A stretch of 32,000 nucleotides of DNA, from positions 2,340,001 through 2,372,000 of the forward strand of contig JAIZWK010000001.1 of assembly GCA_021498095.1 (NCBI GenBank). The letters are read 5' to 3'. Positions 1-32,000 of the stretch are shown here, in pieces. Position 1 is the first letter of the stretch. Each line of letters starts with the position of its first letter. The DNA is from Candidatus Harpocratesius repetitus (GTDB lineage: Archaea; Asgardarchaeota; Lokiarchaeia; Sigyniarchaeales; Promethearchaeaceae). The translations under genes were made by a program, and so were the position numbers. The notes beneath the pieces were generated by a model. That model did no database searches. It was not told the DNA's origin and worked only from the letters and a program-made list of their open reading frames with translations.

Positions 1-1
1 A

Positions 2-664
2 CGAGCGATTCAAAAAGGACAACCTGAACCAACATGGAAAGATGAATTTGAGTTTTTAGAATCATCAAAAAATCCTTTAATTGCCTCACCTTTGCGATTA
101 TACGATTGTAGTTTAATTACAGATGGGGCAGCTATGCTCTTTTTAGCATCAGAAGAAAGAGCATACGATTTTACTGATAATCCATTATGGATTAGTGGAA
201 TTGGGCAGGGAAGTGATTCTTTAAGTTTGCATGATCGAAAAGATGGAATAATAACATCTTTGCGCGCAACTAAAGCTGCTGCTCAACAAGCATATTCTAT
301 GAGTGGATTATCTTCTAAAGACGTTGATATTGTTGAAGTTCATGATTGTTTCACTATTGCTGAATTAATTGCTTTAGAAGATCTTGGATTTTATGCCCCA
401 GGTGAAGCAGCTAAAGCAATAGAACGTGGAGAAACTAAAAGAAATGGAAAATTGCCAGTTAATACAAGTGGTGGACTAAAAACCAAAGGTCATCCAGTTG
501 GAGCTACTGGTGCAGGACAGATTGTTGAAATTTTCAAACAAATGCGAGGTTATGCAGAAGGAGAGCGCCAAGTGAAAAAACCGTTAAAAGTAGGAATGAC
601 CCACAATCTTGGTGGTTCTGGAGCTACTGCTGTGGTGAGCCTTATCACCAAGGAGAAAATTTAG
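2..664 (+). CDS. Thiolase (acetyl-CoA acetyltransferase, archaeal SCP2-like type), 5'-truncated by the window edge
   Basis: Frame is open from position 2 (RAIQKGQPEP...SPLRLYDCSLITDGAA). Motifs EVHDCFTIAE, NTSGGLKTKGHPVGATG and HNLGG. Followed by DUF35. Confidence 0.93.
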   Translation, partial: RAIQKGQPEPTWKDEFEFLESSKNPLIASPLRLYDCSLITDGAAMLFLASEERAYDFTDNPLWISGIGQGSDSLSLHDRKDGIITSLRATKAAAQQAYSMSGLSSKDVDIVEVHDCFTIAELIALEDLGFYAPGEAAKAIERGETKRNGKLPVNTSGGLKTKGHPVGATGAGQIVEIFKQMRGYAEGERQVKKPLKVGMTHNLGGSGATAVVSLITKEKI

Positions 665-676
665 GGAGGTATCAAA

Positions 677-1117
677 ATGGCAACAACACCTATGATAACA
701 GTTCAACAATACTTTGAATATTTACGTGAAAAGAAAGTAATGGGTGCTAAATGTCCCAAATGTGGAAATATTGATTTACCACCTCGTCGTTTATGTTCTG
801 AATGTTTGGCTGAATCGGAATGGATGGAATTTTCCGGAAAAGGGATCATACAGACTTTTACTGCCATATATGTCGGTGCTAAAGTTATGACAAAGAAAGG
901 TTATGATAGAAAGCATCCCTATGTCTTTGCTGTTGTAAAAATGGAGGAAGGTCCATCAGTTTCAGGTCAATTGGTGGGGATTGATGAAAGGGATCCAAAT
1001 ACTTATTATATCGGGATGCCAGTCGAAGCTACCTTTTTAAAAACTGAAATCAGAACAGATAAGGAAGGTAACCCTGTTTTTCGATGGGACATTGGATTTC
1101 AACCAGTATCTACTTAA
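677..1117 (+). CDS. DUF35 Zn-ribbon/OB-fold protein (thiolase partner)
   Basis: CPKCG...PPRRLCSEC Zn ribbon plus OB fold (GIIQTFT, FAVVKMEEG, IGMPVEATF). SD GGAGGT at 665-670. Confidence 0.92.
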   Translation: MATTPMITVQQYFEYLREKKVMGAKCPKCGNIDLPPRRLCSECLAESEWMEFSGKGIIQTFTAIYVGAKVMTKKGYDRKHPYVFAVVKMEEGPSVSGQLVGIDERDPNTYYIGMPVEATFLKTEIRTDKEGNPVFRWDIGFQPVST

Positions 1118-1153
1118 AAATTGTAATATTTTTTTGCTGTTGATAAGTTTTTT

Positions 1154-1195
1154 TACTTTGTTTATTCTACTTTGATTTTTTTACTTTGATTTTTC
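1154..1195. repeat. Three imperfect 14-bp tandem units (TACTTTG core) within a T-rich tract
   Basis: tactttg at 1154, 1168 and 1182. The T-rich tract after DUF35 may also act as an archaeal terminator. Confidence 0.6.
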
Positions 1196-1280
1196 TTTTT
1201 TTTCTTTTTCTGCTTTTTGTTTTTTCGATATTTTCTTTTTTATGTTTGATTTTCTACTTTTTTTTGCAGTTTTTAAAGGT

Positions 1281-1646
1281 ATGAATGAATATAATTATAT
1301 GACTCAATCACAAATTGTATTGGAAAAATACCACAATTTAGAAATTGAACCTATTTTCTTTCAATCTGAATATTTATTCTGGAAAATTTCCCACACAAAG
1401 AAGGGGGATTTAAATGTGAGATTGATTACAGAAGATGGTGAGCCATTTGCTCAATTATCTGTAAATAATTTCAATCCAGGACTTGGGAAAAATCAATTCC
1501 TTTTACGCAGATCCATGGAGAATGATTCATTAATATTTTTCCTTAAGCAGAACAATTTTATCCGACCTGCAGAAACAAGCCATATAGTTAATGAAAGTAA
1601 ATTTGAAATTTGGGAAATTGCATTTTTATCTAATTATGATGAATAA
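1281..1646 (+). CDS. Hypothetical protein, DUF4313-like
   Basis: LNVRLITEDGEPFAQLSVN...FLKQNNFIRP resembles DUF4313 as recalled. Start is likely ATG 1281 or 1299; the 1242 start lies in poly-T. Confidence 0.5.
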   Translation: MNEYNYMTQSQIVLEKYHNLEIEPIFFQSEYLFWKISHTKKGDLNVRLITEDGEPFAQLSVNNFNPGLGKNQFLLRRSMENDSLIFFLKQNNFIRPAETSHIVNESKFEIWEIAFLSNYDE

Positions 1647-3496
1647 ATATTCTTAATTATATTCTTTAGAAACGTAACAATTGGATTTCCCTTCTTTCCT
1701 GTAAATATCACACGTTGAGTCGATCTTGTTATTCCTACGTATAATAATTGACGTTTCTCACGAGTATCATAGTTATCAACCTCAGGAATAATAACTATGT
1801 CAAATTCTAAACCTTTAGCACTATATGGGGTAATTAGAAGAACTTGCTCCCGAGAACCATTCCATCTTTTCGTAGGTGTCCAATATATATTCTTTTCATT
1901 AAATATTTCAATAATTGGATGATTATATTGATGTTTAGAAAGATTTTGTAGATTTAAAATAACAGTTGATTTTGAAAAATGATTGAATTTCTGAATTTGT
2001 GAGATTATATCTGAAATTAAAGCATATTCTTCTTTACGGGTATTACATGGATAAATTTCTACACTACCTTTAATAAATCCATAATCTTTTGTCTCTAAAC
2101 ATGCTTCATCTGTTTTAATTAAGTCAATGAAAGAAGATGGAAGCACTTTTTTAGCACAGATTCCAACTTCTTGGGGATTTCTATAAGATTTTGTAAGCTT
2201 TTTTACCCTTCCCCGCGCCTGAATTCCAATATCGCTCCAATAGAATTTCTTTCTTGCATATATTCCCTGTAATCCATCGCATGCAATGAAAAGAGAATTA
2301 GTATCTGGATTAAGTGTTAACATTATACTTTCTAACCATTCTTTTTCGAAATCTTGAGCTTCATCGATTAAAATAGCGTCATACTGGAATTTTGTTCTTG
2401 CTTTTTTTTGATTATTGATTTTTTCTTGACTATGAACTTTTTCTATTTTTAATTTTTGCCGTATTAATGTTTGCTTAAGTAATTTTGGAACAATCTCCCC
2501 AAAAAAAACAGATTTTTGATCTTGTGTTTTAATTTTTCTTATAATTTCCTGATATGCTGTGTTTTCAGGAGAATCTTCGCTTAATATTATAGTTTGAGCC
2601 CATTTGTGAAATGATTCTACAAATATTTGAGCTTGAAAATCTTGTGGGATAATCGTTTGATAAAGAACTTTCTGAAGAAGTCTATTATAGCAAATTACCA
2701 ATATACGCCAATCTTTGTGGCGTAATGCCAATATTCGGGCTCTTGCGATTAACACAACTGTCTTTCCACTCCCCGCTACCCCAAATAATAAGCGATGGCC
2801 TGAACCTAACTCTCGGGCAAATTTTTCCTGTTTTAAATCTAATAAATGGATTTTTTCTTTTGCTGATAAAAATTCAAAAAGCTTTTTCTGATGCAAAGAA
2901 GGTAGACGAGCTGTTGGAAATAAGTTAGCTCTTAATAATTTGATATGTTTTGAAGAAAAATTAGAATCACTACTAAATGAAGAAAAATTAACAAAAAATG
3001 TTGTAAATGTTTTACTATTGGCAATATCTTCTTTAAAGCCGATTTGAACTTGTTTTTGATGTGTTTTGCTGATAATTATACCAATTTCTGAAGATTTCGA
3101 AACATTTGTAAAAATCAGGATCCGATAAATTGGGATTTGAATATTATTTGGAAATTCACAACCATTAATTGCATTTTGGGCAACTTTCCAGTATTTATAA
3201 AGTTGATCGTAGGGATTTGGTATTATTTTTTGTTCATCGGTCTTATTTTTTAGAAGTTTCCATGGTTCTGCCTTTGGGATTGAGATTAAACTCGATTCTA
3301 AATAATCCTTAATTTCAATTATTATTACACCTATTGAATCTCCAATTAATACATAATCAGGTCTTAAACTTTTAAAATATGGCTCTGTATAAAGATAAAC
3401 AGAATTTTTAGTCGAAAACATCGTTTGAAGGAGTTTAAAAATCTTTTTCTCTCCAGTTGTCGCTGTTTTATCTGGAGTTCCTAAAATTTGAACCAT
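1634..3496 (-). CDS. NERD nuclease + UvrD-like SF1 helicase fusion
   Basis: N-terminal EPYF..LRPDYVL..IIIEIKDY (PD-(D/E)xK). Walker A GVAGSGKT, DEAQD, SAKGLEFD, LLYVGITRS. Start 3496 preferred over 3535. Confidence 0.88.
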   Translation of the reverse strand: MVQILGTPDKTATTGEKKIFKLLQTMFSTKNSVYLYTEPYFKSLRPDYVLIGDSIGVIIIEIKDYLESSLISIPKAEPWKLLKNKTDEQKIIPNPYDQLYKYWKVAQNAINGCEFPNNIQIPIYRILIFTNVSKSSEIGIIISKTHQKQVQIGFKEDIANSKTFTTFFVNFSSFSSDSNFSSKHIKLLRANLFPTARLPSLHQKKLFEFLSAKEKIHLLDLKQEKFARELGSGHRLLFGVAGSGKTVVLIARARILALRHKDWRILVICYNRLLQKVLYQTIIPQDFQAQIFVESFHKWAQTIILSEDSPENTAYQEIIRKIKTQDQKSVFFGEIVPKLLKQTLIRQKLKIEKVHSQEKINNQKKARTKFQYDAILIDEAQDFEKEWLESIMLTLNPDTNSLFIACDGLQGIYARKKFYWSDIGIQARGRVKKLTKSYRNPQEVGICAKKVLPSSFIDLIKTDEACLETKDYGFIKGSVEIYPCNTRKEEYALISDIISQIQKFNHFSKSTVILNLQNLSKHQYNHPIIEIFNEKNIYWTPTKRWNGSREQVLLITPYSAKGLEFDIVIIPEVDNYDTREKRQLLYVGITRSTQRVIFTGKKGNPIVTFLKNIIKNIYSS

Positions 3497-3771
3497 TAAT
3501 AAAATTACCTTGCGAAACCTAAAAAAGATAGACAATTTATCATTTTAAATCCACTTATAAAATTGTTTTTAGCTACTTATAATCTTGAAAATCATCGACA
3601 AAAACTTTATTTTCATTTCTCTTTCGTTGTGGCAATGTTTTGCACAACAAATATTTAACACGGAATTTAAGTTCCTTCATCATACGCAAACATTCATAAT
3701 TAATCTCACATTGATCTTCTCATAATTAGCAATTTCACATCTATTTAACCAATGTGGAGATTAACTATAGA

Positions 3772-4863
3772 ATGTCCCTCACACGATATATCATTACAAA
3801 AGCCGATTTTACTCAGCTACTTACTCATTTAATCGATAGAAAATACGTGTCTGAAATTCTTTCAGGCAAAGAAAAGAGAAATCGTTATGCAATTGTTCCC
3901 GAATTTGTTTCGGATCCAAAAGAATTAGAGAATTTTCCATTAAGTCAATTACTTACATATGGATATGCACGTACTGATTCTGCTTCAAATACCATCTTAC
4001 ACTCTAAAAAAGCTCTTGATACTACAGTGGCAGTCGTAGCTCGCGCTTGTGATATTCGCGCCATGGTGGAATTGGATAAGAAAAATCAGTTAAATTGGGA
4101 AAACTTGTTCTTAATTGGATTTCATGATTTGGGATATATTCCAAATGCAGTTTTGAAAAAATGGTTCAAAAAGGAAGAAATTGATGAGTCAACCATTGTG
4201 AACGAAAGATTGACAGAAAAGGAATTTGTTCTTACTTTTTCAGATGGATCGATGAAGAAAGAACCGCTATCAAAAACATTTAATATAGCGAGTAATTGTT
4301 CTCGATGCATTGAAAAAAGCCATCCTTTAGCAGACTTTTTATTAGGTAACTATGGTGTTCCTGAGAATGACGAAACTTATGTGTTAACACCTCAATCAGA
4401 TAGAGCGAAAAAAATTATTAAAGAACTGAATTGGGAAAATAAAGCTGCTGATGAAAAAACCAATGAAAAATACGAAAAAACTGCCCAAAATGTAATAGAA
4501 AATTGTTCAATTAAGCGTGAGAGTGATTTAGATGAATTCTTAAACAATGAAGATCGATTCTCCTTATTAACCAAATGTACAGGATGTGGAATATGTGTTA
4601 AATCATGTCCTGTTTGTTTTTGTGTTGTATGCAATTTAACAGCACAAGTTAAAGCAAAAACTATGGACCCAGTAATGTTTATTACCACACGTTTTACACA
4701 TGTCGGTGATACATGCGTAGAATGTGGTAGATGTACGACTAATTGCCCAATGCATATTCCTTTAGATTTAGTTTTTCAATCTCTGCGCCGAAAATTCAAA
4801 AAAGAACGGGGTTATGCTGCTGGTGCAGATCGTAATCAAAAAGTCCTTCATTTGGATGTATGA
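3772..4863 (+). CDS. FdhB/FrhB-family Fe-S protein with C-terminal 2x[4Fe-4S] domain
   Basis: VAVVARACDIRAMVELDKKNQLN, NCSRC, ADFLLGNYG, CTGCGICVKSCPVCFCVVC and CVECGRCTTNCPMHIPL match FdhB architecture. Alternative GTG start at 3754. Confidence 0.75.
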   Translation: MSLTRYIITKADFTQLLTHLIDRKYVSEILSGKEKRNRYAIVPEFVSDPKELENFPLSQLLTYGYARTDSASNTILHSKKALDTTVAVVARACDIRAMVELDKKNQLNWENLFLIGFHDLGYIPNAVLKKWFKKEEIDESTIVNERLTEKEFVLTFSDGSMKKEPLSKTFNIASNCSRCIEKSHPLADFLLGNYGVPENDETYVLTPQSDRAKKIIKELNWENKAADEKTNEKYEKTAQNVIENCSIKRESDLDEFLNNEDRFSLLTKCTGCGICVKSCPVCFCVVCNLTAQVKAKTMDPVMFITTRFTHVGDTCVECGRCTTNCPMHIPLDLVFQSLRRKFKKERGYAAGADRNQKVLHLDV

Positions 4864-5086
4864 TGAGAGAATCATCTTTTTATTACTTAATACTCTTTTT
4901 TTTATTAATTATCAATTAATTAATTGATTTTGTTTTTAATTCTGTATATTTATTTTAATTGAAGATTTGTCTTTCTAAACTTGCTGAGATACGTAAAAAA
5001 ATCGATATTTTGGTTTTAAAATTGATTATCTGTAATTTCTATGTAAAAATCGAAAACTTTTTTTGACTTTTTAAATACTCTTTCAT

Positions 5087-5464
5087 ATGGCTAAGAAGAA
5101 AACTTCCAGTCCGAAAGCTAAAAAAACGACTACAGCAAAAAAAACTACTAGAGGTAAAAAAGCTACTAAAAGTAAAAAACCAACAACAGCTAAATCACCT
5201 GCAAAATCCAAATCAAAAAAAGATAAAATTCCTGAAGATGAATTCGATGATGAAGAAGATGGACCTGAATTCATCGAAGAAGATTTAGATGAATTAGATG
5301 ATGAAATGCTCGCAGATGATAGCGATGTAAAACCTCGATCAGATGATGAAATTTTGAATATGTTACGAGATGTTGAATGCGCTGATTGTGAAGGTTCATC
5401 CAGTCGAGATCGTTGTAAAGTACGAGATCAATACGGATGTCCTCCAGATAAAGCCGATCTCTAA
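5087..5464 (+). CDS. Hypothetical small protein: Lys-rich N-terminus, acidic middle, Cys4 C-terminus
   Basis: Coherent composition blocks and C-x2-C-x8-C-x7-C. T-rich tract after the stop. The antisense ORF is a shadow. Confidence 0.8.
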   Translation: MAKKKTSSPKAKKTTTAKKTTRGKKATKSKKPTTAKSPAKSKSKKDKIPEDEFDDEEDGPEFIEEDLDELDDEMLADDSDVKPRSDDEILNMLRDVECADCEGSSSRDRCKVRDQYGCPPDKADL

Positions 5465-5598
5465 TTTTTTTCTTCTTCTTATTTTTAAATGAATTTAGTT
5501 GTTTTAAAAATACAAGAATTTAAGTTTTAAAGGAAAAGAAAGTATAAAAAATTGAAAAAAGGCAAATTTATTGATATTTGCAGACTTTTTGTTAATCT

Positions 5599-5793
5599 TT
5601 ATGCATCTTCAATTGTGATTGCCTCTTCTGGGCAGGCGGAAACGCAAGCTTGGCAACCAACACAGTCATCTTCACGGGCAACAACTGTTTTACCATTAAC
5701 AGGATCATCATAAACTTCAGAGGGGCAAACAGCTTTGCACTCACCGCATCCTGTGCATAAGTCAAAATCAATAATTACTTTATAATCTCCCAT
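5599..5793 (-). CDS. 2x[4Fe-4S] ferredoxin
   Basis: CTGCGECKAVCP and CVGCQACVSACP. SD-like GAGGT upstream. Confidence 0.95.
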   Translation of the reverse strand: MGDYKVIIDFDLCTGCGECKAVCPSEVYDDPVNGKTVVAREDDCVGCQACVSACPEEAITIEDA

Positions 5794-5959
5794 GTGTCAA
5801 ACCTCTTGTAAATATTCGCTTTCCTGAGGGGTGATAAAAGACTTGAGAACTGGACCCAAATGGAGGAAAGGTTGTGTAATTGAATGAGAGTTAGAACATA
5901 AATATTTCGCTTAGCGAAGTATTTTTATCTTGAACCCACTTTAATGGGTAATTTGTAAA

Positions 5960-6239
5960 TTATATTATTTGGAGCGAATTTGAGAATTCTATAGCGCGTA
6001 CTTGTAATTCACGGTCGAGATAAGCGATTAAAGCGTGTGTGGGAATCCCGTGGACTATAACATGTGGGAATGGAAAATAATCTTTTTTATCAATTAAATC
6101 CAGATCTAAAGAGATTTGCAAGGTTTGATTACAAATGGGGCATTTTACTAAAGAAAATACCTTAAAATCTTCTGTAGGGTGAATTTGATTGAGATCTCCA
6201 ATTTGTTTTTTTTTGGGTTTCTTGAAATTCTTGAGTCAT
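5960..6239 (-). pseudogene. Frameshifted gene for a ~92-aa putative metal-binding protein (CPIC...HGIPTH), absent from the ORF track
   Basis: ATG at 6239 reads MTQEFQETQKK. After the A9 run (T9 at 6206-6214 on +) the +1 frame reads QIGDLNQIHPTEDFKVFSLVKCPICNQTLQISLDLDLIDKKDYFPFPHVIVHGIPTHALIAYLDRELQVRAIEFSNSLQII, stop 5960-5962. The span is 280 nt = 93 codons + 1. Confidence 0.72.
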
Positions 6240-6298
6240 TAATATTCAAAATAAAATGTGATATAAGGTAAAAAATTCCGATATCTAAGATATCAAGG

Positions 6299-6559
6299 TT
6301 ATACATTATTTTTATATCGTTGTGTTGCTTCATCAAATAGATAAATTTTGTTCATAATTCCACGTTTGAGAGTTTTTTTAAGTTTAACAATATAGCGTTT
6401 TTCTCCATGTTTAGTTAAATCTGAAGGAACACAGATATTTTCTCCAAAATGTTTTAATAACATTTTCTCGATCGTGTCAAAATCCAACCAATTATCTAGT
6501 ATTTCATACAAAAATCCTTCAATTAGGTTGTTCGTCAGATTGCATTTTGTTTCGCTCAT
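6299..6559 (-). CDS. Hypothetical protein (86 aa)
   Basis: ATG-started ORF with protein-like composition, divergent from the nitroreductase. No recognised motif. Confidence 0.6.
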   Translation of the reverse strand: MSETKCNLTNNLIEGFLYEILDNWLDFDTIEKMLLKHFGENICVPSDLTKHGEKRYIVKLKKTLKRGIMNKIYLFDEATQRYKNNV

Positions 6560-6687
6560 CGTTGAATAAAGATTGATTTTAGAAATAATAAATGTACTTT
6601 TTTTTGATAAAATGGATTCGTTCGCAAAAATATCTATTTTTAGTATCCCTTTTATAAATCTAAATACTTATTTTATGTTGAAGTATT

Positions 6688-7774
6688 ATGAAATCAGAAA
6701 ATAAACCACCATTCTTGCAGAAAATTGGAGAAATATTCTTTCAACAAACAAAATATTCACGAAATTCAGAAATACATTCAAAATTTCATTCCAAAATTCA
6801 ATATCCTTATGATCCAAGTCGATATAAACGATATTCCAGTAAAAAGCAGATTTTTTTACCTAAACCAAAAGAAATTGGTTCAAAAACTCCAATCTCGCTA
6901 TATAATTGCGTCAAAGATCGTCGTAGTTATCGTAAATTTTCTTCAACTCCAATTTCGGCAGAAGTACTGGGGTATTTATTATGGTTATCGAATGGGTTAT
7001 CCAAAATTACTCCAAATTTTGAGTATAGAACAGCTACCAGCGCTGGAGCTCTTTATCCTATCGAAACATATCTTTTCATAAATGAGGATATTTTATCTTT
7101 TTTAATTTAAACGCTTTTTTGAATATCATTTATATATATCCAACTTAAATCTGAAATATCGCAATTCTTTTTTTGTCGAACTCGATTTTTTCAAAGAATT
7201 TGTTAAATATTTACCATCCTGTTTATAAATTCTTCAATCTGAAGTCGATTTTATTATAATTTTTGAATTACATATCTTAAATTTGGCACCTTGGTAAAAT
7301 CGACAAAAAATAAGGAAGGATATTTTAGATTTGAGCCGGGAGAATTAAGATGAAGGAATGAAAAACTTCGATTCTTTGAAATTTAAAATACCCTCAAATA
7401 AATCTTCAGATCTTGATTCAGGAATCTATCATTGGAATATTCGAGAACATGCCTTAGAACTTCTTCAGAGAGGTAATTTTGGTTTAAAATTAAGTTCTGC
7501 TGCATTAGATCAAACAATGGTCGCTAAATCTCCCGCAGTGGTTGTGTGGGCTGCAGTTTTCAGCCGATCGAAATGGAAATATCATGAGCGTGCTTATCGT
7601 TATATTTTTATGGATGTAGGCCATATTGCGGCTCAACTTACATTGGGGGCAGTCTCCTTGGGTTGGGGAACTTGTCAAATTGGAGCATTCTACGATAATG
7701 AAGTTAATAAATTACTAAATCTTGATGGAATTCAAGAAAGTGTAGTATACATGACCGTTTTAGGCAAAATCTAA
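6688..7774 (+). pseudogene. SagB/ThcOx-type nitroreductase interrupted by a MITE
   Basis: N-half has RRSYRKF and SAGALYPIETY. C-half has GIYHW, KYHERAYRYIFMDVGHIAAQ and CQIGAFYD. Removing 7084-7399 restores the frame ...YLFIN-KSSDLDSGIYHW. Confidence 0.88.
7084..7395 (+). mobile_element. 312-bp MITE, copy 1
   Basis: Ends GAGGATATTTTA / TAAAATACCCTC (imperfect TIR). AAAT duplicated at 7080-7083 and 7396-7399. Inverted near-identical copy at 19645-19956. Confidence 0.92.
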
Positions 7775-7816
7775 CTCTATTATATAATTTTGTCGCCTTA
7801 TCCCTTCATTACATAA

Positions 7817-8185
7817 TTAAATTAATTGAAGATTTAAACCTCGCTTAATCTCTGTGATAGAATGACGTTTTGCTTCCAACTGTTCCACTAAATATTTATA
7901 TGCCAGTGAGATATCTGTATCTGTGGAACAAGTAAATAAATCTATTGCTACATAACCGTACTCGGGCCATGTATGAATCGAAAAATGTGATTCTGCAATT
8001 AAAACCACTCCACTGACACCGTGTGGGGAAAATCGATGAAAAACGCGCCCAATTTCATGAGAGTTGCTTCTCTTAACAGTATCACTCATTAGTTTTTCAA
8101 GCCAAGGGCTATCTTGAATTTTTATTGAATTACATTCATATAACTCAATTAAATAGTGAAAACCTAGTGCTTGTGGATCGGTCAT
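7817..8185 (-). CDS. speD: S-adenosylmethionine decarboxylase proenzyme (pyruvoyl-dependent)
   Basis: FSPHGVSGVVLIAESHFSIHTWPEYGYVAIDLFTC with the E/S self-cleavage site. The arginine-decarboxylase paralogue cannot be excluded. Confidence 0.9.
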   Translation of the reverse strand: MTDPQALGFHYLIELYECNSIKIQDSPWLEKLMSDTVKRSNSHEIGRVFHRFSPHGVSGVVLIAESHFSIHTWPEYGYVAIDLFTCSTDTDISLAYKYLVEQLEAKRHSITEIKRGLNLQLI

Positions 8186-8225
8186 GTTAAGTTGTATTAT
8201 GTGCGGATAAATTTACATTTTTTGA

Positions 8226-9911
8226 TTATGGAAAAATTGTGAATTCTAATGTATTTGATTCAATATTTTCAGGATTGATTTGCACATAATTATATATGAA
8301 ACGAACTTGTAAAAGATAGGTTCCGTAATGTACTGGGATTTTCCAATGAAAATTTGAATGATCTACATCGAAATGTTTAATTTTGAAACGATGTAATCGT
8401 CTTATATCTAAGTTTTCATAATTTTCGACAATTTCACAATAAAGGGGGTGAAATTGATTTTCTGCTCTGACACGTACATCAATACCAATAGGAACAATTG
8501 AATTTATCTTAAGTGGTTCTTTAGGTAAATTTGCTCGGAGTTTTCCAAAAAAGATCTTTTGAGCTGGTATACGTGCTAATCGTGGTTCAGATATTGCTTC
8601 TATTTTGTAATTAATTCCATTTGCTTTAAATTTCAATAAGCATACAACCCAATATTCTTTTCCACCTAGGAATTCTAACAATGGGATATCTTCTGATAAT
8701 TTTTCATATTGATTTTCTTGAATTTTAAACTTACGATTAAAGCACAAAAATTTATCTCCTGAGAGGGTATAAAAATAGAATTGCGCTTTACCTTTAATTG
8801 AATATTGAGAACGATTTTGAATGTCTCCCATCATGTAGGCAATTTCCCCTAAAGAAACATCACGTTTGTATCCAATATATTCTATTTTAAATCCTGTAAG
8901 TGATATTTCCATTGGAATTGAATCATTTTGAGTATATATTACTTTATTATTCTCAACTTCGATGATTTCTATAAGAACTTTCAATCGTTTATCTTTATTT
9001 TCCATAGCCGGCATCATAACTTGAAAAGGATATTTCATAATATTGTCAGGATTGGCATTTGGACCCCCAATTTTAACTGGAAAAAATTCCTCTGCTAAAA
9101 CTAATCTACGATCGAGAAGTGTGAAATGAACTTTAAGAGAAATTGCATCAGGTAGGAGGGGTGAATTTGTATGAACCCAGAATACAAATGGATTTTCGGG
9201 AACTAAAACAGTAGATAGAAAAGTTATTTTATGAATTTTGATTGCCCTTTCAGTATTAGTCATACTTACAATGAAATCATCAGAGAAAAATGTCCGAATC
9301 TTTTTATTTTGATGAAAAAGATCTAATTCAAAATGGATTAATGGACTAGGAGGGTATCTTGCTGAAAATTGGAGTGTTTGCTTCAATTTAAGGCCCTTAT
9401 TCATTTTTTTTAATCCATATGTCAATAAATATCGCTGATTTTGATTTGATACATAGTAGAGTTTAAAAAGAAGTTTTTCATGAGGTACATATTCTGCTAC
9501 TTTATTAAGAATGATTTTGACTTTCAATTTCTCTTTAAAATGAAAGGAATTAGAATTAGAAATTACAATCATTTCAAACATGGATTCCAAAGATTTCATT
9601 GAATTTCTTCGAGAAGAAGTCGTTATATTATTTTTTAATTGGGATTTTGATTTATGCTTTAATTTCTTTCTTGATTCTTCCTTATTTATCCTTTCATTAT
9701 CCTTTCTTTTATTATCTTTTTTGTCTTTTGAATTTAATGAAGATTCCGAGTTTTTTATTTTATTAGAGTCTTTTAAGGATGGATGGGAAAATACTTCTGT
9801 AGTAACAATTTTTTCTTCTTCTTTTTGTCGCATTAATTCTGATCTGGATGATTGAACTGATTGAACTGAATTTTCTTTTTTATTTTTTCTTAGTTTTCCC
9901 ATATTTATCAT
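8226..9911 (-). CDS. Hypothetical protein: basic disordered N-terminus plus ~450 aa of beta-rich domains
   Basis: Long ORF. First ~105 aa are K/S/N/E low complexity; the rest shows alternating hydrophobic beta-strand patterns. No signal peptide or TM. Confidence 0.75.
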   Translation of the reverse strand: MINMGKLRKNKKENSVQSVQSSRSELMRQKEEEKIVTTEVFSHPSLKDSNKIKNSESSLNSKDKKDNKRKDNERINKEESRKKLKHKSKSQLKNNITTSSRRNSMKSLESMFEMIVISNSNSFHFKEKLKVKIILNKVAEYVPHEKLLFKLYYVSNQNQRYLLTYGLKKMNKGLKLKQTLQFSARYPPSPLIHFELDLFHQNKKIRTFFSDDFIVSMTNTERAIKIHKITFLSTVLVPENPFVFWVHTNSPLLPDAISLKVHFTLLDRRLVLAEEFFPVKIGGPNANPDNIMKYPFQVMMPAMENKDKRLKVLIEIIEVENNKVIYTQNDSIPMEISLTGFKIEYIGYKRDVSLGEIAYMMGDIQNRSQYSIKGKAQFYFYTLSGDKFLCFNRKFKIQENQYEKLSEDIPLLEFLGGKEYWVVCLLKFKANGINYKIEAISEPRLARIPAQKIFFGKLRANLPKEPLKINSIVPIGIDVRVRAENQFHPLYCEIVENYENLDIRRLHRFKIKHFDVDHSNFHWKIPVHYGTYLLQVRFIYNYVQINPENIESNTLEFTIFP

Positions 9912-10086
9912 CCTTGTTTTATGATTAACTATATGAAGTTAATTAAAAATTTAGTTTTTTATTTTTTATCCGAATTTTAAACGAGTAAAGAAGATTATTT
10001 ATCATCTTGGAAAATTAGGAAAGTATTTAGATTTCTTTTAAAATCAACTATAAAGATAAAAAAATGCTAAAATCTTGGTGGAATGA

Positions 10087-11091
10087 CTAAAACAACTTAA
10101 ATACCATTATTCCACCTTCAACATTTCCCATAACAAGAAATTGACCAACTACCTGCATTGTATAAGCAGCAGCAATATTTTTCATAACTTTTACACATTT
10201 AAATGTAGATATATCCCATAATCGTAATGTATAATCTTCTGAACTTGAAATTAAATAATCTCCTTTGGGAGAAAAGGCAAAGGCATGCACTTCATCTGTG
10301 TGTCCAATTAAGTGGGTGATCATTTCTCCTGTTTTAATATTGAAAAGACAAATTTTTCCATCATTTCCACAACTTGCCAATATTTTCTGATCTGGCGATA
10401 ATCTAATCATATTAATACCAGAATTATGTGCCTTTAAGCGAAATATTTCTTTTTCATCTTTATAGTTTAAAATTAGCAATCTTTTTCGATCGGAGATTAG
10501 ATTTAAAATAGATTTTTGATCGTTAACTAAAATTTCACCTAAATTTTGAGTCGATATTTGTTTATGCTCTTTAACATCCCATGTGGTTGGATTTAAAAAC
10601 AAAATTTCCCAATTTGCTAGATTAATGATAATTTCTGATCCATTTTTTATAAAGCGCATACCAATTATTTTGGAATTAAATTCTTTCTCCATAACTTTCT
10701 TCCACGATCGGGTATTATATACTAATAAATCCCCGTTTGAATAACCGATTACTAAAAATTGACCATTTGGAGTGAAAAGAACTTTATTTGCTGTTAAAAT
10801 ACGGCCTTTAATCTTAATTTCATTATTTTGAATTGCTTCTAATTTATCAAGTTGAGACTCATCAATTTTTCCGGTTTGTTTCATGTATATTAAGGCATTT
10901 TCTTGATTCATCTCAGGTAATTTTTCCCTATGAATAATTTTCTTGAATAATTTCATATATGGATAGCGAAAAACTTGAACTGGTTCTTCAAATGCTGAAC
11001 TGGCAATAAATTTTTGTCTGGGTTCAAAGGCGACGCTTATAATTTCTGATCCACTGATACTTTTTTGAAATCGATCTTTAAGCAATCGCAT
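10087..11091 (-). CDS. WD40-repeat beta-propeller protein
   Basis: AHNSGINMIRLSPDQKILASCGNDGKICLFN and GHTDEVHAFAFSPKGDYLISSSEDYTLRLWD, plus degenerate repeats. Confidence 0.92.
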   Translation of the reverse strand: MRLLKDRFQKSISGSEIISVAFEPRQKFIASSAFEEPVQVFRYPYMKLFKKIIHREKLPEMNQENALIYMKQTGKIDESQLDKLEAIQNNEIKIKGRILTANKVLFTPNGQFLVIGYSNGDLLVYNTRSWKKVMEKEFNSKIIGMRFIKNGSEIIINLANWEILFLNPTTWDVKEHKQISTQNLGEILVNDQKSILNLISDRKRLLILNYKDEKEIFRLKAHNSGINMIRLSPDQKILASCGNDGKICLFNIKTGEMITHLIGHTDEVHAFAFSPKGDYLISSSEDYTLRLWDISTFKCVKVMKNIAAAYTMQVVGQFLVMGNVEGGIMVFKLF

Positions 11092-11332
11092 ATATTTTAC
11101 TCCCCTAATTATTTTTTTGTTTATTTTTACTAATAATTAAAAATAAGGTGAAGTGTTTTATTAATTTGTTGTGTGAATCGTATTATTTTCAGAATACGTC
11201 CAAATAAAATGACACGTTTGTATTAAGATTCAAATATTTTTAAAGTTCAAAATCGTAAATAACAATGAGAAGAATTCTTTTTTTTAAAAAATTGATCAGT
11301 CTTGATCTCTTATAATATTTCGATCACATCAT

Positions 11333-11899
11333 ATGCTGAGTGAAATGGATTTAGAACAAGCGAAAATAATATTAGGAGATGAATTTGCATCCCATGCTGA
11401 TGAGATATGGGAAACAATTCAATCACTTCACTATCCCACTACAGCAAGAGTATTGGATATTGGAACTGGAGAAGGTAAGATGGCAATAATTCTTGCATTG
11501 ATGGGATATAAAGTAAAAACTGGGGAACCTTCTGAAGACTTATGGGCTGATTGGAGAACACCTGCTCAAAAAGTTGGGGTAATAAAACAAATTTCATTTC
11601 AACCGTTTGGGGCAGAAAATATGCCTTTTGATAATAATTCATTTGATTTAATTACAGCATGGGCAACATTTCATCATATAGCTAGAGTTCATAAAGCAAT
11701 TGATGAATGTATGAGAGTGTTAAAAACAAATGGGAAATTAGTTATCTTTGAATTTAACAAGAAAGGTATAGATAAAATTAAAGCACTCTATCCAAATCAT
11801 CCGGATTTGATAGATATTCGTGATTATTATAATGGAAATCCTGATAATATTTCATTTGAAGCAAAAGAAGAAATTAATGTGTTCATTATTCAGAAATAA
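11333..11899 (+). CDS. Class I SAM-dependent methyltransferase
   Basis: VLDIGTGEG, AENMPFDNNSFDLI, RVLKTNGKLVI. Confidence 0.9.
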   Translation: MLSEMDLEQAKIILGDEFASHADEIWETIQSLHYPTTARVLDIGTGEGKMAIILALMGYKVKTGEPSEDLWADWRTPAQKVGVIKQISFQPFGAENMPFDNNSFDLITAWATFHHIARVHKAIDECMRVLKTNGKLVIFEFNKKGIDKIKALYPNHPDLIDIRDYYNGNPDNISFEAKEEINVFIIQK

Positions 11900-12566
11900 A
11901 AGATACTAACCAATTTTTTATTTCAGAAATCAATAGCGATTCTGCTTTTGCATTCATCCAAAAATGGTTGATTCCAGCTATAATTTTTTTTTGTTTTGGT
12001 TCAGGTAACTTTTCAAATAAAGAGATAAAATCTTTTGATGTTGTGAAATCGTCTTTATCTCCCATAATAAAGAATTTTGTCTTTCTTACGTGAATAAAAT
12101 CTAAGAAATCAGGGATGAATGTAATTGGATATGATATTGAGATATAGCCAACATATTCTGGTGCTTGAGCGAAAATCGCACCTGCTATAGTGGCTCCAAA
12201 AGAATAACCACATAGAATTATTTGTTTATAATTATAATTTGAATTCTTTTTCAAGAAATAATCACATACAGATTTAAGATCTTCTTGTTCTCCATAACCT
12301 CCATCATATTTTCCTTCAGATCTTCCCACACCGCGAAAATTAAATCGTACTGTTGCAAAACCGTATTTTGGAAGTTCATGAAATAATGCATTTATCACAT
12401 TATTAAGCATATTCCCTCCATATTGAGGATGTGGATGACATAAAATAACTAAGGTGGTTGAGAGTGATTGAATATCTTTTAATTCGACAGCTATTTTTTC
12501 TGGAGTGTGAATCTCTCCTTCAATTATACCCACTTTTCCTTTTATTCTTAAGTTATGGATAATCAT
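11886..12566 (-). CDS. Alpha/beta hydrolase
   Basis: HPHPQYGGNM, RFNFRGVGRSEG, nucleophile elbow GYSFG, GDKDDF, INHFW. Start 12566 preferred over 12632. Confidence 0.9.
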   Translation of the reverse strand: MIIHNLRIKGKVGIIEGEIHTPEKIAVELKDIQSLSTTLVILCHPHPQYGGNMLNNVINALFHELPKYGFATVRFNFRGVGRSEGKYDGGYGEQEDLKSVCDYFLKKNSNYNYKQIILCGYSFGATIAGAIFAQAPEYVGYISISYPITFIPDFLDFIHVRKTKFFIMGDKDDFTTSKDFISLFEKLPEPKQKKIIAGINHFWMNAKAESLLISEIKNWLVSFISE

Positions 12567-12867
12567 TTCCTTTTTCTTTTCAAATTTATTTGATAAAAAA
12601 CACAAGATAAAAAGAAAAACAAAAAAAATCACCTGTAATGTACAATTCTATTTTGATGAAGCAAGCTTTAGTTCTAATGATAATTTTTTACTGATCAAAG
12701 TTGATCAACCACTATCATTGGTGGTTATTACAATAATAGATTGAGAGTTTATAAAGTTTTGGAAAAAAATTGAAGAGATCTCGCCTAAAATATGCCTAAT
12801 ACCCACTGATTTGGCATTTTCAAAGAATTGGATTGTAAAAAAAAATTAAAATTTCGGAAATATTATG

Positions 12868-13002
12868 CTATCCATCAAATCCTTCTTCATTTTCTTCGTC
12901 ATGTTGCTTAGTAATCGGAATATCTTCAATTTTTTTGGAATTCTCAGTATTTGTTTCACCAGAAACAGGTAGTTCTTCTTTTTTGGTTTGTGCATCTTTC
13001 AT
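12868..13002 (-). CDS. Small acidic protein (44 aa), below the ORF-track cutoff
   Basis: MKDAQTKKEELPVSGETNTENSKKIEDIPITKQHDEENEEGFDG*. TATA-like TTAAATATA lies 28-36 nt upstream. Confidence 0.55.
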   Translation of the reverse strand: MKDAQTKKEELPVSGETNTENSKKIEDIPITKQHDEENEEGFDG

Positions 13003-13029
13003 AATGATCAACCGTTTGATAGATTATGA

Positions 13030-13038
13030 TATATTTAA
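13030..13038 (-). promoter_or_regulatory. Putative archaeal TATA box for the 44-aa ORF
   Basis: TTAAATATA on the minus strand at a spacing compatible with a leaderless transcript. Confidence 0.4.
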
Positions 13039-13069
13039 GGGTTAGATAGTTTTGATTTGATAGATTATT

Positions 13070-13561
13070 GAATATCGGCATATCGTAAATCCAGCAAACA
13101 TATTCCAGAAACGGAAATCCGAATCTTGTGAGCCGATCCTTGTAAGCAATCAGCACCCGTGCCACCTTCCTCTGCTCAATTTGCTTCAGCAGCCGCCACA
13201 ATCCTCTGCGCATCGGATTAAGTCCCGAACCATATTCTTTAATTACTTTGGCAGGTGATTCATCAGCAAAATGCTCTTTGTGATATTTTTTCAATCGTTC
13301 GACCTGTCTGTCAAGATTTCCATCCTTTTTCTGCTTGGATGATGAAACTCTTGCATAGATATAGGTCGATTTTACAGTTTCCTCCGCTTGTTGGCAGGGT
13401 AGATTAACCGATTCGGGCAGAAAATCCGCCAACTGTTCCCATGAGTATCGGCGGTGATTTCCAAAAGTTCTTTTTGGAACGAGGTATCCTTTTTTATCCC
13501 ATCTGCGTAGAGTTGCAGGAGTAACTCCAAGAAGGCGTGAAGTTTCGGAGATAGTCAGCAT
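13070..13561 (-). mobile_element. tnpA: Truncated IS607-family element (TnpA serine recombinase pseudogene, no tnpB)
   Basis: MerR-type HTH (TLRRWD...GNHRRY), YARVSS catalytic Ser, GSGLN, YKDRLTRFGF. Higher GC than the host. Homology and GC drop near 13070; the ORF tail to 12956 is read-through. Confidence 0.85.
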
Positions 13562-13606
13562 AGAATTAAATTTGGGGAAGATCTATATAAATTAAGCGAT
13601 CAATGA

Positions 13607-14569
13607 TCAATTTTGATCAAAAATTTTTTTGCTGTTGATAAGTTTTTCAAGCATGTCTTTTGTCATTTCCGTTAATCCGAAATCATGTTTCCAGCCCCAT
13701 TCTTTTCGAGCTGAACTGTCATCTATAGATCGAGGCCAAGAATCAGCAATTGTTTGTCGAAAATCAGGTTTGTATTCTACTGTAAAATTTGGGCGGTGTT
13801 TCTGAATTTCTTGAACTAATTCTTCTGCAGTAAAACTCATAGCAGTAATATTAAAAACATGATGTTCTAATTTAGCCACATCAGCATCCATCAACATAGT
13901 AATGGATTTTAATAAATCAGGCATGTACATCATAGGCAACTTTGTTTCTGGCTTAACAAAGCAAGTGTAATGGTTATGTTCGATAGCTTCATAGAATATT
14001 TCAACTGCATAATCCGTAGTTCCCCCTCCACAAGGTGTCTCTGAACTAATAATACCTGGCAAACGCATGCATCGTGTATCAAGCCCAAATTTTTGCCAAT
14101 AATATTCAAGTAAAAGTTCACCTGTAACTTTTGTTACTCCGTACATGGTATTTGGTTGTAAAATTGTTTCATTTGGTGTATTATCTTTAGGGGTAGTTGG
14201 GCCAAAGGCTGCGATGGAACTGGGCCAAAATATTCGTTTAAATTGATATTTTCGTCCAAATTCAAGAACTGAAAGGAGACTATTAATGTTTAAATCCCAT
14301 GCTTTTTGTGGAAATCGCTCTCCAGTAGCACTTAGTAATCCTGCAAGATGGAAGACTGTATCTATCTCATATTCTTTAATTAATTCTTCAAAACGTGAAT
14401 TGTTAAGGACATCTAAAATTTCATATGGACCTTCTTCACAGATAAATGTAGGTGCGTTAGGACGAATATCTGTTGCAATTACGTTTTCATTTCCATATTT
14501 TTTTCGCAAAGTGGGCACTAATTCTGAGCCAATTTGACCTAATGATCCAGTAACTAAGATTTTTGTCAC
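13607..14569 (-). CDS. tdh: L-threonine 3-dehydrogenase, SDR/extended epimerase type
   Basis: TGSLGQIG, HLAGLLSATGE, SSIAAFGP, YGVTK, GGGTTDYAV, ADSWPRSIDD. Divergent from kbl. GTG start at 14569. Confidence 0.85.
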   Translation of the reverse strand: MTKILVTGSLGQIGSELVPTLRKKYGNENVIATDIRPNAPTFICEEGPYEILDVLNNSRFEELIKEYEIDTVFHLAGLLSATGERFPQKAWDLNINSLLSVLEFGRKYQFKRIFWPSSIAAFGPTTPKDNTPNETILQPNTMYGVTKVTGELLLEYYWQKFGLDTRCMRLPGIISSETPCGGGTTDYAVEIFYEAIEHNHYTCFVKPETKLPMMYMPDLLKSITMLMDADVAKLEHHVFNITAMSFTAEELVQEIQKHRPNFTVEYKPDFRQTIADSWPRSIDDSSARKEWGWKHDFGLTEMTKDMLEKLINSKKIFDQN

Positions 14570-14940
14570 AGTTTTCTCAACTAATCTTGATTTATTCTTT
14601 ACTAAGAAATAATACAATATATATTATCATGAATGGACTTAAAATATGTTCATTCTTCGTATTATACTTAGTAAAAGAGGCATTAACTGGGTAATCAAGA
14701 GAGGCGTGGCATAAAAATGTTGTCTTCTGCTTGATATCTTTAAGTAAAAAAGTTCAATTACATGCACATTACCATCGTTCGATATTTTTTACAAGTTCTT
14801 TGAAAGGATAAAAAAATTAATATTGTGTGGGGAGTAAGTGTTAATTGCATTCTATTATATCGATTGAGGTAGGAAATTTAAAAAAAGATCACTTTTTTAC
14901 CTCTTTCATTCTACATTAATTATTTTTAGAAGGGAAAATT

Positions 14941-16128
14941 ATGAAACGAGATCCAGAAGCATTTCTTCATGAAGAATTAAAGAATTTATATGATGCAAAC
15001 CTAAATTGGGTTATTCGTCATTTGGAAGGAGCTTCCCAAGCTCATACCAAGGTTGATGGAAAAGAAGTTTTGATGTTAAATACTAACAATTATTTAGGAT
15101 TAGCAACTCATCCAAAAGTTCGAAAAGCTGCACTAGATGCGATTGAAAAATATGGTGTGGGTGCTGGAGCAGTTCCTGTGATTGCTGGAACGTTTGATCT
15201 CACGAAAAAATTCGAAGAACACTTAGCAAAGTTTAAAGAAGTTGAAGCAGCACTGATTGCTCAGACAGGATTTGCTGTAAATCAAGGTGTTATTCCCCAA
15301 TTAGTTGGAAAAGAAGATTATATTATTTCTGATGAATTAAATCATGGTTCAATAATCGATGGTGTTCGACTTACTAGGGCTAAACGGGGAGTATACAAGC
15401 ATAATAATATGGAAGAATTAGAAAAACAACTTAAGATCGCAGATTCCGATAATGCACGCCGTATTTTGGTTATAACTGATGGTGTTTTTTCAATGGACGG
15501 AGATATGGCACCATTGGATAAAATTGTGGAAAAATGTGAAGAATACGGTGCAATGATCTATGTGGATGATTGTCATGGCGAAGGTATGTTAGGTAAAGGA
15601 CGTGGAATTGTATCCCATTTTGGTTTGCAAGGAAAGGTTCATATAGAAGGTGGGTCACTTAGTAAAGGTTTTGGTGTTTTTGGAGGCGCTGTTGCAGGTT
15701 CAAAAGCTCTTATTGATTTCATTCGAAATAAATCACGTTCATATCTCTTAAGTACCGCTCATCCTCCCGCAATCGTTGCAGCTGCAGATGCGGCAATTTC
15801 AGTAATAGAAACAGAACCACAACATGTCGAAAAATTATGGGAAAATACTGAATATTTCCGAGGAAAAGTTCAAGATTTAGGGTTTAATACAGGAAATTCT
15901 TGTACACCAATTATTCCTTTGATCATTGGAGAACCTGCAAAAGCTCAAAATTTGGCAGACTTATTATATCGTGAAGAAAATATCTTTACCACTCCAATTG
16001 TTTTTCCAATGGTTGCTCGTGAACTTTCTCGAATTCGTGTACAAATGAATGCACTTCTTACCCGTGAAGATTTAGATTATGCGCTTAATTCTATTGAGAA
16101 AGTAGGTAAAAAACTGAATATTATCTAA
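14941..16128 (+). CDS. kbl: Glycine C-acetyltransferase (2-amino-3-ketobutyrate CoA ligase), AOS-family PLP enzyme
   Basis: NNYLGLA, SDELNHGSIIDG, TDGVFSMDGD, VDDCHG, SLSKGFG (PLP Lys), RIRVQ. Context with tdh favours Kbl over BioF. Confidence 0.85.
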   Translation: MKRDPEAFLHEELKNLYDANLNWVIRHLEGASQAHTKVDGKEVLMLNTNNYLGLATHPKVRKAALDAIEKYGVGAGAVPVIAGTFDLTKKFEEHLAKFKEVEAALIAQTGFAVNQGVIPQLVGKEDYIISDELNHGSIIDGVRLTRAKRGVYKHNNMEELEKQLKIADSDNARRILVITDGVFSMDGDMAPLDKIVEKCEEYGAMIYVDDCHGEGMLGKGRGIVSHFGLQGKVHIEGGSLSKGFGVFGGAVAGSKALIDFIRNKSRSYLLSTAHPPAIVAAADAAISVIETEPQHVEKLWENTEYFRGKVQDLGFNTGNSCTPIIPLIIGEPAKAQNLADLLYREENIFTTPIVFPMVARELSRIRVQMNALLTREDLDYALNSIEKVGKKLNII

Positions 16129-16189
16129 ATATTTTTTCTTCTATTTTTTTAATACTTTGATTTTAGTCATGTCTTTACAGCTTTCACAA

Positions 16190-17095
16190 CTACAATGAAA
16201 TTCCATAATTCTTTAGTATCTTTTCTATATTACGAATATAGTGTGGGTAAAACCATCCAATAAAACGCATAGGGTGATTTTCTCGATTAGCTTGTTCTAA
16301 TCCACGGAAATACGATATTCTATATTTTGCTTCAATATCAAACATCGGGTAATTATTTTTATGTAGAATGAAATTAGTAATTAAGCGAGTTATCCGCCCA
16401 TTTCCATCTTCAAATGGATGAATGCTAACAAATTTATAATGAAAGACAGCTGCTATAAAAGTAGAATTATACTTTGCTAAATTCTTATAATACCATTCAA
16501 ATAATTCATCAAGTAAAAGATCTATTTCATATCGTGATGGTGGTGGGACATAGTTGCTTCCTGCAATAAAAATTGGGCCGTTTCTTATTTGCCCTGCATG
16601 ATTTGATTGTGTTACTCCAAAAATCTTCTTATGCCAACTTAGAATTAACTCCATTGATAGTGGTTGTTGTGTATTTATCATTTCTTCATATACTAACAAA
16701 TGAGCTTTTGTTTCAATTATATCGCTGGCTTTTTTATTTACACGAGTATTTATGGGAAGTTGATTGTAATCTAATAACATTCTAGTATCTGTTTCTGTCA
16801 AGGTAGATCCTTCAATTCTATTGGTGTTGTGAGTAAATCGAATTCCAAATGAACGTAGATTTTTTTCTGTTAAAGAACTTGATAGATTATTTATTTTATT
16901 TTTATATATTTTTTGAAGATGAATTATACGAGATAACCATCGTATTTTGAAATAATCGTATATAAACTGTTCAATTTGAGTGTTTGTAGGGTATTTTTTT
17001 CCAATATATCGCTCGAAATTCTTTACTTTACCTTCTCTATATGAGTGAATTAAGTAGAAATTCCTTTTTTTTTTTCGAATTTGTATTATTATCAC
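16190..17095 (-). CDS. Fic-domain protein (class II-like)
   Basis: HPFEDGNGRITR catalytic motif; N-terminal TNRIEG inhibitory-type motif. Confidence 0.92.
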   Translation of the reverse strand: MIIIQIRKKKRNFYLIHSYREGKVKNFERYIGKKYPTNTQIEQFIYDYFKIRWLSRIIHLQKIYKNKINNLSSSLTEKNLRSFGIRFTHNTNRIEGSTLTETDTRMLLDYNQLPINTRVNKKASDIIETKAHLLVYEEMINTQQPLSMELILSWHKKIFGVTQSNHAGQIRNGPIFIAGSNYVPPPSRYEIDLLLDELFEWYYKNLAKYNSTFIAAVFHYKFVSIHPFEDGNGRITRLITNFILHKNNYPMFDIEAKYRISYFRGLEQANRENHPMRFIGWFYPHYIRNIEKILKNYGISL

Positions 17096-17296
17096 CCTTA
17101 CTATTACAAAGAATTGTATTTATTCTTAGTCATGTAAGGAGATATTAAAAAATTACTCCCTTACATTTATTAATGAATAACAAATATTTAATTGATTGTA
17201 AGGAGATTAATAAAAATCCATTAAAAATCAGAGAATAAATAAAGTATATAATTATGACAAATTTATTATATCAAAAAAAGAAAAAAAGACTATTAA

Positions 17297-19360
17297 TTAT
17301 TTTAATTTCCTTGTTTTTATAAGTAAAAGACTTATACTTATCATTATCACTGAGATAAACAAGTATGTTGGATATCCTGGTATATTTGAGATATCAAATT
17401 TTAAATCATCCGTTGTAGTATCATCTGAAGTAGTATCATCTGAAGTAGTATCATCTGAAGTAGTATCATCTGTTGCAGTATCATCTGATGTAGTATCATC
17501 TGTTGCGGTATCGTCTGAAGTAGTATCATCTGTTGCGGTATCGTCTGAAGAGCCTATATCTGTTACTGTAATTTGCATTGAATAATTTGGATTTGGTTCT
17601 ATCGCATAGATTAAAATGTAATACATACCACTAGAATCAATTATTGCTTCAATATGTTCATTATCACTGGTAGAATTTGACTGTGCTAATATATTCGCTG
17701 AACTATCTGTAAAAACCATATCAATATCTCCATCAAGATTGCTAAACAATAGATCAATTACAATTTGACTATTAGAATCCAATGATATTTTATACCAATC
17801 TTCATCAAAGGCGCAAAGATCATAATATGAACCAGGAACAACTAATGTTGCATGAATATAATCATCATTATCTTCAAATGCATCATCACCTGAAGTTATG
17901 GAAACTGTTAAATCATAATGTGGATTCGGTTCATATTCATCAATTTGAATATAATAATAACCTGAAATTTCTGCCTGATAACTAATATATTCATTATCAG
18001 TAGTGGATGTTGAAGATGATACTAAGTTTTTATTAGGATCATATAAACCTAAATCAATATCTCCTTCTGAATTATAAAATTCTATTAGTACTTCAATGAT
18101 TTCCCCATCTTCTAAATAAATCCGATAAAAATCATCATCAAAACAGACGAGATTGGGATAATAACCTTCATATATTTCTGGAGCTGAATCAAAATCATCA
18201 TTTTCTTCATATTCATCATCAGCTATAGAAATACTTATTGTCATATCATAATGAGGATTAGGTTCATAATCATCTATATGAATATAGTAATAACCAGATA
18301 ATGTCGCTTTATAACTTATAAATTCATTATCAGTAGAAGAATAAGAAGAACTGATTAAATTTTGACTTGGATCATAAAGTTCTAGATTTATATCACCGTC
18401 TATTGTAGAAAATTCTAATAATATCTCTATTATTTCATTGTTCTCAATATATATCTTAAACCAATCGTCATCATTGCATACTAAACTAGAATAATATCCT
18501 TCTGTAATTATCTTTGCAGAGCCGATATTATCGTTTTCTTCATATACATCATCAGGTGGAGCCAATAATTCAATACTCCATATTAAATCAGTAGGTAATT
18601 CGTCTGGATCATTGTTCAAAAATACAAAATACCATATATTTGAATACGGGACTGTAAAGACTCCTGAATCGCTAAAATAATCTCCATTTGATAAGGAATA
18701 ATAATAATAGGAATATCCACTTGAAAATGCGGCATATTCACTTTCATCCATTGCCATTGCAGTAATTCCTACATAATGATTCGTACCTGTAAAACTCCAT
18801 TCAACTTCACTTGCTTCATCTAAAGAATTTATAAAATAGCTATATCCCCAAGCACCATAGTTTATTAAGCTACCACCAAAATAATTACTAGTTTTTGAAG
18901 CAGAATATGTAAGTGCTGTACTTTCCTGATCACTATCGTAATTTGCAAAAATGATATACCAAGTGTCTGAATAAGGAATTGTGAATGTTCCAGAATCTGC
19001 ATAATAATCTCCTGATGATTCAAGATAATAAGTATATGAGTATCCATAATAAAAATTATTATAGTTTGCTGAATCCATCACCATTACTTTTATTCCAACA
19101 TAAGTGTTAGTTCCAGAAAAACTCCAACTTATTTCATCATTGCCTGACATTATCCAATAATAACCCACCCAATCACCATAGAAAAGAATCTCTAAATCTT
19201 GGGAATAAGGCATATCTATATTTTGATAATCTCTCATATTTTTCTGATCCTTTAAGATAAGATCAGATTGTGTAGTCATTGCTACATTAAGCGGAATAAA
19301 GCAAAAAATACTGAATATGACCAAGCTAAGAAGTAAAACTCTTTTTTTTTTATGTATCAA
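17297..19360 (-). CDS. Cell-surface protein: signal peptide, 2 Tyr-rich repeats, 3 PPC-like domains, D/T linker, IPGY-TM-basic (Loki-CTERM-like) anchor
   Basis: KKKR plus a hydrophobic N-terminus. Two EI(V)xWSF(S/T)GTNxYVGI repeats and three DDxYEEND...DDW...GDIDL...NE repeats. C-terminus IPGYPTYLFISVIMISISLLLIKTRKLK. Confidence 0.85.
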   Translation of the reverse strand: MIHKKKRVLLLSLVIFSIFCFIPLNVAMTTQSDLILKDQKNMRDYQNIDMPYSQDLEILFYGDWVGYYWIMSGNDEISWSFSGTNTYVGIKVMVMDSANYNNFYYGYSYTYYLESSGDYYADSGTFTIPYSDTWYIIFANYDSDQESTALTYSASKTSNYFGGSLINYGAWGYSYFINSLDEASEVEWSFTGTNHYVGITAMAMDESEYAAFSSGYSYYYYSLSNGDYFSDSGVFTVPYSNIWYFVFLNNDPDELPTDLIWSIELLAPPDDVYEENDNIGSAKIITEGYYSSLVCNDDDWFKIYIENNEIIEILLEFSTIDGDINLELYDPSQNLISSSYSSTDNEFISYKATLSGYYYIHIDDYEPNPHYDMTISISIADDEYEENDDFDSAPEIYEGYYPNLVCFDDDFYRIYLEDGEIIEVLIEFYNSEGDIDLGLYDPNKNLVSSSTSTTDNEYISYQAEISGYYYIQIDEYEPNPHYDLTVSITSGDDAFEDNDDYIHATLVVPGSYYDLCAFDEDWYKISLDSNSQIVIDLLFSNLDGDIDMVFTDSSANILAQSNSTSDNEHIEAIIDSSGMYYILIYAIEPNPNYSMQITVTDIGSSDDTATDDTTSDDTATDDTTSDDTATDDTTSDDTTSDDTTSDDTTTDDLKFDISNIPGYPTYLFISVIMISISLLLIKTRKLK
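17406..17550. repeat. 15-bp coding tandem repeat (DDT[A/T][T/S] x9)
   Basis: gtagtatcatctgaa-type units read directly in the sequence. Confidence 0.95.
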
Positions 19361-19644
19361 AATTTACATCCCCCAGAAAATGTGAATGTGATTACACATT
19401 TGTATCCATTGTCACCTTTTAGACATAAATAACTTTTGTTATATAATTCTTAATTCTTTATTTCTGAATTATAGGAGCCTTTATCAACATTTGATAGATT
19501 AAAAAAAAAAAAGAAATCCTGCATAATTTACGCATTTACCAATATTCCATCCAAATTTGAAATTTGTCGATCAAAAATTTAGAACTTTTTTTATCATTTT
19601 CAACTATAATTTGATTAAAAATAATCAAAAATCGATCCATAATT

Positions 19645-19956
19645 GAGGGTATTTTAAATTTCAAAGATTCGAAGTTTCTTATTTCATCATCTTAATTCTC
19701 CCGACTCAAATCTAAAATATCCTTCCTTATTTTTTGTCGATTTTACCAAGGTGCTAAATTCAAGATATGCAAATCAAAAATTATAATAAAATCGACATCA
19801 GATTGAAGAATTTATAAACAGGATGGTATATTTTTAACAAATTCTTTGAAAAAATCGAGTTCGACAAAAAAAGAATTGCGATATTTCAGATATAAGTCGG
19901 ATATATATGAATGATATTCAAAAAAGCGTTTAAATTAAAAAAGATAAAACATCCTC
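19645..19956 (-). mobile_element. 312-bp MITE, copy 2 (inverted, intergenic)
   Basis: Reverse complement matches 7084-7395 with about 17 substitutions by manual count and no net length change. AATT duplicated at 19641-19644 and 19957-19960. Confidence 0.92.
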
Positions 19957-20103
19957 AATTATATTTTCTAAAGTTTATTTTTGCCGACTGAAATAATTCT
20001 TGGATAAATTTGATTATTGTCGGGAAATAAAAGATTTAAATGGTAATTCAGTCAAAAATAAAGAAGTTGCTAGAACCTTATAGAATAAATAATTTAAAAA
20101 AAA

Positions 20104-21003
20104 TTAGAAAAACCAACCAATTGCGAATATTAGATTAATAAACACGACTGGAATCATAATAAATAGATAAACACGCTTGATCCATCGTTTAAGTGTACCA
20201 AAATCTAATAAAAAGCTCAGTATTAATACTCCGACTGTATTAGCGATAGCTGCATTTTCAACTTGTCCTAATTGTTCTGATAAGATTTCTTTTTGTAAGG
20301 TAAAATGTGTATTGATATATTCTTCAAATCGATCTATCTTTATCTCAATAAATCCTGCTCTTCCTTCTAAATTATCTTCATATGCTTGATAAGTTTCATT
20401 ATAAATAAATGAAGTATATACATATGTAAAAGCAAAATCTAAATTACTAGATTGAATCCATTTGATGTCCCATTGATTAAGGTCCGTTTGGGTGAGTACG
20501 ACTTGACCAAATCGATTAACTTCTTCTAATATTTGCTCATTTTTTTCTGAAATCGTCATACTAGAACGATAAAACCAAAAAGTAAACACATGTTCGGTGA
20601 ACAACCATTGAATAACTGGATTATCATAGTTTTTCAAATATATATCTTTAAAGTTATACCAAGTGTCTGTAAATTTGAGTAAATACACTAGAAGATTTTT
20701 ATATGCTTCTACAGGATCTTCTCCCAACATGGATACATCTCCAAATGTTTTATAGTCTAATTCTAATAAACCAAACCATAGATTTTCATATTTTAATTTA
20801 AGGTCAAGAAGATTATCATAAAGTGAATAATATGTGTTTTCATTTTGCTCAGCAGTAGCAATCTGTGAATTAATAGCGTTTCCAGTGAAATATTGAAACA
20901 TAGAAGTTAAAATAAAAATTAAACCTAATAGATAGATTATTGTTTGATATTTTGAATATTGATGATTTGCTTTTGATTTTTCCTTAATTTCGGTATTATT
21001 CAT
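20104..21003 (-). CDS. Membrane protein (1 N-terminal TM, large loop, 2 C-terminal TM); paralogue of 21010-21834
   Basis: Hydrophobic segments and motifs shared with its neighbour. Confidence 0.8.
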   Translation of the reverse strand: MNNTEIKEKSKANHQYSKYQTIIYLLGLIFILTSMFQYFTGNAINSQIATAEQNENTYYSLYDNLLDLKLKYENLWFGLLELDYKTFGDVSMLGEDPVEAYKNLLVYLLKFTDTWYNFKDIYLKNYDNPVIQWLFTEHVFTFWFYRSSMTISEKNEQILEEVNRFGQVVLTQTDLNQWDIKWIQSSNLDFAFTYVYTSFIYNETYQAYEDNLEGRAGFIEIKIDRFEEYINTHFTLQKEILSEQLGQVENAAIANTVGVLILSFLLDFGTLKRWIKRVYLFIMIPVVFINLIFAIGWFF

Positions 21004-21009
21004 TTTTTT

Positions 21010-21834
21010 CTATCCTCCTGTCTGAAAAATAAGAACTGAAGACCTGATAGCAACCACAATCACGCTTAATGCAATTATCAAAAACAATACTTTCCAGAAT
21101 GTTGAAACACTATCAAAATCTACAATAAAACCAATGATTAAGAGTCCTAATGTAGTTAAACTTATCATTGCATTAAGTTGATTAATTTGCTGCTCTGCTT
21201 TTGAAAGAGGTCGCTGAAAGTGTTGTTCAACATAATCATCAAATTTCCAAAAATCAACTACAATTAGAAAGGGCATATTCCCAAGCCAATCTTTCAATAT
21301 TGTATAGGAAGCACCAAAATAGAAAAAATCAGCACTTGAAGCCCATGCTATTGTGCTCCACTCATCAAAATTATCAATATTGTATGTATTTTCAAATGTA
21401 GTTTTGATTGAAGAAAAATCTTCTGCTAACCATTGTAATGTGATTATTTTTTCACTGAAAATCCATGCAATTTCTGAAGTAGGATCATTGATTTTGGATA
21501 AAAAGAAATCTTCTAAATCTTGATAAGGTTCACTGAAATGGATGGATTTTGCCATTAGACGGATAATTGCCTCTGTAGTATTGAAATAGCCGTTAATAGT
21601 GCTAGCGTAACAATCAAAATCTAAAGCAACATATTCCATATTCACTCGTGAAGATTTTTCTGTGATTTCAATTAAATATTGGCGATTTTTTTCTGCTTTC
21701 TGAATCCGACTTTGATAATTTGCTGCATAATTTGACAAAAAATTCCCATATGAGAATTCTATAAACGATACTAAGATAAGCAATATTCCAAGAATAAATA
21801 CGACTGATTGATAACGTTTTTCCCTTTGTTCCAT
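21010..21834 (-). CDS. Membrane protein; paralogue of 20104-21003
   Basis: Same topology; the genes are 6 bp apart. Confidence 0.8.
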   Translation of the reverse strand: MEQREKRYQSVVFILGILLILVSFIEFSYGNFLSNYAANYQSRIQKAEKNRQYLIEITEKSSRVNMEYVALDFDCYASTINGYFNTTEAIIRLMAKSIHFSEPYQDLEDFFLSKINDPTSEIAWIFSEKIITLQWLAEDFSSIKTTFENTYNIDNFDEWSTIAWASSADFFYFGASYTILKDWLGNMPFLIVVDFWKFDDYVEQHFQRPLSKAEQQINQLNAMISLTTLGLLIIGFIVDFDSVSTFWKVLFLIIALSVIVVAIRSSVLIFQTGG

Positions 21835-21925
21835 ATTATATCCTCTCCATAAGGATATAATTATTATCGACGTTTATGTTTTTGAAATTTTGTATTTGTA
21901 TGTCCTTTTCAGAAAATGTAAGTAT

Positions 21926-22630
21926 TTAAATTTGAACTAAAAGAGGTTTACCTAATACGGCTATTTTTCCATCTTTTTTAATTTGGATCCCGTATGCTAG
22001 CACTTTGACTCCAATTTTTTTTGCATTTCGAAGTAAATTACCAAATTCAGGATCAATTCGATCAAATGGACTAATTTTTTGAATATCCATACGTTGGCTT
22101 AGAAAAAGCACTACAGCTTGATTTTTAGGATTGTTGCGAACTAAATGAATTAATTCCTGAAGATGACGTTTTCCTCGACTAGTAGGGGCATCAGGAAAAT
22201 AACCAACGCCATTTTCTTCGTAATTGGTTGCTTTAACTTCTAAGAAAATATTATCATTAAGTAAAAAATCAATACGAGAATGATTTTTTTGACCATAACG
22301 AACTTCTCTTTTAATTTTATGCACCGGAGAAAGAGGTTCTATGCGGTCTTTCTTAAGGGCTTCAAATATTATTTCGTTTGGTACTTGAGAATCAATTAAT
22401 ATCAAGGATTTTGGATGTTTAACATAAAGGAGAGAATAATCCAATTTACGTTTTGGAGATGAACGATTTTCGACCAGAACACGCGCCCCAGGTTTCAAAA
22501 ATTTGATCATTCGACCTGGATTCAGAATATGACACTTATATTGTACTCCATGGAGTTTTATTATTCCCACAAATCGATTTTCCCGTTTTATAAAAATTGC
22601 CTCTTCAAGTTTTTGAGCAATTTGCACCAT
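21926..22630 (-). CDS. sfsA: DNA/RNA nuclease SfsA
   Basis: KRENRF, CHILNPGRM, SRIDFLL, EVKAT, FPDAPTSRGKRHLQEL, DPEF. Confidence 0.95.
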   Translation of the reverse strand: MVQIAQKLEEAIFIKRENRFVGIIKLHGVQYKCHILNPGRMIKFLKPGARVLVENRSSPKRKLDYSLLYVKHPKSLILIDSQVPNEIIFEALKKDRIEPLSPVHKIKREVRYGQKNHSRIDFLLNDNIFLEVKATNYEENGVGYFPDAPTSRGKRHLQELIHLVRNNPKNQAVVLFLSQRMDIQKISPFDRIDPEFGNLLRNAKKIGVKVLAYGIQIKKDGKIAVLGKPLLVQI

Positions 22631-22739
22631 CTTGAAATCTTTTAATTTGTATTAGTTATATATCTTATGTTCTTTTGAAACTCCTTAAAGGGAAATTTAG
22701 AAGAAAAAATTATAAAAAATTTAAGAATAGTAAAAAGCA

Positions 22740-25523
22740 CTATAAAAATATTGAATATTCTGAATTTTTAAGTTCTATTTCACTAACATCGCGTAAATAT
22801 TTTAGAAAAGTCTTAGCAGATTCTGTTTTTATTTTTAATAATTCATCTTCGATGATAGGGCGCATTTGCATCAAATTTGGATGAGTTTTGTCAATAATTG
22901 TTATTGGTTCATTTGCTTTCATTCGTACAATACACTCTTGAATTGACCAATCTTGATACTGTTTTTGAAGATATTCTTGAAAATCATCTTTAAACCAGTG
23001 TGTCCATACATCATCATCAACCGAATTAAAATCTGCATCATCGAATTCTAACCTACATTTTTTTCGTATCATACATAAAGGTAAAGATTTTATTTTTGTT
23101 TCATTGAGATATAATGTACGTAATTTTTTCAATTTCAAAATTTTAAAAGAGATTTCTTTAATGGGATTATTACTTAGATCTAAATCTTCCAAATATTCTA
23201 AATCATAAATTACTTCAGGAACACTTGATAAATTACAACTCTCTAAATTTAATGCTGTAATTTTAAAATCTTTAATATAAAAACCTTTTTTTTCATAAGG
23301 GTTCATCAAAAATGGAATATGTGAACCTAGTATTTGTTCTATTTTTTGAAGAATTTCTTGTTGATGAAAAATTAATTGAATTTGTGATAAAATTTTGGTA
23401 ATTTCTTTTTTTTCTTTTAGTTTTTTTAGAAATTCTAAAATTTGATGTTTATACTTAATTATATCAGGATATAATGCATCAATTTTTCTTATACAATAAT
23501 TATCTTCAATATTTTTACAAAATTCCTCAAATTTCCATGTTTCTATTCCATATAAAATTTTGAGATAATCACTTAATTCATCATCAAAATAATCATTACT
23601 TACTTCATTTTGAACTTCCAGATTTTCTATACATTCTATATTTAATTTATTAAAACTTCCTAGCACAGGTGGAAAATCAGAAAAATTATTATCACTAAGT
23701 ATAATCCATTCTAAATTTTGCAATGCTGACATTTCGATTGGAAGATTTGTAAGAGAATTATTTTTAAGATACAACTCTCGAATATTCTTAAAATGAAGGA
23801 TGGCTTCAGGTAATTTTTCAATATTTAGATTATTTAGAAAAAGTTGAGTAACTAAACCGTTTTCTATTATTATTCCTTGATTTATTTCATAAAATAGTTC
23901 TTCACCAAATTCTTCAATTATACAACGGTATATTGGTATTTCTTGCTTTAATTCTTTGAACAACATGCGTATCCATGGTGCCTCATCTGGATTTATCGGT
24001 TCTCCTTGAATATATTCCATTTTTACAAAAAATTCAACATATTTTGCAGTATCAGTGGTATTTTCTTGACAGAATTTCAAAATATGATCTTTATTTTGTA
24101 TTAGTATTTTGGGAATATGTGAAGAAAAATCTAGAGGTTGGTTATTTTTTATACAAGATTCAATTTTTTCTATTGTAAGTTGTTCATTTTCTGCTCGTTT
24201 TTTTAAATATTGACATAAATATTTTGATCTATCATCAATAGGTATTATAAGTTTGACATATTTTATTTTGATCGGATTATTATATAAGCTAAAATATTTT
24301 AAATATCGTAAATGTGAAATATCATTGGGTATTGAAGAAATTTTATTGTTAGAAAGATCTATATCTTGAAGAAAATGCAATGAAAATACTTCTTTGGGTA
24401 TCTGTTCCAAATTAATACCAACTAATCTTAGAGTAGTAATATGTGGATAATCAAGTTCTTCACTACTAATATTATATTCTTCATCTGAGAGGTTGTTCTC
24501 AACAATTCCTTCTATCCCATTTGCAACTGCCATGCACCAATTTTTATCTTTATAAAATTCTCGATATTCTTCTTCATAGAATCCTCTACCTGGAAAATAA
24601 ATCTCAATGAAATAACCAATTTGGTTACTAATTGCCGCTAACAATTTCGCTTCTTTTGAGAAAATACCAAAGTTATAATCTTTTTCAGTCCACTTTTTTT
24701 TCTTTTTTCCACGCAAGCGTATTGCTTTATACCAACCATCTTGACCCCAATTTTCAACTTCATGCTTTCTAGAAAAGAATAATGTTTTCTCTCTAGGAAA
24801 ATTTTCTCTTCTATATAAATTATTAATTATTCTTATCCAAGTATTTGAATCATTTTTATCTAGAATTTGTGCTAACATATTTTCGACTGTTGTAGTAAAA
24901 GAATCTGGGTATCGACACAGATCTTCATATATTTCATATAATCTATCACTAAAAGGCGCGCTGGTAAAGATATTTTGTTCTCGATTTTTATAAAAGAAGT
25001 AGGTTTCTAGTTTTGCGCCTTGTTCCCGCCATAATCTTTCATCTCCATCATAAGTGGTAATAAATCCTTTGTTTCCTTGAAAATTTTCAGGAGTAAGGAT
25101 AAAAGACCATACATTTTTTAGATTATTCTCAAATTTTTGCTTCCATTCTTTATTTTTAAGCCATGTTTTTTGCTTTTTTTCATAATCTTGTTTGAATTTT
25201 TGGTGATTTCCTTTTTTTAGTTCTTTATAAAACGGTGTTTGAGGATTTGTAATTAATCCTACTTCGAAATCAAAATAATGGCAAAATTCTGAAAAGAATA
25301 GAGAGAGATCTTTTGAAAAATGATTCATCGCTTCTTCTGAAGATTGAGCCATTATCCCTACAATGCCTTCATATAATACAGTTTCAATAGAATTGCTGGT
25401 TTGAAGAATTTCGGTTAAAAATTGGCTAAGCGGAATATTCTTTGTTAGAGATTTTTTAATCTCTCTTTTTCTTTCGATTTTTTCTAAATCAAATTTATTA
25501 GTATTATTTTTCATTCTAATCAT
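22740..25523 (-). CDS. Large leucine-rich-repeat protein with three LRR cassettes
   Basis: LQDIDLSNNKISSIP, IRELYLKNNSLTNLP, LEDLDLSNNPIKEI, LRTLYLNETKIKSLP. Confidence 0.88.
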   Translation of the reverse strand: MIRMKNNTNKFDLEKIERKREIKKSLTKNIPLSQFLTEILQTSNSIETVLYEGIVGIMAQSSEEAMNHFSKDLSLFFSEFCHYFDFEVGLITNPQTPFYKELKKGNHQKFKQDYEKKQKTWLKNKEWKQKFENNLKNVWSFILTPENFQGNKGFITTYDGDERLWREQGAKLETYFFYKNREQNIFTSAPFSDRLYEIYEDLCRYPDSFTTTVENMLAQILDKNDSNTWIRIINNLYRRENFPREKTLFFSRKHEVENWGQDGWYKAIRLRGKKKKKWTEKDYNFGIFSKEAKLLAAISNQIGYFIEIYFPGRGFYEEEYREFYKDKNWCMAVANGIEGIVENNLSDEEYNISSEELDYPHITTLRLVGINLEQIPKEVFSLHFLQDIDLSNNKISSIPNDISHLRYLKYFSLYNNPIKIKYVKLIIPIDDRSKYLCQYLKKRAENEQLTIEKIESCIKNNQPLDFSSHIPKILIQNKDHILKFCQENTTDTAKYVEFFVKMEYIQGEPINPDEAPWIRMLFKELKQEIPIYRCIIEEFGEELFYEINQGIIIENGLVTQLFLNNLNIEKLPEAILHFKNIRELYLKNNSLTNLPIEMSALQNLEWIILSDNNFSDFPPVLGSFNKLNIECIENLEVQNEVSNDYFDDELSDYLKILYGIETWKFEEFCKNIEDNYCIRKIDALYPDIIKYKHQILEFLKKLKEKKEITKILSQIQLIFHQQEILQKIEQILGSHIPFLMNPYEKKGFYIKDFKITALNLESCNLSSVPEVIYDLEYLEDLDLSNNPIKEISFKILKLKKLRTLYLNETKIKSLPLCMIRKKCRLEFDDADFNSVDDDVWTHWFKDDFQEYLQKQYQDWSIQECIVRMKANEPITIIDKTHPNLMQMRPIIEDELLKIKTESAKTFLKYLRDVSEIELKNSEYSIFL

Positions 25524-25678
25524 CTTTGAATATTATTTATTTACTCTTTGCCTTTTTAAATTCATAGATTTTCACAAAAAGAAAGAAAAAAACTATCTTT
25601 TAAAGAAATAAAATCAATAAAAATCTCCAAAATTGCTTTTTTCCTTTGATATAAAAGAATTATTAATCAGAATTAAGG

Positions 25679-25761
25679 CGCACACGGCAGGACTTGAACC
25701 TGCGAGCCATTACTGGCATCGGATTTCGAATCCGACTCGGTAACCACTTCGATACGTGTGC
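25679..25761 (-). tRNA. tRNA-Ser (anticodon CGA), intronless
   Basis: GCACACG/CGTGTGC acceptor stem, TCGGA-TTCGAAA-TCCGA anticodon arm, long variable arm, GCAGG-TTCAAGT-CCTGC T arm, discriminator G. The genome continues CC then T, so CCA is not fully encoded. Confidence 0.95.
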
Positions 25762-25913
25762 TTTTTAACTTTTTATGTGAAAGTACAATTCTAAAAAAAA
25801 AAGTTTTATGGCTCAAATTCTCTCTAAAAGAAAATTGAAAAATAGCGAAACACTGCAAAAATTTATCAATGCGCAGAGATAAATGCGAATTGAGGAGTGT
25901 GGTGAATTCGTTT

Positions 25914-27101
25914 ATGCCAGAGGTTACTGGTAAACCTACAGTTGAAATTCCTATTATTCAGCAAATGTTTAATACATGTGGGTTGGCATCAATATTAATG
26001 CTTTCTTATGATAAATCACTACTTTTTATTCGCAGAAATCTTATAAAACTCTTAGAAATCATTCAACCTCTTATCAAAGATGAATGTAAACAAAAAAAAA
26101 ATGATATCTGTTTACAATATGCTCTTCAATATATTCTCTTGAAAATTCAAAACCGAGAGTGTATAAGATATCGATTTCTTTATAACTATTTACATGGTAA
26201 ATTTGGCTATACATTTGATGATCAAGTTGCAGTTCATACTTATCTGCTTGGTTCTAAGCTAAGTGATTTCCTTAATTCTCAAAAATTTTCCTATTATGAT
26301 TGTTATAAGCTTTACTTAGAAAATCGTGGTTTAATTACTCCTGACTTATTGCAAAATGAAATGTTAACAATGAAAACAGATTTAGAATTGAAATTTTTAA
26401 TGGAAATTTTTGGATTTTCGTTTATACCATATGAATCAGGAGACGGAACAGGTGCACTTTATATTCCTAAAAAAGCTGTTGGGAAACGTAAAACATATCA
26501 TAAGTTGGCAAAAAAATTAATTCAGATAGTCAAAGATCCGAAATATAGGATCTTATATGGTTTTTCAAATCACTGGGTTGCAGTATTTCAAATAATTGAA
26601 TCCGAAACTAATACAGAAATACCTAAGATTTATTATAATGATCCGATGACTGCTAGTGTAAAATCAATTAAAATAGATCAGTTAGATAATTCTCATCGAT
26701 TTTATATTTTTAAAAGGAATAAATTGAATTTAAATAAATTATGGGAAAATGTGCTCGAAACTGTAGAAGAAGACATAAAAACAGAGTCACACCTTCAAGA
26801 AATGCATGCAGTTGAGAAAGTTTTAGCGAGTAGAAAAGAGAAAGATTCAGCTTCTGCCTTATTTGCAGTCTTAAATCCCTCAATAAATCAAGAATCTTCT
26901 CATATTAAAGATAATTCGAAAAAAGAGTTTTTTTCTCCAGTATCTCAGAATTCTGAAAAATCTCAGAATTCTCTTGAGATTATGTCTGAAAAAGACAATG
27001 AAAGAATAAATCATAAAGAAAAGAAGAAAAATATTTCCAATAATAATGAGAATTCTTCTGAAGAATGGGATATTGAAATTGATTTTGAATTTGAAGACTA
27101 A
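25914..27101 (+). CDS. C39-like (papain-fold) putative cysteine peptidase, paralogue 1
   Basis: QQMFNTCGLASILML, NHWVAV, IYYNDP. SD-like GGTGA before ATG 25914. Confidence 0.6.
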   Translation: MPEVTGKPTVEIPIIQQMFNTCGLASILMLSYDKSLLFIRRNLIKLLEIIQPLIKDECKQKKNDICLQYALQYILLKIQNRECIRYRFLYNYLHGKFGYTFDDQVAVHTYLLGSKLSDFLNSQKFSYYDCYKLYLENRGLITPDLLQNEMLTMKTDLELKFLMEIFGFSFIPYESGDGTGALYIPKKAVGKRKTYHKLAKKLIQIVKDPKYRILYGFSNHWVAVFQIIESETNTEIPKIYYNDPMTASVKSIKIDQLDNSHRFYIFKRNKLNLNKLWENVLETVEEDIKTESHLQEMHAVEKVLASRKEKDSASALFAVLNPSINQESSHIKDNSKKEFFSPVSQNSEKSQNSLEIMSEKDNERINHKEKKKNISNNNENSSEEWDIEIDFEFED

Positions 27102-27171
27102 AATAAATTCTATTGTTCGCTAAATTTTTTTCCGAAATTAATTTAGGGATCTTGCATTAACTAGAAGTATA

Positions 27172-28449
27172 GTGTCAACGCCAAAGAAAGAGCGTGAAAA
27201 GGAACAATCAAAAGAAGAAACTACAGGACAATTTATAAAACCAAAGTTAGAACTACCTCTTTATGCTCAACATACTAACGGTTGTGGATTAGCTTCATTA
27301 TTAATGTTGATAAATGTTCCAAAGAATCCCTCTATCAAAAAGTTTTTAGATAAGATATGGTCTTATATCAAACCTCTCTATAATAACCCCCCTGTGGTGA
27401 AACCTGAACTCCAATGGGCTATTGTGCTCCAATATATTTTACTAAAAATTGTAGGTTATGCAGATAAAGAGGATCTATATGCCTTTTTTAATCAAAGATT
27501 GGAATTCATGTATGAAGATCAACGAATAATGAATAAATTTAATCAAGAGCAGTATTATAACACTTTATTACGTAAAAAGAAGCTATTAGAAGCATATACT
27601 TTTCTGCATTATACTGAGGATCATGATTATATTACTCCTCTACTACTCTATAAAAACCTTCATACAATGAAAACAGATTTGGAATTGAAGATTTTGGCTG
27701 AATTATTTAATTATCAGTTCCTATATCAAGATGCTGAAGATTATACAGGTGCAATTTATTTTACAAGTCAAGAATTAGGCCGTGAAATTTCGCAATCAGC
27801 CAGAGTTAAATGGAATAGATTAGAAAAGTTTTCCCAACACCCCGATATAATTATATTATACGGACAGCAACATCATTGGTTAGCTGTTCGTGGATTTTAC
27901 AAGATACAGGCAAAAGATAACATTCCTGAAGAAGTAGTTGAAGAAATTCGCTATAAAAAACAAAATAGAAACCACATTAAATATATCGAAAATGTTAAGG
28001 AAAATAGTCAAAATCAAGAGAAACAAGAGAAAAAGGAAAATAGAGAAATTTTAGTTACATCTACAACTTCATCAATTTCTTCAAAATCATTAAATGCTTC
28101 TACTTCTCAAACAATTAAAAATAATAAATCAAATGAAAATATAAACTCAAATGAAAAATACAATTCAATTTTAGCTGAGATAAGTGCAATTTTTGAAGAT
28201 GAATTTACAATTTGGCATCCACGCCGTTTGATCGTTGATTTACATGATCCTGCTTTAGTTTCTCGAGTGAAAATACCATATAAAGGTTTAAATGAGTCGG
28301 ATAGATTCTATATCTTCAAAAAAAGGCCTATAAAAGATTATCCTGCATTTTCTTTAATTTTAAAATATATAAAAGATGATAGTTTAGCCGAGCAAGTTAG
28401 GTGGAAAGACTATTTAGAAAAGCGCGCCAAAAGTATGAAATCAAATTAA
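27172..28449 (+). CDS. C39-like (papain-fold) putative cysteine peptidase, paralogue 2
   Basis: AQHTNGCGLASLLML, HHWLAV, VDLHDP. Shares MKTDLELK and RFYIFK with paralogue 1. GTG start. Confidence 0.6.
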   Translation: MSTPKKEREKEQSKEETTGQFIKPKLELPLYAQHTNGCGLASLLMLINVPKNPSIKKFLDKIWSYIKPLYNNPPVVKPELQWAIVLQYILLKIVGYADKEDLYAFFNQRLEFMYEDQRIMNKFNQEQYYNTLLRKKKLLEAYTFLHYTEDHDYITPLLLYKNLHTMKTDLELKILAELFNYQFLYQDAEDYTGAIYFTSQELGREISQSARVKWNRLEKFSQHPDIIILYGQQHHWLAVRGFYKIQAKDNIPEEVVEEIRYKKQNRNHIKYIENVKENSQNQEKQEKKENREILVTSTTSSISSKSLNASTSQTIKNNKSNENINSNEKYNSILAEISAIFEDEFTIWHPRRLIVDLHDPALVSRVKIPYKGLNESDRFYIFKKRPIKDYPAFSLILKYIKDDSLAEQVRWKDYLEKRAKSMKSN

Positions 28450-28529
28450 TCAAATAGATGAGAATTTCTTAATGATTTTAGTTATATGCGAAGAGGAATA
28501 TCGATTTCAACTTTAGTTAGTTAATTTTT

Positions 28530-29804
28530 TTATTCTTTTTGATTTTCTTCGTATATTTTTCCTTCTAATTCAAAAGATCCATGAGAACCACAAAATGGAC
28601 AACCTTTTAATTTTAATTCTTCAATTGTGGAAATTTCTGAATTAACTCCAACTAAAATTGACTTTTTACAGGATTTGCAAAAATAACTCCGGTTTGAAGG
28701 GGAAATTTCTCCAGTATAAATCGGTTTTGTCCATATTTCATCTGCTTTAACAAATTTTAAAATATTTTTTACTTGTTGTGAATCTTCAGCAACTAATGAA
28801 TTTAGTTTTCTTGAAGCTTTTTTTAGTATTAATGTTTGTTTTGTTGTAACTAGACGATATAATTGAGTAATATTGCCAAATATTTGTGCTCCTTCGTAAT
28901 AATTAAAACGAGGATATATTTCAGCAATGACTAAACCCCATTTTGTGAATAATTCTTGCATTTGTAACATTTCTTCAGGACTTCGGTGAGCAAATGATAA
29001 ATATATTTCTCTACCCGAATTTGGATTTAATAATTCTATAGCGCGAGATATAACTAGTTGTAATCCTGAAATTGAATAAGGAGGGTCAACTATAACTGTA
29101 TCAAATTGTTGAAGGAACTTTAAAGGTATCGGGTTGCGGTAATCCCAATGAAATGTAACAAATTCTGGTGAATCCCACTTACTCTGATTTTTTATATCTT
29201 GCAAAAGACGATCATCAATATCAAAAACGATTATTTGATTTGGAATTAAATGGGGTTCTTCTGGAAAAAAACCACGATATAATTCACTTACTGCAATTGA
29301 AGTATAATCATCATCCCCAAGAAAACAGATTTTTTTACCTTCTAAAGCACCATTACGATAAAGTAGAAGAGCTCTTTGAAGTGAGGTTTCTGCGTCTGCA
29401 AATGCTTGATCTAGTTGAGTATTTACTACAGGTCGTTTTGCAAATATTTCATTTAAATATTCAAGTAATGGTTCCCATCTAGGAGATATCCAGATTGGAA
29501 GACTATCGCATTCATCACATTCACTAATTCCATATCCATAAAAATGCAATTCGCGTTCAATAAATTGCATCCCTTTTTCTGTATATAAGATTCCTTCAGG
29601 TATTCGATCTAAGATTTCCTTATCAATTAAAAAATTGATTACTTTTGAAAGGACTGGAATTGGTATTTTTGTTTGATAGGCTAAATCTTGAAGAGAAATA
29701 TGACCTGCACGGTAGATCTCACGCAATATTAATCGATGCCCTTCTATTCCTTCTCTAATCTGGACCTTTTCTTGCAATTGAAATAAAAATTCCATAAAAA
29801 TCAC
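28530..29804 (-). CDS. bpsA: BpsA/DUF43-family aminopropyltransferase (branched-chain polyamine synthase-like) with N-terminal wHTH and C-terminal Zn ribbon
   Basis: LDQAF, LEGKKICFLGDDD, VFDIDDRLL, DPPY. C-terminal CKSC...CPFCG. Confidence 0.72.
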   Translation of the reverse strand: MIFMEFLFQLQEKVQIREGIEGHRLILREIYRAGHISLQDLAYQTKIPIPVLSKVINFLIDKEILDRIPEGILYTEKGMQFIERELHFYGYGISECDECDSLPIWISPRWEPLLEYLNEIFAKRPVVNTQLDQAFADAETSLQRALLLYRNGALEGKKICFLGDDDYTSIAVSELYRGFFPEEPHLIPNQIIVFDIDDRLLQDIKNQSKWDSPEFVTFHWDYRNPIPLKFLQQFDTVIVDPPYSISGLQLVISRAIELLNPNSGREIYLSFAHRSPEEMLQMQELFTKWGLVIAEIYPRFNYYEGAQIFGNITQLYRLVTTKQTLILKKASRKLNSLVAEDSQQVKNILKFVKADEIWTKPIYTGEISPSNRSYFCKSCKKSILVGVNSEISTIEELKLKGCPFCGSHGSFELEGKIYEENQKE

Positions 29805-29908
29805 ATTTATATTTGCAATTAATATCGTTGAACGAAAGGAGAAAAAAAAAGTTTGTTTTATAAGGTAAACTTTGGAAAAATTTGTTGAAAATTAAGGATA
29901 TTGACCGA

Positions 29909-30268
29909 CTAAACTGGGTTAAATACCTTTAACCTTGAACTACTTGTAATTCTTTTAATTTTTCCTTCAGCTTCTAAATCTAATAAGAATTTCTTCATTG
30001 TCGAAACTCGAACTTCATATTTACTTGCTAATTCATTTGCTGTAATTGCTTTCATTTTTAAAATATCTTTTCGTAATTTCTTTTCTAAAGCTAAAGGAAG
30101 ATATGGATCACGTTGGATTGTTTCTAAAGTAGCCACTTTTCCGTATTTCTTATTCATTTTTCGAACTTGGGTTTCAGCTTGGACTTTATTGATCTTATCA
30201 TCATCCATAACTAAATCTTCGGATTCTTCTTGTTCTTCTTCCGAATCAATTTTTTTCTTCTTTGCCAT
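29909..30268 (-). CDS. rps25e: Small-subunit ribosomal protein eS25 (S25e)
   Basis: KDILKMKAITANELASKYEVRVSTMKKFLLDLEAEGKIKRI...SRLKVF winged helix. Start 30268. Confidence 0.88.
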   Translation of the reverse strand: MAKKKKIDSEEEQEESEDLVMDDDKINKVQAETQVRKMNKKYGKVATLETIQRDPYLPLALEKKLRKDILKMKAITANELASKYEVRVSTMKKFLLDLEAEGKIKRITSSSRLKVFNPV

Positions 30269-30484
30269 CGTACAACACATCAAATATGGTATTTATATCT
30301 ATGAAGGCTCAATGTTGCATAATTAAAAAATTTTGGCTTTTCTCAGCAAAATATTACTCATTTGATGAATTATGTGCATCTAATTCATCAGTAATAAATG
30401 GAAAGGAAGACTAATTATCTTAATAATAAATGAAAGAAAATATGTTTAATCTTAAGACTTTCAATTAATTGGAGAATTGATTTA

Positions 30485-31138
30485 ATGGGGAAAAATCGGC
30501 AAGAACAGAAAAAGAAAGCTTATGAGTTTTTTATAAAACATCAGCGACCAGAAGAATTTGCTAAAGATCCCCTCATTTATTATACTCCAGAACGAGTAAA
30601 AGAGTATGCTGAATCTAAGTCTTTAATGCGAATTCAAGAAGGAATTACTAAAAGGTGCGTTGAATTAGTTCATGCTGCGCCACCTGCACTTTTTTTGGAT
30701 ATTGGGATGGGATGTGGATTTGCATCGGTATTCTTAAATTTAAAAGGATTTAGAACAATAGGATTGGATATAAATCGTTTCTTCCTTTCTTATTATTCCT
30801 TACCTGAATTAAATTCAATACAAGCAGATATGCGGGAATTTAGATTACGTCCTCGCTCTATAGACTTTATTATTTCGATTTCTGCGGTTCAATGGATTTT
30901 GGCTGAATCAGATGAACAAAAACGCCGACAATATCTTAAAGATTTCAGTCAATTTTGTGCAGAAATTTTAAAACCTCAAGGAAAATTAATTTTTCAATTT
31001 TATCCCAAATCAGATGAAGCCATGATGGAATTAGGACACGAATTTAAAGAAATAGGTGCATTCGAAGGAAATTTTGTGATTGATAATCCGGAAAACCCCA
31101 AAAAAAGACGAATTTTCTTACTTCTTGATAGATTATAG
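30485..31138 (+). CDS. Bud23/WBSCR22-like class I SAM methyltransferase (paralogue 1)
   Basis: RPEE..YY...Y, RIQ, LDIGMGCG, ISISAVQW, QFYPKS, VIDNPENPKKRRIFLLL follow yeast Bud23 motifs as recalled. Confidence 0.8.
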   Translation: MGKNRQEQKKKAYEFFIKHQRPEEFAKDPLIYYTPERVKEYAESKSLMRIQEGITKRCVELVHAAPPALFLDIGMGCGFASVFLNLKGFRTIGLDINRFFLSYYSLPELNSIQADMREFRLRPRSIDFIISISAVQWILAESDEQKRRQYLKDFSQFCAEILKPQGKLIFQFYPKSDEAMMELGHEFKEIGAFEGNFVIDNPENPKKRRIFLLLDRL

Positions 31139-31175
31139 AAAAAATTTGCTGATAGAGAGATGGAGAAAAAAAAAC

Positions 31176-31886
31176 ATGGTGAAGAAAAAGACAAAAAAAA
31201 GATTAAAAAAAAAAAAACCTATCAGCAAAAATAATCGACCTATGATCCATGAATATTTTGGCTTAGATGCTGAAGCATATGCTCATTCACAGTGGATGGA
31301 ACGAAATCAGAGAAAAACAACTCTGAAAGCCATTGAATTATTAAATACTTCACCGTACTTTGAAATGGAATATAATTCTGAAACAAAAAAAGAAGAAATA
31401 GGAGATTCATACATTGAATCTAAATTATGTCTGGATTTAGGATGCGGTTCTGGGTTTTCGAGTTTAGAATTAATTCATTTCTTTTCGCGGGTCATTGGTT
31501 TGGATTTTTCAAGAGATATGATTAAATTTATTCCTAATAATAATTCTCTTCATTTAGTTCAAGCAGATCTACGGGCTCTACCATTTCGCTCCAATCTTTT
31601 CTCTACGGTTATATCAATTTCTGCATATAATTTTGTGAGTGAAGGTGCTAAAAATAAAAATCAAATTAATCGACAGATTTACCAAGCTTTTAAAGATCTC
31701 ATTTATTGTATTGGTGATTTAGGCAAAATTGTAATTGAATTTTATCCCACTCCCTTAGAAGAAGAAATCTTTTTTCAAGTTTTAAAAAAATTCCCCATAC
31801 AAGGTGGAATGTTAAAAACAGATCCTGGAACACGTAAAGAAAAAAAATTTTTACTATTGCGAAAAATTTCATCAGATCTCGATTAA
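31176..31886 (+). CDS. Bud23-like class I SAM methyltransferase (paralogue 2, more divergent)
   Basis: LDLGCGSGFS, GLDFSRDM, QADLRALPFR, ISISAYNF, EFYP, DPGTRKEKKFLLL. Start 31176 with GGAG upstream. Confidence 0.72.
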   Translation: MVKKKTKKRLKKKKPISKNNRPMIHEYFGLDAEAYAHSQWMERNQRKTTLKAIELLNTSPYFEMEYNSETKKEEIGDSYIESKLCLDLGCGSGFSSLELIHFFSRVIGLDFSRDMIKFIPNNNSLHLVQADLRALPFRSNLFSTVISISAYNFVSEGAKNKNQINRQIYQAFKDLIYCIGDLGKIVIEFYPTPLEEEIFFQVLKKFPIQGGMLKTDPGTRKEKKFLLLRKISSDLD

Positions 31887-32000
31887 TTCTAACAAACGAT
31901 TAATCTTGATTATATTTCATCAAAAATCGAAATATTTAAAGGGAATCCCCAAATATAACCGCAAATTTTTTTTACATTCAAATATTTTATCAAATTAGTT

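Follow-up and report, generated by a model that had tools for sequence, protein, structure and literature searches.

Two Bud23-family methyltransferase genes flanked by ribosomal protein genes in a Lokiarchaeial genome

Results

The locus

The window analysed here is a stretch of 32,000 nucleotides from the genome of Candidatus Harpocratesius repetitus. Within it lie rps25e, encoding the ribosomal protein eS25 (29909-30268, minus strand), MT1, encoding a Bud23-type class I SAM methyltransferase of 217 aa (30485-31138, plus strand), and MT2, encoding a second Bud23-family paralogue of 236 aa counted from its ATG (31176-31886, plus strand); the open reading frame check places all three at the positions given by an earlier note on this DNA. 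The eS25 gene is identified by a match to PF03297 (Ribosomal_S25; 4.6e-10, 40.1 bits against a cut-off of 28.8) and is the only one of the genome, since tblastn of the genome gave a single match. Its start is an ATG, while the end at 30283 given by the earlier note corresponds to an upstream TTG. The head-to-head arrangement proposed there for rps25e and MT1 is confirmed by the gene order and the PF03297 match: the two genes are divergently transcribed on either side of an AT-rich spacer of 216 bp (30269-30484), which presumably holds the promoters of both. MT2 has a GGAG 10 nt 5' of its ATG. The genome's sole uS10 gene, rps10 (G000:C1:2372171-2372476; PF00338, 1.5e-24), is found 285 nt 3' of MT2, 171 nt beyond the end of the window, and the methyltransferase pair is flanked by single-copy ribosomal protein genes, that of eS25 divergent from MT1 and that of uS10 beyond MT2.

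Sequence and fold of MT1 and MT2

When searched against the PDB with phmmer, MT1 aligned with yeast Bud23 (4qtt_B) at an E-value of 9.7e-25, over residues 20-214 of MT1 and 2-199 of Bud23, and the next non-Bud23 chain reached only 3.6e-5. Bud23 of S. cerevisiae and human BUD23-WBSCR22, with Trm112/TRMT112, form the 18S rRNA (guanine1575/1639-N7)-methyltransferase (KEGG K19306; PDB 4QTT/4QTU, 6G4W and 7WTN-7WTW). The alignment spans the N-terminal helices and the C-terminal hairpin, which are outside the generic methyltransferase domain, and it contains every motif pair quoted in support of a match along the whole length: RPEE, IQ, ISISAVQW/ISISAIQW, QFYPKS/QFYPKN and the C-terminal block VIDNPENPKKRR/VVDDPESKKNKK (MT1/yeast Bud23, HMMER). 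MT1 retains the family motifs RPE, ISISAxQW and QFYP, as well as a C-terminal DNPxxPKKR block, and its motif I region, LDIGMGCG...GLDIN, includes a GxGxG-type motif and the acidic residue that ends strand 2. An AF2 model of MT1 (pLDDT 89.4) has the seven-strand topology, and its eight top Foldseek matches are all Bud23 (4.6e-19, target-normalised TM-score (TMt) 0.90, rmsd 2.1 Å), followed by a first non-Bud23 match at 4.7e-10 with a TM of about 0.6.

MT2 is about 27% identical to MT1, and its best solved relative is also Bud23 (phmmer, 4.6e-15; next non-Bud23 chain 4.5e-8). The AF2 model of MT2 (pLDDT 88.9) shows the seven-strand topology as well, with Bud23 occupying the top eight Foldseek matches (5.0e-17, TMt 0.85-0.87) and Trm11 as the first non-Bud23 match (3.4e-11). 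The SAM-binding motifs of MT2 are intact (LDLGCGSG...GLDFS), but other motifs are altered, namely NNRP (against RPE), SxWMxRNQ, ISISAYNF (ISISAxNF) and EFYP, with QW changed to NF just past strand 4 and QFYP to EFYP at strand 5. MT2 therefore does not show the family motif set RPE, ISISAxQW and QFYP that MT1 shows, and is a divergent sister type and not a typical Bud23 member. As the residues that bind SAM are kept while these motifs differ, MT2 is probably an active enzyme with a target other than that of MT1. The basic, lysine-rich N-terminal tail of MT2 and the SAYNF in place of SAVQW (read here as ISISAYNF), both noticed earlier, are indeed present. Neither MT1 nor MT2 matched PF12589 (WBS_methylT, the eukaryotic C-terminal domain) in the Pfam search, in keeping with the earlier observation that both copies lack the C-terminal extension of Bud23.

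Family boundary

The Pfam search matched MT1 and MT2 only to the generic models Methyltransf_11/25, and the NCBIfam search gave weak matches to BioC/UbiE-type models, all far under their cut-offs (the best, BioC, at 36.7 against 184.95 bits). Taken alone, these matches would favour MT1 and MT2 being generic small-molecule methyltransferases of the UbiE/BioC kind, with a likeness to Bud23 that comes from the shared Rossmann fold. Apart from the low NCBIfam scores, this is contradicted by the extension of the Bud23 match to the N-terminal helices and the C-terminal hairpin, and by a clear gap in score and fold to all other methyltransferases. The likeness to Bud23 is well in excess of what chance would give: only 498 of 1.84 billion representative proteins, namely short proteins from archaea and long Bud23 proteins from eukaryotes, reach E ≤ 1e-3 with MT1. 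With a family profile, members score at least 147 bits and generic methyltransferases at most 75 bits, so that the comparison of Bud23 with Methyltransf_11 suggested by the earlier note comes out clearly in favour of Bud23. The other methyltransferases encoded in the genome are far removed (E ≥ 5e-9), and in Foldseek the E-value gap from Bud23 to the next fold is 6-9 log for the two models. A UbiE/BioC-like identity is effectively refuted by the Bud23 alignment, the 498-protein family, the profile gap and the Foldseek gaps.

Further members agree with this boundary. A DPANN member and another member of the MT2 clade also had Bud23 as best solved relative in sequence searches against the PDB (4.6e-21 and 3.3e-19, respectively), and the motifs RPE, ISISAxQW and QFYP are common to eukaryotes, the MT1 clade and the DPANN and Odin members. 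PF12589 was found in the eukaryote-type representatives P0256, P0307 and P0257, whereas the archaeal members inspected have about 190-240 aa and none has the eukaryotic C-terminal domain. By sequence, fold and tree (see below), MT1 and MT2 are true members of the Bud23 family, and the two Bud23-like methyltransferases that had been proposed for this locus are present.

Trm112

Bud23 acts with Trm112, and the gene that the earlier note suggested looking for was found in the genome (G000:C1:3304901-3305521; PF03966, 2.8e-12); all 41 genomes of the window's order have Trm112. In this genome the protein is 206 aa long, and about 140 inserted residues separate the halves of its zinc knuckle; the Trm112 profile of the order gives 7.7e-7 with A. 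fulgidus Trm112 and 1.2e-3 with human TRMT112. Since several methyltransferases share Trm112 as a hub, and Asgard families without Bud23-type genes also have the long form, the presence of Trm112 is not specific.

The multimer prediction, also proposed earlier, gave an ipSAE of 0.93 for the modelled MT1-Trm112 complex against 0.01 for the best of three controls, a mark reached by 58 of the 80 complexes of known structure and by 2 of the 110 mismatched pairs. The runs agree in at least 98% of contacts, the pLDDT of the partner is 93, and the predicted interface, formed by residues 110-115 and 118-122 of MT1 with residues 5-12 and 175-182 of Trm112, is a beta-zipper. As the model resembles the solved Bud23-Trm112 complex (4QTT), the high score may reflect this likeness and not binding by this copy, and what this in silico result shows for the heterodimer is likeness to 4QTT, not binding.

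Gene neighbourhoods

The linkage to rps25e, for which the earlier note had proposed a check of synteny, is conserved across the Asgard genomes compared. Among 29 other genomes with enough flanking sequence, from two families and with MT1 identities of 43-76%, 28 show divergent transcription of the MT1-type gene and rps25e across a spacer of about 150-380 bp; in the sole exception, G165, the two genes are still linked in a rearranged order. The MT2-type gene adjoins rps10 or lies within 1.3-3.6 kb of it at four loci of family f1 and at 5/5 loci of the sister family f2, in which the MT1-type and MT2-type genes are at separate loci. In all three Odinarchaeial genomes with a Bud23-type gene, which is single-copy there, this gene is head-to-head with rps7 (uS7; PF00177, 5.9e-44). 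eS25, uS10 and uS7 are all proteins of the small-subunit head, and the adjacency of MT1 and MT2 each to a gene for such a protein predicts a mark in rRNA. The tail of eS25 extends to the P-site region (PMC11698992). Because the genomes compared come from two families of a single order and from Odinarchaeia, they are kin and amount to few independent observations. The DPANN members adjoin aminoacyl-tRNA synthetase genes and not ribosomal protein genes, which fits translation in general and not specifically the small-subunit head.

Distribution

A profile search of Asgard genomes at E ≤ 1e-8 matched generic methyltransferases too, in 398 of 400 genomes, and presence was therefore called from the best E-values, which are bimodal (≤1e-45 for members, ≥9e-25 for the others). 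On this basis, Asgard carriers of the family occur only in the window's order, in a second family of the same class, in Odinarchaeia and in one other family. Nearly all genomes of the order with the cultured Asgard strains have it, and the profile search did not detect it in 238 genomes of 26 other Asgard families. Among the cultured strains, Promethearchaeum syntrophicum MK-D1 and Lokiarchaeum ossiferum both seem to have the two genes in tandem (NEF87_000157/000158 in L. ossiferum), and the closed genomes G312 and G307 contain adjacent copies. The family is not Asgard-specific, as it also occurs in one DPANN phylum, in 11 of the 301 genomes sampled. The named taxonomy of database proteins follows the submitters' labels, and proteins labelled Heimdall, Hermod and Thor cluster tightly with P0186, a protein of family f2 labelled 'Promethearchaeia'. 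The Thor-, Heimdall- and Hermodarchaeota labels on proteins of the MT1 and MT2 clades probably denote genomes that GTDB puts in the window's order, a placement shown for P0186 alone.

Phylogeny

Six distant methyltransferases were used as outgroups, of which four fell outside the family and two, on long branches, joined the Odin-type sequences inside it. Because this rooting broke up the outgroups and brought long branches together, we relied on a careful unrooted tree (LG+C20). MT1 and MT2 go with eukaryotic Bud23 in the family of 498 proteins, and not with unrelated prokaryotic methyltransferases, which was the alternative outcome that the earlier note had envisaged for the phylogeny. The MT1 clade (support 100/97) and the MT2 clade (100/96) are both deep, and a single clade of MT1 and MT2, corresponding to a duplication specific to Lokiarchaeia, is disfavoured but not rejected (AU p 0.092). 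The two genes had been described as tandem paralogues; they are adjacent here, but the local duplication that this implied is opposed by the depth of the two clades and by the separate loci in family f2. MT1 and MT2 represent two anciently diverged clades and not a recent tandem duplicate.

Eukaryotic Bud23 is monophyletic (100/100), has a long stem and includes no archaeal sequence. The MT1 clade is nested with DPANN sequences (96/95), and the eukaryotes are placed weakly beside the MT2 clade (64/45). The grouping of eukaryotes with MT1 is not rejected by the AU test (p 0.265) and was obtained as a clade with FastTree (SH 92); MT1 is the protein that most resembles yeast Bud23, but in view of the careful tree its clade is only a candidate for the sister of eukaryotic Bud23. 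In both outgroup-rooted trees, whose root is unstable, the eukaryotes arise within the archaeal diversity. These results support an origin of the family in archaea, earlier than the eukaryotes or alongside them. With the MT1 clade among DPANN sequences and the eukaryotes weakly placed, the Asgard precursor of eukaryotic 40S maturation proposed earlier is no more than a possibility.

The archaeal genes could instead derive from an ancient horizontal transfer, with a (stem) eukaryote as the donor or with DPANN and Asgard archaea as the partners, and would then be no forerunners of the eukaryotic gene. The patchy distribution described above, both in Asgard families and in the DPANN phylum, fits such transfers; the position of the MT1 clade within DPANN sequences suggests exchange between archaea, and the weak placement of the eukaryotic clade also leaves room for a transfer. 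Yet the eukaryotes form one clade without archaeal sequences inside, the archaeal sequences split into several deep clades, the archaeal members inspected all lack the eukaryotic C-terminal domain, and the eukaryotes branch within archaeal diversity in both rooted trees, unstable as their root is. We consider a transfer origin improbable. If it were true, the locus would tell little on eukaryogenesis, and the patchy spread and unsettled tree warn in any case against a simple reading of inheritance from Asgard archaea to eukaryotes.

Discussion

The reading that we favour for these two anciently diverged members of the Bud23 family, with slightly more than even confidence, is that MT1, together with Trm112, installs m7G at the P-site guanine in 16S rRNA and that MT2 probably has another target. 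MT1 would pair with Trm112 through the usual beta-zipper, as in the model, and the complex would use SAM to methylate N7 of the universally conserved guanine of the P-site ridge, equivalent to yeast G1575 and E. coli G1338, in a 30S particle that is either late in assembly (pre-30S) or mature. The conserved target segment GGAAUCCCUAGUAAU, itself universal, is present in both 16S copies, and the mark would be expected on the second G within GGAAUCCCUAG. MT2 would most plausibly modify another nucleotide of the small-subunit head. The analysis itself shows the family membership, the fold, the conserved neighbourhoods, a Trm112 gene and a complex modelled in silico; we infer the substrate from homology and neighbourhood only, and the N7 chemistry and the timing are likewise inferred.

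MT1 and MT2 might be of Bud23 type in fold and descent and still act on a tRNA, on a different rRNA nucleotide or at a different atom, the eukaryotic specificity having appeared later. In class I methyltransferases the segments after strand 4 and at strand 5 line the substrate pocket, and MT1 retains all the motifs it has in common with eukaryotic Bud23, including those in both segments; in addition, the gene stays next to that of a small-subunit head protein in three lineages. MT2, on the other hand, shows that the family is able to alter the catalytic-loop motifs, aminoacyl-tRNA synthetase genes adjoin the DPANN members, and tRNA enzymes are among the Trm112 partners of archaea and eukaryotes (PMC6144793). 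Reviews report no m7G at the position equivalent to G1338 in the archaeal 16S rRNAs analysed (PMC6144793, PMC5372719), but the archaea whose rRNA was analysed (Haloferax, Sulfolobus, Thermococcales) are not among the carriers that we found, and our literature search found no Asgard rRNA modification data. This reading is unlikely in our judgement, though it is the likeliest of the alternatives considered.

The conserved adjacency to ribosomal protein genes could also mean that the enzymes methylate the neighbouring proteins, eS25 and uS10, and not rRNA. This adjacency is the sole support from the locus itself, and protein methyltransferases such as Mtq2 do occur among Trm112 partners (PMC6144793). 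However, the closest characterised relatives, in sequence and in fold, are RNA guanine-N7 methyltransferases, and the neighbour varies (eS25, uS10, uS7) while the enzyme motifs are constant, for which a shared region of rRNA is the better explanation. We regard protein substrates as very unlikely.

Returning to a Bud23-Trm112 that acts on the P-site guanine, methylation of this residue may predate the eukaryotes, a tentative proposal that we hold at somewhat below even confidence. Lokiarchaeia, Odinarchaeia and some DPANN archaea would place m7G at the G1338 equivalent by means of a minimal Bud23-Trm112, with the Lokiarchaeial MT2 clade making a so far unknown modification elsewhere in the head, and eukaryotic Bud23 would be a later branch that gained the C-terminal extension and a role in assembly. 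If m7G is found in Asgard 16S rRNA, one more 'eukaryote-only' step of ribosome maturation shifts into archaea, and MT2, with its altered catalytic loop, points to a so far overlooked modification of rRNA or another RNA.

With Bud23-Trm112 the archaeal proteins share the class I fold over the full catalytic domain (TMt 0.90 for MT1, 0.85 for MT2), the motifs RPE, SxxMxxIQ, ISISAxQW and QFYP and the basic C-terminal hairpin of MT1, and the predicted Trm112 beta-zipper on strand 3 of MT1. They differ in lacking the WBS_methylT extension (PF12589), which serves nucleolar 40S assembly in eukaryotes, a nucleolar context that archaea do not have; in being two paralogues here instead of one, with NF, EFYP and WMxRNQ in the motifs of MT2; and in the linkage of their genes to ribosomal protein genes. 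The archaeal Trm112 holoenzymes Hvo_0019-Trm112 of Haloferax volcanii (6F5Z) and Trm11-Trm112 of Archaeoglobus fulgidus (6ZXW) likewise have Trm112 as the shared activator of class I methyltransferases of the translation apparatus, but Hvo_0019 and Trm11 are not of Bud23 type (Foldseek E 1e-9 to 1e-11, TM about 0.4-0.55), and Trm112 here is the 206-aa form with the ~140-residue zinc-knuckle insert. METTL5-TRMT112 is accepted as an archaeal and eukaryotic, Trm112-dependent m6A methyltransferase of small-subunit rRNA (PMC8481954). Like the Bud23 type it modifies a base in that rRNA, but it belongs to another methyltransferase family, differs in nucleotide and chemistry, and is nearly universal in archaea, in contrast to the patchy Bud23-type family.

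The group that described the archaeal Trm112 holoenzymes reported that archaea have no Bud23 homologue, and the clear presence of the family in archaea is contrary to these specialist reviews (PMC5372719, PMC6144793). In Birikmen et al. 2021 (PMC8481954), Bud23 is absent from the main text and appears in supplements only as a query factor, and our literature search found no paper linking Bud23 with Asgard archaea. Some JGI records already give archaeal members the KEGG name of Bud23 (K19306).

Two Bud23-type methyltransferase genes beside rps25e

The genome is closed (4,361,485 bp), and rps25e, its only gene for the small-subunit protein eS25 (29909-30268, − strand), lies head-to-head with MT1 (30485-31138, + strand, 217 aa). 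MT2 (31176-31886, + strand, 236 aa) follows after a gap of 37 nt, with GGAG 10 nt upstream of its start codon. Beyond MT2, a 285-nt spacer with a T-run leads to the genome's only copy of rps10 (uS10; PF00338 at 1.5e-24), which is located 171 nt past the window's end, at G000:C1:2372171-2372476 of the chromosome (L040:6172-6477 in the extracted locus). Archaeal rps10 is usually found downstream of the EF-1alpha gene. Downstream of rps25e is a gene with a BpsA_C domain (28530-29795, − strand; PF01861 at 7.2e-43), whose product combines a winged-helix domain at the N-terminus with a Cys-rich ribbon at the C-terminus. eS25 begins with M-A-K-K-K-K and then an acidic run (30200-30268, − strand). The two N-terminal glycines reported to be conserved in eS25 of archaea (PMC11698992) are absent, and this tail may therefore be more eukaryote-like. 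The eS25 tail extends to uS13 beside the P-site tRNA in Saccharolobus, and contacts the P-site tRNA in human (PMC11698992).

The earlier note had proposed that two Bud23-like methyltransferases adjoin eS25, and the Bud23 homology of both genes is solid, Bud23 being the first match of each by sequence and by structure. In HMMER, MT1 residues 20-214 align with residues 2-199 of yeast Bud23 (4qtt_B) with an E-value of 9.7e-25, in an alignment that contains all the motifs quoted in the earlier note; human BUD23 matches at 3e-17, and the best non-Bud23 chain at only 3.6e-5. For MT2 the first match is Bud23 at 4.6e-15, and the next is at 4.5e-8. AlphaFold2 models built from the family alignments (pLDDT 89.4 for MT1 and 88.9 for MT2) were compared with the PDB using Foldseek, and the first eight matches of each were Bud23 chains (MT1: 4.6e-19, TMt 0.90, rmsd 2.1 Å; MT2: 5.0e-17, TMt 0.85-0.87), while the next folds were at 1e-10 to 1e-11, with a TM of about 0.4-0.6. 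Bud23 is also the best solved relative of a DPANN member (4.6e-21) and of a second MT2-clade member (3.3e-19). Pfam finds only generic Methyltransf_11/25 domains in MT1 and MT2, and their NCBIfam matches are far under the model cut-offs, which accounts for the usual label of such genes, "class I SAM-dependent methyltransferase". As had been stated, both proteins lack the C-terminal extension of Bud23, the WBS_methylT domain, which is carried by the eukaryote-type relatives.

Sequence motifs and the Trm112 partner

The motifs ISISAxQW, immediately following strand 4, and QFYP, within strand 5, are common to eukaryotes, the MT1 clade, DPANN and Odin members, and the N-terminal RPE is shared by the same groups except the Odin members. 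In the MT2 clade they are replaced by SxWMxRNQ, ISISAxNF and EFYP, in line with the altered SAVQW motif first noticed in MT2, while motif I, the ADx motif and the acidic residue that follows strand 2 are retained. In class I methyltransferases, the positions after strand 4 and in strand 5 line the substrate pocket. On these grounds we read MT1 as the probable functional counterpart of Bud23, and MT2 as a predicted active enzyme with a changed target. For MT1, m7G as the product is a strong prediction. Both 16S genes contain the conserved segment with the predicted target guanine, a segment that is universal; the two copies (G000:C1:725879 and 2305421) show no difference within the inspected 100 nt that surround this position.

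The genome also encodes a homologue of Trm112, the partner protein of Bud23 (G000:C1:3304901-3305521, or L003:1042-1662 in the extracted locus; 206 aa, PF03966 at 2.8e-12). The two halves of its zinc knuckle, CPxD...CxxC, are split by an insert of ~140 residues, which has no sequence match to the helical domain of eukaryotic Trm112. The Trm112 profile matches A. fulgidus Trm112 and human TRMT112, and Trm112 is present in 41/41 genomes of the window's order. Trm112, with full-length matches to the long form, is also found in several Asgard families that have no Bud23-type gene; the mere presence of Trm112 is therefore not specific.

The MT1-Trm112 complex, modelled with both chains as alignments, gave an ipSAE of 0.93 in three runs, against 0.01 for the best of three controls, a result that is a measure of likeness rather than of binding, because the Bud23-Trm112 complex is already solved. 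In a benchmark, 58 of 80 solved complexes attained this mark, as did 2 of 110 mismatched pairs. Contacts agree by at least 98% between runs, the partner pLDDT is 93, and strand 3 of MT1 (110-115) pairs with the C-terminal strand of Trm112 (175-182), as in known Trm112 complexes. An MT1-Trm112 holoenzyme is plausible.

Distribution and phylogeny of the family

When 1.84 billion representative proteins were searched exhaustively by phmmer, using MT1 as query, only 498 reached E ≤ 1e-3. They are of two kinds: short forms of ~190-240 aa, and proteins of 250-340 aa that end with the C-terminal motif of Bud23. Scores against a profile built from the short forms split members (at least 147 bits) from generic methyltransferases (at most 75 bits), and MT1 and MT2 are the only Bud23-family members of their genome. 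The nearest database relatives are labelled Promethearchaeota or Lokiarchaeota, the closest named one being a "Candidatus Harpocratesius sp." protein with 84% identity to MT2. By submitters' labels, the named short forms come from Asgard archaea (Promethearchaeota/Lokiarchaeota and Odinarchaeota, including Odinarchaeum yellowstonii) and from DPANN (Micrarchaeota, Pacearchaeota, Diapherotrites and Nanoarchaeota).

When 400 genomes of the Asgard phylum were scored with the profile, the best E-values showed a bimodal distribution, and those at or below 1e-45 were taken as true members. Presence is near-universal only in the window's order, which includes cultured Asgard strains: 12/13 genomes in the window's own family (f1), 125/135 in f2, 4/4 in f32 and 1/1 in f31. 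Members also occur in 2/3 genomes of f4, a family of the same class, in 3/4 of the Odinarchaeial family f5 and in the one genome of f20. The 26 other Asgard families had none in 238 genomes (best E at least 9e-25); Heimdallarchaeia must be somewhere among all the families searched. Of 301 genomes sampled from the DPANN phylum to which the Pacearchaeota genome belongs, 11 have the family. By these counts the family is archaeal but patchy. Several f2 and f1 MT1-type genes are interrupted within the profile match by one in-frame stop codon, TGA, TAA or TAG (G183:C32:124994-125596, G117:C82:2568-3173, G159:C133:5719-6324, G261:C90:365-970 and G306:C491:2308-2898, given as genome, contig and positions); they may be pseudogenes or strain variants, or may reflect errors of assembly.

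The placement of the eukaryotic branch depends on the method. FastTree was run on 157 representatives, taking three other methyltransferases from the window's genome as outgroup; here the sister of the eukaryotes is the MT1 clade (SH 92), and the MT2 clade is basal. The unrooted IQ-TREE phylogeny (LG+C20+F+G4 PMSF, 81 rows) differs: the eukaryotes (100/100, with a long stem) are next to the MT2 clade (100/96) at only 64/45, the MT1 clade (100/97) lies inside a group with DPANN clades at 96/95, and the Odin-type members form a separate group. The AU test does not reject eukaryotes with MT1 (p 0.265); MT1 and MT2 as one clade is disfavoured, though not rejected (p 0.092). Rooting with distant methyltransferases was unstable. 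A recent tandem duplication, which their adjacency might suggest, is opposed by the separate deep clades of MT1 and MT2; the topologies and AU tests indicate instead that they are ancient paralogues. The trees likewise indicate that eukaryotic Bud23 is one branch of the family, all other deep branches being archaeal.

Previous studies had found no archaeal protein significantly similar to Bud23, and the corresponding nucleotide was not known as modified in archaea (Bourgeois et al. 2017; van Tran et al. 2018; PMC5372719, PMC6144793). Our literature search found no paper joining Bud23 with Asgard, Lokiarchaeota or eukaryogenesis, and the main text of two surveys of archaeal ribosome biogenesis factors (one being PMC8481954) does not mention Bud23; the JGI automatic annotation already gives its KEGG name to some archaeal members. 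The suggestion of an Asgard precursor of eukaryotic 40S maturation has to be toned down, since the family is patchy and shared with DPANN, and the trees differ on the sister branch of the eukaryotes.

Conserved association with genes of small-subunit head proteins

The linkage to rps25e is kept in 28 other loci, a divergent rps25e adjoining the MT1-type gene in 3/3 other f1 loci and in 25/25 f2 loci with upstream sequence, at identities of 43-76% for MT1 and 31-88% for eS25. The exception is the f1 genome G165, rearranged to the order MT1-MT2-uS10-eS25-BpsA, all on one strand. In f1 genomes beside the window's own, the adjacency of the BpsA_C gene and rps25e is also kept (loci L011-L013 and L046); it is absent from the f2 loci examined.

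All six other f1 genomes in the survey have both MT genes, adjacent in every f1 locus examined, whereas in f2 the MT2-type gene is at a separate locus; the description of the genes as tandem therefore holds for f1, as a feature of that family, and not for f2. The pair in L. ossiferum is NEF87_000157/000158. In f1, rps10 comes directly after the MT2-type gene (in the window's own genome and in loci L011, L014 and L046). In f2, it lies 1.3-3.6 kb after that gene in 5/5 loci examined; the interval, where checked, holds a radical-SAM gene (~375 aa, PF04055, Fer4_12; L047:3066-4202, − strand, and L050:4505-5626, + strand).

In all three Odinarchaeial genomes with the gene, the single Bud23-type copy is head-to-head with a stand-alone rps7 (PF00177 at 5.9e-44; L042:4058-4660, − strand, and 4812-5399, + strand, and likewise in L041 and L043), which makes uS7 the third such neighbour after eS25 and uS10. 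All three are proteins of the small-subunit head. The genomes with this synteny are interrelated and amount to few independent observations; nevertheless, three head-protein neighbours in three clades are hard to explain without a small-subunit function, and the conserved context gives good support for tying the MT1 and MT2 genes to the small-subunit head.

The DPANN Bud23-type genes adjoin aminoacyl-tRNA synthetase genes instead (L052:4001-4696, L053:4001-4651 and L055:4001-4582). One of them shares 4 nt with the end of a class Ib synthetase gene, and in L055 a second small methyltransferase is encoded ~1.1 kb upstream of the Bud23-type gene.
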